From positions 36,172 to 100,171 of the IMG/VR virus record IMGVR_UViG_3300046779_001754: DNA of 64,000 nucleotides; one strand, 5' to 3'. The stretch's first letter is position 1. Every line of letters begins with the position of its first letter. Of this stretch, positions 1 to 64,000 are shown one piece after another. The notes under the pieces were generated by a model. The model did no database searches. It was not told the DNA's origin and saw only the letters and a program-made list of their open reading frames with translations. Source of the stretch: a virus. Position numbers and translations under genes: made by a program.

Positions 1-784
1 AGTCTTGATTGTGATCTACTGTGCGTCCCCACTCAATATCAAACTCTCCTGAATAATACTGTAAATGAGTAATGGCCTCACACACAGTGTCAGTTAATTT
101 GGGAGCACCTTCATCGCGCCATACTTCAAAATATGTTTTACCAATTTGGCACCAGTGCATGTACACAGTACCAAAGTGTCGCTGGTATCCGTTGAGTCGA
201 AACCCATTGCGATGCTGGTCAGTTAACTGATGTCTTGGTGCATTTAACCATGTGGTTATTTGACTGGGGCGCACCCATTCAGGATCACGTTGTAATTTGC
301 GTTGGCTTAAAATTAAACTTTCAAGTTCATGGCAAATGTTGTTGAGTTGCCTGATAGCAAATTTTGTTTGATCGTTGGCACTGCGATAGAACGTACTGAG
401 ATTGTTAACAGTTCCTTGTAATCTTTCAAAATGATTATGTAACAGATTTAGTGTTTCGTGATTGGGTCCAAGATCTATTGCAACAACTGTGTCTGGAGTA
501 TATGATTCAGAGATACAATAATGCCCACCAAAAAAGTCGTTGATACATTGAATATGTTTGTTTAATGTGTTACACAAGTAGTCAAGGTTTCTTGCTGAGT
601 GAGGGAAACCTAGGAAACAAAAATTTTTCTCCAACATTAGACCACGACGTAGTAAATTTTCTAGTGCTATAATCCAGTCTTGAGCAAGTTGATGATCAGC
701 GGGTTCAATGTAATAGCTTAACTGATCATCCTTGTCAAGAGGGTTACGCAAGGTAACTTTAACTAATGTTTTTCCACCACTCAT
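1..784 (-). CDS. Hypothetical protein, truncated at the window start (MSGGKTLVKVTLRNPLDKDDQLSYYIEP...)
   Basis: Read by hand. ATG at 784-782 overlaps the end of the upstream radical SAM gene. The N-terminal part is open and appears to run off the window edge. Not in the ORF track. Confidence 0.7.
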   Translation of the reverse strand, partial: MSGGKTLVKVTLRNPLDKDDQLSYYIEPADHQLAQDWIIALENLLRRGLMLEKNFCFLGFPHSARNLDYLCNTLNKHIQCINDFFGGHYCISESYTPDTVVAIDLGPNHETLNLLHNHFERLQGTVNNLSTFYRSANDQTKFAIRQLNNICHELESLILSQRKLQRDPEWVRPSQITTWLNAPRHQLTDQHRNGFRLNGYQRHFGTVYMHWCQIGKTYFEVWRDEGAPKLTDTVCEAITHLQYYSGEFDIEWGRTVDHNQD

Positions 785-2057
785 AAACTTTAGGCCTCTG
801 TGAAAGTATTCGGTCCATGTCTGTTGTACAGGGACGCATTGATTCTAATTGTAATATGCGATTTTTGCCCTTGACTACCCCGGCTGGGTATTGTTCGGGC
901 CATTGTTCTTCAAATGTTGGTCTTGACCGTAGTTGCAGCAGCACATCTTTTATAGATCCCACTGCTGTCTCTAACAATTCATCAATCCAAGGTTCCAACA
1001 ATCTACGAGGCAATATCAACGGACTCATAAAAATATCCGGACTAAAAGCAAATACAGTTTTGGCCAATATGTCAACTCCAAGGTTGTTGGCCATTTGTTG
1101 TATGGCATCTGTTTCAAACATGCCCGGTAATGTCAATGTAAAGTCAACACGCATCTGTCTTGGATGTTGTTGGTGTTCTACTCCTTGTGAGAAGTTACGG
1201 AGCCAGTTTTGGTAGTCAAGTCCTGTGCGGACATATTCGCCAATCTCTCCGGTGCCATCAATGCTAGCGCAAATTTGCCAATCGCGTAGATGATCAAGAA
1301 TATCGGTGTACAAATTAATACCCCGGTAATTAATCCTACTAAGATTTGTGTTGTATCGAGCATAAACATGTTTTCCATCTCCTAATTCAATAATTCGTTG
1401 CATATAGCGCCAATGCTGTTCAAACATCAAGGGTTCGCCACCAACCCAATATACTTCTTCAATGCGATGCTCTTCGACTGCTTGGCTAAATTCTTGTTCT
1501 ATTTGTGTGTCTTGAAACTGAGTTATTTCCCTGCGCACATCAGGAATCATCCAATTGTTATTGGGATTACTGTAGTCAACCATGTTGTATTGCCGTTGTT
1601 CTGCTTCCCAACTACTACTCAACATATCGCCACACATACGACATTTAAAATTACAAAGATTACTGAACCTATAGTCCCAAGAAATTGGCTTCATTGTGGT
1701 GTAACCAGTTTCGTCTGTGCTGGACCATATGTCGTTGTATTTGTGTTTAAACAGATGCCAAAAATAATCTCTATAGACGTCGGTGTTGAGTAATTTATTG
1801 TTACAGACATCGCATTCGGGCATAGTGTTTCCGGCCATCATACGACGACGGACGTCTCGCATGTGTTCACTATTCCAGTGTTCTTCAAGTGTCAATGGTT
1901 GATACTGATTTGATCCTGACTTGGTATCTATGTATTGTTGAAAATTTTGTGCGGGTTCTCGGCTAGCACAACACATACGACGTTCAGTTATTGGAGAAAG
2001 ATATGTATGTACCCAAGGTGCCATACACAATGATTCGGGCTTGTCAGGCGGCGTCAT
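759..2057 (-). CDS. Radical SAM protein with N-terminal twitch/SPASM-like Cys region
   Basis: CNFKCRMC (CxxxCxxC) and VGGEP motifs; N-terminal CMAPW...MCC...CDVC. Confidence 0.9.
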   Translation of the reverse strand: MTPPDKPESLCMAPWVHTYLSPITERRMCCASREPAQNFQQYIDTKSGSNQYQPLTLEEHWNSEHMRDVRRRMMAGNTMPECDVCNNKLLNTDVYRDYFWHLFKHKYNDIWSSTDETGYTTMKPISWDYRFSNLCNFKCRMCGDMLSSSWEAEQRQYNMVDYSNPNNNWMIPDVRREITQFQDTQIEQEFSQAVEEHRIEEVYWVGGEPLMFEQHWRYMQRIIELGDGKHVYARYNTNLSRINYRGINLYTDILDHLRDWQICASIDGTGEIGEYVRTGLDYQNWLRNFSQGVEHQQHPRQMRVDFTLTLPGMFETDAIQQMANNLGVDILAKTVFAFSPDIFMSPLILPRRLLEPWIDELLETAVGSIKDVLLQLRSRPTFEEQWPEQYPAGVVKGKNRILQLESMRPCTTDMDRILSQRPKVYEWWKNIS

Positions 2058-3285
2058 CGTAATATGGTCCTTGGTAATGTATAAATTTTGCCAACAATGG
2101 TGCTACATCTACAAGACTTTGCTTCCGAAGTTTATCTAAGCAATCTATTTCATAAGTCAACGTTCCGCCACGACCGCAACCCATCCACCCTTCTCGCGAA
2201 TACATAAAGTCTATTATTTTTTGCAGATCATCAACAAACTGATCTGGTATTAACTTGTTTCGCAAATACATAGCTATGCGATCTTTTACTACATCAACAA
2301 CATTAGCAATACACCATACCGGTGAATCGTGTAAGTAGTTCCAATAAACAAAATCCCAAGGAAACAAACTGGCCCAGGCAGCAATTTCATCAAAGTACGC
2401 TACATTCCATATGCTTATGGTACAGCACAACTGTAGTTGAATATTCTTTGACTGGCGGCGTAGTGTTCTAAACTTATAAAGATTAGACAACACTTCATCC
2501 CACTTTGCATTGCTGCGTTGGTATTCAAAGCGAGCACCAATATCGTCAATGCTAAAGGCAATTTCAACTGTTTTAAAATGTGGCCAAAGTTCTATACCTC
2601 GCTCGGGATATTGTGTGCCATTGGTGTTGTAATGTATCTCAATGTTGCCAGCAACTCCGCGACCTACAAGTGTTTGCAGGAAATCAAAATGCTCGGCAAT
2701 CATAAATGGTTCGCCGCCAGTAAACTCAAGGTAACGTATTTGATCAGCAATGTCACTGAGTTGCTGCCAGAAGTCTGGCGATTCCCTAGGCCAACGACCT
2801 TCTCGTAACATCTGATAAGCATAGGTTTGCTTTTTGTCCAGCGACATAACAGTGCCAATCTCTTCCGAGGCATAGGTACTTGAACTCCAAGGCCCGCAGA
2901 TACGACATTTTAAATTACAGATATTTCCTAATTTGAGATCTAAAAAGATCAGATCCTTGGCATCTTCGGTCCATTCAGTGTCGCCAATTATATGCTCGAG
3001 TCGATTAAGGGTGTGTTGTCGCTTGGAGGTTCCGCCCGAGTCTTCGACCGCCCAGCAACGTTCACATGTTGATGGAAGTTGATTCGCAAGGAATTCCTGT
3101 CGGAGTTTTTGCATGTGACTGCTATTTCGTATTTGATCAAAGGTCGAGGTTTTAAGGTGGAATTTGTTGTTGTTGTCATCTACAATCTCATCTTTGGCTA
3201 GACAGCACGGGCGCACTGTTCCGATAGGTGATGTTTCTAAACTTACCCAAGGTAATATGCAAAATTTATCGTGTGGAATTTTCAT
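2044..3285 (-). CDS. Radical SAM protein with N-terminal twitch/SPASM-like Cys region
   Basis: CNLKCRIC, TGGEP, YNTNGT; N-terminal CILPW...PCC...CERC. Confidence 0.92.
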   Translation of the reverse strand: MKIPHDKFCILPWVSLETSPIGTVRPCCLAKDEIVDDNNNKFHLKTSTFDQIRNSSHMQKLRQEFLANQLPSTCERCWAVEDSGGTSKRQHTLNRLEHIIGDTEWTEDAKDLIFLDLKLGNICNLKCRICGPWSSSTYASEEIGTVMSLDKKQTYAYQMLREGRWPRESPDFWQQLSDIADQIRYLEFTGGEPFMIAEHFDFLQTLVGRGVAGNIEIHYNTNGTQYPERGIELWPHFKTVEIAFSIDDIGARFEYQRSNAKWDEVLSNLYKFRTLRRQSKNIQLQLCCTISIWNVAYFDEIAAWASLFPWDFVYWNYLHDSPVWCIANVVDVVKDRIAMYLRNKLIPDQFVDDLQKIIDFMYSREGWMGCGRGGTLTYEIDCLDKLRKQSLVDVAPLLAKFIHYQGPYYDDAA

Positions 3286-4567
3286 TTAACTCTGCTAACT
3301 CGGGTATCGTATCTAGTATATTTTCATTGCGCATTTGATCTAGTTGATGTGTGCGTTCCCAAAATTTAGTTTGTAAATGTGAGTTATCCTGTGCCATCAT
3401 AAAGTTTATGGCGCTTTCAAAACCTTTGGTTGCACGTTGCAATGAATCGTGTGGTCTAAGCCACTCTAAATGTTCTTCAAATCTTGCTTTTAGTTGTTCT
3501 TTGTAGGCAGCACCGGCTATGTCAATTCTATAAAATTCTGGATCTTGTAATATATTGACATTTAGATCTTGATGACGTATAAATCCACGCTCAACCCAGT
3601 TACGATGAAAGTCAGGTAAGTGCCATGCATTCATAATACTCAACGTTGGTGAGATATAAAAATCAACTTGCGGACAGATACGAAGCATGTCTACTCTATT
3701 CTGCTCAATTTGATCCCAGTTGGATCCTTTGCGTATGTATTCTGCATAACCTTCGGCACCATCAAGACTTGCACCTACACTGACGCTGTCAAACAATTTC
3801 CAATATTCAAAAACACTGCGATCTTTTAATTGAGTATGCGTAAAGTTTGTGTTGTAAACTAATCTAACGTGAAATAGACTGCGATTCACAAGTTCCTCAA
3901 GGATGCGATAGTGCTCATGCATCAAGAGTGGTTCGCCACCAGCAAAATAAATTTGTTCAACATAATCTAAGTGCGGTAACAGTTGGTTGATCATATCATC
4001 TTCGTCACGTCCAGCAATGTTTAGCACTTGATGATTTTTAGCCCATTCTGCTCCAGCAAGTTTGACCTGATCTTGATACCATTGACTTGAAAATATGTGT
4101 CCACAACTACGACATTTTAAATTGCAAAGATTACTGAAACGTATATCCCAATAGGACATTTCAAATGTGTCAAGATGGCCGTCTTCGGATGTAGCATCAA
4201 TTTTATGTATGTGATGACCATGATGTTTGTTAGCACTATTTCTTCCGCTGCGAAACCCAGCAGCTTCTTGTTCGTAACAGCGGCCACAAGCTCCGTTGGG
4301 ACGATCGTTCAACATATTTTGTCGCAGCTTTCGCATGGGTTGATCGTTCCAGATTTCTTCTAGAGTATTGTTTTTTGCTGAACCCACTGGCGCCCACATT
4401 TCTGCCATACAACATGGAAACACTTCGCCAGTGGGATATGAGTGCAAGTGAATCCAAGGATAAATGCAAAAAGTTTTTGACTCAGTTAACATGTATACCT
4501 TGCGTTTGTCTAACGAATCAAGAGAAATGTTTACTGGATCGGTACTGTTATAATCAAATTTTTTCAT
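3266..4567 (-). CDS. Radical SAM protein with N-terminal twitch/SPASM-like Cys region
   Basis: CNLKCRSC, AGGEP; N-terminal CIYPW..GEVFPCC...CGRC. Confidence 0.92.
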   Translation of the reverse strand: MKKFDYNSTDPVNISLDSLDKRKVYMLTESKTFCIYPWIHLHSYPTGEVFPCCMAEMWAPVGSAKNNTLEEIWNDQPMRKLRQNMLNDRPNGACGRCYEQEAAGFRSGRNSANKHHGHHIHKIDATSEDGHLDTFEMSYWDIRFSNLCNLKCRSCGHIFSSQWYQDQVKLAGAEWAKNHQVLNIAGRDEDDMINQLLPHLDYVEQIYFAGGEPLLMHEHYRILEELVNRSLFHVRLVYNTNFTHTQLKDRSVFEYWKLFDSVSVGASLDGAEGYAEYIRKGSNWDQIEQNRVDMLRICPQVDFYISPTLSIMNAWHLPDFHRNWVERGFIRHQDLNVNILQDPEFYRIDIAGAAYKEQLKARFEEHLEWLRPHDSLQRATKGFESAINFMMAQDNSHLQTKFWERTHQLDQMRNENILDTIPELAELNENSTR

Positions 4568-5888
4568 ACCAATCTTTCAAAGTATCAAATGTCTGTACAA
4601 AGGTTTTACTACGACGCTGATCATATTGTGTATAAAACTTTTTAAAATCTTGTTGTAGTATTGCTTGCTCAGCTGCACCGGCATGTGGAGTTTTAACAAC
4701 ATCAAGATAATCCACTAATCTTTGTAAGTGATTCCACTCGTGTTCGTGAAGGTAGCTGTGACCTTTATGACGTACCATGAATTGTGAAATCTGGTCTCGG
4801 TACTGTGTGCGAAGCTCGCCTGGCAATACCAATGGACTTTGAAAGCTAGGGAATCGTAAAATATTTAACGTAAAACTCACTGCATCATGACCAAATTCTA
4901 ATTTCCAGTTCACCACACATTCTAAAAAATCAACCAAACTTTCCAAACACAGAGCATTGATGGTTGACATAATATGTAACCCACGCAGTCGGTCGCTGTG
5001 ATTGTTTAGTATAAGTTCTACACTATTAGCCCAATCGTCCCACACCAATCCGTCTCTAATATACTCTGCATGAGCTCCGATAGATTCGTTACTAGTGTAT
5101 AGGTCAATGGGTGTGTCCACACTATCAAATAAGCGATTGATATCAACGTCGTTTCCTAGGTTTGAGTTAATTGCTAGTCTTGTTTTGCTCCGGCCTTGGT
5201 TTGCTCGGAACCAGTCAAGGAGTTGCCAGGTGTACCCAGACATGAGTGGCTCACCTCCGGTAATTCGGAGTTCGTCAAGTGTTCTGTGTAAGTCTGATTC
5301 CCACCAGGCAAAGAAGGCTTCGACATAAGGATTAATCTCACCGAATTTATAAAGTTGAGAATGATCATGAGTGTGAGTAAAATGGTTCCTACCATCGCTT
5401 TCCAGTCCCACATATGGGCCGTTGTTTCGTATATCCCGAACCCAAGTGCTACTAAAGGCAGGATTGCAATAACTACAAGCAAATTGGCAAGTACGATCAA
5501 AGCTAATTTCCAAGGTTTTGAGATTGACGTCTTGGTCCGCGGGTGTGTTGAATGCACGATCTAAGTCCTCCAAAGGATAAATTTTACTTTTGTACACACG
5601 ATCACTTATGGCATTGCGATTCATGTCTTCTATTTTCCAACAATATTCACAACCTGCTGGACGTTCGCCACGTTGCATTTGTTCGCGGTCTTGCTTTTTT
5701 TGTGTGGTGTTGTGCAGTAACCCAGGGTTAGCACGGAGATTATCGGCCTCCACTAAATGAGCCGGTGGATGATGGCATGATGTGGTCATGCCTGAACCCA
5801 GCCAAATGGTCGCATTATACCACTTTGCTGCACAAAAACTTTTACTTTTAGTATCAAGTATCTGCTGTCGGAACTCTAAGTCGTTCAT
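4554..5888 (-). CDS. Radical SAM protein (AKW/SCHHPP subtype)
   Basis: CQFACSYC, TGGEP; N-terminal CAAKW..SCHHPP..CEYC. Confidence 0.9.
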   Translation of the reverse strand: MNDLEFRQQILDTKSKSFCAAKWYNATIWLGSGMTTSCHHPPAHLVEADNLRANPGLLHNTTQKKQDREQMQRGERPAGCEYCWKIEDMNRNAISDRVYKSKIYPLEDLDRAFNTPADQDVNLKTLEISFDRTCQFACSYCNPAFSSTWVRDIRNNGPYVGLESDGRNHFTHTHDHSQLYKFGEINPYVEAFFAWWESDLHRTLDELRITGGEPLMSGYTWQLLDWFRANQGRSKTRLAINSNLGNDVDINRLFDSVDTPIDLYTSNESIGAHAEYIRDGLVWDDWANSVELILNNHSDRLRGLHIMSTINALCLESLVDFLECVVNWKLEFGHDAVSFTLNILRFPSFQSPLVLPGELRTQYRDQISQFMVRHKGHSYLHEHEWNHLQRLVDYLDVVKTPHAGAAEQAILQQDFKKFYTQYDQRRSKTFVQTFDTLKDWYEKI

Positions 5889-6591
5889 ATATTTTAATTA
5901 ATTGTTTGGCTATGTGTTGATGCCCTTGCACATTGGGATGACAATACCCGGGTTTTACATATTGATCTAAATAATAACTTTGCTCATTCCATTGCGAATT
6001 CGTTATTACTGGTCTATCACTGTCTACAACAGTACCCGATTGATTGTCAATTAGGGGCATAATTAATTGCGAAATACATTGATCCCTGGGCAGTAACCAA
6101 GATTCTTTGGGAACTAGATCAATCATTGTGAGGGGTTCGGTAGTGAATAAATTCACAAACCAACATTTTACACCCAAACTCTGACACCAAAGCCATAGTA
6201 AGTTTACAGCACAATCATAATTGTACAGCCTTTGTGTTGGTGTGTCAAAATATTTGTACCATAAATTGGATTCTGCGTGTACATGAGCATTGTAGTTTGG
6301 TCCAGGAATAATTTGTTCTGGAATACCTTGCTCGTTAAAAATTGCTGTTCGGTGGCTTGCACTTAGGCAAAAGAATACCTGGTCATTGGCATCTAGCTGG
6401 TTGACAATTTTTGCAAATTTCCATGGGATGATATCTGGGCTAGATCCAGATTCACCTAAATTAACACAGTCAGCAGAGTAATGATCGCTAAACAATTTTG
6501 CAAAAACATATTGCTTTCTTTCTGCATACGCAACTGTGAGCTCTAGCTCGTCGCCAACTAACCAGCTATCACCAAACCAATAAAATTTCAT
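5854..6591 (-). CDS. SGNH/GDSL hydrolase-like protein
   Basis: FGDSW near the N-terminus, NLGESGSS block, C-terminal HPNVQGH. Confidence 0.75.
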   Translation of the reverse strand: MKFYWFGDSWLVGDELELTVAYAERKQYVFAKLFSDHYSADCVNLGESGSSPDIIPWKFAKIVNQLDANDQVFFCLSASHRTAIFNEQGIPEQIIPGPNYNAHVHAESNLWYKYFDTPTQRLYNYDCAVNLLWLWCQSLGVKCWFVNLFTTEPLTMIDLVPKESWLLPRDQCISQLIMPLIDNQSGTVVDSDRPVITNSQWNEQSYYLDQYVKPGYCHPNVQGHQHIAKQLIKIYERLRVPTADT

Positions 6592-7745
6592 AGACCAATT
6601 CCGTGATAACGCATGAACTGCAAAAACTTTTCAGGAAATTCGCGACGTACAGTTTCGCGCATATTCCACAAGTGTTTTTGATTATAATCGCATATTGGCC
6701 TTGCTGCTGCTAAAAAATCAATTAAGTTTCTTTCGCTGCTGCACAAATCTTCAACAATATGTTGAATCCTAGTCAAACGATCTAGATCGTTATCTATGGT
6801 ATCAAACGATTCATCAATGATGTTTTCAAAAGTTCTGAATCCTAACTTTCTAATGTCTCGATAATAACCAGCATTTGAAACCGCTATCCAAGGATGTCCA
6901 ATTGCAATAGGTTTCCAAATTTTTTCTGTTCTAAAACTGTAAGGATAGTTAAAGATAGTTTCTGTCACAAGACTGAAATAGGTATCAATGTATGGTGTAT
7001 GATGCACATAAACTTCGCCCCAGTCAAACCCATTGCCATTGTTAAATAAATCTGCCTTGGCAAAGTTGTTAGTTGGTTCAACTGCTAAATTTGGTCTATA
7101 GCGAGGCACTTCGTAACCAGCATCAAGATATTTTATTTCAAGAGGTTCCAACATTAGATCAATGCCATTGTACATCAACTTCATGTTTTTATGTGATCTC
7201 CCCGAACTATCAAGATTAGACCATATTGCTTGATCCAGTAATCCACTTAGTTGAAAACTTTGCAACAAGAACTTTCTATGCGGACGAAACCTGCCGTTGA
7301 GAAATAAAAATTTAAAAGGTTTGTATATCTTGGTAAAAATATCATCTGTGTAATGATGTAATATTCGGTTTTCAGGTATATCAAAAATTTTGGGTAGAAA
7401 ACTTTCGTAGGGCAAATGATGAAAGCGTGGTTCAATATCTCCGCCGCCAATCAACAACATTCGTCCTTGAGCAACATATTCATCTAATTTCAATGTAGTG
7501 ATTTGCCACTTCAAAGTTTCAGATCCTTCGGTGGGATTACTCAACACTATAAGTGCCTGACCGCTTTCAATGACCTCTATCACTTTTACAATGTTGTGAT
7601 TAACTTGCGCTCGCCCCAACACATACACAGCATTGTTGACAATTTCTTCATCGGCAAATTGATGAATCACATAATCTGTATAGGGCGTAAGCAAATCAGT
7701 TACTTCAGAGAACCCGTCAACAATTAGTTTTTTATGACCTATCAT
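6588..7745 (-). CDS. Glycosyltransferase-like protein (GT-B, GT10-like C-terminus)
   Basis: FSLVTET...FRTEKIWKPIAIGHPWI...GFRTF, resembling the TEK motif of GT10 fucosyltransferase-like proteins. Confidence 0.55.
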   Translation of the reverse strand: MIGHKKLIVDGFSEVTDLLTPYTDYVIHQFADEEIVNNAVYVLGRAQVNHNIVKVIEVIESGQALIVLSNPTEGSETLKWQITTLKLDEYVAQGRMLLIGGGDIEPRFHHLPYESFLPKIFDIPENRILHHYTDDIFTKIYKPFKFLFLNGRFRPHRKFLLQSFQLSGLLDQAIWSNLDSSGRSHKNMKLMYNGIDLMLEPLEIKYLDAGYEVPRYRPNLAVEPTNNFAKADLFNNGNGFDWGEVYVHHTPYIDTYFSLVTETIFNYPYSFRTEKIWKPIAIGHPWIAVSNAGYYRDIRKLGFRTFENIIDESFDTIDNDLDRLTRIQHIVEDLCSSERNLIDFLAAARPICDYNQKHLWNMRETVRREFPEKFLQFMRYHGIGL

Positions 7746-8782
7746 ACAAATAAATTATCTTTTTTGGTGTGTTGCTCTTGAGCATACTCATAAAATCTAT
7801 TGTGATTGTGTTCAAGTGCAGGCATCATTTCATAGTACAAATTCATGATGTCATTGCTAGTCAATGTAGTAAGATATTTGATTGCAGCAATCAATGTATC
7901 GTGTACTTGGTTTTCATTTATATCTTCAAATTTAATACCAGGAAAATAGTGATTAAAAGTTCGGAACCCGTTGTCTCGCAACCAAGCATAGGTTCGAGTA
8001 TTACCGTTTATCAAGAATGGACGTTTACCAATTATGGGTTTCCACTGTGTTTCACTAACAAAAATGTCATCCCAGGGCCAAAACTCTGTGGCACCTATGA
8101 TATGTAAAAAGTGATTTTGCCAAACTTCTAAGTTATGTAAACTCAAAACGTCATGAGGTATACCAAACTCATCATCACTATACCAATGACCAGTGGATCT
8201 ATAATCGTCAATTCGTTCGCCAATGCTAAAATATAAGTTGTTACTGGGATCCTGGTCGTAAATTACGTTAGGTTTACCAAGTGTAATTATGCCTACTTGA
8301 TCTAATTTGTTTTCTACTAGTTTACGTACAAACTCTACTCTATGTTGCCTAGGTTTACGATTGTAGTTACAATATAACCAACGCACAGACTTCAATGTGA
8401 TATCTTCAACTGTGTAGGATTTAAAACTTGTTGCTAGTATTGGAGCAAAAAAATTATAGTGATACTTGGTATCAAAGTTGCCTATTTTAAACAAACAGGG
8501 ATTACCTAGATGTCTGACAATTTCACTGATTTGTTGAGGATTGATCATTGGTGGATCAACAGTGGCCAACAAAAACAAATTGTCAAAGGTTTTGTTAAGT
8601 TTTTGATAATCTACCCAAGAGTGATTTGGGAATTGTGGGCCAAACCAAGTAAGGTTAATGATTAGATTTTGTTTATCAGCAAAGTGTAGGTTAACTTGAT
8701 TCTTGAGTGATTCAATGCACTGCATTTCGTGCATGCCCCAGAGACAGTCCTGGCTGAAGTGTGTTCCAATATAATCAAGCAT
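7742..8782 (-). CDS. Glycosyltransferase-like protein, paralog of 6588-7745
   Basis: YNRKPRQHR, FVSETQWKPIIGKRPFL, GFRTF. Confidence 0.5.
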   Translation of the reverse strand: MLDYIGTHFSQDCLWGMHEMQCIESLKNQVNLHFADKQNLIINLTWFGPQFPNHSWVDYQKLNKTFDNLFLLATVDPPMINPQQISEIVRHLGNPCLFKIGNFDTKYHYNFFAPILATSFKSYTVEDITLKSVRWLYCNYNRKPRQHRVEFVRKLVENKLDQVGIITLGKPNVIYDQDPSNNLYFSIGERIDDYRSTGHWYSDDEFGIPHDVLSLHNLEVWQNHFLHIIGATEFWPWDDIFVSETQWKPIIGKRPFLINGNTRTYAWLRDNGFRTFNHYFPGIKFEDINENQVHDTLIAAIKYLTTLTSNDIMNLYYEMMPALEHNHNRFYEYAQEQHTKKDNLFV

Positions 8783-10148
8783 AACTTAACGCTCTGCATT
8801 CATTCCAGAATGTTGCCATCCCAGGAAACACTTCAAGAAAATAGTCTCGGTTCAGACCAACTGATCTACGATCATATTCATTGAAGAATCTATAAAAGTC
8901 TGCACGATCACGTTTTATTTGTTCGGGGTCTTGTGGTTCCTGCATCCAATCAAGTGCTCGCTGCATACGTTGTACTTCATAATCTTTAAATCCCACAAAA
9001 CTGTTGTCAGGCATTAGATTTTGTTGCATGAAGTCTATGTGTTGCTGCATGCGTCGTTGATAACTTTCAGGAAGTATCTGTAGGCTTTGCCAACGTGGTT
9101 GTCGCAGAACCGGAGTGTCAAACCATATGCGTTGATAGGTGTGACTGTATCTTGAGCGAAGTTCTAATATGTAATCCAACAATTGATCTAGGCCTACCAC
9201 ACTGAGATTGTTGAGTGTAATGATAAAAGTAAGACTGTTTTTTGCCGGCACTTCTTCAAGGTACTGATTGATGTTGACTAGAAACTGTGTGGGATTTAGG
9301 CCTCTGCGAATGTACGCAGCCTGTTGCCAGTCTCCGGTATCAACACTGACGTATTGCATAAAATGTTCAATCTGTGTGCTGCACAGACGCTTGACGTAAT
9401 CGAGGTACTTTGTGAATACCTCCCCGGGCACACTGAAGTTCGAAGTTACGTTTAGATGCAAATCTGGTTTAGGCACAGCCAATACGTAGTCAAAAACTCT
9501 GTAAGTGTTTCGATCTAGCAGTGGCTCGCCACCAGTCATGCGGAAGTGTTGTAGCCGTGGGTATAATGTTGGCCACCATGCCCAGAAGGCATCAAGATAT
9601 GGATTATCTTCTCTATTAGCAAGAGCTCGTCGACGACCGGTAAAATGGGAAGGATCATTATGAACAGTGGAAGTGGGATATCCTCCGTAGCGTCTAACTT
9701 CATCATCCCAGCTACTGCTAAACTGAGGACTACAATAGGAGCACTTAAGATTGCAAACATTACTGAAATTGACTTCAACATAGGTTGGTATGACATCTTC
9801 ATCTCCGGTTAGATTTCTAGGATCCATTGCGGCCCAGGGTTCGCCTGAACGATAGTGGCGATCACTTAACTGTCCTAGATCTTCCATGTTCCAGCAATAT
9901 TGACATTCTGCAGGACGCTCGTTGCGCAGCATAATTTTGCGCTGTGATTTTTTATGCGGTGTGTTATGTAACACACTGGGATTGTCGGCTAGTAGGGCAA
10001 CATCTATTTCATGTAGCGGAGGATGATAACAACTATTGGTCATACCCGTGGTTAGATGCAGACTAACTTGTTTCCATTTAGCATAACACATTGCAGGACC
10101 AAGTTCCTGTTGTTTTTGCTGTGCTGCACTCATAAATTCACTGCTCAT
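8775..10148 (-). CDS. Radical SAM protein (AKW/SCYHPP subtype), paralog of 4554-5888
   Basis: CNLKCSYC, TGGEP; CYAKW..SCYHPP..CQYC. Confidence 0.9.
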   Translation of the reverse strand: MSSEFMSAAQQKQQELGPAMCYAKWKQVSLHLTTGMTNSCYHPPLHEIDVALLADNPSVLHNTPHKKSQRKIMLRNERPAECQYCWNMEDLGQLSDRHYRSGEPWAAMDPRNLTGDEDVIPTYVEVNFSNVCNLKCSYCSPQFSSSWDDEVRRYGGYPTSTVHNDPSHFTGRRRALANREDNPYLDAFWAWWPTLYPRLQHFRMTGGEPLLDRNTYRVFDYVLAVPKPDLHLNVTSNFSVPGEVFTKYLDYVKRLCSTQIEHFMQYVSVDTGDWQQAAYIRRGLNPTQFLVNINQYLEEVPAKNSLTFIITLNNLSVVGLDQLLDYILELRSRYSHTYQRIWFDTPVLRQPRWQSLQILPESYQRRMQQHIDFMQQNLMPDNSFVGFKDYEVQRMQRALDWMQEPQDPEQIKRDRADFYRFFNEYDRRSVGLNRDYFLEVFPGMATFWNECRALSYA

Positions 10149-11073
10149 TACGCACCTTTAAAAAATCTTCAAGTGCTAGACCCATTAAAGTCTCATAGTT
10201 ATGGTCTAATATGTCATTCATCTCTTGATACATTGCATATATCTCTTGTGTTGTCTTTGATCCAAGATATTCAAGTACACGGCTTATTTCAATGGGTTGG
10301 TGATCTGCAGGATCTTCACTGTAACCTTCGTCCCACCAACGATCAAATGTTTTAAATCCCATTGTCTTGAGGTTCTGTAGAAAATTTTGCGGACCTTGCA
10401 CGATAAAAGGAGTGCGCATCGCAATTGGTCTCCAGATTTTTTCTGTGCAAAAAAATGTACTACCAGTAAAATAAGTTTCACAGACTATTTCAATAAAAAA
10501 CTTTGCGTAGTATTCGGCAATGTCTAAATGATGGTTGACAAGTATCGGATACTCAGATATAGAATCTAAAGTGATCGGAGCTTGTTGCAAAAATTCTGCA
10601 ACCAATGGTAACGACTCTGCTCCGTATCTATCAGCAAGTTTATCTAGTCCTAGATTTGATTTGTGAAAAACACTGTTTGGTCGCCAATGAAATGTTTGCA
10701 GTGTAGGATACTGTGATGCTAGAGCTGACAAATATAATCTTGGAGCGTTACTTCGCCCAATAAAGATGCCAAATGTTTTGGCATCATGTTCTTTACCCGT
10801 GTTACCATCAAGCTGTTGTGTTGATTCAACAAAATGCATAGGCGGTTGATACACTGTGTTGGGCCATGCGTATTCCAATGCATTGGATGTCACAATCTGG
10901 ATACTGTTGGCTGTGCTGTATCTCAGCAGAGATTCAATGCCAAGACTGTCAAGGCACGGGCCTTCTGCACAAAAATCTATAACAACGTCTTGGGTGGTCC
11001 GTAGTTCGGCTGCTAGCTCATCACGGTTCCAAACCACTTCATCACTGGTATAAACTTTAATAGTTTTAGGCAT
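10138..11073 (-). CDS. Glycosyltransferase-like protein (GT10-like C-terminus)
   Basis: FIEIVCETY...FCTEKIWRPIAMRTPFIVQG...GFKTF. Confidence 0.55.
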   Translation of the reverse strand: MPKTIKVYTSDEVVWNRDELAAELRTTQDVVIDFCAEGPCLDSLGIESLLRYSTANSIQIVTSNALEYAWPNTVYQPPMHFVESTQQLDGNTGKEHDAKTFGIFIGRSNAPRLYLSALASQYPTLQTFHWRPNSVFHKSNLGLDKLADRYGAESLPLVAEFLQQAPITLDSISEYPILVNHHLDIAEYYAKFFIEIVCETYFTGSTFFCTEKIWRPIAMRTPFIVQGPQNFLQNLKTMGFKTFDRWWDEGYSEDPADHQPIEISRVLEYLGSKTTQEIYAMYQEMNDILDHNYETLMGLALEDFLKVRNEQ

Positions 11074-11971
11074 TGCCCTCTCGTATCATTATACCTAAAT
11101 TTTTCCAATTGGCTTGATAGTGGTGTTTGAAAAACTTACTATCATTGCCCATGGTAAAATTCATAGGCAGCGAAAGTTGTGTTGCAAGATCATCAGCTAG
11201 TCTGCCTGCTAGTACATCAGCAGTTTGATCTTTGACTGTATCCCATAGTTTAATTAATTCATCAAAGTCTTGTACCTGGCGATAATCCCAGTTGGTCAAC
11301 ATTGTCATGTATGTGCCCATTCTAGCGCCGGCAATGGCCCAATCACCATGCGGAACATCACGACCAATGTTATGCCATATTGTTAGGTTATCTAGATTAC
11401 GTTGTGCTACAAGGTCTTGAAATTCACTGACACTGGGTCTGCGCCCACGATCCAGGCACATCTTAACCCCTTCGCGGAATCCTGCACGCCAGGCCTGAAA
11501 GTCTGTGGAATTGATATGTGTAGTTGAATAACAATCATGCATTGCCCAATAACGTGGATCAAAACAAAACTCTACCGCAGTTTCATCTGTACCGTCACTG
11601 GCTTCGTGGGTACGCATCGTCATAACAAACTCTCGAGTCCAGCAACTTATACCTCCGTTGCCATACATCAGTCCATTAACACTATTCCTAGCACGCCAGC
11701 GGAATACACAATCGCGGTTGGTATCATCCAATACCAGCTGACATGAAAAAAAGCTAATATCAGGGATATTGTCACCATCAATGAGCACAAAACGATCAGT
11801 GGACGAACCCATCGCTGCCGCTTTGTGAGCGGCGTCTGACCCTTTAATACCATCCACTCGTCTTGCCCAGGGTACCATGTTCCGAACATGCACCCAATTT
11901 TCCTCAGCATTTGGTTCATCATAAGTTAAAAATATACAATCTAAATCTGCAATATCAATTGTTTGATTCAT
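11066..11971 (-). CDS. Putative GT-A fold glycosyltransferase
   Basis: FLTYDEP start and a DxD motif after a hydrophobic strand (FVLIDGDN). Confidence 0.5.
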   Translation of the reverse strand: MNQTIDIADLDCIFLTYDEPNAEENWVHVRNMVPWARRVDGIKGSDAAHKAAAMGSSTDRFVLIDGDNIPDISFFSCQLVLDDTNRDCVFRWRARNSVNGLMYGNGGISCWTREFVMTMRTHEASDGTDETAVEFCFDPRYWAMHDCYSTTHINSTDFQAWRAGFREGVKMCLDRGRRPSVSEFQDLVAQRNLDNLTIWHNIGRDVPHGDWAIAGARMGTYMTMLTNWDYRQVQDFDELIKLWDTVKDQTADVLAGRLADDLATQLSLPMNFTMGNDSKFFKHHYQANWKNLGIMIREGNA

Positions 11972-12290
11972 GTGTTTTTATCATCCATTTTGTGGCATTG
12001 GGATAATCACCAACTAACAATATATTGTTGGGGTGACATGCTATACCAGTGCTTCCTGGCGTTAGCTTTTTACTGATTATTCGTTTATACTTTACAAGTT
12101 CACCGTTGACCACTTTTACATGTGGACTGCCAATAAAAAATGTTTCAGAATCTACAGTAATATAGTTACCAGGTAAATCCTCCATGGTATACAATATAGG
12201 ATCTCCGTTGTCATCGTAGTACAAACGATGTTGGGGTTTATCAACACCGGGTACTGCATGTAATATATGCCAAAATTCTTCGGGTGTCAT
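11955..12290 (-). CDS. Hypothetical protein (111 aa)
   Basis: Start reassigned to ATG 12290, which forms an ATGA overlap with the upstream stop. Confidence 0.7.
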   Translation of the reverse strand: MTPEEFWHILHAVPGVDKPQHRLYYDDNGDPILYTMEDLPGNYITVDSETFFIGSPHVKVVNGELVKYKRIISKKLTPGSTGIACHPNNILLVGDYPNATKWMIKTHESNN

Positions 12291-13027
12291 GGTTGCCAAT
12301 CTTTTGTATAGTAATGAAACGCTCCCCACTGTGGCACGGTTTGTATCCGCAGTGGATCTGTTTCCCAGATCAACTCCTTGGTCCAATCCGCTGTGCGTAT
12401 GGGAATAATATGCTGCTTCATATGCACAATTTTAGGATAGGTGGCAAACGGCATAGTCACACGTTCGGGTCCGACAATCTGTGCAGCCATAGCATAAACA
12501 ACATCTGTGCTGGGTTCATCATCAGGGAACTTTAATAATTTACGAAACTCTGACCAATTGCCAAATATAGATCTAATCCAACGAAAAAATTCAGCGGCAG
12601 TATCACTGCGTCGCCAATAAGTCACAGCATTGTACACATCAGGTAAATTATTCTGATCAAATAGTCGTCGATAAAATCTTACATTGCTGACGTTGTCATA
12701 GAAATCTCTACAACCTGTGCTGACAACAACATCGCGATGCCTAAACATAGTCCACCAATGATCAATCGGTGATGCAATTAACATATCAGCTTCTAGTTTG
12801 ATGGTTTCGTGATAAGGACTGAGACGATAAGCATAGTAATCCAGAGCTTGTCCTGTTTCCACAGTCTTGGGCAAGTCAGCATTGGTTAAAATAGTAATAT
12901 TGACCGTGGGATGAAACTTTCTAATAGAATCAGCTAATCGTTGGGCCAGGTCAGTGTAACAAACATCAGTGTCAAACGCTGGTATTACGTAACCTTGATT
13001 AGATGCTGGCTGCAACAATTTCTCCAA
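12287..13027 (-). CDS. Putative GT-A (GT8-like) glycosyltransferase
   Basis: LSPYHETIKLEADM (ExD), HMK near the C-terminus; paralog of the adjacent gene. Confidence 0.55.
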   Translation of the reverse strand: MEKLLQPASNQGYVIPAFDTDVCYTDLAQRLADSIRKFHPTVNITILTNADLPKTVETGQALDYYAYRLSPYHETIKLEADMLIASPIDHWWTMFRHRDVVVSTGCRDFYDNVSNVRFYRRLFDQNNLPDVYNAVTYWRRSDTAAEFFRWIRSIFGNWSEFRKLLKFPDDEPSTDVVYAMAAQIVGPERVTMPFATYPKIVHMKQHIIPIRTADWTKELIWETDPLRIQTVPQWGAFHYYTKDWQP

Positions 13028-13817
13028 GTTGCTGTTTATTCATAGCATGGAAGTCTAACCCTCTCCATCCAACTGACTTGGGTCGTCCAGATTTATCAAT
13101 GTATTCAACTGTGTAATAGTCTTGATCAATCTGTTGTAGTTTATCTTCAGGCATAACTGATGGCATCATACCTAGATAGTTAGAATCAGAACCACGGCTT
13201 GGGTATACTAATTTCAATGCAATACTTAATGCAATGTCGTTACGATATGTAGGACGTTGTATTTTATAAATGTCCCTGTAGTGATCCCAATTATTTCTAA
13301 TCATTTGCATAGAGTCAAAAACAAATCTTGCTTGATTGGTTCGATTGAATATCATGACTGTAGCCCATGACATTGGGTATTGATGTTCGCCAAATGTTTT
13401 TGAACTATCAAGGCGGTCTTGACTTGTTAGATCGTATGCTGTATGAAAGCACCAAAAATCTTGTCCGGGCATTAACAGCGGAGTTGACAATGAACTAGAC
13501 GCTATTACATAATCAGCATCTAATACTAGAGTTCGATCCCAAGGAGTAACATTTAATGCGTTGGGTCGATTGGTATTGTACCAGTTCACTGTTTTGCCAA
13601 GATCATCAAAATACCGTTGCTCTGGATTGGGTTTATCTAAATGGATTACATGATCGAAACAGTGGTGTACAGAGTAAAGTGATGGCCCAGGATAATCAGT
13701 TACCAGTGCTACCGGTATGCACAAATGCCTGCGTATGTTTTTTGCGCTCCATGCAGCCATTCTAACATAGTCAATGTCATCGTTGTTATAGGCAAATATA
13801 AGAGCACCGGTTTTCAT
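12999..13817 (-). CDS. Putative GT-A (GT8-like) glycosyltransferase
   Basis: TPWDRTLVLDADY (DxD), RNDIALSIA, HAMNK. Confidence 0.6.
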   Translation of the reverse strand: MKTGALIFAYNNDDIDYVRMAAWSAKNIRRHLCIPVALVTDYPGPSLYSVHHCFDHVIHLDKPNPEQRYFDDLGKTVNWYNTNRPNALNVTPWDRTLVLDADYVIASSSLSTPLLMPGQDFWCFHTAYDLTSQDRLDSSKTFGEHQYPMSWATVMIFNRTNQARFVFDSMQMIRNNWDHYRDIYKIQRPTYRNDIALSIALKLVYPSRGSDSNYLGMMPSVMPEDKLQQIDQDYYTVEYIDKSGRPKSVGWRGLDFHAMNKQQLGEIVAASI

Positions 13818-14125
13818 CGTTGTTGTCTCATTTCTTCAAATTCCACAAGCCATGCATTCATTTGTTCTTGCCAACGACTAGCTGCTAGATTCCAAAGTTC
13901 CATTGTTTTTATTTTAACTGGATTCTCGTATAAATCTAACAACACCACTTCTGCATCATCTGTAATACGACAATAACTTATAGTTGACAGTAATTCCGGG
14001 CCAGCACGCCACATGCCGCCGCGGTAGGCAAACAACATCTTGGCTTCATATTTTTCTTTGAGTAAGCGGCGAGCAGCTTCGTGGTCAAACCGAGCGCGGG
14101 CCTGCGTGATTAGATCAGAGTTCAT
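13814..14125 (-). CDS. Hypothetical protein, first gene of the accessory operon
   Basis: 103-aa ORF with an ATGA overlap to the next gene, downstream of a sigma70-like promoter. Confidence 0.75.
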   Translation of the reverse strand: MNSDLITQARARFDHEAARRLLKEKYEAKMLFAYRGGMWRAGPELLSTISYCRITDDAEVVLLDLYENPVKIKTMELWNLAASRWQEQMNAWLVEFEEMRQQR

Positions 14126-14131
14126 TTGATT

Positions 14132-14160
14132 ATTTTACAGTATTACTAGATAAAAGTAAA
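14132..14160 (-). promoter_or_regulatory. Sigma70-like promoter for the glycosyltransferase/radical SAM operon
   Basis: Minus strand TTTACT-17 nt-TAAAAT, ending 6 nt before the ATG at 14125. Confidence 0.5.
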
Positions 14161-14181
14161 GGGCCCTAAAGCCCTTTACTT
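14150..14181 (-). terminator. Intrinsic terminator ending the tail module
   Basis: 11-bp inverted repeat AAGTAAAGGGC/GCCCTTTACTT with a 6-nt loop, running into a T tract on the minus strand. Confidence 0.8.
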
Positions 14182-14196
14182 GACCAAAACTTTTAA

Positions 14197-15162
14197 TTAG
14201 GCTGTTGTTGCTGCTACAGTGGGAGTGCCCCAGGCTGCTGAGGTTAGATAAACGCTAGATGGTGGATAATATGTCACAACTGTAGCCGGAGCGGTACCAA
14301 ATGAAATACCCGATGTTGCAGTTCCGCCCGAAACTGTGTCACCTTCGGCATTGAACCATGTAGTGGTCAAATCTAAAGTTGTAGCTGTATTACCAGTTTT
14401 TGCTTGCACTTGAATATAGTTACTGGTGTATGGTGCAGAATCAGCAAATTGTTTGTAAATTATTTGATTTGAAGTTGTTAGCTGATACCAACCCGTTGTT
14501 GTAGTCAACGTGTTTGGAGTACCTGAACCGCCAATTTTGGTTGTACCTGTATACGCTGTGCCTGCAATAGTTTGCGCAGCATTACTAATTCGTCCCGAAA
14601 TAAAGATTGCGCCGCACAGCGTTTGTGCCAAATCATTCCATTCTGGATCACCGAAGTTTCCTGTTGAACTCTTGCTAAATTGAATTTTTACAAGTCCGCC
14701 TGCGTTCCAAAAATAGCGAGCAGCAGTAGCACTAGGAAAGGTAACAGTATGAGTATAGACAATAGTTGAGTTTACACCGGTAATATTATTGGTCTGACTT
14801 GATGTGCCTGTCCATGAAGTATACTGTGTGCCTGATGCTGAAGCATTGCCTCGATATGTTGAAATGTTGGTTATATCAGTATTGACGTTAGCTAAAACTG
14901 CAATGGTATTACCAGCAACAGGAGCTGTACGACTTGTAATCGCCACACCGGTTTGATTTGCCATTGTAGAAACTTGGTTAACCAACGTTGCCCATTGTGT
15001 AGCAGTAATAGTTGACGTTGCTGATACAGTACTTAATGCAGTTTCGCCCCAACCAAAATCACTAGAGCCCGAACCCCACACAGCATTGATATTAGCTGCG
15101 TTTGTTGAAACAAACCCATTATAATCCGTGGCTTCAATCAACCCACCTGATGAATATGTCAT
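14197..15162 (-). CDS. Putative virion structural / tail-associated protein
   Basis: Rich in Thr, Ser, Gly and Ala; last gene of the tail operon. Confidence 0.6.
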   Translation of the reverse strand: MTYSSGGLIEATDYNGFVSTNAANINAVWGSGSSDFGWGETALSTVSATSTITATQWATLVNQVSTMANQTGVAITSRTAPVAGNTIAVLANVNTDITNISTYRGNASASGTQYTSWTGTSSQTNNITGVNSTIVYTHTVTFPSATAARYFWNAGGLVKIQFSKSSTGNFGDPEWNDLAQTLCGAIFISGRISNAAQTIAGTAYTGTTKIGGSGTPNTLTTTTGWYQLTTSNQIIYKQFADSAPYTSNYIQVQAKTGNTATTLDLTTTWFNAEGDTVSGGTATSGISFGTAPATVVTYYPPSSVYLTSAAWGTPTVAATTA

Positions 15163-15172
15163 TACTTTGTCC

Positions 15173-16576
15173 TTACTTGATTGTTACTATGGCTTCGACC
15201 ATACCTTCATTTGATTCTAATTTAGACGCTAGTGCGCGACCAATAGTATTAAATGCTGTGGCTTCACCGGGGAGTGCTGCTCTAGCTAAACCATTACCGG
15301 CGCTGACTAATCTATCGCCTTTGTTAACTAAACCAACACAGCGAACTGGAACTCGCCCAGTCATTGCAACGGGTGGGTGGGTATCATCTTCGCCAGCACC
15401 ACCGTTCATTAAGAAAGCTGCTCGTGTACTTATGACCCCAAATACGTTTTCGCTCAATTCGTCAAGTGATTTAGTAATTTCTTTAACACCACCTAACTCA
15501 ACAACAGTGCCTGGAGCATATTCAGTGTCAGCAGCAAAGCGTTCAGCAACGTCAGCGTAGAGTGCTGTGGTAGCTGTTGCAAACACGCGATTGAAGTAAC
15601 TTGAGCTTGATCCAATATTGCCCACAGCATTTGAGCCTGTTTTAGTGATGCTCGATACACTAACATTACTAAACACAGGAGCGGTATTACCAAAATTCAC
15701 AACGCCGTTGGCACCATCAAGAGTCATAACTGTGGTTGTAACACCACCATCGTTAACTACAAAAGCTATGTTGCCGTCTTGTGTTTGATTTTGAACAGTT
15801 ACCGCAGTTCCTGAAACCGAAACTTTGAAGTCACTGTTTGTACCAACAGTGATACCATTATTACTTAAAACGCCCAGTGACACGCTCATTGTTTGTCCAG
15901 TGCCGCTATTGCGTACAAAACCTGTGCTGGTTACACCATTTAGCAACACTGCATTGGCAGCAGTACCTTGGAATAAAGGTACTTGACCACCAACAGTGCT
16001 GGCCAGTGTAATACCTGGCTTGACTGTGGTAAATCCTGGTATACCAGCTCCGGCTGGAGTAAATTCTGCGTCCTGACTAACAATACCAACAACAGTATCA
16101 GCAACAGTTATCTTGATAACAGTGTGAGTAATACCAGCTGGAGTATCTGTGATCTGCGCTGGAATGGCACCAGTAGTACCAGTACCTGCGCTACTCTGTG
16201 GTCCAACAAGAATAAATGTTGTACCGTTGTAAACGTTTAGCTGCTGGTTGATGCTATCATACCACAAGTCACCTAAAACATTGCTGGTTGGCTGTGTTGC
16301 TGATGCTGTTGCAGCTGAAATAGTTTTAAATGTAGCACCATTGTAAACTTTGAGTAAGTTTGTGCCTTTGTCCCACCAAAGTTGCCCTGTTAAAGGATTA
16401 CCTGGTGCGGTCACGCTTGCAGCGTTTTCAAGCAAATGGATAAAGTTGCCGTCTAAAAACTCGCCGTAACCAGCATAGTTTTTGCCAACTAACACCATGT
16501 TACTTTGAGTGTTGATGGTACCATCTGCAATTGTTGCAAACGGTGTACCGTCAGTTAAGTTAATCTGATAAGCCAT
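15173..16576 (-). CDS. Tail fibre-like protein with C-terminal intramolecular chaperone/autocleavage (peptidase G2/S74-like) domain
   Basis: GQLWWD and GDLWYD repeats; C-terminal YADVAERF...PGTVVELGG...PVAMTGRVPVRC. Confidence 0.7.
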   Translation of the reverse strand: MAYQINLTDGTPFATIADGTINTQSNMVLVGKNYAGYGEFLDGNFIHLLENAASVTAPGNPLTGQLWWDKGTNLLKVYNGATFKTISAATASATQPTSNVLGDLWYDSINQQLNVYNGTTFILVGPQSSAGTGTTGAIPAQITDTPAGITHTVIKITVADTVVGIVSQDAEFTPAGAGIPGFTTVKPGITLASTVGGQVPLFQGTAANAVLLNGVTSTGFVRNSGTGQTMSVSLGVLSNNGITVGTNSDFKVSVSGTAVTVQNQTQDGNIAFVVNDGGVTTTVMTLDGANGVVNFGNTAPVFSNVSVSSITKTGSNAVGNIGSSSSYFNRVFATATTALYADVAERFAADTEYAPGTVVELGGVKEITKSLDELSENVFGVISTRAAFLMNGGAGEDDTHPPVAMTGRVPVRCVGLVNKGDRLVSAGNGLARAALPGEATAFNTIGRALASKLESNEGMVEAIVTIK

Positions 16577-16623
16577 TTTCTAACCTGTCCTTGTCAGTTA
16601 TTTATTGTAAAATCTACCCATAT

Positions 16624-17229
16624 TTATGCACCATTACTTAGGTTAGTTAGGGTTTGTATGCGTAGAGTATAATCAATTTGAATCTGTCTATTAAGGCTTT
16701 TTTGCACTGGATGAAAAATAACGTGCGTAATTAGTCTTAAATCTGTGGCAGATCCATTCCATGTTTTTAATCCCAATTCATCAAAAACATATTCGCCACT
16801 AAAATTTGTACTGTTGTCAAACGCTTGCTGGCCAGCAGGCTCGCCATAATCTAACAAACAAGTTACCAAAATATCACTATAAAACTTACCAGGGGTGTGC
16901 AACACAGACATTTTGTTATTGACTGGGTCTGAATTTTCCACACTGTTATCGTCAACTACTTTTTGATAGGTCTGGTTGTACAATGTAGCGTTTTGTCCCA
17001 CAGTATTTGGTGGTAGATACGTAATAACACCTGTGGGATCTACCGAGCTACCGCCATTACCAAAAGCCATTTGATAGATGTAACCAGTGTTTCGATCTGC
17101 TAGTGTTTGAGCCATACTCACCGAAATGTTTTCGTAGTGAATGGCGTTGTTTTTATCTACAAACATTTCCCCGTTGTTGGGGTCGTAAATCTTCAATGAT
17201 CCTACGATCATAACAGGAATCTGTATCAC
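16624..17229 (-). CDS. Putative baseplate / fibre-attachment protein
   Basis: MAFGNGG, FDELGL and FHPVQKS motifs resemble fibre-collar/baseplate proteins; gene context agrees. Confidence 0.55.
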   Translation of the reverse strand: MIQIPVMIVGSLKIYDPNNGEMFVDKNNAIHYENISVSMAQTLADRNTGYIYQMAFGNGGSSVDPTGVITYLPPNTVGQNATLYNQTYQKVVDDNSVENSDPVNNKMSVLHTPGKFYSDILVTCLLDYGEPAGQQAFDNSTNFSGEYVFDELGLKTWNGSATDLRLITHVIFHPVQKSLNRQIQIDYTLRIQTLTNLSNGA

Positions 17230-17372
17230 GCTCGTCCCTCCACAAAAGTTTCTTTGGTTTTTGGATCAAATATGCGCATAAACGCTTCAACATGTACAGC
17301 GCCGTTTTCGTTGGGGCGAGCATTTTTAGTTTTATCTTCCACTGCGGGTTCCGGTTTGGTTTGATTTTCCAT
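17226..17372 (-). CDS. Small hypothetical protein (48 aa, MENQTKPEPAVEDKTKNARPNENGAVHVEAFMRIFDPKTKETFVEGRA)
   Basis: Read by hand. Preceded by TAAATA at 17385-17380; its stop overlaps the next GTG start (GTGA). Confidence 0.7.
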   Translation of the reverse strand: MENQTKPEPAVEDKTKNARPNENGAVHVEAFMRIFDPKTKETFVEGRA

Positions 17373-17405
17373 GATATATTATTTACCTAGTATAAAATAC
17401 CCCAT

Positions 17406-20400
17406 TTAAACTACTCCGCGCAAGAAGAAAGCTGCTGGATTAATTTGTTCCTGTAACGGTATGCCGTCGCTTGGAGTATTTGGTCCTGGATCGTACCATG
17501 ACAAAGATCTTAGAACACCAATTGTCACAATTACACCTTGTTTTGGTGGTTCGTAGAAAGTAATTCTAACTGGATTTGGTGAGTTTAGAATATACTGTGT
17601 TGGGGGTACTGGTATACCACCTATTAGAACTCTAAGAGCTTCAGTATATTCGGTACTGTCAATGTCTGTAATATTAACATTTGGTGCTTCAAACACAACA
17701 TTAGATCCGTTGGCAACAGTATTGGTATGAACAAATGTATCCTCGTATCCTTGCTCTAAGATACTTTCGCGTCCCATTGATATAACTTCATCGTTGACTT
17801 GATGGTCTGCTGCTGCGGTACCAGCAGTTCCGCGTAGTAGCCCCGACAACGTATTGTTTTCAATGTCACGATAACGATACATGATACGTTCGCCACCAAT
17901 AGTAACAACTCCCCAGGCGTTTTGAGATAAGTTTGGTTCACCACAGGCCAGTGCATTTGCAACTTGTACAATGTCATCATCGTAGGCCAGGAATTCTCTA
18001 AGTCTAGTAGTGGTTGTTGGTAATATTCTATAGGTTGCCTGTACACCACGCATATCCTGGAATATTCTAAATGCCATAGCTGGTGGTACCACACTACCTG
18101 TAAACAATGTTGCTACTACAACATCCAATGGTCCAATGGTAAAATTCAAAGAAATGTACGAAGTGTAGTTAGACTCAAGGATAGTATAGTGTAATCCATT
18201 AAATAGTCTACGCCCGTTCCAGGTCACTATCATCCTGTAAGGATTTTGGTTACCGCGGTAGAGGTCAAAATCATTGTATGATATAGTAATACCTTCGCTA
18301 TAATCATAACTGCCTGGTGCTGATGGCACTGATCCAAAGTCAAACGGGAATTCATCATACGCTTCAAAATCAACTCCGCCAACTGACACTGGTCCAACCC
18401 AAACTCGCTGAACAATATTTTGCTCGCTAGTATCATTCCAAGTTGTAACTGCAATAATGTCACCAGGTTGTAAACCAAATGACAACGATGGTCTAAAAGT
18501 GATATCGTAGTCAGTACCGTTAAATGCAATAACATAATCTGCTCTAGTATTAACACAAACTAAAACATTGTCGTTCACTGCAGGAACATAACTTAACAGT
18601 ATAGTTCTTGGGCTAAATCCATCCCATGGAACTACAACAAAATCACTTCCCAAAACCTGTGCAACGTCATTGACATAGACGTGTACTTCATTGTCGGCAA
18701 TAAGACCTTGGCTAAATCCACCACGTTCAGGCATTAGGAACTCTGCACTAGAACCATCCCCACTCCATAGAATACCCTGTGATGGTCTTAGTGTGCGTCC
18801 GTTTACTTCAACCCACGCATTGTCAATGTTAGATCCCATCATACTATTGTCTAATGTGTAGGTTAGTTGAGCAGAAAATCCAGTTACTGGTGGTACAACA
18901 ATATATTGTGTGACTGGTAAACTCCAAGAATGCTGTGGAGTTTCAAAGCCCATAGCAGTCAATGTCAGAGCATCATTGCTGGTTAAAATAACGTTGAATC
19001 GTATGATTGTTGTAGCAGGACTTATGCCTTGAACGTATGTATAATCAGTACCGGCTTGCAGTAATTCACCGTTGACAAACATCACTAATTCGTAAATTTC
19101 TGCATAGGCAACATCAATTTCAACTTCAAGTCCTATGTCAGCCCCGTTGTAATTGGCCTGCAGCAATTGATTGCCGCCACCTACTTGATACACAGTGATA
19201 ACAATGATGTCGTTGGGTGCAACGTTGTTGTAGACCAACACTGTTCGGTTGACCCAATCAACTGTGAAGTCAATATCAGGTATCAAATCTCTAGCTTGAG
19301 TGGCATTGCTTACTTCAACAGCACTGGGATAAATTTCTAAGTAGTGTAACGGTCTACCAATATTACTCCAGTCAATTACAGGATTGAGCGGATTCCACTC
19401 TGCACGTAGTTGAAGTATAGTAAAGCCAAAACCAAACCCGCTCCAATCGCTGCCTGGTCGAGTATACACACGCATGTCAAGAGTATCAAATTCTTGTCCT
19501 GGTACTAGTTCCTGTGGTGCATGACTTGAATAGGTGTCTACAAATGCACCACCGTCAACAATGACATCGCTGGCTCTAGTACCAAGATAAACGTCTAAGA
19601 AACTGCTTTCGTATTGTGCATTTAAAATTGTATCGCTGTAAGTTGGACGACCTTCAGCACCAAATTCAATGTTGTCCCAGGGAGTTACATCAAAAGGGCC
19701 ATGGTCATATCCAGTGTCGTATTCAAACGGAACACCGGCAACTTGTACACCAGGGTAATCAACACCGTCAATTAACAGCGGTAATTCACGACCTGGTTGA
19801 TTCACGCCAGCAACATAATAGCCCATGGTACGGTCAACACCGCTTAGATCACCAATGGGCACTAGTACCCAATCAATAGGATCAAATGTTGGAGTGTTAA
19901 CACCGGTACTGTCTGGGCTATTTGCTGCCCAAATTTTATCACCGAACCGCACTAATTGTCCGTTGTCAAATGTAATATTTGGTTCCCATTCAACAATATT
20001 GGTGTTGTACTCGCAACGGTCAAACTTAATTGTTGTTGTAATGCTGCGAACTAGACCATTGGTCATGTAAATTGTTGCTCGAGCTCCAGTGCCATTGCCG
20101 CCAGTTATTGTAACTGTAGGAGTGGTAATATATCCTGCGCCAGCGTCAATCACAACAACTTCAATTACTGTGCCCGCTGAATCAATACGAGCCACTGCTG
20201 TAGCAGTACGAGCAGCATCACCAATAATATTGACAGTTGGCACTGACGTATATCCTGATCCGCCGCTGGTAACAACAATTTGTTCTACAAACAATGTGTA
20301 GTTTTGATACCATTGATTCCAGGGCGTGGTTTGCCAAATTATGTTGTTGCTGAGCCTATCACTTGGTTCAGTGATTGTAGTAGCTAAAATTGGGCTCACA

Positions 20401-23400
20401 TACTGTGGTGGTGACAATTCTGCATCGTAGTACGCTGGAACATCAAAGTCAGAAATGTCACCGGCAAAATCGTCAAAGCCGTTATATTTTAGATTGAACT
20501 CTCTAATTTGAACATGGTATGGTTTAACCTCGTTTAGATAATCCAATACAAAGTCTTGATTGTCACGACGATAAATTGGATACGGTAACAATTCTCGAAT
20601 TGTGTGTTCAACATCAATTAAACTGGTCTTGAGTAACCACTGTGGTGCTAACTGTTCGGTTAAGATATAGTTAAACATCAAGGTCATCAAGGTATTACGC
20701 TCAATTAACAAATCATCAATTAATAGTTCTTCGTTAATACTTTGAATAATTTTACGAGTTTCAATTTGAGGAGTTTGATCAAAATACTGTGCATCAAACA
20801 CTTCACCATCAAATCCCAATTTACCAGCAGCATAGTTCCAAATACCCGATGATATTTGAATAGTTCCGTCTTGCAAACCCACACGCTGCCATCCAGTTGA
20901 ATCAAGTTGATATAATTCCCACTTGCCTTGGCTGTTACTGATTACTCGTCCCACTGTGCCCACTGGAACAACTAGTGTAATCAGCTCAGCATAGCTTGCA
21001 ACTTGAACGCTCGGTGCCGTGGTACGATTAAACCCTGGAGAATACCAATCAATATAAGTCCAATACTCTTTGGTAACATAACTTTGTACTTTGATAAGAA
21101 CTAAAATGTGGATGCCCAATGTATTGGCTTGTACTTCGTATATGGTCCAACGACCGTTGTTGTTACTGTCACTCAACACAAGATACTTGTATCCAACAGG
21201 CACAATGACAATATTTTGCCAGCTTAATTCTTCAAGATTGGCCACTACTTCGTTGTAGTTGCCTGCTGGTGCAGGTATTGGATCTTCACTATTAAGCAAT
21301 GTCAGAGTGCGACTTTCAGCAATAGGATATAAAGAAATAATATTGTTAGTTCTTGTAATGTAATTTTCCAATGCTGTGAAGCGGTTAGTGAACATTGACT
21401 GGCGTGGTCTAAATTGCACACCATAACGCTCGGCTGGGCTTAGATTTGGATCAGGAACTGGGCTACCTTGTGTGTCTACACCACAGAAACTATCTTGCAG
21501 TTTTCTATATAGTGTTGGAGTTAAAAAACTTCCGGCTCGGCCCTGCGCCAAAAGTTGAAACTCAGTGTGAATATTATCATCATTTATTTGACGATCAAAT
21601 TCAATGTGGACAATGGTATCATATGCGCTGAGAAAACTTTCGCAATTATATATGGCAAAACAGCTTGATGTAATTGGCGCCATAAATGGTATGCCGCTGG
21701 CAATTGGAGACTCAATATATCTCCCCACAGATTCAGCACTGAGTGTTTTATTAGCAGCAGTATTCACTGTGGTAATACCACGCACCCAGAAATAATACGA
21801 CGTGATAAACGCACCCGAAGCATTTATTGAAGAACCCACTGAGTAACTCACAATTGAATATGGTGTGCCTGGGCCGGTATAATTTGCTGGTGGAACATTA
21901 CTTTCAATCCACTGATAAATGTCAACACTGCTACCAGGGAACACTTGCCCCCAGCGCCGACTTGCATACACAATATCATCTTGTCCAGGTTCAACAAAAC
22001 GAACAGTGGTAGTATCCCACCACATTTGTCCTACACGACTTGCACCCCAAGAATTGCCTTGATTGTTTATAGAACCGTTGTTGTATCCAGCTGGATCATA
22101 TGTAGTAATATAATCAATATTTTGACGTGCTGCCCCAAGGATCTTACCTTGCAATGGATCAAAGAAATCCAAGAATGTAGTCTTGGCACTTTGCAATCTA
22201 TCATAGAGCGTCACTGAGTTCAATGCATAGATGTTTACTGCTGGTTCTTCAAAGTGTTTGATGGCCCATGCTGGTGAATCATTGTAGTTCCAGAACACAC
22301 TCAGTGATCCGTTATTGTTCACTGATGTATCAAATGGTGTTCCTGGGGCACCAACAATCAGCGACGTTCCGGTATAATTGACAGATTTACCAAACAGATA
22401 ATTAGACTGTGCTGCAGAATAGTATATCTGCTCTCCGTATACATAAGCACCTGGGTTTATTGATGACTCGTTGCTGGCTGGTAGATAATCATACTGATAT
22501 ACTACACCTGACCTTGGAATGTCATCGTAGAATCCAGTACTGCCCGCATCAAATGTTGTGTCACCGGCATCAAATGTATCTATAACATGGGGTGTACCGT
22601 ATGGGGCACCAATGATTAATTCTAATCCTTTAGTGGTAATTGAACTACCAAACTGTGCTCCATCGGTGTTATATGGACTTATCAACGTTTCAATAGACTG
22701 ATATGGTTCAAAACCCAATAGGTCATAAACACTGTTGGCACCAGTACCAATGGCTCCGGGTTTTACAAATAGTTTTTGGTATGGTGTTGCTGCTTGTTTG
22801 TTGATCAAATCAATGGTTATTAATCCAGTTGATGCCGACGATGCTGCAATCACATTGGGAATACCAGCACTGTTAATTGCATCAACAAGACCACTGGGAG
22901 TGTTGTTTGGACTGACAGGCACTGCGACTTCATATCCATTGATGTTTATAGTGCAACCAGCAGTGAAAGACGACGGATGTAAGGTGCTTGAAATAGTACC
23001 ATATAAACGTGCCTGATCAACTGCAATGTCTACAATACCTTGTTGCGGATTTGTCACTTGTGCGCCTGGAGCACCAACAATTGCAGCACAATCAAACAGA
23101 CCATACGAAACGGCATTGCCAAAGAAACCATTTTCACTTGCAGTGCTTGGAATAATTTTATCAGTTTGAGCAAAGATATTGGTTTCAATTGTTACAATCT
23201 CACCAAGAGTCAAAGGTTGATTAATAGTTATGCTTGAAGCAGTCCAAGGATTACCAACATAATTCACTGTAAAAGTATTGGGGATTGATGTTCCCCATTG
23301 TGCAGTGTTGTATAGGTATTGATTGTTGACCATCACTGACGGTGGGAATTGCAATGACCCGTTTACTGTAAATGTTGGATTTAAAATCAAATCTGAAGTA

Positions 23401-26400
23401 ACAGTAAACTTTTGAATATTTCTATTAAATGTATATGCAGTACCTGCACGTGATGTTCCATCAACTTGTTCGTAAGGACAACCAACAATAACTTCACTAC
23501 CGTCTGCATTAGTAGCCACTGAGAAACCAAATTTTGCATTTTGCGCAAGACCACTCACCGACAACTTACCAGCGTATGCATAGTAAGTTCCGGCCGCAGC
23601 AAAAATTTCAGCACCGGCTGGGGGAGAGTTTACAAATACAAGATCATAATCACCTAGAGTACTGTCTGGTAAGCTACTGTCAGACTCTTCCCACTCATAA
23701 TCAATCTTGGGACGTTGAATAGTACCATTTACAGTCACAGTAAATGAGTTAATGTTTTGAGCAGTGTATAGATATTGTTGAATAGGAAATCGATCTTGTA
23801 TTGAAGGTCGAGATCCCGAAACACTAAACTCAGTAATTCCGCCAGCAAATGTTGTGTCGTCAACAGTGATATAACAGTTGTCAGTGGGAGTGCTTCCGCC
23901 AATTTGAGCACCATAGATAGTTATAACTTCACCAACGCTAAAATTAAATCCTGGATTCGCTATAGTTGCCGAATACACACCGCGTGTCACATCAATATTG
24001 AATTTTGCACTTTCGCCAACTCCGGTCACATGCCCTGGAGGAACGTCCAAATATTGATAGAAATCTAACTGTACCAGTTGACGTCGGTTGATGTAAATGG
24101 TTTGATTGGGCCCGGTGAGAGCAGTAAACTGGATGTATGAAAGCGTTGCTGTGTAATCAACACCTAGTCTCTGTGGACGATTTTCAATGTAAACATCAAG
24201 TTGATCTATTGAATCATACTGAATGCCAGCTGTACTGTATCTTAGAGTTTGCCCATCTGTACTGTATGTAATAACTTGTGTGGGCACCGGAACTTGTCCG
24301 TAGGCATAAACTGCGTTGCTGCCGGGAGCACCAACATATAACCAACGCTCATCGGAGCTCATTGCAACACTTCGACCAAAGTCAGCAGGACCTGGTTGAT
24401 CTAGAGCAATCAACAGTTGAGTATTTTCAAACGCTTGCAATTCACCGTTGTAGGTAAGAATCGCAGTGTATCCCACAGATCCAAAACTTGTTGGAGCACC
24501 AACTGCACCGTAAGTATTCTTACCAATAGCCAACGACAGTCCATAGCCACTGACAGCAGATGCATTCAAACTCAATGTTGAACCTTCGGCAAATAGACCT
24601 AAACTGTTTAGTGCATATTGATAAATGATACCTGTGCTGATGTATGGAGCGGCAGCTAGAACAATGGTGTTGTTGTTTGTTTGTGCAATAGACTCAGTCC
24701 AATAGGCATTTGCTGTTCTGGTTGGCAACAAGAACTGGTTAAACACCCATGGTTCAGTTTTTTCTAATACTATCCATTGCCCGTCTGAATTTTTATCAAT
24801 CCATAATAAACTACCAACATTTAGATTGTCAATGAACGGTAAATTTTTCGCATCACTGGCTTGGCTGACTCTTGAACTTTGTAAAATTAATCCCACACCC
24901 TGGCCAACGATGTTAGTAACTGCCTGACCCACAAATTGGTAGGCAATTGTTATGGTATTGATTGATGGAACTGTGATAACTTTATAAACGCCATTGATCG
25001 CTGCATCAAAGAATTTGATGATAATAGTGTCATTGACTTCTAATTTATGCTGAGTACTGAATGTGACAATGCTGGTTCCATCAAGATTGTCAGCAACTTC
25101 TGCAATGTATCCTGGAATATGATTGCATCGAAAAACTCCCCAATCATAGTCATTTATTTTTGCAATCCAAATATATGTACCAACGCCAATTGCTCCAAGA
25201 TTAGCATTGATATTGGCACCGTCATTGATGTCAAATACCGTGACGTCAACGTCATTTAAATTAACGTAACCAGCACTGGGTAAGTTGACATCAGTGATTT
25301 CATGCGGATCAATAGTTGGAAGAATGTTAGGTGTAGTGATCTTGTAACTTTCTCTCCATAGATCATCAATTAACACGGTCTGATCAGCTTGAGAAAATTC
25401 AAAAGGCACAATGACTTGCACAGTACTGGGGTTTGATGTCAACAATGCTTGATTTAATCGGACATCAAAGAAACTTCGGTTTGCCTGTGCTCCATAAGTT
25501 CCTTTGAGCACAGCCCAGTTTTCATAGACAACGTAGTCTGCTGCAACGTTTTCAAAGTTTGCGTTACCAAACAAGTCAATACTGTATTTGGTACCTTTGG
25601 TACCTAGAAACTGTTGATAGACATTAACCTGGCTGGCATCACTGAGATTCAACGCAGTCATGTACTCCCTTGGACGGAAACCAATTAGTCCATAACTCAA
25701 TAGATCTTGATCTCGCTCAAGGTTGGCAGTGATAATATCATATGACTGACGAATTTGATTGGCTTTGTTGGCAATATTAGGCAACAGGCCTTTTTGTATT
25801 TTATTATAGTCACTGATTAACCAATCGTTGAAATCAAATTCAGCTTTGGGTTGGACAATGTCGGCTGCGCTATAGTAAACATTCTTAAACAGTACAATTT
25901 GTCCACGAGTATACTTGACGTTTGGTGACCATTCTTCAATATTGTTTTGATTTAAAATAAAGCCTTGTGCATCTAGCTGTCCGTTCCAGTCATCTGTGGT
26001 AGCAGCAATCATCAACAGTCGACCTTGACGAGCAGCAGTAATTGGATCATAAATTAAATCACCAAACACACTGACATTTTTAAAAACTATGATATGCTCG
26101 TAAGCAGTGAACTTGAGATCAATTGAGTTAATAGTTTGTTCGTTTTGACTTACAATTTTAAACGAATTGTCAAATCTATCAACCACAAGATCTTGCACGT
26201 AAATTCTACGACGATTTTGATCTTGAATAATAGTTGCTGCGCCACGATCAACAATGCTGTCTACCACAGCATCAGGACGTGTGACCATTAATGTACGTGC
26301 TGTTGGGTTAAGATTCACAATACTACCTGATCCCCAACCCTGTGCGCTCCAATACAAAAATTCCTGCGCCATTTGACGCCAGCTTAGAATCATTCCGTTT

Positions 26401-29400
26401 TCTACGTCGTCAAACACCATGCCACGGCGAGCAAGTAATTGGCCATAGCTTATGATAAAATCGCATACCGCAGTTTCATTTGAAAACACATAGCCGTAAG
26501 GAACTTGTACTATATCGTTGGTATATGTAATAGGAACTGTGGCAGATTTGCCACCGGCATAGATTGTTTCTTTTAGACCCGCAGGTTGGCTGATTAATAT
26601 TTCAAAATATGGACGTTGAACTCCGTAGCCAAACACGCTATAACCATCATTGACTTTTTGTACAATAATTGAACTGTAAAGTATCTCGCTAAATGGTTGG
26701 TTCTTGTATAAGAACAAGTCATAGCCATCATCAGGCAGCAACAGACTGGTGTTGACACTATTTGGACTTGGTTTCTCTATGTACATTTTTATGTACTTTT
26801 TGTCTGAGAAACTAGCCATACGATATGCCAGTTGAACGCCAATGGTTTTTAAATTTGCAGCCAATACAGTTGGTGTTTGAGTATTGCCCAGGTATGTGTT
26901 GTAATCAACAATCCAGTTAATAAAGCTGGCTTTGCTTTGGCCTTGTCCGTAGATTTGAATATTGTTGGCATCAACTCTATAACGACCGTTGTATAGATAT
27001 TGATCTAATTCAGCATCGTACTTGTAGAGGTCTCGGTCAACAAACAGCGAAAAGAATTCTGCTGGTCGAGTCAAGGCCATTAAACGCATTATGGCAAACG
27101 GATAACTTGAGCTGGTTCTCCAGGCGTTTTCAACTGGACCATCATCGCCAAACTTCCAACTGCGTTGGAATGTGCTAGGAGAATACAAACCCACCACACT
27201 GTCAAGTGGCGACACCAAGTTTCCATGCGCATCCACTGGCAACACTTGTGTGAGTTCGGGTCTAGCGTATTCAGGTAAAATGTATGCACCGGCTGGATCG
27301 GCTACACGTCCTAGACTTAGATCATCCCATAATACCATGTTACCTGACGTATAAGGTGGAAGACCGTAACGTGATTCCCACCAGTCTGGTTGTGCGGTAA
27401 ATCCAAGCATCTCCCAAGGAGCCTGAGCTGGATTATAAGTATCATAGAAGTAGTTGTATATGCCGCGCCAGGCGCCCAGCAATGGTTGCCCGGTTAACTT
27501 ATTTGAACTCTGACTATAGTTGTAGGTGTATGGATTTGACGCAATATATTCCTGAGCAGCATAGTCAATCTTATTGGTTGCAACCCACGTTAGAAAATCA
27601 GCTGACAGGATACCATTAACTTCAGCAAGACTGTATTCAGTTGTACGGAACTGTCCAGGGATGATGTCAGTGACCTTGATTGGTATTTCACTGTGTACTT
27701 TTAAATTATCGTAAATTCTTGTTTCAAATTCTAATAGAATATCGTCGCGAATATCGTTGAATGCCACAGTGATGCTGCCGTCGTGACCACGTATAACTGT
27801 AGTTGGCTCAATATAGGTTTCGTCAACATAGACTTCGGGTCTAAATGATGGATACAGTCCCATTTTAGTGGGAGTGTTGGGCACATAGTTACCAACTGTG
27901 GTGTCAAACTCCTGAATTGCAATAACGTCACCAACATTTAATGGTATAGTGATTGTTATAATGGCAGCATCTGTTGCTACAGTATATTCATAGTCTTTTA
28001 CCAACAAACGATTGTTGACATATACCAGCAAACCGTAGTAATTGCTTGAATTAAAATCATACACACGCACGGTATTAAATGTGTTGGTACTAATTGGAGT
28101 ATGTGTATAGGTATTTTCAGTGTAGACTGTACGTGCAGGTAGCATATCAGACCAATAGAATGGACTTGATTCAGTGCGTCCTGCTGTGAGTATGCTGATA
28201 GCTTCGGTAAAGATTTGAGGTACTGTGAGATTACCCCAATCTCTCAATGCCACAATGTCTAGTAATTGATATTTGAATTTTATATATTCACTGCTGTTGT
28301 ATTCTAGCGAACTAAAAAATTCATAGTTAGTGTCACGCAGGAAGTAACCCAACAATGTCATTGGAGAACTTTGCTGTAGAATATTCAGACCATATGGTGC
28401 AATGTAACCTAGGTCACGACTGTTATTTGAACCATTAATAATACCGGTTAAATTTAATAAGTTTTGACAAATAGATTCGTAATGTGTGCGCACAGTACCA
28501 AGTGTCACTGCGCTGGGATTTTGATTTAGTGCATTGTTTTCTAGATTGCTTGGAATCTGATAGAACGCCACTGCACTAGGCTGCTCGCTCAGTGCTAAAA
28601 CAATGACTGTATCGCCGGCAACATAAGTGCCGCTAATCAAATTAACGGTTGTGGTGTTTTCGGTTCTAGTGTAATCATAGGTGCCAGGGTCTTGAAATTT
28701 TGATCCAACATAGACTTTTAACACCGGATAAGTTGTTGGCACTGCTGGATCAACGATTTGATCATCTACACGCACGTCAAGTAACAACGGTTCATCATTG
28801 TAGGTGAACTGAAATTGCTGATAGATTTTGCTCTTGTAAGGTGCCGTGGTCCAACCCAGTTTTCTCTTGAATGTTGTGCGATCGGCATATTGTCGTACAA
28901 ATCCAATGCTAACATCACGTGTGGTACTCACACGATTATCAACATAGATAAAAGTGTCGGTGTAAAAATTATTGTCAAAAACAATATCACCAACATTGGT
29001 TAAAGTTAGATATTTCAGTGCAAATCCCAGTACAGGATCAGTTACTCCAGCTGAATTGATTGCATAAGAAAATAGTTTTGATCCGGCAAACGTACTACTT
29101 GGATACTTCACAGGATCGGCCAGGCTAGCATCATCAACAAAAATATCAAATAACGGTGGCTGATTGACTGTAGATTTTTGTTGTGCAAGTTGCCAGGTAA
29201 ATCCATCAAACCAAAAACTTTGCCCTTGTCTAGTAACACCGTTCATGCAGACTACTGCGTCGTTATAGGCCGCAGTGCCATTAGAGACTTCAACTAGATT
29301 AATAATGGGTTCTTGAATCAGCGGTGCAATGGTATCAGGTGTTATTAATTGTACTTCGTAAATTTTGTTTCTAACAGCTGGATCTTCGTCAGCAGCGAAA

Positions 29401-31643
29401 ATTACTTTGGAACCGTTAACTAGTGTATATCCATCAATGATATAATTGTTAAGTACTCCGTTAACATCACTGAATGCATCTTTGATTGTAAAATCAATGA
29501 TGTTTATTGGTGTTTTGGCAGCACTACCAAAATTAAACAACTTTAAACCTGGATTAAATTCCAATATTGGACGACGTGCTCGAGCTGCAAGATCTAACAA
29601 TGGAACACTGTTGTTATAAGTTGCCGATGCTTCAAGAACCTGACGATGGAACCAGCGATTGCTGCGGCTCCAGGCATTGCGATCTGGACTTGCACGATTG
29701 ATAGTTATATAATCTGGAATTGCAGGAATGTTGTTGCTTACATCGTAGTTGCCAATATCATAGGGAGTGACATCAAACGCCACTGATGCTGATTCAGTGT
29801 AGGTTTCCGGTGTAACCATGTCAATCACCGGAACAAGAACAATGGCTTCGCCTACACCTTCAACAAAATACTCGTTGTTAGCATAGGTGGTGGGCAGAAC
29901 ATTGCCTCTAAATTGCACAATAAGCCCGTTGGTAAACACTACGTTGTTTGGACTTGTGTATTGCTTCTTACCTAAGATATCTTCAATGTAAAGTGTAGTA
30001 TCAACATTGGCATCAATTAAACGTATTTCCCCTACTAAAGTGGGATCTAATCCGTCTTGATAGTACAGTGTGTCAAGCACTGCTGTCAGCAACGGTATTT
30101 GTTCAAAGTAATGATTATCGCTGCGATACCATTGTGTACTTGACCATCGAGTTCCAAAAGTAATTTGAAACTTTTCAAAATCATTTACTTGATTCTTTAC
30201 TGACAGGGTCATGTACTCGCGACCATCACCGTCAGTTTGATACTGTATTTGCCAGATGCTGTAACGTTCGTTTAAACTTACAATAGCAGTTTCTAAATCA
30301 TAGGGTTCGGAGTTGTATGCGCCCAAGGGATCAACAACTTGATTGGGGCTGTAAAATGTAGTACGAAGCCAGCCACCGGCAATAGAAGTGTCAACGTCAA
30401 ATCCCTGTCCTTCTAGCGAAGTAATACTGAATGCTAGAGATCTTCCGTTTAGATCGGTTACCCCATCGATACCTTCGGGATATTTGGCAAAGAAGTCATC
30501 AAGGTAGACATTGTTAATTTCGTTGAATTTAATTTCACTTAACAGGTCAACACTGTCAATTGCAGTCAAGGTATAATAAAAATTTTGTGCAGTTTTCAAA
30601 GGCACATTAAAAGTCACAGTGCCTAGATCTTCGCCATTGTTGTTTACTCCCAGCACATCACGGCTTGAAATGTTTGGTGTAGTAGGCATATACCCGTCAA
30701 CACCAGGCTGCGCTTGAATAAAAAATCCTGGCCCTGTTCCTGGCTCACCGTCAACTACATTAAATGTGCCCTGCATCTGGCCTGATGTTTGGCTTGAATA
30801 GTACAGAGTGTCCGGAGCATCTTGTGGCACAGTAAATGTCAATGTGCCTTGATTGATTCCATTGTTGGTAACACCGTTGTTGTAGACGTTGACTGTGCCG
30901 GTGCTGGCAATTGTTTTAATCCAAAATGGGAAATTACCTTCAATGCTGAGAGTAAAGATGTAGGTGTTACCACGAATCAAAGTTATCGCAGGATTAACCT
31001 GGTAGTTGATAATATATGCTTTGTTGCCTTGATTGGTAACTCGTAGATTCAGCGTATTCTTTTTATTTTGTGCTACCTTGAACTGATAGGATCCACCACG
31101 TACCAATGTAAGAATTGGGTTTTGACCGTCGGTGCCGCTGAAACTATAGAATCCAGGGTTACGTGTGACATCAATGGTATTTTGTGCAGCAATGATTCCG
31201 CCGGTTACGCTGACACTCAATGGTCCTGTAGGCAACCAGTAGTATTCCGAAAAGTTCACCATTTTATCATAGTCGATAAACGGATCCCAAGCATAGTACT
31301 GATTGCTGTAAAGGCGATCGCTCTTGGTAGTGTCAGCTCCTTTGGTGCTCAATCCTGCAGTGATGCCTGGGTAGGTAATGGCGTCATCTACTGTGTCAGT
31401 GTCAGGCACTTTCATTACCACTGCTGGTTCAAGCTGATAGTTTGCTCGTTCAGCATCAGGCTCAACTACGTATTTGGCATCAGTAGGATTGATACCAGGG
31501 CCAATTCTACGGCCAACATAGCCTTGAGTTTGACGATACTTTGGCTCTTGTACTAGTTGATCTAGTGTGCTAGATAAAAATTGACGGTTGGTTGAGGTTT
31601 GAAAAATCTCAGGTAAAAAGTCAACGGTTCTTACTCGTGCCAT
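17406..31643 (-). CDS. Giant (4745 aa) baseplate wedge/receptor-binding structural protein
   Basis: Directly coupled to the gp6-like gene. Contains FG-GAP-like repeats (FGxSVA...VGAP), GSGYTSVPTV-type repeats and a VKPYHVQIR motif. Confidence 0.7.
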   Translation of the reverse strand: MARVRTVDFLPEIFQTSTNRQFLSSTLDQLVQEPKYRQTQGYVGRRIGPGINPTDAKYVVEPDAERANYQLEPAVVMKVPDTDTVDDAITYPGITAGLSTKGADTTKSDRLYSNQYYAWDPFIDYDKMVNFSEYYWLPTGPLSVSVTGGIIAAQNTIDVTRNPGFYSFSGTDGQNPILTLVRGGSYQFKVAQNKKNTLNLRVTNQGNKAYIINYQVNPAITLIRGNTYIFTLSIEGNFPFWIKTIASTGTVNVYNNGVTNNGINQGTLTFTVPQDAPDTLYYSSQTSGQMQGTFNVVDGEPGTGPGFFIQAQPGVDGYMPTTPNISSRDVLGVNNNGEDLGTVTFNVPLKTAQNFYYTLTAIDSVDLLSEIKFNEINNVYLDDFFAKYPEGIDGVTDLNGRSLAFSITSLEGQGFDVDTSIAGGWLRTTFYSPNQVVDPLGAYNSEPYDLETAIVSLNERYSIWQIQYQTDGDGREYMTLSVKNQVNDFEKFQITFGTRWSSTQWYRSDNHYFEQIPLLTAVLDTLYYQDGLDPTLVGEIRLIDANVDTTLYIEDILGKKQYTSPNNVVFTNGLIVQFRGNVLPTTYANNEYFVEGVGEAIVLVPVIDMVTPETYTESASVAFDVTPYDIGNYDVSNNIPAIPDYITINRASPDRNAWSRSNRWFHRQVLEASATYNNSVPLLDLAARARRPILEFNPGLKLFNFGSAAKTPINIIDFTIKDAFSDVNGVLNNYIIDGYTLVNGSKVIFAADEDPAVRNKIYEVQLITPDTIAPLIQEPIINLVEVSNGTAAYNDAVVCMNGVTRQGQSFWFDGFTWQLAQQKSTVNQPPLFDIFVDDASLADPVKYPSSTFAGSKLFSYAINSAGVTDPVLGFALKYLTLTNVGDIVFDNNFYTDTFIYVDNRVSTTRDVSIGFVRQYADRTTFKRKLGWTTAPYKSKIYQQFQFTYNDEPLLLDVRVDDQIVDPAVPTTYPVLKVYVGSKFQDPGTYDYTRTENTTTVNLISGTYVAGDTVIVLALSEQPSAVAFYQIPSNLENNALNQNPSAVTLGTVRTHYESICQNLLNLTGIINGSNNSRDLGYIAPYGLNILQQSSPMTLLGYFLRDTNYEFFSSLEYNSSEYIKFKYQLLDIVALRDWGNLTVPQIFTEAISILTAGRTESSPFYWSDMLPARTVYTENTYTHTPISTNTFNTVRVYDFNSSNYYGLLVYVNNRLLVKDYEYTVATDAAIITITIPLNVGDVIAIQEFDTTVGNYVPNTPTKMGLYPSFRPEVYVDETYIEPTTVIRGHDGSITVAFNDIRDDILLEFETRIYDNLKVHSEIPIKVTDIIPGQFRTTEYSLAEVNGILSADFLTWVATNKIDYAAQEYIASNPYTYNYSQSSNKLTGQPLLGAWRGIYNYFYDTYNPAQAPWEMLGFTAQPDWWESRYGLPPYTSGNMVLWDDLSLGRVADPAGAYILPEYARPELTQVLPVDAHGNLVSPLDSVVGLYSPSTFQRSWKFGDDGPVENAWRTSSSYPFAIMRLMALTRPAEFFSLFVDRDLYKYDAELDQYLYNGRYRVDANNIQIYGQGQSKASFINWIVDYNTYLGNTQTPTVLAANLKTIGVQLAYRMASFSDKKYIKMYIEKPSPNSVNTSLLLPDDGYDLFLYKNQPFSEILYSSIIVQKVNDGYSVFGYGVQRPYFEILISQPAGLKETIYAGGKSATVPITYTNDIVQVPYGYVFSNETAVCDFIISYGQLLARRGMVFDDVENGMILSWRQMAQEFLYWSAQGWGSGSIVNLNPTARTLMVTRPDAVVDSIVDRGAATIIQDQNRRRIYVQDLVVDRFDNSFKIVSQNEQTINSIDLKFTAYEHIIVFKNVSVFGDLIYDPITAARQGRLLMIAATTDDWNGQLDAQGFILNQNNIEEWSPNVKYTRGQIVLFKNVYYSAADIVQPKAEFDFNDWLISDYNKIQKGLLPNIANKANQIRQSYDIITANLERDQDLLSYGLIGFRPREYMTALNLSDASQVNVYQQFLGTKGTKYSIDLFGNANFENVAADYVVYENWAVLKGTYGAQANRSFFDVRLNQALLTSNPSTVQVIVPFEFSQADQTVLIDDLWRESYKITTPNILPTIDPHEITDVNLPSAGYVNLNDVDVTVFDINDGANINANLGAIGVGTYIWIAKINDYDWGVFRCNHIPGYIAEVADNLDGTSIVTFSTQHKLEVNDTIIIKFFDAAINGVYKVITVPSINTITIAYQFVGQAVTNIVGQGVGLILQSSRVSQASDAKNLPFIDNLNVGSLLWIDKNSDGQWIVLEKTEPWVFNQFLLPTRTANAYWTESIAQTNNNTIVLAAAPYISTGIIYQYALNSLGLFAEGSTLSLNASAVSGYGLSLAIGKNTYGAVGAPTSFGSVGYTAILTYNGELQAFENTQLLIALDQPGPADFGRSVAMSSDERWLYVGAPGSNAVYAYGQVPVPTQVITYSTDGQTLRYSTAGIQYDSIDQLDVYIENRPQRLGVDYTATLSYIQFTALTGPNQTIYINRRQLVQLDFYQYLDVPPGHVTGVGESAKFNIDVTRGVYSATIANPGFNFSVGEVITIYGAQIGGSTPTDNCYITVDDTTFAGGITEFSVSGSRPSIQDRFPIQQYLYTAQNINSFTVTVNGTIQRPKIDYEWEESDSSLPDSTLGDYDLVFVNSPPAGAEIFAAAGTYYAYAGKLSVSGLAQNAKFGFSVATNADGSEVIVGCPYEQVDGTSRAGTAYTFNRNIQKFTVTSDLILNPTFTVNGSLQFPPSVMVNNQYLYNTAQWGTSIPNTFTVNYVGNPWTASSITINQPLTLGEIVTIETNIFAQTDKIIPSTASENGFFGNAVSYGLFDCAAIVGAPGAQVTNPQQGIVDIAVDQARLYGTISSTLHPSSFTAGCTININGYEVAVPVSPNNTPSGLVDAINSAGIPNVIAASSASTGLITIDLINKQAATPYQKLFVKPGAIGTGANSVYDLLGFEPYQSIETLISPYNTDGAQFGSSITTKGLELIIGAPYGTPHVIDTFDAGDTTFDAGSTGFYDDIPRSGVVYQYDYLPASNESSINPGAYVYGEQIYYSAAQSNYLFGKSVNYTGTSLIVGAPGTPFDTSVNNNGSLSVFWNYNDSPAWAIKHFEEPAVNIYALNSVTLYDRLQSAKTTFLDFFDPLQGKILGAARQNIDYITTYDPAGYNNGSINNQGNSWGASRVGQMWWDTTTVRFVEPGQDDIVYASRRWGQVFPGSSVDIYQWIESNVPPANYTGPGTPYSIVSYSVGSSINASGAFITSYYFWVRGITTVNTAANKTLSAESVGRYIESPIASGIPFMAPITSSCFAIYNCESFLSAYDTIVHIEFDRQINDDNIHTEFQLLAQGRAGSFLTPTLYRKLQDSFCGVDTQGSPVPDPNLSPAERYGVQFRPRQSMFTNRFTALENYITRTNNIISLYPIAESRTLTLLNSEDPIPAPAGNYNEVVANLEELSWQNIVIVPVGYKYLVLSDSNNNGRWTIYEVQANTLGIHILVLIKVQSYVTKEYWTYIDWYSPGFNRTTAPSVQVASYAELITLVVPVGTVGRVISNSQGKWELYQLDSTGWQRVGLQDGTIQISSGIWNYAAGKLGFDGEVFDAQYFDQTPQIETRKIIQSINEELLIDDLLIERNTLMTLMFNYILTEQLAPQWLLKTSLIDVEHTIRELLPYPIYRRDNQDFVLDYLNEVKPYHVQIREFNLKYNGFDDFAGDISDFDVPAYYDAELSPPQYVSPILATTITEPSDRLSNNIIWQTTPWNQWYQNYTLFVEQIVVTSGGSGYTSVPTVNIIGDAARTATAVARIDSAGTVIEVVVIDAGAGYITTPTVTITGGNGTGARATIYMTNGLVRSITTTIKFDRCEYNTNIVEWEPNITFDNGQLVRFGDKIWAANSPDSTGVNTPTFDPIDWVLVPIGDLSGVDRTMGYYVAGVNQPGRELPLLIDGVDYPGVQVAGVPFEYDTGYDHGPFDVTPWDNIEFGAEGRPTYSDTILNAQYESSFLDVYLGTRASDVIVDGGAFVDTYSSHAPQELVPGQEFDTLDMRVYTRPGSDWSGFGFGFTILQLRAEWNPLNPVIDWSNIGRPLHYLEIYPSAVEVSNATQARDLIPDIDFTVDWVNRTVLVYNNVAPNDIIVITVYQVGGGNQLLQANYNGADIGLEVEIDVAYAEIYELVMFVNGELLQAGTDYTYVQGISPATTIIRFNVILTSNDALTLTAMGFETPQHSWSLPVTQYIVVPPVTGFSAQLTYTLDNSMMGSNIDNAWVEVNGRTLRPSQGILWSGDGSSAEFLMPERGGFSQGLIADNEVHVYVNDVAQVLGSDFVVVPWDGFSPRTILLSYVPAVNDNVLVCVNTRADYVIAFNGTDYDITFRPSLSFGLQPGDIIAVTTWNDTSEQNIVQRVWVGPVSVGGVDFEAYDEFPFDFGSVPSAPGSYDYSEGITISYNDFDLYRGNQNPYRMIVTWNGRRLFNGLHYTILESNYTSYISLNFTIGPLDVVVATLFTGSVVPPAMAFRIFQDMRGVQATYRILPTTTTRLREFLAYDDDIVQVANALACGEPNLSQNAWGVVTIGGERIMYRYRDIENNTLSGLLRGTAGTAAADHQVNDEVISMGRESILEQGYEDTFVHTNTVANGSNVVFEAPNVNITDIDSTEYTEALRVLIGGIPVPPTQYILNSPNPVRITFYEPPKQGVIVTIGVLRSLSWYDPGPNTPSDGIPLQEQINPAAFFLRGVV

Positions 31644-34600
31644 TAAATTACTCCGCTACCAGGCGCTGTTCTAATATTAGTGCTTGTCAAGGCGTCAATT
31701 ACTTCAATGTTAGCAACTGTTGCGGCATTGACAAAAATTTCATTGGGTGCTGATCTAATTTCATATAGATCACCAAAGCTCTTTTGTGGATTGACTGGAA
31801 CCAATACCACTGAACTCACTATGGTACCAATTTGTGCATGAATATATGCAGCGAGTTCAGAAAAATAGAATGTGTCTCCAAAGTTCCATTTGTCTATAGT
31901 AAAATAAGTGTTAAGATTTGCCACAACAAGATTCTTGATTTCACTGACACTGGCTGTGCTGTTGGCTGCTTTGATTACTTTGATTGTGGCTCGTAATTCA
32001 GATGCGGCCTTGGCTCCAAACAATGGTTTAAATGTCACAGAATTCAATACAAGGTTATCAGAAATCATTTTATAATCTTGTAACTTTTGAAACTCTGTGG
32101 TCAATTCTTCAATTGTAGGCACGTCGGGTTCAACTACCGATCCTGTGGAATCTTTGATCCAGTTTTGATATGCGGTGTAATAGCTTTGTGTGACCACATA
32201 TACATCAACAATATTGGTAATTGATGGATCAATACGATTGGTCAACAGGCTATTGTGACGATATTGATAGTACAAGTCTTGGCGCCCGGTTCTGGCCAAG
32301 AACCCCGAAGCCGAGGTCAATGTACGTGTGCCGTCAGTGCCAATGACTAGTGTATAAAATGCTTGATCTTGATAGGCATAGAAAACTTGTCCATCAAGAT
32401 ATTGACTCTTGGCCACTTCAAGGTCTGACAGAGTTGGGTATTGATACACTACATATCCTTGTTCAGTCAACAGGTAACGCTGTAAATTATCAAAATCCAC
32501 TGTGGCTTCTAAAAATACCAAAGGACCGCTTTGGCCTGAGGTGGGGTCTGGACCAACAATGGCTGTAAAGAAATCCGGATCGTCGGCTGATCCGTCTTGG
32601 TCTGAGTCTTGAAAACTTACAATCACTTGAAAGTCGTCAACGTAACCATCGCTCTGAACAGGCTGTGCAATAATTTGCATGGTTACATCGCCATTTAATG
32701 GACTATTACTATTGGGCTGGCTATTGGTTTTTAGTACACGAATAAAATCTTTGATCACTGACCCAATTCGTGAATCATAAATTGCAACGTTTTCTTCAAA
32801 GAAGAAACGAGTCTGTAGCACTGATGCAAAGAAATAAGTTAATTCTCGAGAAGTAACAGAATATTGTGTGCCATCGGTGATGAACTTAACTAGCCAACTT
32901 GCATCACTGTAAACACCTGCAGTGCTCTGTTGGTTGGTCAAACTAAAAGGAGCATCAGCTGCAAGATTAGTCTGACTAATAATGTACCATGTTGAAGTTA
33001 GGTTGTTATATCCCAGTCCAAAATTACGATACAATCTAATCAATTCAATTATCTGTGTGATAATTGTACTGGGCAAGTCTGTAACAAACAGTGGAATGAC
33101 CTGTGTTGGAATAGCTCCTGTGGGCACATAGTTATTGAGACTAATTGGTCCTGACCCGTCGTCAAGATTACCTTTGCCTTGATTAGTACCATCAAGCACA
33201 ACATTTGTAACGGTAGCCCAGATATAAGTTTTGTCAGTGTCAGCTGTGGGGATACCTGCCACTAAGTGATTGTACTGATTAAAATAGTATCCGTCGGGCG
33301 GAACAAATTTTACTAGAGCATTTTTTACAATATACTTGCTGTTGTTGTTGCTAAATGATCCCACTGGTTCAGGATAACCATTGGAGTCTGCTCTAAAATA
33401 TCCAGTACATAGGTTAGTCAACGCTGTACTTTGTTGCCAGTAAATGTTGAGAACACTTAGACTTGGACGTACAAAATTTGCATAATAAAATTGCAACATG
33501 CCTGGACGAGTCAGTGCTGGCTGTACTTTGTTTGCTACGTTGTCTGAAATATCGTTGGTCGTAAACCATGAAAATTGGAATGTGGGCAAGGTATTGTCTT
33601 TGAATAACCCACCATCACTACCAAAAATATTAGTTGATGCATACTTGTTAGTGTTGTCAACTAGTTCAAGATAACGGCTTGTGCCAATTGCACTACGTGC
33701 AATTGCCTTGGATTTAATAATTGAATTGTAGAGTGTATAAGGAAAGATATTGTAATCTTCGCCATTGACCATACGATTCTGTGTATAGTAACGAGCAGGA
33801 GCACGTTGTTTGATTTCATCTAAAGCTTCGCGACTCTGAGCATTGCTCACAGGTGTTTGTAGGCTCACTGTGAATGTCAGAGTTTCAATTCTTCCAGTAC
33901 GGCTAACATAACTCACAGGCAATGTAATACTTTGCATTTCATCAGGATTAATGATGTACTCTAATCCGTTTGAGGCACGCACATAAGCGCGGAAGAAGCC
34001 CACTGGTATTGCCGAAAACACGCCATCACCAAATGTCAATGAAATTTGATCATTTGTACGGCTCTGTGTAGAATAAATTTTACGTAGGCCCGAAGCTGAA
34101 GTATCAGGTGCAGCAGTATAAACTGACTCAGTGTATAACCATTCGGATTGAATACTGCCAATGTCATCAAGTTGAAATAACCAGCGATCCTCGTTATTGA
34201 TACCATCAATGTTGATAGCAACCACACGATTGCTTACACGCTCAGCTAGATTAAAATCCAAAGATTGCAGTGTGCCCTGTTTGAAATAAAAGAAATAGCC
34301 AGTGTCGTTGGAGGCGAATCCCAACTGGTCATTGCGATAAAGAATATTAAATGCACCATTGGGCTTTGGGGCAGGTTCGTACAAGTACGACTTGCCTGCT
34401 GATGTCACTGTCACTGCTTCAAAAGGCATGTTAACACCATCAACAGTGGCAGTGTAAGGAATCACAGGCAAATAACCTTGCACTAGATTCAGTGTGTATT
34501 CGTCGGTTTTAACACCAATAATGTCAGCAGTTGATCCTGGGTTGCCATAACGTTGCGAATTTACTAGCGCGGCATTGATAACCGTGGTAAACTGCTCAAA

Positions 34601-35056
34601 CCAATCAGGATTTGTGGGGTCATTCCAGTTGATAGTGATATTGCTGAGATTGACACCGTTGTAATCGGTAATGTTTTCAGTTGTTGACACTGATGTAACT
34701 TTGATAAGTCCCTGTGCTGCGGTGTTACGCTTGGCAGTATAGCTAACAAGATTTGCTAGTTGATTTACGCTGTCCCGACGTTCGGCAGTGTCAATATAAT
34801 TTTCACGAGCATTTAGGTCACTGCGGAAAGCCAAACTTTGACCCATAAATGCAATGACGTCAAGTAGAGCAATAAACTCTGAGCTTTCAATATAATCGTT
34901 AAAAGTTTCAGGATAGTATAAGCGCAAATAATCTACAAAACTCTTGCGTAGAGTTTCAAAATCGTAGCTTTGGAAATCGGCTTCGCGATAGGTTTGATAG
35001 ATCTGTTTCCAGTCCTCAACACCAAAAATAACTGTTTGTCTGGTAGTTTTAGCCAT
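31643..35056 (-). CDS. Baseplate wedge subunit, T4 gp6-like
   Basis: YDFETLRKS...FNDYIESS, ENYIDTAERRDSV, TFGDGVF, QNRMVNGEDY. Confidence 0.85.
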   Translation of the reverse strand: MAKTTRQTVIFGVEDWKQIYQTYREADFQSYDFETLRKSFVDYLRLYYPETFNDYIESSEFIALLDVIAFMGQSLAFRSDLNARENYIDTAERRDSVNQLANLVSYTAKRNTAAQGLIKVTSVSTTENITDYNGVNLSNITINWNDPTNPDWFEQFTTVINAALVNSQRYGNPGSTADIIGVKTDEYTLNLVQGYLPVIPYTATVDGVNMPFEAVTVTSAGKSYLYEPAPKPNGAFNILYRNDQLGFASNDTGYFFYFKQGTLQSLDFNLAERVSNRVVAINIDGINNEDRWLFQLDDIGSIQSEWLYTESVYTAAPDTSASGLRKIYSTQSRTNDQISLTFGDGVFSAIPVGFFRAYVRASNGLEYIINPDEMQSITLPVSYVSRTGRIETLTFTVSLQTPVSNAQSREALDEIKQRAPARYYTQNRMVNGEDYNIFPYTLYNSIIKSKAIARSAIGTSRYLELVDNTNKYASTNIFGSDGGLFKDNTLPTFQFSWFTTNDISDNVANKVQPALTRPGMLQFYYANFVRPSLSVLNIYWQQSTALTNLCTGYFRADSNGYPEPVGSFSNNNSKYIVKNALVKFVPPDGYYFNQYNHLVAGIPTADTDKTYIWATVTNVVLDGTNQGKGNLDDGSGPISLNNYVPTGAIPTQVIPLFVTDLPSTIITQIIELIRLYRNFGLGYNNLTSTWYIISQTNLAADAPFSLTNQQSTAGVYSDASWLVKFITDGTQYSVTSRELTYFFASVLQTRFFFEENVAIYDSRIGSVIKDFIRVLKTNSQPNSNSPLNGDVTMQIIAQPVQSDGYVDDFQVIVSFQDSDQDGSADDPDFFTAIVGPDPTSGQSGPLVFLEATVDFDNLQRYLLTEQGYVVYQYPTLSDLEVAKSQYLDGQVFYAYQDQAFYTLVIGTDGTRTLTSASGFLARTGRQDLYYQYRHNSLLTNRIDPSITNIVDVYVVTQSYYTAYQNWIKDSTGSVVEPDVPTIEELTTEFQKLQDYKMISDNLVLNSVTFKPLFGAKAASELRATIKVIKAANSTASVSEIKNLVVANLNTYFTIDKWNFGDTFYFSELAAYIHAQIGTIVSSVVLVPVNPQKSFGDLYEIRSAPNEIFVNAATVANIEVIDALTSTNIRTAPGSGVI

Positions 35057-35099
35057 AGTAGTATATTATTCTGTATTTATGGCTTGAAAAACCACGCAG

Positions 35100-35474
35100 T
35101 TATATGTAACTGGCGCGGCGAGTTTCTTGGTCAAAGAAAATAGACAGTCGTTCGGCAGTGGTGCTGGGCACTATTTGTATCTGCAGTTCAATTAAAATTC
35201 CATTTTCCTGGGGGTAATTGTAGATATTGTATATCTGTAGTCTAGGATCGCCACCGGCTACACGTTGTATTTCGTCACGTATAGCGGTTTCTGTTTCCAT
35301 GGTCTGGGGCTCAAACAAAAAGTCCCATAATGCTGTGCCATAGTCTGGGCGGCCTACTAGCTCACCTTGGCGAATGTTGAATGCATTGAGTAGGTCACGC
35401 TTGATTAATTCATAATCAAGCAGCGTGAACTTTTTATATTGATTAATAGTATTAAATCCAATAAATGTAGGCAT
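35100..35474 (-). CDS. Baseplate wedge subunit, gp25/GPW-like
   Basis: GELVGRPDYGTALWDFLFEP and DPRL motifs. Confidence 0.88.
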   Translation of the reverse strand: MPTFIGFNTINQYKKFTLLDYELIKRDLLNAFNIRQGELVGRPDYGTALWDFLFEPQTMETETAIRDEIQRVAGGDPRLQIYNIYNYPQENGILIELQIQIVPSTTAERLSIFFDQETRRASYI

Positions 35475-35478
35475 AATT

Positions 35479-36873
35479 TTAATAGTAGAGTAGAGCAGGA
35501 TACTTCTGAGCCAGTGCGCTCAGTGTGTCGGTGACTGCTCTACGTTTATTTAAGTCTGCTTCCCACTTGTCTCTAGCAGCTATTACCTGTGGATCGTTGG
35601 GTCCATAGATGCTTCTTAGATTATTGTATTCTTGATCATCTAAGTCAAGTTGTCTGCCTAGTGTTGCTTTTTCTTCTGTGAGTCGTTTAAATTCAGCTCG
35701 ATCAGCAGCTGAAGGTTCATCAAGAACCCCGGTGCTAACCACAGACGGGGTGGTTGTGTCTGAAGTCGAAGTAGATGCTTGTCCGTATTCTATTGGTGGA
35801 ACTTTAGCAGTACCAATAAATGCAGTGATACTTTGGTTTAGAACTTTTCTGTTGACTGTGTTCTTTGCACCAGTAGCTACAATTTCGCCAGCTGCACCTT
35901 CGGGAATTTTTTGATCGGAAAAATTAACTGCAAATTGTCCTTGTTTGGCTAGATTATCAAGTTGATTGACCATGTCAGCCGGAGCAGCACCCTTGCTCCA
36001 TAGAGATGTCGCAGCAGCTCCAAATTTACTTGATGCTTGAACTAGGCTACCCACTGTGGCCGATGGTGCTCCTGTGGGAATTACGCCGGCTTTGGTCAAC
36101 GAGTCAAACCCTTTTTTCATTAGACCTACTTGAACCGAAGCTTGCGAATTCACATCGCTTAATAGGCTGTTTAAGTTGTTTAATCCATTTTTTCCAGTCC
36201 ACACTGTGCCGGTCTGTAAAAGATCTTTTATCTGACGATTATTAGCAATTTGTTGCGCTGTGACTGCGGTACCTTCAGCTGAAATACGCTGTGCTTCGGC
36301 TAAATCAGCAGCAGTTACTACAGCATTTTTTCCATATTGAGACAATGTTCCGGGTTTTAAGAATCCAGAAGATTCCAATTGCGCGGGATTAATTCCAAAT
36401 TTGCCTATGCCCTGTGTTAGACTAAATGCAGTTGATGGTTGATTTGCAGTGGAAGCAGCCTGTGCCATTAGTCCTTGTACTTGTGTAGTACTGAGGGCAC
36501 CAATCTTTTGTGCTGCTCCAACACCCACCTTGACAAAATCTGCAACATTCATTGGTTTGTTAACTGCAATACCAGTGAGTTTACTCACTGCTGATGTTAT
36601 GCCGCCAGCGACTTTTCCAGCTAAGTTGGTTATTTGACTAGTGGCAGATTTTAAACCATTGGCCAATTGAGTAGCTGCATTTAAAGTTTGTCCTGATTGT
36701 AATCCTGTGAGACTTCCAGTGTTGAGTTGTTGTTCAAAAACTGCACGGGCTTGTGCTTCGGTTGTGCCTGCTGGTGCTTGTACTGTAAATGCCTCGCCAC
36801 CAAAATTAAAGGTAAACTTAGTTCCGGAGTTGTTTTGATTATTAGTAGCTGTATATGAATTTAACGATGGCAT
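35479..36873 (-). CDS. Hypothetical baseplate-associated protein
   Basis: 464-aa ORF between the gp5-like and gp25-like genes. Confidence 0.55.
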   Translation of the reverse strand: MPSLNSYTATNNQNNSGTKFTFNFGGEAFTVQAPAGTTEAQARAVFEQQLNTGSLTGLQSGQTLNAATQLANGLKSATSQITNLAGKVAGGITSAVSKLTGIAVNKPMNVADFVKVGVGAAQKIGALSTTQVQGLMAQAASTANQPSTAFSLTQGIGKFGINPAQLESSGFLKPGTLSQYGKNAVVTAADLAEAQRISAEGTAVTAQQIANNRQIKDLLQTGTVWTGKNGLNNLNSLLSDVNSQASVQVGLMKKGFDSLTKAGVIPTGAPSATVGSLVQASSKFGAAATSLWSKGAAPADMVNQLDNLAKQGQFAVNFSDQKIPEGAAGEIVATGAKNTVNRKVLNQSITAFIGTAKVPPIEYGQASTSTSDTTTPSVVSTGVLDEPSAADRAEFKRLTEEKATLGRQLDLDDQEYNNLRSIYGPNDPQVIAARDKWEADLNKRRAVTDTLSALAQKYPALLYY

Positions 36874-36875
36874 AG

Positions 36876-38381
36876 TTAGTTCTTTGTAATAGAAAACCCT
36901 TGTGGAACTGGTTCAGCTGCTGGGGGCGGGTTGTTACCTCCCCCAATAATTACTGAGACCTGCACACCTTCGTTGTGATAGGGATAAGGCTCGTGGGTAG
37001 GTGCTCGAGTCACAATACTTTCTAATTTATTTTTTTCTACTTGCCATCCAGTGGATGCGTTGAATTTGGTATCGTCCATGACATATTTGGTCATGGGTTT
37101 GGGTGCAGCAACATCATCGGCACCACCTCCATTAAGATCAATTCTTCCACCTTTGAGTTTTAGTGCTCCGCCGCCATCAAAGCTGCCAGTTTTTCCTTTG
37201 AGTGCTAGAGATCCGTCGGCTTTTATGCCTAGTTGCACTTTGCTGTAGAATGTAGATCGACCTGCACTATAAGTTGTTAGGGTTTGTTCGCTTTCAAGGC
37301 CAACATGTAACTTTCCTTTGATATTGACTTTTTCACCAGCAAACATATTGATGTCTTTGTCGGCATGTAAATTAATTGTGCCTTCACTGCGTAAATTAAT
37401 TGAGTTAGTAGAAAACACATCAACTGTACCTTCAACCCCTAGTTCAATCCAAGTTTGCCCGTTGGCATGTACAATATAGAAAAAGTTACCATCATCACTC
37501 ATTGTGATCTGATGACCTTTGCTTGTTCGTAAACGTATCAAGCTATCTTTGTTTTCAAGATCACCGTCGTCCATAACAAAGGTGTGTCCACCTTGACGTG
37601 CAATCACAGCAACATCAAGTGGACTTAGTTTGTTTTCCAGCAGTTGTTTTCGTATTGCTGTAGGGTCAACTCCGTTGTTATACACCGGGCGTCCTGGTGT
37701 TGATATTCCATAAACTGCACTGGGTGATTCGCGTTGACTTGAACTGCTGATTGGACCTCGTTGATCATCATTGTCAAGGCCTTGCTGAAAAAATGTACTG
37801 GCTATGACTGCATGTACAGGTTTTGGGGAATCAAAAAATCTTGGATTGCTGGCCACAGCGTTGTCGTTGGCATTGATTTCCGTCACAGGCTGTTGCAGAG
37901 AATTTGCTAGATATGTGGCCTGTGTTTTGTTACCAGGTATAAACTGCCCTTTTGGAGCTGCACCTATAGCAGGAATCATGTGATTGACTCCAAGTTCAGG
38001 TACACAGCCAATGTAATACCCTTTGCTGGGATCACCTTCAACAAAGAAACACAGCACTTTTACACCAATGTCGGGTGGTGTGAACCACATACCGTAGCTG
38101 TGTGGGTTTGAATCCCAGGTACCTTGACCGTTGACTCCTGATATTGGTGTAGGTGTTACACCGTAATAAGGCGGAAGATACTTTACTGTGCGCCATAGGT
38201 TACTGTTGGTTTTATCACCGCTGCCAAACTGCTCAATATAGACTTGTAATCGACCTGATCTAATGCTGTCTACATTGTTCATCACTTCACCGATGAACGG
38301 CCCCATTTCTGCTGGGGCTCCACCGCGATCAAATTTATAACCTTTGGGGCGACCGTGCGCCGAATATACATTATCTGCCAT
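36876..38381 (-). CDS. Baseplate hub/spike protein, gp5/VgrG-like
   Basis: OB-fold motifs (GRLQVYI; YGMWFTPPDIGVKVLCFF), GHTFVMDD/GHQITMSD, beta-helix tail ending RIDLN. Confidence 0.85.
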   Translation of the reverse strand: MADNVYSAHGRPKGYKFDRGGAPAEMGPFIGEVMNNVDSIRSGRLQVYIEQFGSGDKTNSNLWRTVKYLPPYYGVTPTPISGVNGQGTWDSNPHSYGMWFTPPDIGVKVLCFFVEGDPSKGYYIGCVPELGVNHMIPAIGAAPKGQFIPGNKTQATYLANSLQQPVTEINANDNAVASNPRFFDSPKPVHAVIASTFFQQGLDNDDQRGPISSSSQRESPSAVYGISTPGRPVYNNGVDPTAIRKQLLENKLSPLDVAVIARQGGHTFVMDDGDLENKDSLIRLRTSKGHQITMSDDGNFFYIVHANGQTWIELGVEGTVDVFSTNSINLRSEGTINLHADKDINMFAGEKVNIKGKLHVGLESEQTLTTYSAGRSTFYSKVQLGIKADGSLALKGKTGSFDGGGALKLKGGRIDLNGGGADDVAAPKPMTKYVMDDTKFNASTGWQVEKNKLESIVTRAPTHEPYPYHNEGVQVSVIIGGGNNPPPAAEPVPQGFSITKN

Positions 38382-38388
38382 TGTCTAC

Positions 38389-41300
38389 TTACGCTCCAAA
38401 CCCACTTATAGGACTAAAATCCATACCGGACTGGTTAGTCAAGTTACTGCCTTGTCCGGTAAATTGAGTACCTGTTGCAGGTGCTGTGGGCATTCTATTG
38501 TTGCTCTGTGCTGCACTGGCCGGCACAGTTGTGGTTCTAGTTGTGTTATTTTGTTTGCCAGTAGCTGGTTTCACTCGCTGATCTGACGATAGCGGGAACG
38601 TCTGCGTGGCCAAAGTAACCGGTCTATCCACTACTTGTTGACTGATCTTAGGTCGAGGGAGAACATACAAAATACCGTCAAGTGATTGTTCGAATCGACC
38701 TTGTCTAAATTCACTGGAAACTTTTGTAGCACAGAATACATAGCTCTGACGACCATTTCTAACAAACTTAAAACCATCCTCAGGATTGTTGGGATCTTGC
38801 CGGTTGGGATTCATTGTTCCATCGCCGTTGACATCATAATCAACTGGGCGTTGCCAAACAATTTCAAACAGTATTTCCTGTGCATCAAAGTTAATAGTGC
38901 CATCAGGATAAAATGCCTTGAACGAAAAAGTCCTAGCATCATTGCCTTTGAAAACTTCACCCTGTGCTATCCAACCTGGATCACCAAGAATTTTTATTTT
39001 AACTGTGCCAATGTCCGTGGGACTGTACAGATAATCTGCGGCATTGGCAGCTGGTTCATTGGTGGCGCCAGTGGCACCTTGTGAACTCTGACCACTCAGT
39101 GGTTGATAAACAAAAGTCTGCTGCAAATCTCCATACTGCGTCACTAAGTTCTGTTTAAGTTGATCGGTATTGCCGCTGATTACAACACGATATAAGTTGT
39201 CAAATTTTTGTGTATAGTCCAGCACCGCGGTATTTTGTCCGGTAAACCAATAAGGATAACTTTTGTGTACACCGTTGAATCTTGACTTGGGAAAATAATT
39301 GCTTGTCAATGATTTGACATTGTAGGCACTGACTGTAAAAATAAATTTGTAAGCATTGTCGTTGCGATTAAAATCAAAGTCTTTGGGTATAGCCCGCATT
39401 GATATTTTAAACCAAGCAAAATGATCTGCTGCTGGCCCGTTGTCTTTGAACTGTTGAGTTCGCTCGTCTACATATTTGAGTTGCTGTTCGGTAATAAAAC
39501 TACTTTGTCGCACAATCATTTCAATGGCCTGTACTATGCTCATACCAGCAGTTATACCAAAGTTACGCTGACTTGGTACCATTTTTGTGGTTTCATCTAG
39601 TATTTTTCTTGTGTCTGCACTGTTGTCCATGGGTGTGAACCCAATGGACACATCTCCAGGTTTTTTCAAGGTTGCATCTCGAATGCTGGCATTGACAAAT
39701 TCAATTTGATATTCATCGGCTACCAAATATTCCTTTTTCTCTACTAGTTTTCGTTGATTTTCATTTAGAAAATCCATGAGTCCTCGCACAGTAGATTTAG
39801 ACCCTTTGGGTGCAGCATTGATTTTACTTGGAGAGTCCACTGACATCTGCGCTGACTGTTGAGTTGTGTTGATGGTTTGATCTTGCAGAGGAAAACTTTG
39901 TCCACGTGGTGCCGGAGTTACTGTACGGCCACCTGCGGCTTGACTAGTAGTGTTGTTTCTTAGACCTTGTTCATTAGACGATGTAACCAACTGGCCACCT
40001 AGAATTTCATTTACAGTTTCGCCTGTGAGTTCAATGTTATTGGGAATAGTATTACGCAGTCTAAAATTGTAAATTATTGGCTGTCCATGAATTTCATATG
40101 TAGACATTTTTGAGCCCACACTGAATTTTATATCGGCAATGGCAAAAGGCACATATTTAATACTGATTGTGTAGGGATCAGACAAATCTGCACCGGCACC
40201 GGTGTTGCCAGCCAACACAGGATTACCATTTTCGTCATAACCTCTAAATTTTATAACCAAGCAGTAAATTGCATTGGTGAAATTTCTTTGCTGAGTAAAA
40301 TCACTAACAGCAGCTTTTAAGTTGTCAATTAAACTAATACCGTTGGGTTCAACCACAGTCATTTTGAGACTGGTATAAGAACTTGCTGTGCCTGTGGCCT
40401 TGCCTTGTAATAGATTATCCACAGTGCAACTGTCAATGTAATAGTCAAGTTTGAAATATTTGTTGCGGTCACCAGCAAGACCAATCACGCCGTTGACTGT
40501 TGCTGTGGTTTGGCCAGGATTCGTACTGTAGCCAGCGCCTCCGCTTTGAACCAGCAGTTCGGCGCCGTTGATAGCATCAACTTTTCTATTGTTGGATCCT
40601 GAAGTCATTAGATCACGATACCCCCATTCGCTCAGTAGATACCAAGATATCTGATAGGTGTAACTTGCATAGGCATCAAGAATATTGGGTTGCGGTGTTA
40701 TGATTTGATCAAAACTCAAATCAATATCTTGTTTGGTTGCATTTTTACCGCTGCCTTGTTTGTCATCGCCGGGTTGTCCAACGCCAGGACCATACGGACT
40801 GGGAGTGGCAAATATGCCTTGTTTGGCTGCTGCATCGCGATCCAACAATGGTTCGCCAGTACCAGGAGCATAGGTCACAGACTGTGACTGCGACAACGGC
40901 ACGGTGTTTGCATCAGTGCCAGCATCTTCTCCTGCTGGATTACCACGAGTCACTGGTACTTCAGCATTGGTTCCACCTTTAATTCTACCCTCAGGGGAAA
41001 ATGCCTCTGTAGGCTGTGGTGGATTGGTGGCGCCGGCGTCTCCTGATTGTTTGACTTCTTCACCAGCACTTTGAGCGGTGTTTTGTTGGCTCTGTTGCTG
41101 TGCCTGTTGGCTCTGTTGCTGTGTTTTTAAAATGTTTAATTCTTGCTGTAGTTGGTCTTTTTGTGATTGTATTGCTGAAACTTGACCGTTAAGATCACTT
41201 ACTTCTTGTAAAATATTACCTAAGATACGAGTTTCTCTTTCAACCTTTGCCTCATCTCCTGCGGCTTCAGCTTTTTGAATCAGTTGTCGTGTAAACTCAA

Positions 41301-41397
41301 GGGCTTCATTTCTTTCCCTAAGCCGATTTCCTACGCCGTATTTTAGTTTACTGTCAAGATCAGCTATTTGCTTTTCTAGTTCACTTAAAGTGGCCAT
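38389..41397 (-). CDS. Putative baseplate hub protein (gp27-like position) with N-terminal coiled coil
   Basis: KIKILGDPGWI and KVSSEFRQGRFEQ motifs; lies between gp53-like and gp5-like genes. Confidence 0.55.
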   Translation of the reverse strand: MATLSELEKQIADLDSKLKYGVGNRLRERNEALEFTRQLIQKAEAAGDEAKVERETRILGNILQEVSDLNGQVSAIQSQKDQLQQELNILKTQQQSQQAQQQSQQNTAQSAGEEVKQSGDAGATNPPQPTEAFSPEGRIKGGTNAEVPVTRGNPAGEDAGTDANTVPLSQSQSVTYAPGTGEPLLDRDAAAKQGIFATPSPYGPGVGQPGDDKQGSGKNATKQDIDLSFDQIITPQPNILDAYASYTYQISWYLLSEWGYRDLMTSGSNNRKVDAINGAELLVQSGGAGYSTNPGQTTATVNGVIGLAGDRNKYFKLDYYIDSCTVDNLLQGKATGTASSYTSLKMTVVEPNGISLIDNLKAAVSDFTQQRNFTNAIYCLVIKFRGYDENGNPVLAGNTGAGADLSDPYTISIKYVPFAIADIKFSVGSKMSTYEIHGQPIIYNFRLRNTIPNNIELTGETVNEILGGQLVTSSNEQGLRNNTTSQAAGGRTVTPAPRGQSFPLQDQTINTTQQSAQMSVDSPSKINAAPKGSKSTVRGLMDFLNENQRKLVEKKEYLVADEYQIEFVNASIRDATLKKPGDVSIGFTPMDNSADTRKILDETTKMVPSQRNFGITAGMSIVQAIEMIVRQSSFITEQQLKYVDERTQQFKDNGPAADHFAWFKISMRAIPKDFDFNRNDNAYKFIFTVSAYNVKSLTSNYFPKSRFNGVHKSYPYWFTGQNTAVLDYTQKFDNLYRVVISGNTDQLKQNLVTQYGDLQQTFVYQPLSGQSSQGATGATNEPAANAADYLYSPTDIGTVKIKILGDPGWIAQGEVFKGNDARTFSFKAFYPDGTINFDAQEILFEIVWQRPVDYDVNGDGTMNPNRQDPNNPEDGFKFVRNGRQSYVFCATKVSSEFRQGRFEQSLDGILYVLPRPKISQQVVDRPVTLATQTFPLSSDQRVKPATGKQNNTTRTTTVPASAAQSNNRMPTAPATGTQFTGQGSNLTNQSGMDFSPISGFGA

Positions 41398-41400
41398 AGA

Positions 41401-41700
41401 TTAGAATCCCAGTACCGAACGTAATGTTGTAATTTTAGGAACGTAAATTTCCACACCAGCTTTGAAATCTAGCGGGGGTGCTGTGAGTGTGTTGGGGTTG
41501 CGTTGATAGAACACCCACCACAGTGTGGGAGTTTCATACAAGTCATAAGACAGCAAATCTGGTCTATACTCATAAACTGTATTGATCTTCATCAATAGAT
41601 CATCATTCTCTTTGGGTATGGGACGATTGACCCAAAGATCAAGATAATATTGACTGTATCCAGTGTTGTAGTAGCGGCTGGTAGCTGAGTAGGTAGTCAT
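41401..41700 (-). CDS. Baseplate wedge gp53-like (LysM-like) protein
   Basis: YRPDLLSYDLYETPTLWWVF...IYVP. Confidence 0.8.
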   Translation of the reverse strand: MTTYSATSRYYNTGYSQYYLDLWVNRPIPKENDDLLMKINTVYEYRPDLLSYDLYETPTLWWVFYQRNPNTLTAPPLDFKAGVEIYVPKITTLRSVLGF

Positions 41701-43874
41701 TACCAGAACCCTCCTTTTAATAAGTCACCCTGGGCAAATTTGTCAAGACTAAACTGTTTGCTCATCTGGCTTCGGCTTTGTATTGGTAACATTGTAATCT
41801 GAATTTCCATTTGTGTTGGAACATAGGTTGGTGTTTCTCCTCCCAATTCCACTGACGTACCAGATGTATCGTAGGGCTGCGAAGATTGATTCTGCGGTAA
41901 CCCGCCTTTGGGCATAAAAATAGTCTGCAATCTAGCAATGGCAGAATAGATTGGCGAAGTGCTGGGTGCGTTGGTTTGTCGGTCTCTGCGTGTGACTAAA
42001 TTTGTATTGTTTAAAGAAACACTTCTTGCACGTATGTAATCAACATCAGCAGGTAAGTGATAGTTAAAGTTAGTGACAACACAGGGATGCTCGGCAAACT
42101 GATAATCACCGTATCCCGACATATAAACCAAGGGCGGTGGAGTACCAGCACTGGCATCCTGGCCATAAAACATCTTAGTACAACTTCTAAAGAAGTGTAT
42201 CACTGCCAATAGATAGTTGGCTTCGCTGGTATCTTGCGCTGTAAAAACTCCAGTGACGGAAATCTCTGTTGGAGTTGAATTTTTATAAAACAATCCGCGA
42301 ATGTTGCTGTGAACCATGTCATAGGGATCGTAGTTGGCACGATATCCTATTTGAATATTTGGGGTGTAAGGAAAAATTACACCATCAGTGTATCTCAGGG
42401 GATTTAATATGTCTCCGGTAGCAGCAACTTTGTAGAGATATTGTGCCTTGGGTGCTAGGCTAATTCTAACACGCCAATCACGATTGTTAAATCCCGAACG
42501 TTGACTTCTAATGCTTTGCTGTTGTCGTGCATCTTCGGTCTGTGCATAAGTGCCTGCGGCTTCTTCTGTGGCTGCATCAGTACCAGCAAACGTTCCAAAA
42601 CTTTCCTTGGGCTGTGGCAATCCTGACCGCACTGGATCAACTGCTTCGGGATTGGTTGACAATGCTGGATCAGTGCTGGTGGGATCGTCGGCATAGGGAT
42701 TGATTTGAGCAAATGGTCCTACTCGGGCTTCACCAGTTATGCCTAACGCATTTGTTTCGCCTATTCCGTCGGCCTGTGCTGCCAAAGGATCTTCTCCTGG
42801 TACACCTTGCTGAAATGGATTGCCTTCAATGTTGGCTTCAGCAGTTACTCCCAAGGGATTGGTACCTGTGGCATAGGGATCTATTATGGGATCAGCAGGA
42901 ACATCTCTACGCAGCGAAGTCACATTGGCTTCGGACGTAATACCTAGTGCATTGGTACGGCCAGCAGCATAAGGGTCATCTTGTGGAACGCCTTGCTGAA
43001 ATGGGTTGGATACATCGGTTGTCTGGGTGGTTATGCCCAGTGAGTTGGTATCAGGACTAGGCGGAGCACTATAGGATGCCATTGCAGTGGCACCTGTGGC
43101 ACCAGAGTCTACAGGCTGATCAGCAGGAGTGTCTACTATGCTGCTTCTAGACACTCCCAGTCTTGCTCGTTGTGCAGCCACGGCTTGATTTATTTCATCG
43201 TCTTGTGTGGGCTGTGCTGGAAATCTATCTACACCACTAGGCGGTACATAGGTGTTGGGTCGTGCTGGGTATCCACCTGATGTTCCAGAATCAATCGCTC
43301 TGGTCTGAATATTTGCTGCTGGCACGGTTTCCATGACAGCTTCTGGATATCCTGCATTTTTTTGATCACTTACACTGTCTGCGTTTTGTGCTGCTTGCTC
43401 AGAGTAAGTTGGTAAAGGTTGATTTGGAGAAGTATTGGTAGTATTGCCAATGATAATTTTTTCGCTGGTGGTTCCACCTGGAACTAAGCCGCTTGTGACC
43501 GGGCGCCCTTGGTCTAATTGATTAGCAGCGTCGCCTAGCTCACTATTTCTTGCTTCAAGTTTGGCTGCTTGTTCTGCGGTTATATTGCCTTTGCCTAATC
43601 GATAATTAGCAAGTTCAGCGTCGTTAGCAGCTAATTCGTTGTCAACGGCTTTTTGTTGTTCTTGTACCAACGCACGGCGCTGTTTAGAAGTCATTCCTGC
43701 TGGATTTTCGCCGTAGGTGTAATCAGTAGAGCTACCGCCAGCTGGAGTTGTTTCTGTATTGGTTCCTGCTGGATTGCGTGGGGTTGGAGTTGGCAATCCA
43801 TTGGCTTTGTTCCAATCAGCCCATTCTTGCTGCGAAACAAATCTCTTTTCACCGTTTTCAATAATCCATGGCAT
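41700..43874 (-). CDS. Putative tail-tube initiator (gp48/gp54-like C-terminal domain) with long low-complexity N-terminus
   Basis: C-terminal GVIFPYTP, GTPPPLVYMSGYG, PCVVTNFNY; adjacent to the gp53-like gene. Confidence 0.55.
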   Translation of the reverse strand: MPWIIENGEKRFVSQQEWADWNKANGLPTPTPRNPAGTNTETTPAGGSSTDYTYGENPAGMTSKQRRALVQEQQKAVDNELAANDAELANYRLGKGNITAEQAAKLEARNSELGDAANQLDQGRPVTSGLVPGGTTSEKIIIGNTTNTSPNQPLPTYSEQAAQNADSVSDQKNAGYPEAVMETVPAANIQTRAIDSGTSGGYPARPNTYVPPSGVDRFPAQPTQDDEINQAVAAQRARLGVSRSSIVDTPADQPVDSGATGATAMASYSAPPSPDTNSLGITTQTTDVSNPFQQGVPQDDPYAAGRTNALGITSEANVTSLRRDVPADPIIDPYATGTNPLGVTAEANIEGNPFQQGVPGEDPLAAQADGIGETNALGITGEARVGPFAQINPYADDPTSTDPALSTNPEAVDPVRSGLPQPKESFGTFAGTDAATEEAAGTYAQTEDARQQQSIRSQRSGFNNRDWRVRISLAPKAQYLYKVAATGDILNPLRYTDGVIFPYTPNIQIGYRANYDPYDMVHSNIRGLFYKNSTPTEISVTGVFTAQDTSEANYLLAVIHFFRSCTKMFYGQDASAGTPPPLVYMSGYGDYQFAEHPCVVTNFNYHLPADVDYIRARSVSLNNTNLVTRRDRQTNAPSTSPIYSAIARLQTIFMPKGGLPQNQSSQPYDTSGTSVELGGETPTYVPTQMEIQITMLPIQSRSQMSKQFSLDKFAQGDLLKGGFW

Positions 43875-43892
43875 AATATATTCCTGTTGGTG

Positions 43893-43898
43893 TATTTA
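43893..43898 (-). promoter_or_regulatory. gp55-type late promoter core (TAAATA) for the baseplate operon
   Basis: TAAATA about 19 nt upstream of ATG 43874. The same core occurs on the minus strand at 35074-79, 17380-85 and 16599-604. Confidence 0.65.
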
Positions 43899-43932
43899 CC
43901 GCAAAAATAAACGGCTATGATTAAGAAAATGG

Positions 43933-43960
43933 TTGACAAGTGTTGTAAAAATGCTACAAT
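43933..43960 (+). promoter_or_regulatory. Sigma70-like promoter for gp55
   Basis: TTGACA-16 nt-TACAAT with an extended TG; AGGAG ribosome-binding site at 43973-77. Confidence 0.75.
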
Positions 43961-43983
43961 AAGTACACTATTAGGAGAACTTA

Positions 43984-44880
43984 GTGTCTGTAACTTCAAT
44001 TCCACGCACGGCTCCCCGTGTCAACTACCTTAACAATCGCGACATATTAAAAGAAATACACCTAAGCAAAAACACCTATTGCTCATACATTGATCCAACA
44101 ACTGATCATCAGTATGACATTATTTTGCCCAGTGTATCAAAAATCAATCAAAAAACCATTGCCGAAGCCCGACGCAATCGTGCAGATCGTATCAAACGAG
44201 AAACCGGTGATGTACTAGATCCTAAAAAAATTCCCAACACTGATCTAGTGTTTAGAATTATGACCTGGGAACATATACCCATGGCTCCCAAGAAAGCAAG
44301 CAAAACCGCAGCAAAAAAATCAAACTTTGAAGAAATACTTGAAATTGAAGATGAGTCTGTTGACGAGTTACTTGAGGCAGCACCAGTATTGGATCTTGCG
44401 CATGTACGGGTAAACTTTCCTCCGTTTTGTCACTACCGCGTTGATGAAGACAAAAAACCTTTTCTTGTGGGACGCAGTCACTGGAAAGGTGATCTAGAGC
44501 ACGGAGAATTTAACAAAGAACATGGTACCATGACCAAGAAACTGGCTTTGATGTTTATGAAGCTGTGCGAACGCTATGCCACACGATCAAACTGGCGTGG
44601 CTATACCTACAACGAAGAAATGCGCGGTCAGGCTCTGTTGCAACTAAGTCAAATTGGACTACAGTTCGACGAGTCAAAATCACAAAATCCTTTTGCCTAT
44701 TACACTGCTGCTATCACCAACAGTTTTACACGTATTTTAAACATTGAAAAGAAAATGCAAAACATACGTGATGACATCCTAGAAATGAACGGACTCAATC
44801 CTTCATGGACCCGGCAAAATTCAGGCAAAGATGGTGGCTCATACATGTCAATAGGCGTTACACCAACATTTGATGATTGA
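43984..44880 (+). CDS. gp55: Late-transcription sigma factor, T4 gp55-like
   Basis: NYLNNRD, NWRGYTYNEEM, FDESKSQNPFAYYT; lies upstream of gp47/gp46 as in T4. Confidence 0.9.
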   Translation: MSVTSIPRTAPRVNYLNNRDILKEIHLSKNTYCSYIDPTTDHQYDIILPSVSKINQKTIAEARRNRADRIKRETGDVLDPKKIPNTDLVFRIMTWEHIPMAPKKASKTAAKKSNFEEILEIEDESVDELLEAAPVLDLAHVRVNFPPFCHYRVDEDKKPFLVGRSHWKGDLEHGEFNKEHGTMTKKLALMFMKLCERYATRSNWRGYTYNEEMRGQALLQLSQIGLQFDESKSQNPFAYYTAAITNSFTRILNIEKKMQNIRDDILEMNGLNPSWTRQNSGKDGGSYMSIGVTPTFDD

Positions 44881-45760
44881 CACATTGCCAATTTTTTACA
44901 ACGGCGGTGCCTATGGCACCTACGTTGAATGGTGCCTGACTACACTGTGTAGTTCAGATGATATCATCTCTCCGTTCACCAACACTGGCACTAGCCATAA
45001 ATTTTTTGGCCATCAAATTGTTCACATGGATGGATGGGCTGACTATCTCAAATCTAACACTAGGTTTCAATTTGTGCGTATGCATCCTAAAATTATCCCT
45101 GGCGAAAAAATTGCTGCAAACCTTGATGAAATTGCAAAATCAGTGTCGCACTTTGTGTATGTGTATCCAGACAATGACAGTGTAGTACTGACCGTCAATA
45201 ACTTCTATCATAAAATTTGGGAAGATTGGTGGTATATGAATATAACTCGGCTTGGCCAACATCATCAAATTTATACTAATTGGCCAGTGGACCCAGGTGT
45301 TCCATTGGATCAAATTGATCCTTGGATCAAACGAGAGTTCTTGAGCCTATATCTAATGCCGGCCTGGCACGAACTAAACGATTGGTATCTTCCAGACCAC
45401 TATCAAACACCGCAGTGCATCTGGGTTTCAATATCAGATTTACTTCACAACTTTGAGTCAACAATGGAAAGAATAATTTTCTTGGCAAACTTACCTCAGG
45501 TTCGTGCAATATCTGATTTACTTCCTTATCATCAGGACAACCTAGCGTTGCAGAAACATATTGATCAAGATCAAATTTGTCAACGTATCATAAGTTCAGT
45601 TGTTGAAAATCAACCATTTGCCTGGAATCCATTGCCGTTGCCCAGCGAAGCTTGGCTTCAATGGCAACTTAGAAATTTAGGCTGGGAAATGCATTGTCAT
45701 GGACTTGACATGTTCCCGCAAGACAGTGTACAATTGCAAAAAACTCTATACCAACCATGA
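44870..45760 (+). CDS. Hypothetical protein, possibly a degenerate P-loop/sulfotransferase-like fold
   Basis: N-terminal YNGGAYGTYVEWCL; resembles 51205-52194. Confidence 0.6.
   Translation: MMIDTLPIFYNGGAYGTYVEWCLTTLCSSDDIISPFTNTGTSHKFFGHQIVHMDGWADYLKSNTRFQFVRMHPKIIPGEKIAANLDEIAKSVSHFVYVYPDNDSVVLTVNNFYHKIWEDWWYMNITRLGQHHQIYTNWPVDPGVPLDQIDPWIKREFLSLYLMPAWHELNDWYLPDHYQTPQCIWVSISDLLHNFESTMERIIFLANLPQVRAISDLLPYHQDNLALQKHIDQDQICQRIISSVVENQPFAWNPLPLPSEAWLQWQLRNLGWEMHCHGLDMFPQDSVQLQKTLYQP
45705..45734 (+). promoter_or_regulatory. Sigma70-like promoter for gp47, embedded in the upstream ORF
   Basis: TTGACA-18 nt-TACAAT, 22 nt before ATG 45757. Confidence 0.55.
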
Positions 45761-46770
45761 ATCTATTTAAAAAAGCTGTAGCATTCACCGATATACATTT
45801 TGGATTGAAATCAAACAGTCAAGTACATAACGATGACTGTTTGGCATTCGTTCAATGGGCAACTCAAAAGGCAAAAGATGAAGGATGTGAAACTTGTTTT
45901 TTTCTCGGCGATTGGCACAATCATCGTGCATCAATTAATATTGTTACTCTTACGTATAGTCTAAGAGCACTAGAGCATCTAAGTGAAAATTTTACCAATG
46001 TTTACTTTATTCCCGGTAATCATGATTTGTATTATCGGGACAAAAGAGATATTCAGAGTGTTGAGTGGGCAAGGCATTTACCTAACATCCATATCTGCAA
46101 TGATTGGTTTACTCACGGTGATGTTGTTATTGCCCCTTGGCTGGTAGGTGAGGACCATAAAAAGTTAGCCAAAATGTCAGGGCAGTATTTGTTTGGACAT
46201 TTTGAACTTCCAGGCTATTTGATGAATGCCATGGTAGAAATGCCAGATCATGGCACACTGCAACGCGATCACCTTGGCGGATTTGGGCATGTCTACACCG
46301 GACACTTTCACAAGCGTCAAACCAAAAAGAACATTACCTATATAGGCAATGCCTTTCCGCACAACTATGCTGATGCTGCTGACGATGATCGTGGCATCAT
46401 GATTTTAGAGTGGGGTCAAGAGCCCGAGTACCATGCCTGGCCCGATCAACCTAGATTTAGAGTAGTCAAGTTGTCTGAAGTTGTGAATCACGGCGACAAA
46501 TTTTTAGCTCCGGGCATGCATGTTAGAGTTGAATTAGACATTGATATCAGCTACGAAGAAGCAAACTTTATCAAAGAAACTTTTATCAAAGACTATCGCC
46601 TGCGTGAAATGGCCCTGATACCCAGTAAAAATGCTGCTGTTGATGTTGACATGGCACCAGGAGAAATACGGTTTGAATCAGTTGATCAGATTGTCACAGA
46701 TCAACTCACCAACATTGAATCAGAATTCTATGATTCAAAATTACTATTGCAGATCTATCAAACGCTTTGA
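45757..46770 (+). CDS. gp47: Recombination endonuclease subunit gp47 (SbcD/Mre11-like)
   Basis: Metallophosphoesterase motifs TDIHFG, LGDW, GNHD, GHFE, GHFH. Confidence 0.93.
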   Translation: MNLFKKAVAFTDIHFGLKSNSQVHNDDCLAFVQWATQKAKDEGCETCFFLGDWHNHRASINIVTLTYSLRALEHLSENFTNVYFIPGNHDLYYRDKRDIQSVEWARHLPNIHICNDWFTHGDVVIAPWLVGEDHKKLAKMSGQYLFGHFELPGYLMNAMVEMPDHGTLQRDHLGGFGHVYTGHFHKRQTKKNITYIGNAFPHNYADAADDDRGIMILEWGQEPEYHAWPDQPRFRVVKLSEVVNHGDKFLAPGMHVRVELDIDISYEEANFIKETFIKDYRLREMALIPSKNAAVDVDMAPGEIRFESVDQIVTDQLTNIESEFYDSKLLLQIYQTL

Positions 46771-47564
46771 CAATTATATATGGTTTACCCGGACTCTATC
46801 AAAACTGGCTTTCAGCAGCACTTGATGCTGATGCTGACTTTAGTCACGGTGGCCGAAATTTTCAAACTCAACACAGCTCAATTCCCTGGATAAGCAAACA
46901 CGACGTCCGGCTAGATTCCACAAACAGCGATGTCATCAACTGTTTTGTTTGTTCTGACAATCTTCCCTGGTACCTATTTAATTTCTTTGAGAAAACTGAC
47001 GATGTTGGCATTAGAGTAGATCACTGGTGCGAGGACATACAACTCCTGGGCAATGATACTGTGGCCTATCAATCAATGCTGGATCATTGGCGTCAAACCT
47101 ACAATATTGACCAGCACAGCAATTCAGAATACATTAAAAACAGTGCAATTGAATATTTTTATCTGTTTTTTATACAATCATCACCGTGGAGAAGTTTGAT
47201 TGAATGGCAGCATCCCCGGGGTGTAAATATTGAATACAGCGACTTTGATGACATTGTTGCGTTACGACAAAAATTATCACCTGTGGTCACACTAGACGAT
47301 GATCATTTTGTACGCATGTATCATTTGTTGGTCGCAGCCAATTCGCGATATCTAGGATTGTCTAAGAAGTTCAATCAAAAAATTCAACAGTTACCGTTTT
47401 ACCAATCGTTTAATGTGATAGATCTAGCCTGGCTAGGAGCTTTGTTTTATCAAATTGATGGCATAGAATTGGATTGGTTTAGCTCTGATGTTCGACATCA
47501 GACAATAGTACAGCAATACACCAAAATACGTTGCGCACAAAGCAACAAAAATGTTAACATATGA
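46767..47564 (+). CDS. Hypothetical protein inserted between gp47 and gp46
   Basis: 265-aa ORF with a TTG start overlapping the gp47 stop. Confidence 0.65.
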   Translation: MTIIYGLPGLYQNWLSAALDADADFSHGGRNFQTQHSSIPWISKHDVRLDSTNSDVINCFVCSDNLPWYLFNFFEKTDDVGIRVDHWCEDIQLLGNDTVAYQSMLDHWRQTYNIDQHSNSEYIKNSAIEYFYLFFIQSSPWRSLIEWQHPRGVNIEYSDFDDIVALRQKLSPVVTLDDDHFVRMYHLLVAANSRYLGLSKKFNQKIQQLPFYQSFNVIDLAWLGALFYQIDGIELDWFSSDVRHQTIVQQYTKIRCAQSNKNVNI

Positions 47565-47568
47565 AACT

Positions 47569-49332
47569 ATGATCAATATCAGCAAACTTACAGTTCGAAA
47601 CTTTATGAGTGTGGGCAATGCTACACAGGCAGTTAATTTTGATCGTCGTGATTTAACCCTTGTTCTTGGAGAAAATCTAGATCTTGGCGGGGATGGTGCC
47701 AGAAATGGCACTGGTAAAACCACAATTATCAATGCTCTAAGTTTTGCACTCTACGGTCAGGCTTTGACTAACATACGCAAAGACAATCTTGTCAATAAAA
47801 CCAACAACAAAAATATGTTAGTGAGCTTGGAGTTTTCAATTGACAACAAAAATTATCGCATTGAACGCGGGCGTAAACCCAATATTCTAAAGCTCTATGT
47901 TGACAACGAACAGCAAGTAGATCGTGACGAGTCGCAAGGTGACAGTCGCGAAACACAGGATGAAATTGAACGTATGTTGGGATTGAGCCATGACATGTTT
48001 CGACATGTTGTTGCATTGAATACCTACACTGAGCCGTTTCTAAGTCTCAAGGCCAACGATCAGCGAACTATTATTGAACAATTGCTGGGTATAACTTTAC
48101 TAAGTGAACGTGCTGAACGTATCAAAGAATACAACAAACAAACCAAAGACAGTATTCAACAAGAAGAATTTCGCATACGTGCAACACAAGATGCCAACAA
48201 ACGAATTGAAGAACAGATTGCCAGCTTACAAAAACGTGCATTGCTATGGGACAACAAAAAAACCGAAGATGTTACCAAACTTCAAACTGCTGTCAACAGT
48301 CTAGAACACATAGACATCGATGCCGAAGTACAAGCACACCGAGACCTAGAAGCGTTTCATGGCAAGAAAAAGATTATTGATGAATGCAATCGCTGGATAC
48401 GTCAAATTGATCAAGATGATGCCAAGTTAATAAAACAATCTGAACAATATCAACGTGATCTAGCTGACATGGAAGATCACAAATGTTTTGCCTGTGGCAC
48501 TGTGGTACACGACGACAGTCTTGATGCTGTTAAACAACAACGCCTAACTCAGCTCAAAGAGCTGGCACTACAAATATTAACCAACGACACTCAACGCCAT
48601 GAACATCTAAATGAGATAGATGATCAAGGCGAATTGGGCATTGCGCCCACAGTGTTCTACGACGATATCGAACAGGCTCTAAATCATCGCAATAGTCTAG
48701 AAACTCTGCGGCGCGAACTTGCTACAAGATCTACCGAAGTCAACCCTTACACCGATCAAATCAGTGAGATGCAATCACAGGCTCTGCAAGAAATCAGCTA
48801 TGATCACCTCAATGAACTTACTAGACTACAAGATCATCAAGACTTTTTACTAAAACTACTCACACAAAAAGATTCGTTTATACGCAAGAAGATCATTGAG
48901 CAAAATTTGAGCTATCTCAATGCAAGACTAACACACTACTTGGATAGAATTGGATTACCTCATACAGTTACATTCCAAAACGATCTCACAGTGGAAATTA
49001 CTGAACTTGGTCGTGAACTAGATTTTGATAATCTAAGTCGCGGTGAACGCAATCGCTTAATTCTATCAATGAGCTGGGCGTTTCGTGATGTGTGGGAAAG
49101 TCTGTATCGTCCGATCAATGTGTTGTTTATTGATGAAATGATTGACTCAGGCATGGATACTCAAGGTGTAGAAAACAGTCTGGCACTTTTGAAGAAGATG
49201 ACTCGTGAACGTCACAAGAGTATTTGGTTGATTAGTCACCGAGATGAACTTGCAGGACGTGTTGAAAATATACTTCGTGTTGTCAAAGAAAACGGTTTCA
49301 CTAGTTATAACTCGGACGTAGACACTGTATGA
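47569..49332 (+). CDS. gp46: Recombination ATPase gp46 (SbcC/Rad50-like)
   Basis: Walker A NGTGKTT, zinc hook CFAC, signature LSRGE, Walker B LFIDE, ISH. The second Met is taken as the start. Confidence 0.94.
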   Translation: MINISKLTVRNFMSVGNATQAVNFDRRDLTLVLGENLDLGGDGARNGTGKTTIINALSFALYGQALTNIRKDNLVNKTNNKNMLVSLEFSIDNKNYRIERGRKPNILKLYVDNEQQVDRDESQGDSRETQDEIERMLGLSHDMFRHVVALNTYTEPFLSLKANDQRTIIEQLLGITLLSERAERIKEYNKQTKDSIQQEEFRIRATQDANKRIEEQIASLQKRALLWDNKKTEDVTKLQTAVNSLEHIDIDAEVQAHRDLEAFHGKKKIIDECNRWIRQIDQDDAKLIKQSEQYQRDLADMEDHKCFACGTVVHDDSLDAVKQQRLTQLKELALQILTNDTQRHEHLNEIDDQGELGIAPTVFYDDIEQALNHRNSLETLRRELATRSTEVNPYTDQISEMQSQALQEISYDHLNELTRLQDHQDFLLKLLTQKDSFIRKKIIEQNLSYLNARLTHYLDRIGLPHTVTFQNDLTVEITELGRELDFDNLSRGERNRLILSMSWAFRDVWESLYRPINVLFIDEMIDSGMDTQGVENSLALLKKMTRERHKSIWLISHRDELAGRVENILRVVKENGFTSYNSDVDTV

Positions 49333-50342
49333 AACTAGCAACTTGGCACTGGCACATAGAAATATCTAGCAAATGTACTTTGCATTGTCCTCGCTGTGCC
49401 CGCCAAGAAGTTCCTGATACTTTAGTAAACACCGAACTTGACATAGAATTCTTCTGGCGTAACTTTCCCGAGGATTTTATCATTGAGCATGTTGATAAAA
49501 TTACATTTTGCGGTGATGATGGTGACCCTATCTATGCACACGACTTAGTTGAAGTTGTGAAATATTTCAAAAACACCAAGCCCACAATTGAAATAGTGGT
49601 TGTTACCAATGGTAGCTACAAGTCCTCAACTTGGTGGGCCGGGTTGGCTCTTGTGCTTGATCAACAGGATTCGGTGCATTTCAGTATTGATGGCTATAAT
49701 CAAATCAGTAACGAGTTATATCGAGTCAACAGTGATTGGGATAGCATCCTAATGGGAATACGCACCTTGCGTCTACACAGCAAATGTCATATCATATGGG
49801 ACGCCATAGCATTTAGTTTTAACGAAGGATTTCTTGATGTCATGCGTCAACAGGCTCAGGACATGGGCATGGATCGATTTCAGCTGACCAAGAGCACAAA
49901 GTTTAGTAGGATATATCCAATCTACGGTGTCAATGACTTGCTAGAACCAAAGCAAGTAAATCTGATTAGTTCGTCAGAACGATTTGAGCGGGAAGTTACA
50001 GATTTTACCCAACGAGAAGTTCCCAGTTGGAATATCAATCAAGACTTATATCACTCAAGTCAAATCTATAATAATGTACGTCCCATGTGTTCGATAGGAA
50101 ACAAAGGACTGTATATCAGTGCGCAGGGGTATTTTTATCCTTGCTGCTGGGTAGCAAATCGCTATTCACATAATCACGATTGGGAAAAACTAAAACAACA
50201 GTTTGATCTTAATCAACGCAATTTACAGGATGTTTTAACAGATGAGTTTTGGTCTGGAGCATTTACCAATTTCAACTGGCGAGAGTGTCAAACCAAATGT
50301 TCAGCTGGCTTAGTCACAGAAGATTATGCTTCGCAATGGTAG
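49329..50342 (+). CDS. Radical SAM protein with C-terminal SPASM/twitch domain
   Basis: CTLHCPRC, CGDDGDP, VTNGS; C-terminal YPCCW...CQTKC. Confidence 0.88.
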   Translation: MKLATWHWHIEISSKCTLHCPRCARQEVPDTLVNTELDIEFFWRNFPEDFIIEHVDKITFCGDDGDPIYAHDLVEVVKYFKNTKPTIEIVVVTNGSYKSSTWWAGLALVLDQQDSVHFSIDGYNQISNELYRVNSDWDSILMGIRTLRLHSKCHIIWDAIAFSFNEGFLDVMRQQAQDMGMDRFQLTKSTKFSRIYPIYGVNDLLEPKQVNLISSSERFEREVTDFTQREVPSWNINQDLYHSSQIYNNVRPMCSIGNKGLYISAQGYFYPCCWVANRYSHNHDWEKLKQQFDLNQRNLQDVLTDEFWSGAFTNFNWRECQTKCSAGLVTEDYASQW

Positions 50343-50358
50343 GAGATAATTATGCTGT

Positions 50359-50793
50359 ATGTCTTGGCTTTTTGAATCCAACCTAGTTGAAAATTTACCT
50401 GAAGATTGTGCAGGATTTGTATATTGCATCACAAACAGGATCACAGGCAGAAAATACATAGGCAAAAAACTGGCACGATTTAAACGAACAACTTATAAAG
50501 TAGTAAAACTTAAAAACGGTAACAAAAAGCGCAAAAAAATTCGTGGATCAGTGGATTCAGATTGGCAAACATACTACGGCTCATCACCAGAACTTCTCAA
50601 AGACGTTGAACAATTAGGCTCACAAAATTTCTCACGCGAAATCCTATACTATTGCAAAACCAAAGCGGAATGCAGTTATATAGAGGCTCGTGAACAATTT
50701 GCAAGACGTGTACTGGAATCCGATGACTACTACAATGGTCACATTCAGGTACGTGTACATGGCTCTCACATCAAAGGCAAACTAAGCAGTTAA
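50359..50793 (+). CDS. Minimal GIY-YIG endonuclease (144 aa)
   Basis: GFVYCITNRITGRKYIGKK, YYGSS, FSREIL, conserved Glu (YIEARE) and YYN. Confidence 0.88.
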   Translation: MSWLFESNLVENLPEDCAGFVYCITNRITGRKYIGKKLARFKRTTYKVVKLKNGNKKRKKIRGSVDSDWQTYYGSSPELLKDVEQLGSQNFSREILYYCKTKAECSYIEAREQFARRVLESDDYYNGHIQVRVHGSHIKGKLSS

Positions 50794-50796
50794 GGC

Positions 50797-51140
50797 TAGC
50801 ACAGGCTAAAATCGTGTGCCCTGGACCTGGATCTCGGATCGCAGGGATGGAAGACTCACCGCGCTAGTGAGCACTCAACTACTACCCCCCGGGATGAAGA
50901 TCGCAAACGCCGCGATTTAGTTGTTTGAAAAGGATAAAGGCTGAAAAGACGCATGAGCGATCATGCACGTTTGTTAGTAAGGACTAGCATCTTACAAATA
51001 AACCGCCGTTGTATAAAGACGGAGCTCGAGGTACCGGACAACCGCCTCTGTAATGCTCTAATGCTAGTGACTGTGCTACTCGGATGATGTAGACTTTTTT
51101 TCTTTGCCCGCCCTGGGCAAAGTATGACTGCTTTATCTGG
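50797..51140 (+). ncRNA. Candidate large structured non-coding RNA (family unassigned)
   Basis: No annotated ORF. 8-bp helix 50797-804/51071-78 encloses at least 8 nested stems, a GNRA-capped hairpin and an 8-bp pseudoknot; a further stem-loop domain spans 51081-51139. Confidence 0.7.
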
Positions 51141-51162
51141 ATGATATATCTTCTAAAAACAA

Positions 51163-51205
51163 TGTTGATGAGCGATAGCGAATCAACAGATGACGTTAGT
51201 CATCT
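51163..51205. other. Two tandem hairpins between convergent transcription units
   Basis: TGTTGAT/ATCAACA enclosing GAGCGATAGCGA, then AGATGAC-GTTA-GTCATCT. Confidence 0.5.
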
Positions 51206-52194
51206 TATAAAGGATGTTTATTCTTCTCTAACAATGGATAGAGTTTGTTTGTATTGTTTGGAAAATGAATCAATTGCCAATTGCGAATGTTTAAATTGTG
51301 TTGGTATATTAGACGATGTTGTATAATTGCTTCTTGTAGTATGGTCAATCGTGGTAAAGGATAATTCCATCCACGAACAATAGCAGTTACAATATGGTCT
51401 ATGTTGTCAGAAAAAGTAATCATGGGTTGTTGTATACCTTGCCATTGGCGATATATCTTTCTCCAGTGGTTTAGTCTTGATCTGTCTACAGACTCGTTGA
51501 TATAGTCAAGGCATTGTATTACTGTGTTTTCACCATCGCTCCATAATTCTCTACAGTTGATCCAGAGATGATCTCCATTGAAATCTAAGAATTTATTGTC
51601 CAAGTGATATTGGTCCAATTGAAGATTCAACGCCAGTATTTCTCGTTGATCCCATATTTCTGTATACTGGTTAAACTTTTCAGCAAAATATGTTCGGTGA
51701 AAAGTTTCAAAATTATGCTCGTTGTCCCGAGCCAACGACAGTGCTTGATACGTGACCAGTGATTGATCAGCAGCTATGAATATCAATGGCATGGATCGTT
51801 GGTATATGTCAGTAACTATTTTTGAAAAATCAATCTCGCTGGTAGTGATCAACCAATTTATTATGTCTTTGCTGTGATAGTCAGTGATGTTGATATCCAG
51901 TGCCCTGGCACAGGTTGCAATGTCTACAGGACTAGGATAACAGCTATGAAATCGTTCAGTAGCGGTTTCTAGCAAAGTGTCAACGGTGTTGCAATAGCTA
52001 CCGTGTCCTTCGGGATGATTCTTGGGATGTTGGTGTGCGTTGGACCGGGTTAGAGGGTTGCTGGGCAATTCCAGCCATTGCTGCTGCTCAACGTTGTATA
52101 CAGAGTTGACTCCGGCCAACCAGTTGATGCTCCAATCTAAAAAAGTAGCACCTACTTGACCTATGCTGGTCACACAAACTACTTTAGATGTCAT
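51205..52194 (-). CDS. Hypothetical protein, probable paralog of 44870-45760
   Basis: Start reassigned to MTSKVV (52194), overlapping the upstream stop. QVGATFLDWSI aligns with AYGTYVEWCL, and QEAIIQHRL with SEAWLQWQL. Confidence 0.65.
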   Translation of the reverse strand: MTSKVVCVTSIGQVGATFLDWSINWLAGVNSVYNVEQQQWLELPSNPLTRSNAHQHPKNHPEGHGSYCNTVDTLLETATERFHSCYPSPVDIATCARALDINITDYHSKDIINWLITTSEIDFSKIVTDIYQRSMPLIFIAADQSLVTYQALSLARDNEHNFETFHRTYFAEKFNQYTEIWDQREILALNLQLDQYHLDNKFLDFNGDHLWINCRELWSDGENTVIQCLDYINESVDRSRLNHWRKIYRQWQGIQQPMITFSDNIDHIVTAIVRGWNYPLPRLTILQEAIIQHRLIYQHNLNIRNWQLIHFPNNTNKLYPLLEKNKHPL

Positions 52195-52519
52195 CGGGCC
52201 AGTCTCTAAACAGGGCGTGTTGTATGTTGCCTGACACAAACTGATTGAAGCTACGATGCTTGTCTTCGAGTTCGCCCTGAAGTGGGGCAACTCTCTTAAA
52301 TGCCTGCTCCATGTGTGCCATGTCACGAAATTCCATCAGGATCATCCACTCAGGCATGTTGGGTATACTACGAAATCCCATTTTACAACGTGTGATTCTG
52401 TAGCCAAGCATCTTGTCCTCCTGTACTAGATGATCAAAAAAGCTTTTCATGTTTGTGACCCAGTCAAGGTCAGATATGTCGCCTTCTTTGTCGGCCCATA
52501 TAGTGTATAAGTCTGCCAT
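52184..52519 (-). CDS. Small alpha/beta-barrel-like protein (DUF6614-like)
   Basis: DLYTIW...YRITRCKMGF...EWMILMEF...ALFRDWPD pattern, recognised from memory. Confidence 0.5.
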   Translation of the reverse strand: MADLYTIWADKEGDISDLDWVTNMKSFFDHLVQEDKMLGYRITRCKMGFRSIPNMPEWMILMEFRDMAHMEQAFKRVAPLQGELEDKHRSFNQFVSGNIQHALFRDWPDDI

Positions 52520-53532
52520 TAATCTCTTTCTGGAAAAAAGTTTTGCATCTGACCACGCCGATGCAAGTCACTGGTCACACAGTGTATACCACCATCCCAG
52601 AAATATCTGTGACGGAACGGTACAACGTGCGCTGTTACTCCGTAACGGTCTAGTGCATCAAACACAGTTTTGTTGTAGTTAAACACCAAGACATTTTTAG
52701 GATCAACAATCAGCATGTTGACATCAAACACTGTTTCTTCAACATACCCTACCCAGTGATCAAGCCAGGTCTCAACAGTGTCAATTACTTCTTGATCGTG
52801 CTCAGATCCAGGAATCCACCACTTGCCTTGATTTTTTTCTTTGAGATCAAGGAACGGTTTGACTTGATCCCAGCTCTGGCCTGGAAGATAAATTACTTCC
52901 CAGCCCGGGAATGTTGCAGCATAACTGGGAACGTCATATAAACTTATAATCAATCCCGGTGTAACTGCACAAAATGTGCCGTCGCTGTGACCACCGGTGT
53001 TGACAATATGATTGCGTGTTGCAGTAAATTCCTGATTGGCAATGTGCTGGAAAATTTTAGGATCAGTGTCAAAAAATCTAGTACCAATATAAAGATCGCG
53101 ACCAACTCTAGTGATCATTGCTCCGTTGATCCATTGATGAGGTGTTCTACGTACAGTGTTACCTTGGTCAGCAACGTGTTTGATAATTGATTCCCAACCT
53201 GACAACCATCCTGCATGTTGATTGGTGTGATCGTAAAAAACCGATCCCACCATGACAGTATAATCTCTAGGAGTCATTGGTGGCGGAAGGTACCGTGAAT
53301 TGTCTGGTAACAAATAGTGCGATGCTTCGTAGAGATTAGGTCTCAATACTTTGACATTGAATTCTTCAAGTTTGCTGATAATGGCCTGATAATCTTCTTC
53401 GGTTTCCGCGGCTATTTTTTCAAAAAGAGTTCGAACTCTAGGGTGCTGAATCCAACTGTAAAATTCTGGAGGATAACTACGTCCTACAACGCAGACTTCT
53501 AACGGATCCCAGTGTTGATAGACATTGTACAT
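52519..53532 (-). CDS. Amidinotransferase (glycine/inosamine-phosphate amidinotransferase family)
   Basis: WDPLEVCVVG, PRD, GHSDG (catalytic His), C-terminal GGIHCVT (catalytic Cys). Confidence 0.85.
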   Translation of the reverse strand: MYNVYQHWDPLEVCVVGRSYPPEFYSWIQHPRVRTLFEKIAAETEEDYQAIISKLEEFNVKVLRPNLYEASHYLLPDNSRYLPPPMTPRDYTVMVGSVFYDHTNQHAGWLSGWESIIKHVADQGNTVRRTPHQWINGAMITRVGRDLYIGTRFFDTDPKIFQHIANQEFTATRNHIVNTGGHSDGTFCAVTPGLIISLYDVPSYAATFPGWEVIYLPGQSWDQVKPFLDLKEKNQGKWWIPGSEHDQEVIDTVETWLDHWVGYVEETVFDVNMLIVDPKNVLVFNYNKTVFDALDRYGVTAHVVPFRHRYFWDGGIHCVTSDLHRRGQMQNFFPERD

Positions 53533-53972
53533 TAAGTCATTGGTCCTAAAATTTCAAATCCGTCTATTTCGGATTTGTACAAATGAGCCTGTTCTAGATA
53601 TAGATAATTAAAACCTCGGGCTTTGTAGATGGCACATTCGGTTTTCATTGTTTCTATTCCCAACCGCATCTTTGGCTTGTGGTAGGTCCAAGCAAACTGA
53701 TCACACAATGCACTATATCCATCATATCTACGAATCAAACTCCAGGCCACAAGTTCGTTGTTGTCATAGTAACCAATAATGTCGGCCATGGTATCTTGAT
53801 AACGACTGTGAAACATAGGCATAACCGACGCAAAACGCTTGTACATACAGTAACGGCGATAGATAGCATCTAGTTGCTGACAAACTTCAGGGGTTGGTTT
53901 GAGATAATGCCAACGCACTGATTCTGTGTAGTCGGTGCAGGCAAGATCTATTCTAGCGAACTGATAGGTCAT
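53532..53972 (-). CDS. GNAT-fold protein resembling the C-terminal domain of arginyl-tRNA-protein transferase
   Basis: GYYDNNELVAWS, RLGIETMKTEC, GFNYLYL, YKSEIDGFEIL. Confidence 0.5.
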   Translation of the reverse strand: MTYQFARIDLACTDYTESVRWHYLKPTPEVCQQLDAIYRRYCMYKRFASVMPMFHSRYQDTMADIIGYYDNNELVAWSLIRRYDGYSALCDQFAWTYHKPKMRLGIETMKTECAIYKARGFNYLYLEQAHLYKSEIDGFEILGPMT

Positions 53973-54472
53973 TGTCTTGGATCTTGGCGATGTGCAAATA
54001 GGCCTTGGAGATAATCTTCAGGCCAATCTTGATAGTAACCTTTATGGGCCAGTTGCTGGGCTGCTGTGTTGAGTTTGGTTTTGTCTTGCAAAAATATCAG
54101 TGCATACTGTCCTTGATTCATTACAACACCTTTGACAATTTCTGAGGAGTCAGGGTGATCAGTCAAGGCCAACATATTTTTATTGTTGAGATAGTTGATC
54201 TGCACCATCAGCGCACAGTTTTCCAACTGATCAGCACTGATGACTTTGGGATCATACACCAACACCACAACTTCACGTCCTTGCATACCCCAACGCCAGT
54301 GATTCACCAAATCAAAGTAAGGATCATTGCCGGGTAAGATAGCAATAGTTTTGGCCAAGCGTGCCTGGCGAGCATAAGGGCACGGCGGCCAGTTGTTAAG
54401 AGCCGGATTAGGCTGCTCAACAAAGTCTGTAATCCACTGTTCAATATCTTGTTTGGCTTTTTCAAAGTCCAT
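53969..54472 (-). CDS. Hypothetical protein (DUF1415-like)
   Basis: WITDFVE...PPCPYAR and DHP motifs. Confidence 0.5.
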   Translation of the reverse strand: MDFEKAKQDIEQWITDFVEQPNPALNNWPPCPYARQARLAKTIAILPGNDPYFDLVNHWRWGMQGREVVVLVYDPKVISADQLENCALMVQINYLNNKNMLALTDHPDSSEIVKGVVMNQGQYALIFLQDKTKLNTAAQQLAHKGYYQDWPEDYLQGLFAHRQDPRQ

Positions 54473-54660
54473 TAGAAGAAAGGTAAATTTGTTTTCTTTG
54501 TGGTTTCAAGATTATCTTTGATCAATTCATTGATAGCTTGTCGCTCATTGTAGCTCAACTGCAAAGCATCACCGTAGCTAAGTCCACCGCGCATGTACCA
54601 GCTAAGTTTCAATGATTCAGCTTTGAGTGCAGCAGCTTCCTTGTCCATAGTGTTGACCAT
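54472..54660 (-). CDS. Small tail-assembly chaperone segment, probably the -1 frameshift extension of the upstream gene
   Basis: LSWYMRGGLSY...ERQ; the frame is open back to the slippery site at 54708. Confidence 0.65.
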   Translation of the reverse strand: MVNTMDKEAAALKAESLKLSWYMRGGLSYGDALQLSYNERQAINELIKDNLETTKKTNLPFF

Positions 54661-54686
54661 GGCCTCAATTTCTTCTGGACTAGAAG

Positions 54687-55529
54687 TTAAGAGGCGGGTG
54701 CGAAAAAACTTGCTTGATCTAGAGTAAATGGTTGTTGATAATCATGACTGCATGAACTGCATTTTATTTGCAGAGGTTTAAGTTCGCTGTCTTGTCGCAA
54801 TGACACGACATGATCTCTAATCTGATTAAACAGTTGACGGTCACAGTTTTTTAAAAAATCAGCAATGTGAGTTTTGTCGTCAACTAACGCAGCTGGTGTT
54901 TTGATGTAAACAACAGTCATGGCCAATGTTTTCACTGTGAGTTCGGTTACTTTGGCCAGCGCATCAGTTAACATTTTAATTTTTTCTTCTTCAGGAATAT
55001 CTGCATCCGGCAGCGCCTGTATAATTCTTTGCTCGTTAAACTGTAGAGAATTATTGTCAAACATCTGTTTGTAAGTGATTGGCATAAAGTGGATTTCTAA
55101 ATCACCATTGACCACAGTTTTATCATAGTTTGGCATGCGTAACCCGTCTAGTACTGTGCGCAAATCAACTCCGTATTCTTGTGCATTCTTACAGGCTGGG
55201 CAAGTACTTTCCATGTCCAAGGTATGACCGTAACTGGCAATGCGTATTGCAGTGAGTATAGTATCAATGTCTACAGATGGTGTTGCCCAGGCATTTTTAA
55301 TACTTGGGCAGCAACTTTCAATTACCGATACCACAGCTTGACCGTTAAACAGTGCATCAGGAGTTCGATAAGTGATTTCATCAATAGCAGTCATTGGTAA
55401 AATGGGCAATTCACCGTTTTCAGGCATCTCTATTGATCCTTGAGCCCAAAATCTTCCGGCACTGGGCAATCGAACGTAGATTGAAGGTCGACGGAAAAAT
55501 TGGCGTAGTGGGTTGTCAGATTGGTTCAT
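54687..55529 (-). CDS. Baseplate hub assembly protein / tail chaperone, T4 gp26-like
   Basis: LPSAG, MTAIDEI, AIRIASYG, two CxxC motifs (CPAC, CSSC), C-terminal SFF. Confidence 0.8.
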   Translation of the reverse strand: MNQSDNPLRQFFRRPSIYVRLPSAGRFWAQGSIEMPENGELPILPMTAIDEITYRTPDALFNGQAVVSVIESCCPSIKNAWATPSVDIDTILTAIRIASYGHTLDMESTCPACKNAQEYGVDLRTVLDGLRMPNYDKTVVNGDLEIHFMPITYKQMFDNNSLQFNEQRIIQALPDADIPEEEKIKMLTDALAKVTELTVKTLAMTVVYIKTPAALVDDKTHIADFLKNCDRQLFNQIRDHVVSLRQDSELKPLQIKCSSCSHDYQQPFTLDQASFFAPAS

Positions 55530-55537
55530 TTTTTATC

Positions 55538-55560
55538 CATAAATATAGGTAAAGTACTTA
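55538..55560. promoter_or_regulatory. Divergent late promoters
   Basis: CATAAATA (+, 55538-45) before the tape measure gene; TAAGTA (-, 55560-55) before the gp26-like gene. Confidence 0.55.
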
Positions 55561-55577
55561 TATTACTCTAAACCACC

Positions 55578-57938
55578 ATGGCAGATTATACAGAACAAGA
55601 ACGGGCCGAATTACAACGTCAAGTGATGGAAGAAATGCGTCTCTATGGACAGCTGACGCACAATACCACTGATTCGCTTAGAGACGCTCAAGTCGGTGTA
55701 AAAGGATTTAGCAAGCAGGTTAGAACATCTAGTGCTGATGTTGCCAAAGCCTACATGGATCTTACCAAGCAGTTGTATGCTGGTGCGCAAGGCATGTCAG
55801 TGTTTAACAATGCTATAGAAACCACTGCTACTGCTGTGGCTGCATTTGGATTGTTGATGGGCGGACCAATAGTCAAGGCAGTAAGTGTTGCCCTAATTGG
55901 CCTAGCCAAAGCAATTGGTCTAGCATCAAATCAACTTGACGCACAGTACGAAGCCTACACAAGATTAGCTGATGTTGGTGGTATTGCAGCCGACGGTCTT
56001 GAAGGCCTAAAACAAGACGCTGCAAGTTTAGGCTATGTTATTGCTGACAGCAACGAAGGCCTAAATCAATTCACTGCACTGATAAATGAAAATGCCAAAG
56101 GTCTAGCAGTCTTCAAAGGCACAGTATTTTCAGGACGTCAGGCGCTGGGCGCAATTGGCGATGATTTTTCAAAATATTCTTTAGATTTGAGAAAACTTGG
56201 GGTTACTATCCCTGAGCAAAACAAAGGTATACTTCAGTACATTAATTTGCAATCGCGACTTGGTGTTGCTCAAAAAATGTCTTTTGAGCAAATTGCCGAC
56301 GGTGCCAACAAATACCTCAAAGAGACTGAAGCATTGGCTGCTATTACTGGGCGTCAACGTCAGGCCTACGAAGAAGAAATGCAACGAGCACTGGGCGAGC
56401 AAAGATTTAGAGCCACAGTTGAAGAATTGAAAAACAAAGGTGATCAACGTAGTCTTGAGCTAGTTGACAAACTCAATGCAATTAACTTTGTCATGGCAGA
56501 AAAAGCTCCGGAACTGGCACAGGGATTTAGAGATCTCACCGCAGGTAATCTTGGAACAGTGGCTGCTCAGAAACTGTTCAATGCCAGCAATGGTGAAGCC
56601 TATCGACTTCAGCAAGAGCTTAACGAAGGTAAGATTGACGAAAAAGAATATCTGTCGCGACTGCAAAAAGCCATCATGGACAACAGTCAGCAGTTTATGG
56701 GCACGGCTAAGGTAGCTGATAACCTCAATGAATATCTAGGTAATTTTGCTCAGAACATAGACTTTGCTCGCATGGGCGCAGGTGATCTAGGAAAATCACT
56801 GGGTCGGGCCAGAGAGATGCAAGATACTGTAATTAAAAACACTGAAAAAGGTGTCAAAGCTCAAGCCGAACAGCGAGCTCAACAAAAAGAAACAGCATTG
56901 TCAATGCAAGAAATTATTAGTAATTTTACTGATATGGCATCAACACTGACATCAGGATTGAGCAGGTTGTTTAATTTTGTAACTGGTATTGTCAAAGATA
57001 TGTTTAAAGCCTTGAGTTCGGCAGTAGATTTTATCAAATACGAAATACTCAAACAACCAAGACCTGGTGCACCTTCAGGCGGTAAAACCGGTGCCTCTAC
57101 AACAGGAAGTGCAGCAGTAGGTTCAAAAGTTAAACTTGACGATTTATATCCCAGCGAAGTTGAGAAAAAAGATGATGGGTGGTATGGTGCCTGGGGGACA
57201 GTTAAGTTAGACAAAGCCGATGCTGATCGGGCTGAAGCAGCCGCTAGACAACAAGCACCAGCAGCCCCTGGGCCAGCAGCAGCACCTTCGTCAGGAAGAC
57301 GTTCAATGTCTGCTCAGGATCTTAGGGATCTAGGCTTGAATATTAAACCAGGCGATGTTCAAAGAAAAGACGGTGAAATTGATCCAAGATTAATAGAACT
57401 AGCCAAAGTTATACAAGCATCTATACCTGAATTCAATTACTTTTCTAGCTTTAATGACAATTACCATCGGACCAAAACTAGCCAACACAACGAAGGTATT
57501 GCTCTAGATTTTACACTAACCAAAGAACCAAGCAAACGACGTGCCGAACAGATTATGTCTACACTTAAAGCTCTTGGTGCTGGATACATTCTTGATGAGT
57601 ACCACAATCCAAGTTCGGGCTCAACTGGTGGACACTTTCACGTGGAGCTACCCAAAGCTCGTATGGGCGGTGTTTTTGATGGCCCAGATTCTGGGTATCC
57701 TGCAATACTGCACAATCGTGAAGCTGTGATTCCTCTGCCCAACGGTGAGTCAGTGCCAGTGGCACTAAACATGGAAAAAATGGTCAAGGCTATGACTGAT
57801 AGCATACGCAATCTTGGCGCCAATGCTAGTAGCTCAGATGGAGTTCAAGCACTGGTAGAACGTCTTGGCGACATGGTATCGTTGCAGCGAGAGCAGAATG
57901 ATTTACTTGGCAGGATGTTGCAACACCAGCGAGCCTAA
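55578..57938 (+). CDS. Tape-measure-like protein with C-terminal peptidase M15-like domain
   Basis: Long Ala/Gln/Leu-rich helical region; SQHNEGIALD...GHFHV; then GGVFDGPDSGYPAILHNREAVIPL. Confidence 0.7.
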   Translation: MADYTEQERAELQRQVMEEMRLYGQLTHNTTDSLRDAQVGVKGFSKQVRTSSADVAKAYMDLTKQLYAGAQGMSVFNNAIETTATAVAAFGLLMGGPIVKAVSVALIGLAKAIGLASNQLDAQYEAYTRLADVGGIAADGLEGLKQDAASLGYVIADSNEGLNQFTALINENAKGLAVFKGTVFSGRQALGAIGDDFSKYSLDLRKLGVTIPEQNKGILQYINLQSRLGVAQKMSFEQIADGANKYLKETEALAAITGRQRQAYEEEMQRALGEQRFRATVEELKNKGDQRSLELVDKLNAINFVMAEKAPELAQGFRDLTAGNLGTVAAQKLFNASNGEAYRLQQELNEGKIDEKEYLSRLQKAIMDNSQQFMGTAKVADNLNEYLGNFAQNIDFARMGAGDLGKSLGRAREMQDTVIKNTEKGVKAQAEQRAQQKETALSMQEIISNFTDMASTLTSGLSRLFNFVTGIVKDMFKALSSAVDFIKYEILKQPRPGAPSGGKTGASTTGSAAVGSKVKLDDLYPSEVEKKDDGWYGAWGTVKLDKADADRAEAAARQQAPAAPGPAAAPSSGRRSMSAQDLRDLGLNIKPGDVQRKDGEIDPRLIELAKVIQASIPEFNYFSSFNDNYHRTKTSQHNEGIALDFTLTKEPSKRRAEQIMSTLKALGAGYILDEYHNPSSGSTGGHFHVELPKARMGGVFDGPDSGYPAILHNREAVIPLPNGESVPVALNMEKMVKAMTDSIRNLGANASSSDGVQALVERLGDMVSLQREQNDLLGRMLQHQRA

Positions 57939-57954
57939 CGGTAAATAATACACT

Positions 57955-59718
57955 ATGTCGTGGAAAAAATATTTTAAAGTTGCCGATGTTTCTGGCCAAA
58001 TGAGTCCAATTAATGGTTCGCTGTCAAGCCAAAATGTCAATTTCAATGCGCAGACTCAATTCAGTTTTCGCAACTATGCCAGCAGATTACCTGAGGTTTA
58101 TACTGGTCACCCTAATCGTATTGAGCGTTATAATCAGTACGAAAACATGGATTGTGACAGTGAAATCAATGCATGTTTAGACATCATTGCTGAGTTTTCA
58201 ACACAACTAAACGAGCATAACGACACACCGTTTGATATAAATTTTCGCGACAAACCCACAGATAACGAAGTAAAAATCATCAAAAAACAGCTACAGCAGT
58301 GGGTCAAACTCAACAAGCTAGATCAAAGAATATTCAAATTATTCCGCAATACTATCAAGTATGGCGATCAAATTTTTGTCAGAGATCCAGAAACCTTTGA
58401 ACTATTCTGGGTTGACATGAGCAAAGTCAGTAGAGTGATTGTTAACGAAAGTGAAGGCAAGCGTCCCGAACAGTACATTATTCGTGATATAAATCCCAAC
58501 TTTCAAAGCATGACTGTAGCACAGAAAACAGCACAGGACTACATGGTTAATCCGCCCACAGGTGGGTCACACACTAACTTAGCTTACACACAGCCCAACC
58601 AAGGTGGCGCAGCTGGCGGCAGTAGATTTAGTCGTGCCATGAATGAAAGCTGTCTTGATGCCAAGCACATTGTACACATTAGCCTAAACGAAGGACTTGA
58701 TCCGTTTTGGCCATTTGGACAAAGTGTGCTAGAGCAGATTTTCAAAGTGTTCAAGCAGAAAGAACTGCTGGAAGATTCAATCTTGATCTATCGTGTGCAA
58801 CGTGCACCAGAACGTAGAATCTTCAAAATTGACGTAGGTAATATGCCGTCGCACATGGCCATGGCCTTTGTTGAACGTGTGAAAAATGAAATGCATCAAC
58901 GCCGTATTCCCACTGTGGCAGGTGGCGGACAAAGTATCATGGATTCCAGTTACAATCCACTCAGCGTTGGCGAAGATTACTTTTTTCCGCAAACTGCCGA
59001 CGGTCGAGGATCAACAGTTGACACACTGCCAGGCGGACAAAATCTAGGCGAAATTGACGATTTAAAATACTTCAATAACAAAATGGCACGAGGACTGCGT
59101 GTACCAAGCTCCTATCTTCCCACTGGGCCCGATGACTCAGATCGAGCTCTAAACGATGGTAAAGTAGGCACAGCACTGATACAAGAGTATCGCTTTAACC
59201 AGTATTGCGAACGTTTGCAAGCTCTGATTGCACAGAAATTAGACGACGAGTTTAAAATGTTCTTACAGTGGCGCGGGTTTAACATTGATTCAAGCCTGTT
59301 TGATGTGCAATTTAATCCACCGCAAAACTTTGCCAGCTACCGTCAAAGTGAATTAGACACAGTGCGTATCAATGCTTTTAGCAGTCTTGAGCAGGTACCA
59401 TATCTGTCAAAACGCTTTTTGATGCAGCGATTCTTGGGCCTAACCGAAGAAGAAATTCAAGAAAACGAGCAGCTCTGGAAAGAAGAGCGCAGCAAGCCTG
59501 AGCTTGAAACTGCACAAGGACAAAATCTACGTAGTGTAGGCATCACTCCGGGTGGTATAGAATCTGACATTGGCATGGGTCAAGAAATGGCCGGTGTTGA
59601 TCAAGCCGGTGGTATTCCAGGAGAACCTGGTGGAGTTCCTCCCACAGCTGGAGGAGCAATGGGCGCAGCAGGAGCCGGTGGAGCGCCAGCTACGCCAGGT
59701 GGAACAGCAGGAATCTAA
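57955..59718 (+). CDS. gp20: Portal protein gp20
   Basis: LLEDSILIYRVQRAPERRIFKIDVGNMP, EDYFFP, TLPGGQNLGEIDD. TAAATA upstream at 57942-47. Confidence 0.95.
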   Translation: MSWKKYFKVADVSGQMSPINGSLSSQNVNFNAQTQFSFRNYASRLPEVYTGHPNRIERYNQYENMDCDSEINACLDIIAEFSTQLNEHNDTPFDINFRDKPTDNEVKIIKKQLQQWVKLNKLDQRIFKLFRNTIKYGDQIFVRDPETFELFWVDMSKVSRVIVNESEGKRPEQYIIRDINPNFQSMTVAQKTAQDYMVNPPTGGSHTNLAYTQPNQGGAAGGSRFSRAMNESCLDAKHIVHISLNEGLDPFWPFGQSVLEQIFKVFKQKELLEDSILIYRVQRAPERRIFKIDVGNMPSHMAMAFVERVKNEMHQRRIPTVAGGGQSIMDSSYNPLSVGEDYFFPQTADGRGSTVDTLPGGQNLGEIDDLKYFNNKMARGLRVPSSYLPTGPDDSDRALNDGKVGTALIQEYRFNQYCERLQALIAQKLDDEFKMFLQWRGFNIDSSLFDVQFNPPQNFASYRQSELDTVRINAFSSLEQVPYLSKRFLMQRFLGLTEEEIQENEQLWKEERSKPELETAQGQNLRSVGITPGGIESDIGMGQEMAGVDQAGGIPGEPGGVPPTAGGAMGAAGAGGAPATPGGTAGI

Positions 59719-59726
59719 TATAAATA
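59719..59726 (+). promoter_or_regulatory. T4 consensus late promoter TATAAATA
   Basis: Exact match right after the portal stop codon, 5 nt before ATG 59732. Confidence 0.7.
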
Positions 59727-59731
59727 TCAAC

Positions 59732-59950
59732 ATGATCCTGCGAGAATTTTTTCAAAACGAACCCACTGCATATCATGATTTAAACAATGATAACAGTCGA
59801 CCAATGTTGGGTAAATTACGCAAGACCCGTCTCACTCTAAAGCAACTGAATAAAATTCGTCGCATGAACGATTTAAGAAAATACGAATACGAACAGAAAC
59901 TCAAAGATATTCGCGTTCAGTATGCTCCTCCAGCACAACCCACAATCTAA
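59732..59950 (+). CDS. Small basic head-module protein (72 aa)
   Basis: MILREFF...RKTRLTLKQLNKIRRM; start reassigned downstream of the late promoter. Confidence 0.7.
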   Translation: MILREFFQNEPTAYHDLNNDNSRPMLGKLRKTRLTLKQLNKIRRMNDLRKYEYEQKLKDIRVQYAPPAQPTI

Positions 59951-60089
59951 TCAAAATTTTTTGTAAAATTACAAAATTTTTACAAAAAAACCGCCATAAT
60001 TGGTAATATTTTCAATTAAGTTGTAAATATATCTATACATTTGCCCTTTATGGGGACAAATGCAAACTTACCCCATTAGGAGCCTATAC

Positions 60090-60959
60090 ATGAAAGATTT
60101 TGAAAAACTTATTGAATACGTGATCAACGACGAGGAAGACAAAGCTCGTGAGTTGTTTCATGATATTGTTGTAGCTAAGTCGCGTCAGATCTATGAAGAA
60201 ATGATGGATGACGAAGAAGTTGCAGAAGCCAAAGAAGAAGATGATGACGAAGAAGAAGTAACTGAGTCAGAAGAAGATGACGAAGAAGAAATGTCAGAAT
60301 CTGAAGAAATGGATGAATCCTTTGGTGGCGATTCAGCTGATGACCTTATTGACGATGTTGAAGCCGAAGAAGAAGGCATGAGCATGGAAGCCGAAGGTGA
60401 CTTTGGTGACGAAGAAGACATGGGCGGAGCCGACGGTGATGTTGAAGGCAAGCTAATGGACATCGAAGACAAGCTTGACGAACTTATGTCAGAATTTGAA
60501 GCTCTAATGGGCGATAGTGGTGACATGGGCGATGACATGGGCGGCGAAGAAGACTTTGATCTAGAAGTTGGAGACGATGCTGGTGACGAACTTGATATCA
60601 GCGGCGAAGAAGACTTTGGTGACGAAGAGGACATGGGCGACGATGAAGAAGGCATGATGGAAGCTATCAGCCTAAAAGCAGCCCCAAAGCCAGTGACTTC
60701 AGAAGAAGGCAACACAAACAAAAAGAGCCCAACAGCTTTTAACAGCGGTGCAACAGGCATGGCAGGTAAGCCAGTCCACACCGGTGCTAGCCAAGGCGGG
60801 AAGCATGACACACCAGCTTATCGTAACACAACCAAAGATCTAATCAGCGACGTGCAAAATGCACCAGCTAGATCAAGTGTTAAATTAAGCCCAGCTACTA
60901 AGCCACACTTAGCACAAGCTACTGGTGTTAATAACAAAAGCCCACTAGCAAAGGCTTAA
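60090..60959 (+). CDS. Highly acidic prohead core/scaffold-like protein
   Basis: AGGAG before ATG 60090; very Asp/Glu-rich; lies between portal and protease like T4 gp67/gp68. Confidence 0.7.
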   Translation: MKDFEKLIEYVINDEEDKARELFHDIVVAKSRQIYEEMMDDEEVAEAKEEDDDEEEVTESEEDDEEEMSESEEMDESFGGDSADDLIDDVEAEEEGMSMEAEGDFGDEEDMGGADGDVEGKLMDIEDKLDELMSEFEALMGDSGDMGDDMGGEEDFDLEVGDDAGDELDISGEEDFGDEEDMGDDEEGMMEAISLKAAPKPVTSEEGNTNKKSPTAFNSGATGMAGKPVHTGASQGGKHDTPAYRNTTKDLISDVQNAPARSSVKLSPATKPHLAQATGVNNKSPLAKA

Positions 60960-60965
60960 TAGACC

Positions 60966-61604
60966 GTGAGCAAGTACCTAAGAGAACAACTGAGTTTTAA
61001 CCAGGCCCAAATCAAGCTCGTCAATGAAGATGCGCCAGATGGGTCTGGCAAGACTCTCTATATGGAAGGTATTTGTATTCAAGGCGATAAGCGTAACGCC
61101 AATGAGCGTGTTTATCCAGTGCGTGAGATTGCTCGTGCCGTTAATACTATTAACGAACAAATCAAGAGTGGTCTAAGCGTACTGGGTGAAGTTGACCATC
61201 CCGACGATCTCAAGATAAACCTAGATCGTGTATGCCACGATGTATCAAAAATGTGGATGGATGGGTCAGACGGTTATGGCAAATTGAGAATTTTACCTAC
61301 ACCAATGGGTCATCTGGTTAAAACCATGTTAGATTCAGGTGTAAAACTAGGCGTTAGCAGCCGCGGAAGCGGTAATGTTGACGATAGAACCGGACATGTC
61401 AGTGACTTCGAAATCGTCACTGTTGATGTAGTTGCTCAACCCAGCGCACCAAATGCATATCCAACAGCAGTCTACGAAGGACTGATGAATATGAAATATG
61501 GTCACAGAGTATTAGAAATTGCTCGTGAAGCTGGTAATGACAACAAAGTACAGAGATACTTGGGTGAGGAAATCAAACGCCTTATTCGAGATCTCAAGAT
61601 CTAA
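60966..61604 (+). CDS. gp21: Prohead protease gp21
   Basis: NANERVYP, GEVDHP, GVSSRGSG, DVVAQPSAPNAY. Confidence 0.95.
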   Translation: MSKYLREQLSFNQAQIKLVNEDAPDGSGKTLYMEGICIQGDKRNANERVYPVREIARAVNTINEQIKSGLSVLGEVDHPDDLKINLDRVCHDVSKMWMDGSDGYGKLRILPTPMGHLVKTMLDSGVKLGVSSRGSGNVDDRTGHVSDFEIVTVDVVAQPSAPNAYPTAVYEGLMNMKYGHRVLEIAREAGNDNKVQRYLGEEIKRLIRDLKI

Positions 61605-61615
61605 GGAGAATCTAG

Positions 61616-62707
61616 ATGGGATTAGAAGCACTGAAACCATTATTAGATAGCGGCCTTATTAATGAAGACGTTAGTCGTGAACTCTCAGAAGCATGGGAAT
61701 CAAAACTAACCGAAGCTAAAGAACAGGTACGTGCAGAACTTCGTGAAGAGTTTGCACAACGCTATGAGCACGACAAACAAGTAATGGTAGAAGCCCTAGA
61801 TCGCATGGTAACCGAAGGTCTCACAGCAGAGGTCGAAGGCATTGCCGCTGAAAAGCAAGCACTGGCCGAAGACCGCGTCAAGTTCCAACACAAGATGAAA
61901 GAGTCAGCTACAAAGTTTAACAACTTTTTGGTGACCAAGCTTGCAGAAGAAATTGGCGAACTGCGCAAAGATCGCAAGACACACAACGAAAGCCTAGAAA
62001 AACTAGAAAATTTTGTTGTACGTGCGCTTGCACAGGAAATTACTGAGTTTGCTCAGGACAAGAAGAAAGTTGTGGAAACACAAGTTCGTCTAGTTCAGAA
62101 CGCTCGTATTAAACTAGAGTCACTAAAACGTCGCTTTGTCAAAGAATCGGCTGAAAAAATGACTCGTGCTGTTACCAAGCACCTCAAGGCTGAACTACAC
62201 CAATTACGCGAAGATATCCAAGTTGCTCGTGAGAACAACTTTGGTCGTCGCATATTTGAAGCTTATGCAGCAGAATTTGGTGCAACACATCTCAACGAAA
62301 AAGCAGAAGTGCGCAAGCTCAATGCAAGTATTGTCGAGAAAAATGCACAGTTGCAAAAAGCTGTTGAAGTTGCTGAACAGGCCCGTGTGGTCGTGGAAAG
62401 CAAGAATCGTGAGATTCGCATGATCAAAGAAAGCAATGAGCGCCAGAACACTATGGACGAATTGCTTGCTCCTCTAAATGCTGAGAAGCGTGAAGTCATG
62501 AAGAGTCTACTCGAAAGCGTACAGACACCTCGTCTAAAGAACGCATTCGAAAAGTATCTACCAGCGGTACTCGAGAACCGTTCTGTGAAAGCCCCTAAAG
62601 TAATCACAGAAAACGTAACCGAAGTAACTGGTGATAAGAAAGCTCCGGTACAAAACGGTGAAGATCGCAGCAATGTGATTGACATCAAGAGACTGGCTGG
62701 GCTATAA
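61616..62707 (+). CDS. gp22: Prohead core scaffold gp22-like
   Basis: Glu/Lys-rich coiled coil with GRRIFEAY, between gp21 and gp23; ends RLAGL. Confidence 0.8.
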   Translation: MGLEALKPLLDSGLINEDVSRELSEAWESKLTEAKEQVRAELREEFAQRYEHDKQVMVEALDRMVTEGLTAEVEGIAAEKQALAEDRVKFQHKMKESATKFNNFLVTKLAEEIGELRKDRKTHNESLEKLENFVVRALAQEITEFAQDKKKVVETQVRLVQNARIKLESLKRRFVKESAEKMTRAVTKHLKAELHQLREDIQVARENNFGRRIFEAYAAEFGATHLNEKAEVRKLNASIVEKNAQLQKAVEVAEQARVVVESKNREIRMIKESNERQNTMDELLAPLNAEKREVMKSLLESVQTPRLKNAFEKYLPAVLENRSVKAPKVITENVTEVTGDKKAPVQNGEDRSNVIDIKRLAGL

Positions 62708-62726
62708 GAAATATAAGGAGACATAA

Positions 62727-63938
62727 ATGTCACAGGAATTACTTGAAAGCCGCTGGGACGAGACCAAAGACGCCCTCATGGAAGGCCTTAAAGGTAGTCG
62801 TCGTAGCACAATGGGTGTTATCCTAGAAAACACTCGTAAGTACCTAAAAGAAAATGCAACTTCAGGTAGCACTGCTGCCGGTAATGTTGCAACACTGAAC
62901 CGCGTCATTCTACCAGTTATTCGTCGTGTGATGCCAACAGTTATCGCTAACGAACTAGTTGGTGTTCAACCAATGACTGGTCCAGTTGGTCAGATTCACA
63001 CTCTACGTGTTCGCTATGCAAGCTCAATGACTGACACTTCTGCTGCTGCAACTTCAACAGTTGCTGGCGATGAAGCACTGTCACCATTCAAGATTGCAAC
63101 TGCCTACTCTTCAGCAAGCACAGTTTCAGCTGGTGTACCTGGTGCAAGCCAGACACGTTACACCGGTGCTGATACTTCGGTTCTTGAAGGTTCAGGCGGT
63201 CGTAACATCAGCGTACAGATCCTCAAGCAAGCTGTTGAGGCTAAAACACGTAAGTTACAAGCTCGCTGGACATTTGAAGCAGCTCAAGATGCACAAGCAA
63301 TGCACGGCATTGACGTAGAAGCAGAAATCATGGCAGCTCTTGCACAAGAGATCACTGCTGAGATTGACCAAGAGATTCTTTTATCTCTACGTACATTAGC
63401 AGCAGTTGAATTCACTTACAACCAAGCTACTGTATCAGGTACTGCTACATTCGTTGGTGACGAACACGCTGCTCTAGCTGTTCTAATCAACCGCGTTGCA
63501 AACTTAATTGCTCAGCGTACACGTCGTGGCGCTGGTAACTGGGCAGTTGTTAGCTCAGCAGCTTTGACTGTTCTACAGTCAGCAACAACTTCGGCATTTG
63601 CACGTACCACTGAAGGTACATTTGAAGCACCTACAAACACCAAGTTTGTTGGTACATTAAATGGTGCAATGCGTGTGTTTGTTGATAGCTATGCTAGCGA
63701 CACAACTAACGTTCTAGTTGGATACAAGGGTTCGAGCGAAGCTGATGCAGCAGCGTTCTATTGCCCATATATTCCTCTAATGAGCTCTGGTGTTGTTCTT
63801 GACCCAACAACATTTGAACCAGTAGTAAGCTTTATGACTCGTTATGGTTATATTGAGCTTACAAACACCGCTAGCAGCTTCGGTAACGCAGCTGACTACC
63901 TAGGTGAAATCGCTGTTTCTAACCTAAGCTTCAGCTAA
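62727..63938 (+). CDS. gp23: Major capsid protein gp23
   Basis: VGVQPMTGPVGQI, AKTRKLQARWT, EITAEIDQE, AFYCPYIPL, FMTRYG. Confidence 0.97.
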   Translation: MSQELLESRWDETKDALMEGLKGSRRSTMGVILENTRKYLKENATSGSTAAGNVATLNRVILPVIRRVMPTVIANELVGVQPMTGPVGQIHTLRVRYASSMTDTSAAATSTVAGDEALSPFKIATAYSSASTVSAGVPGASQTRYTGADTSVLEGSGGRNISVQILKQAVEAKTRKLQARWTFEAAQDAQAMHGIDVEAEIMAALAQEITAEIDQEILLSLRTLAAVEFTYNQATVSGTATFVGDEHAALAVLINRVANLIAQRTRRGAGNWAVVSSAALTVLQSATTSAFARTTEGTFEAPTNTKFVGTLNGAMRVFVDSYASDTTNVLVGYKGSSEADAAAFYCPYIPLMSSGVVLDPTTFEPVVSFMTRYGYIELTNTASSFGNAADYLGEIAVSNLSFS

Positions 63939-63963
63939 TCAATCCTTGGATTGTTTACAAAAC

Positions 63964-63990
63964 AAAGCCCACTTCGGTGGGCTTTTTATT
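63964..63990 (+). terminator. Intrinsic terminator after the capsid gene
   Basis: AAAGCCCAC-TTCG-GTGGGCTTT with a C(UUCG)G loop and a T tract. Confidence 0.92.
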
Positions 63991-64000
63991 TGATTGCAAT

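What the first reader, a model, noticed from the sequence alone, without database searches (positions are those of the whole stretch)
50797..51078. Architecture of the ~280-nt candidate RNA core: closing helix, multibranch domains, 8-bp pseudoknot
Pairings read by hand. Closing helix: TAGCACAG 50797-804 / CTGTGCTA 51071-78. Inner stems: CCCTG 50819-23 / CAGGG 50842-46 around GATC-TCG-GATC; CTCAC 50855-59 / GTGAG 50867-71; CAACTA 50876-81 / TAGTTG 50918-23 around ATCGC/GCGAT; GCATGA-GCGA-TCATGC 50951-66 (GNRA loop); GTTTGTT 50969-75 / AATAAAC 50997-51003 extended by GTAAG/CTTAC. The loop of that last stem, ACTAGCAT 50983-90, is perfectly complementary to ATGCTAGT 51061-68, forming a pseudoknot. 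Also GAGC/GCTC and GAGG/CCTC around CGG-ACAA-CCG (51022-58). The G-U pairs and GNRA loop favour a plus-strand RNA. This complexity is typical of ribozymes or large ncRNAs, but I could not see group I/II intron, RNase P or tmRNA signatures.
Basis: seen in the sequence. Interest (0 to 1): 0.82.

Follow-up and report, generated by a model that had tools for sequence, protein, structure and literature searches.

The report
Full-length Polynucleobacter-1 twin-box phage RNA
The stretch is a real, knotted non-coding RNA of an uncultured T4-like freshwater phage, but its core was already catalogued in 2010 as the orphan "Polynucleobacter-1" motif.

Summary
Window 50794-50926 (+) matches Rfam RF01718 (Polynucleobacter-1) at 115.6 bits (cut-off 37).

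Three of its elements fail:
- the 8-bp closing helix
- the outer CCCTG/CAGGG register
- the CGG-ACAA-CCG hairpin, which a covarying long-range helix (51005-12/51038-45) replaces, giving a further pseudoknot

The RNA runs on to about 51205. The 3' part holds a conserved hairpin whose two strands each have a covarying alternative partner upstream. It also holds one 7-nt word (GGAUGAU) present twice, identical in 108/108 copies, and two terminal hairpins.

In phages the RNA always follows a 144-aa GIY-YIG gene downstream of gp47/gp46. In bacterial islands it sits divergent from a DUF6641 gene, so the nuclease is a neighbour rather than an obligate partner.

Function is unknown. My best guess is a trans-acting RNA scaffold that shows one word twice. 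Earlier agents of this scan reported the same RNA on other genomes. Verdict: a real RNA, a new member of a known orphan family.

The parts
50794..51205 (+). Whole non-coding RNA, about 412 nt (full-length Polynucleobacter-1 'twin-box' RNA)
   Evidence: Conserved end to end right after the stop codon in phage homologues. No conserved ORF. G.U 653 against A.C 187 in paired cells.
50794..50926 (+). 5' domain, the Rfam RF01718 match
   Evidence: 115.6 bits against a gathering score of 37, E 1e-25, model positions 1-141.
50794..50807 (+). PK0: GGC 50794-96 pairs with GCU 50805-07 inside the P1 loop, a small 5' pseudoknot
   Evidence: Pair 50795-50806 is GC 80 / AU 26.
50799..50819 (+). P1 local hairpin, GCACA 50799-803 with UGUGC 50815-19.
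   Evidence: All 5 pairs change on both sides; 98.9% of cells paired.
50827..50844 (+). P2 hairpin, CUG+GAUC 50827-33 with GAUC+CAG 50837-44
   Evidence: Rfam register. U28-A43 is UA 75/CG 7/AU 3; pair 50832-38 is UA 42/CG 40.
50853..50872 (+).
   Evidence: All pairs change on both sides.
50876..50923 (+). P4 long-range helix 50876-81/50918-23. It encloses C82-G96 with CC/GG 50886-87/50892-93, and the hairpin 50899-904/50912-17.
   Evidence: Strongest covariation of the RNA: 50880-50919 is CG 70/UA 19/AU 18, and 50879-50920 is CG 59/UA 46.
50951..50966 (+). P5 hairpin with GCGA (GNRA) loop
   Evidence: Stem sequence differs freely among homologues and still pairs.
50969..51003 (+). P6 long hairpin (50969-75/50997-51003 and 50977-81/50991-95). 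Its loop is the 5' strand of PK1.
   Evidence: 12 of 12 pairs change on both sides, with many G.U.
50983..51068 (+). PK1 pseudoknot: ACUAGCAU 50983-90 with AUGCUAGU 51061-68
   Evidence: 94.3% of cells paired and 7 of 8 pairs change on both sides. It is the 7-bp SS_cons_1 of the 2010 alignment.
51005..51045 (+). Helix H: GCCGUUGU 51005-12 with ACAACCGC 38-45.
   Evidence: U10-A40 is UA 74/CG 34; G11-C39 is GC 78/AU 25/GU 5; 99.5% of cells paired.
51022..51058 (+). P8 GAGC 51022-25/GCUC 51055-58 and P9 GAGG 51028-31/CCUC 51045-48, around the invariant GGUACCGG..ACCGCC
   Evidence: 51022-58 is GC 51/CG 35/UA 6/AU 5; 51024-56 is GC 71/AU 26.
51014..51019 (+). X: UAAAGA, the alternative partner of the 5' strand of the Y-Z hairpin
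   Evidence: X:Y is 89% paired, covariation 0.278 against 0.164 in shuffles (0/500). 51015-51105 is AU 63/UA 15/GC 8, and 51015 has the same letter as 51119.
51073..51094 (+). Twin unit A: variable stem S (51073-79/51089-94 in this window) around ACUC 51078-81 plus word 1, GGAUGAU 51082-88
   Evidence: The word equals word 2 in 108/108 copies. The pair closing the loop is C-G in 99/108. The stem was read by eye and is poorly alignable.
51102..51122 (+). Y-Z hairpin: CUUUGCCC / GGGCAAAG, followed by the conserved G-N-N-UGAC (51122-28)
   Evidence: 98% of cells paired; U05-A19 is UA 67/AU 18/CG 8. No U-tract follows, and the terminator scan does not call it.
51135..51145 (+). Twin unit B: AUCU 51135-38 plus word 2, GGAUGAU 51139-45
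   Evidence: Columns 51082=51139, 51083=51140, 51086=51143 and 51088=51145 are 100% identical while each varies.
51164..51187 (+). P10 hairpin: GUUGAU/AUCAAC with tandem GA/GA, a 2-bp GC stem and a tetraloop (GAGCGAUAGCGAA)
   Evidence: 51167-84, 51168-83 and 51169-82 are the top covarying pairs of alignment A4. The inner pairs are GC 92/AU 8 and CG 90/UA 10.
51188..51205 (+). P11 terminal hairpin AGAUGAC-GUUA-GUCAUCU, the probable 3' end. It abuts the stop of the convergent gene 51205-52326 (-).
   Evidence: Covarying pairs in the MI scan. My fixed column register mis-scores it at 39% paired, so support is moderate.
50359..50793 (+). Neighbour gene: 144-aa protein that is only a SegE-type GIY-YIG domain (phrog_447)
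   Evidence: PF19835, E 2e-33; phrog_447. It lies upstream of the RNA in essentially all phage loci.

Best explanation
SHOWN. Window 50794 to about 51205 (+) is one free-standing structured non-coding RNA gene. It is a full-length member of the orphan Polynucleobacter-1 family: the RF01718 5' domain, the published tail with pseudoknot, and an uncatalogued 3' module. It has at least three pseudoknots. It occurs in many uncultured T4-like phages, at the end of the gp47-gp46-(variable)-GIY-YIG gene row, and also in bacterial genomic islands.

INFERRED. It most likely acts in trans as a folded RNA scaffold or decoy, not as a cis regulator and not as a guide for the GIY-YIG nuclease. Its 3' module shows the same 7-nt word twice (51082-88 and 51139-45) to one reader, either a two-site or dimeric protein or a nucleic acid. 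The Y-Z hairpin between the two words can trade its strands with an upstream partner: GCC 51005-07 plus UAAAGA 51014-19. This would give two states that change how the module is displayed.

My odds: real RNA of this family, 0.95. The trans-scaffold, twin-site-reader mechanism, about 0.3.
For: Family: 115.6 bits to RF01718. The tail helices and 7-bp pseudoknot match SS_cons and SS_cons_1 of the 2010 seed. One seed sequence carries the same GIY-YIG C-terminus upstream (EQFSRRVLESEEYYNGHIQVRVHGSHI, my translation of the flank shown).

Structure: 84 pairs are 93.2% paired, 65 pairs change on both sides, and the covariation score is 0.404 against 0.163 in shuffles (0/500) and 0.05-0.08 when the partners are slid. 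G.U 653 against A.C 187.

Not cis-regulatory: the gene after the RNA is on the + strand in 57 loci and the - strand in 59, from several families.

Independent of the nuclease:
- In 12 of 16 bacterial hits the RNA is divergent from a DUF6641 gene, in islands with integrase and Fic. DUF6641 is unrelated to GIY-YIG.
- Relatives of the protein in 496 cultured phages carry no such RNA where tested.
- The word is uncoupled from protein similarity.

Twin words: identical in 108/108 copies, 8 words. The rule also holds, with other words, in bacterial copies and in a divergent variant.

Two states: the Y-Z hairpin and the alternative helix both covary at the same Y and Z positions.
Against: No transcript ends, no binding partner and no phenotype are known. 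Contigs of relatives in one RNA library cover the conserved parts, but this does not show transcription.

The three-way covariation could instead reflect a folding intermediate, base triples or pairing between molecules.

In phages the RNA starts directly after the stop codon with no promoter match, so there it may simply be the 3' end of the operon transcript. The near-obligate link to the GIY-YIG gene in phages still allows a functional tie in that lineage.
Confidence: 0.5

Rival explanations
1. Nuclease-RNA system. The RNA is the partner of the domain-only GIY-YIG nuclease encoded just upstream, as guide, activator or inhibitor, forming a ribonucleoprotein.
For: The gene is 3-90 nt upstream of the RNA in essentially every phage locus that has room upstream, whether found through the protein or through the RNA. 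The protein is only a catalytic domain with no DNA-binding domain. Even the divergent RNA variant keeps the position behind this gene.
Against: Bacterial copies lie beside DUF6641, not GIY-YIG. Homologues of the protein in cyanophages, Melnitz and phiM7 have no such RNA. There is no long variable guide-like segment. The twin word is shared by proteins only 52% identical, and it differs between proteins 94.7% identical. The whole gp47-gp46 neighbourhood is syntenic, so adjacency may reflect inheritance.
Confidence: 0.12
2. Cis-acting 3' element. A riboswitch-like core whose X:Y (anti-hairpin) versus Y:Z (hairpin) choice controls termination, read-through into the convergent genes, or stability of the operon mRNA.
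For: Mutually exclusive helices, both with covariation, are the hallmark of expression platforms. The RNA sits at the end of a transcription unit facing convergent genes in this window. The core is large, with invariant unpaired nucleotides.
Against: The Y-Z hairpin has no U-tract and is not called as a terminator. About 85 more conserved nucleotides follow it. Downstream genes vary in family and strand. In bacteria both neighbours point away from or against the RNA.
Confidence: 0.12
3. Processed RNA. The two identical words are cleavage or recognition sites of one sequence-specific endoribonuclease, or of the RNA's own catalytic core. Cutting would release or clamp the hairpin piece of about 50 nt, as type III antitoxin repeats are cut by their toxin.
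For: Identity of two sites that change in step is what one shared reader or cutter predicts. Spacing is constrained to 47-61 nt. Both words follow a fixed 4-nt handle, ACUC or AUCU.
Against: No match to any ribozyme or antitoxin family in Rfam. There is no cleavage evidence. The repeated unit is only about 22 nt and weakly alike outside the word. No candidate ribonuclease gene is linked.
Confidence: 0.1
4. DNA-level element. The twin words are direct repeats of a small inserted or recombining DNA module (target-site duplication, recombinase core or nuclease site), and only part of the region works as RNA.
For: Direct repeats flanking a GC-rich inverted repeat look like a small insertion. Nuclease or integrase genes lie nearby.
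Against: The module is at the same place in all copies, with none lacking it. The hairpin inside it covaries with the RNA core. The flanking P10 and P11 covary as RNA. G.U pairs dominate.
Confidence: 0.04
5. One reading: a closed 280-nt multibranch domain held by the 8-bp helix 50797-804/51071-78.
For: The two 8-mers are perfectly complementary in this window and are part of the single-sequence minimum-energy fold. 71% of cells can pair across homologues.
Against: No compensation: when the 5' strand changes (A to G in 29 sequences, A to C in 21), the local P1 partner changes with it and the distal strand does not. Covariation equals the shuffles. Both strands have better-supported local partners, P1 and stem S. 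About 0.7 such 8-mers are expected by chance.
Confidence: 0.04

Closest known systems
Polynucleobacter-1 RNA motif (Rfam RF01718; Weinberg et al. 2010, Genome Biol 11:R31, PMC2864571)
   Same: The 5' 133 nt score 115.6 bits. P1-P4, the tail hairpins P5 and P6, P8/P9 and the 7-bp pseudoknot are the ones drawn in the 2010 seed alignment. The context is the same: downstream of the GOS11034 gene, which is this GIY-YIG protein. The habitat is also the same (fresh water, Burkholderiales).
   Different: The Rfam model holds only 141 positions. The 2010 structure draws a CGG/CCG hairpin where 108 sequences now support helix H. It lacks PK0, the X/Y/Z alternative pairing, the twin words, P10 and P11, and it marked the Y-Z hairpin only as a predicted terminator. 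The paper found no copy in a purified phage; this copy lies in a 100-kb viral contig.
Large orphan structured RNAs of phages and mobile elements (GOLLD, ROOL, HEARO/omega RNA); from my own knowledge, not tested here
   Same: Several hundred nucleotides long, multi-pseudoknotted, carried by phages and islands, found by comparative genomics, and often next to a nuclease or recombinase gene.
   Different: No sequence or model match to any of them. No variable guide segment like that of omega RNA. Multimer formation was not tested.
Riboswitch expression platforms and the T-box leader; a mechanistic analogy only
   Same: Two mutually exclusive helices that both covary. Short words displayed on single strands or loops that could pair with a trans nucleic acid.
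   Different: No Rfam hit to T-box or any riboswitch even at E up to 10. No U-tract terminator and no regulated downstream gene.
Type III toxin-antitoxin RNA repeats (ToxI-like); a mechanistic analogy only, from my own knowledge
   Same: An identical short site recurs at unit borders, which would explain why the words change in step if one nuclease reads both.
   Different: There are only two units, about 22 nt long and weakly alike. They are embedded in a 400-nt knotted RNA, and no ToxN-like gene is nearby.

Membership tests
Polynucleobacter-1 RNA (RF01718) | Covariance-model score at or above the curated gathering score (37 bits) over the whole model | tested here: met
   115.6 bits, E 1e-25, model positions 1-141 of 141, not truncated.
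Polynucleobacter-1 RNA (RF01718) | Hairpins P1, P2 and P3, and the long-range P4 enclosing two hairpins, kept by compensatory change | tested here: met
   Helices 2-9 are 83-100% paired, and most pairs change on both sides.
Polynucleobacter-1 RNA (RF01718) | 3' 'tail' of the original alignment: two hairpins, a nested helix pair and a 7-bp pseudoknot from the second hairpin's loop | tested here: met
   SS_cons and SS_cons_1 map onto P5, P6, P8/P9 and PK1, all of which covary. Only the innermost CGG/CCG hairpin is replaced by helix H.
Polynucleobacter-1 RNA (RF01718) | Lies downstream of a GOS11034-family gene (Weinberg 2010 supplement) | tested here: met
   The flank of seed JCVI_SCAF_1101668145292 translates to the C-terminus of the same GIY-YIG protein. 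The gene is upstream in nearly all phage loci.
Group I / group II intron, RNase P RNA, tmRNA, tRNA | Match to the family's covariance model, or ARAGORN detection | tested here: not met
   No such match even at E up to 10 in 49000-52500. ARAGORN finds no genes in the window.
T-box or other riboswitch | Match to a riboswitch model; an aptamer followed by a terminator or an SD-sequestering helix upstream of a regulated gene | tested here: not met
   No Rfam match. The Y-Z hairpin lacks a U-tract. Downstream genes vary in strand and family.
RNA-guided nuclease system (omega RNA / guide RNA type) | A scaffold plus a hypervariable guide segment of about 12-20 nt; obligate linkage to one nuclease family | tested here: not met
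   The only step-changing segments are 7-nt words with 8 states in phages. The linkage breaks in bacterial copies and in cultured-phage homologues of the protein.
Self-cleaving ribozyme classes | Match to a known class; cleavage in vitro | tested here: inconclusive
   No Rfam match. Catalysis cannot be tested with these tools.

The most novel reading that the evidence does not exclude
The two identical 7-nt words would be trans-pairing (kissing or specifier-like) sites that bind two copies, or two alternative positions, of one nucleic-acid partner. Candidates are a tRNA anticodon loop or a short DNA core shared by two duplexes. The X/Y/Z strand exchange would pass that binding on to the RNA core. 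This would be a new kind of mobile-element RNA sensor or bridge. The family-wide word pattern R-NNN-R-A-N (a triplet followed by a purine) is compatible with this reading but is only numerology so far.
Probability: 0.06. Interest if true: 0.85.

Novelty: new member of a known kind. Interest (0 to 1): 0.45.

Why it matters
Polynucleobacter-1 has been an orphan since 2010, and Rfam holds only its first third.

This copy and its several hundred phage relatives add five things:
- The family is a roughly 410-nt RNA of abundant freshwater T4-like phages as well as bacterial islands.
- The published secondary structure needs a correction: helix H in place of the CGG/CCG hairpin.
- The 3' hairpin has a covarying alternative partner.
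- Two 7-nt words are kept identical through repeated change.
- The adjacent nuclease is probably not the partner.

Such ornate, widespread RNAs have in the past turned out to be ribozymes, guide scaffolds or RNA-only assemblies, so a testable model is useful.

Tried and rejected
1. DNA search of 50,697 cultured-phage records with the RNA: no match.

2. Rfam scans behind the homologous gene in Melnitz, a cyanophage and phiM7: only tRNAs.

3. Single-sequence folding: z = 0.00 on the + strand and -0.39 on the - strand, so it is uninformative.

4. RNA libraries: only one run held a small share of the words. Its contigs are from relatives (mostly under 95% alike) and cover 50755-50871 and 50989-51105, but contigs in an RNA library do not show transcription, ends or strand. 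Parts without cover mean nothing.

5. A cis partner for the twin words. The best candidate, GUUGUUU 50920-26, pairs only by wobble and does not compensate C at word position 2 or A/G at position 7. There is no third copy or reverse complement within 2.5 kb either side.

6. Translational bypass (take-off and landing codons). The open frame before word 1 has a median of 7 codons and a stop follows word 2, so this is rejected.

7. Both words as clean hairpin loops. Minimum-energy folds of the isolated units rarely leave the word unpaired (16/108 and 1/108), so this is not established.

8. GIY-YIG protein as reader of the word: no coupling.

9. DUF6641 as a distant GIY-YIG relative: no.

10. Promoter scans: none before the RNA in the window or in the Polynucleobacter copy.

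12. My fixed-column scoring of P11 failed because of an alignment offset. The MI scan supports the hairpin.

13. No covariance model of the whole RNA was built. I expected a model of about 410 positions to exceed the calibration-time limit stated in the tool description, so I did not try.

Full report
WHAT IS THERE

A scan of the window against Rfam gives one match above threshold: 50794-50926 (+) is Polynucleobacter-1 RNA, RF01718. It scores 115.6 bits against a gathering score of 37, E 1e-25, and covers the whole 141-position model. At E up to 10, nothing else of note appears in 49000-52500: no intron, RNase P, tmRNA, riboswitch or ribozyme. ARAGORN finds no tRNA or tmRNA in the window.

The window is part of a 100-kb IMG/VR viral contig. 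The RNA starts directly after the TAA stop (50791-93) of a 144-aa ORF (50359-50793). That ORF is nothing but a SegE-type GIY-YIG domain (PF19835, E 2e-33; phrog_447). Upstream lie a radical-SAM gene, gp46 (SbcC/Rad50-like) and gp47 (SbcD/Mre11-like). Downstream genes converge on the RNA.

WHAT WAS ALREADY KNOWN

The family was described by Weinberg et al. 2010 (PMC2864571). The supplement says three things:
- The 3' half is not always detected.
- Most copies lie downstream of GOS11034-family genes.
- No copy was found in a purified phage.

The seed alignment draws P1-P4, two tail hairpins, a nested helix pair around a CGG/CCG hairpin, and a 7-bp pseudoknot (SS_cons_1) from the loop of the second tail hairpin.

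One seed sequence of our subtype carries, upstream, the C-terminus of the same GIY-YIG protein (my translation of the flank). GOS11034 is therefore this protein.

HOMOLOGUES

The protein has more than 587 relatives in IMG/VR. An RNA-first pattern search gave 120 further loci. With a profile, nearly every locus that has the gene and enough downstream sequence has the RNA, and nearly every RNA with room upstream has the gene 3-90 nt before it.

I aligned 108 copies, non-redundant at 96% identity (A2). I also aligned their 3' parts extended by 110 nt (A4, 104 sequences).

A structure of 84 pairs is 93.2% paired. In it, 65 pairs change on both sides. The covariation score is 0.404, against 0.163 in shuffles (0/500 reach it) and 0.05-0.08 when the partners are slid.

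Confirmed:
- CTCAC/GTGAG
- CAACTA/TAGTTG
- ATCGC/GCGAT
- the GNRA hairpin 50951-66
- the long hairpin 50969-51003
- GAGC/GCTC and GAGG/CCTC
- the pseudoknot 50983-90/51061-68. Natural variants include CUAGUAU/AUACUAG, CUGAUAU/AUAUCAG, UUAGCGU/ACGCUAA and UCACGU/ACGUGA.

- Closing helix. Its 5' strand belongs to the local P1 hairpin (50799-803/50815-19), where all five pairs compensate. The distal strand CTGTGCTA does not follow these changes.
- CCCTG/CAGGG. This is the wrong register; CUG 50827-29/CAG 50842-44 covaries.
- CGG-ACAA-CCG. It is invariant as a hairpin, but its "loop" covaries with UUGU 51009-12.

By simple count, about 0.7 perfect 8-bp complements are expected by chance in 300 nt. 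The 311-nt fold is no more stable than shuffles. The case for structure therefore rests on covariation. G.U outnumbers A.C 653 to 187 in paired cells, so the plus strand is the RNA.

CORRECTIONS AND ADDITIONS

1. Helix H, 51005-12/51038-45. U10-A40 is UA 74/CG 34 and G11-C39 is GC 78/AU 25/GU 5. RNAalifold predicts it independently. It crosses P8/P9, which gives a second pseudoknot.

2. A small 5' pseudoknot, GGC 50794-96 with GCU 50805-07. Pair 50795-50806 is GC 80/AU 26.

3. The RNA continues to about 51205. In order, the 3' part contains:
- a variable stem around ACUC+GGAUGAU (51078-88)
- a U-rich linker
- the conserved hairpin CUUUGCCC/GGGCAAAG (51102-22)
- GNNUGAC
- AUCU+GGAUGAU (51135-45)
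- in many relatives, but not in this window, a small UUC-loop hairpin
- hairpin P10 (51164-87), with tandem G.A and a tetraloop
- terminal hairpin P11 (51188-205), which abuts the stop of the convergent gene

4. Twin words. The 7-mer after ACUC equals the 7-mer after AUCU in 108/108 copies, although eight different words occur. Four columns vary and are 100% identical between the two sites. The rule holds with other words in bacterial copies (AGCGAAA, AGAGAAA, ACAUAAA, ACUUAAA, AUCAAAA). It also holds in a divergent RNA that replaces this one behind the same gene in three loci (ACAUGAA).

5. Three-way covariation. UAAAGA 51014-19 is complementary to the 5' strand of the 51102-22 hairpin. That pairing is 89% paired, with covariation 0.278 against 0.164 (0/500). 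Position 51015 always has the same letter as 51119. Likewise 51005 has the same letter as 51106 and pairs with 51118 (GC 95/AU 5). The hairpin and a long-range helix (GCC..UAAAGA with UCUUUG..GGC) are therefore alternatives, and both are kept by selection.

WHAT IT IS NOT

- Not coding. No frame is conserved up to word 1, and a stop follows word 2.
- Not a classical cis regulator. The next gene is on the + strand in 57 loci and the - strand in 59, from several families. The 51102-22 hairpin has no U-tract.
- Probably not the obligate partner of the GIY-YIG nuclease, for three reasons:
  - In bacterial contigs (Polynucleobacter and other Betaproteobacteria) the RNA lies about 200 nt from, and divergent to, a DUF6641 gene in 12 of 16 hits, in islands with an integrase, Fic and DUF6876. 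DUF6641 is unrelated to GIY-YIG.
  - The protein family is common in cultured cyanophages, Melnitz and phiM7 without this RNA.
  - The same word occurs with proteins only 52% identical, and different words occur with proteins 94.7% identical.

The phage-lineage adjacency is embedded in conserved gp47-gp46 synteny, so it can be inherited rather than functional.

HOW IT MOST LIKELY WORKS (inference)

The RNA keeps its architecture in two unrelated kinds of mobile element with different neighbours. It has many invariant unpaired nucleotides (for example GGUACCGG and ACCGCC). I therefore read it as a free-standing, trans-acting folded RNA.

The twin words need one reader that sees both sites. The strand exchange around the hairpin between the words would change how they are displayed.

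I put about 0.3 on this mechanism and 0.95 on the identity. The rivals (nuclease partner, cis switch, processing sites or ribozyme, DNA-level repeat) are listed with their tests.

EXPRESSION

One metatranscriptome holds contigs of relatives over the conserved parts. The tool states that this does not prove transcription.

EARLIER NOTES OF THIS SCAN

Agents on other genomes had already called this a "full-length Polynucleobacter-1 twin-box phage RNA" and judged the nuclease a neighbour. Their mention of twin boxes made me extend the region. I then verified the boxes, the pseudoknots and the bacterial context myself. I did not see helix H or the X/Y/Z alternative pairing in the summaries shown to me.

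VERDICT

It is a new member of a known orphan family, with useful structural corrections. Its function is unknown.

Noticed in passing
L019:3430-3900, L062:3430-3820, L077:3690-4150: Three phage loci carry, behind the same GIY-YIG gene, a different conserved non-coding element of about 380 nt. RF01718 does not detect it, yet it ends with the same module: ACUC+ACAUGAA, a GC-rich hairpin, GUCUGAC, AUCU+ACAUGAA, a GAGCG..AGCGAA hairpin and a terminal hairpin. It is probably a second type of this RNA.
   Followed up: partly
L230:1518-1991 (+), L248:2350-2787 (-), and 10 further genome loci: In bacterial contigs the RNA is divergently paired with a DUF6641 gene, in islands that also hold DUF6876, Fic and a tyrosine integrase. 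DUF6641 may be a better lead to function than the phage nuclease.
   Followed up: partly
window 50359-50793 and cultured-phage records (e.g. MT408532.1, NC_041929.1): This GIY-YIG family (phrog_447) is annotated as 'NAD synthetase' in hundreds of cyanophage records, which looks like a propagated misnomer. In one cyanophage the gene sits just before a tRNA cluster.
   Followed up: no
window 49329-50342: The slot between gp46 and the GIY-YIG gene is variable among relatives. It holds a radical SAM/SPASM-like gene here, other genes or none elsewhere, so it looks like a hot spot for gene insertion.
   Followed up: no
L004, L005, L007, L088, L087, L200 (alignment A2 columns about 400-470, between window positions 51054 and 51055): Some copies carry an expansion of 40-70 nt in the P8 end loop, built of repeated AUUAUAG-like units. 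This is a variable arm that the core tolerates.
   Followed up: no
window 50885 and 50895: There is strict non-Watson-Crick covariation (U with C in 68 copies, C with U in 40) inside the CACUAYCC..GGAYG internal loop of P4. It could be a tertiary or non-canonical pair, or two subfamilies.
   Followed up: no
window 50953-51087 (+): A 44-codon ORF ends at the UGA inside word 1. It is not conserved in relatives and is most likely spurious.
   Followed up: yes
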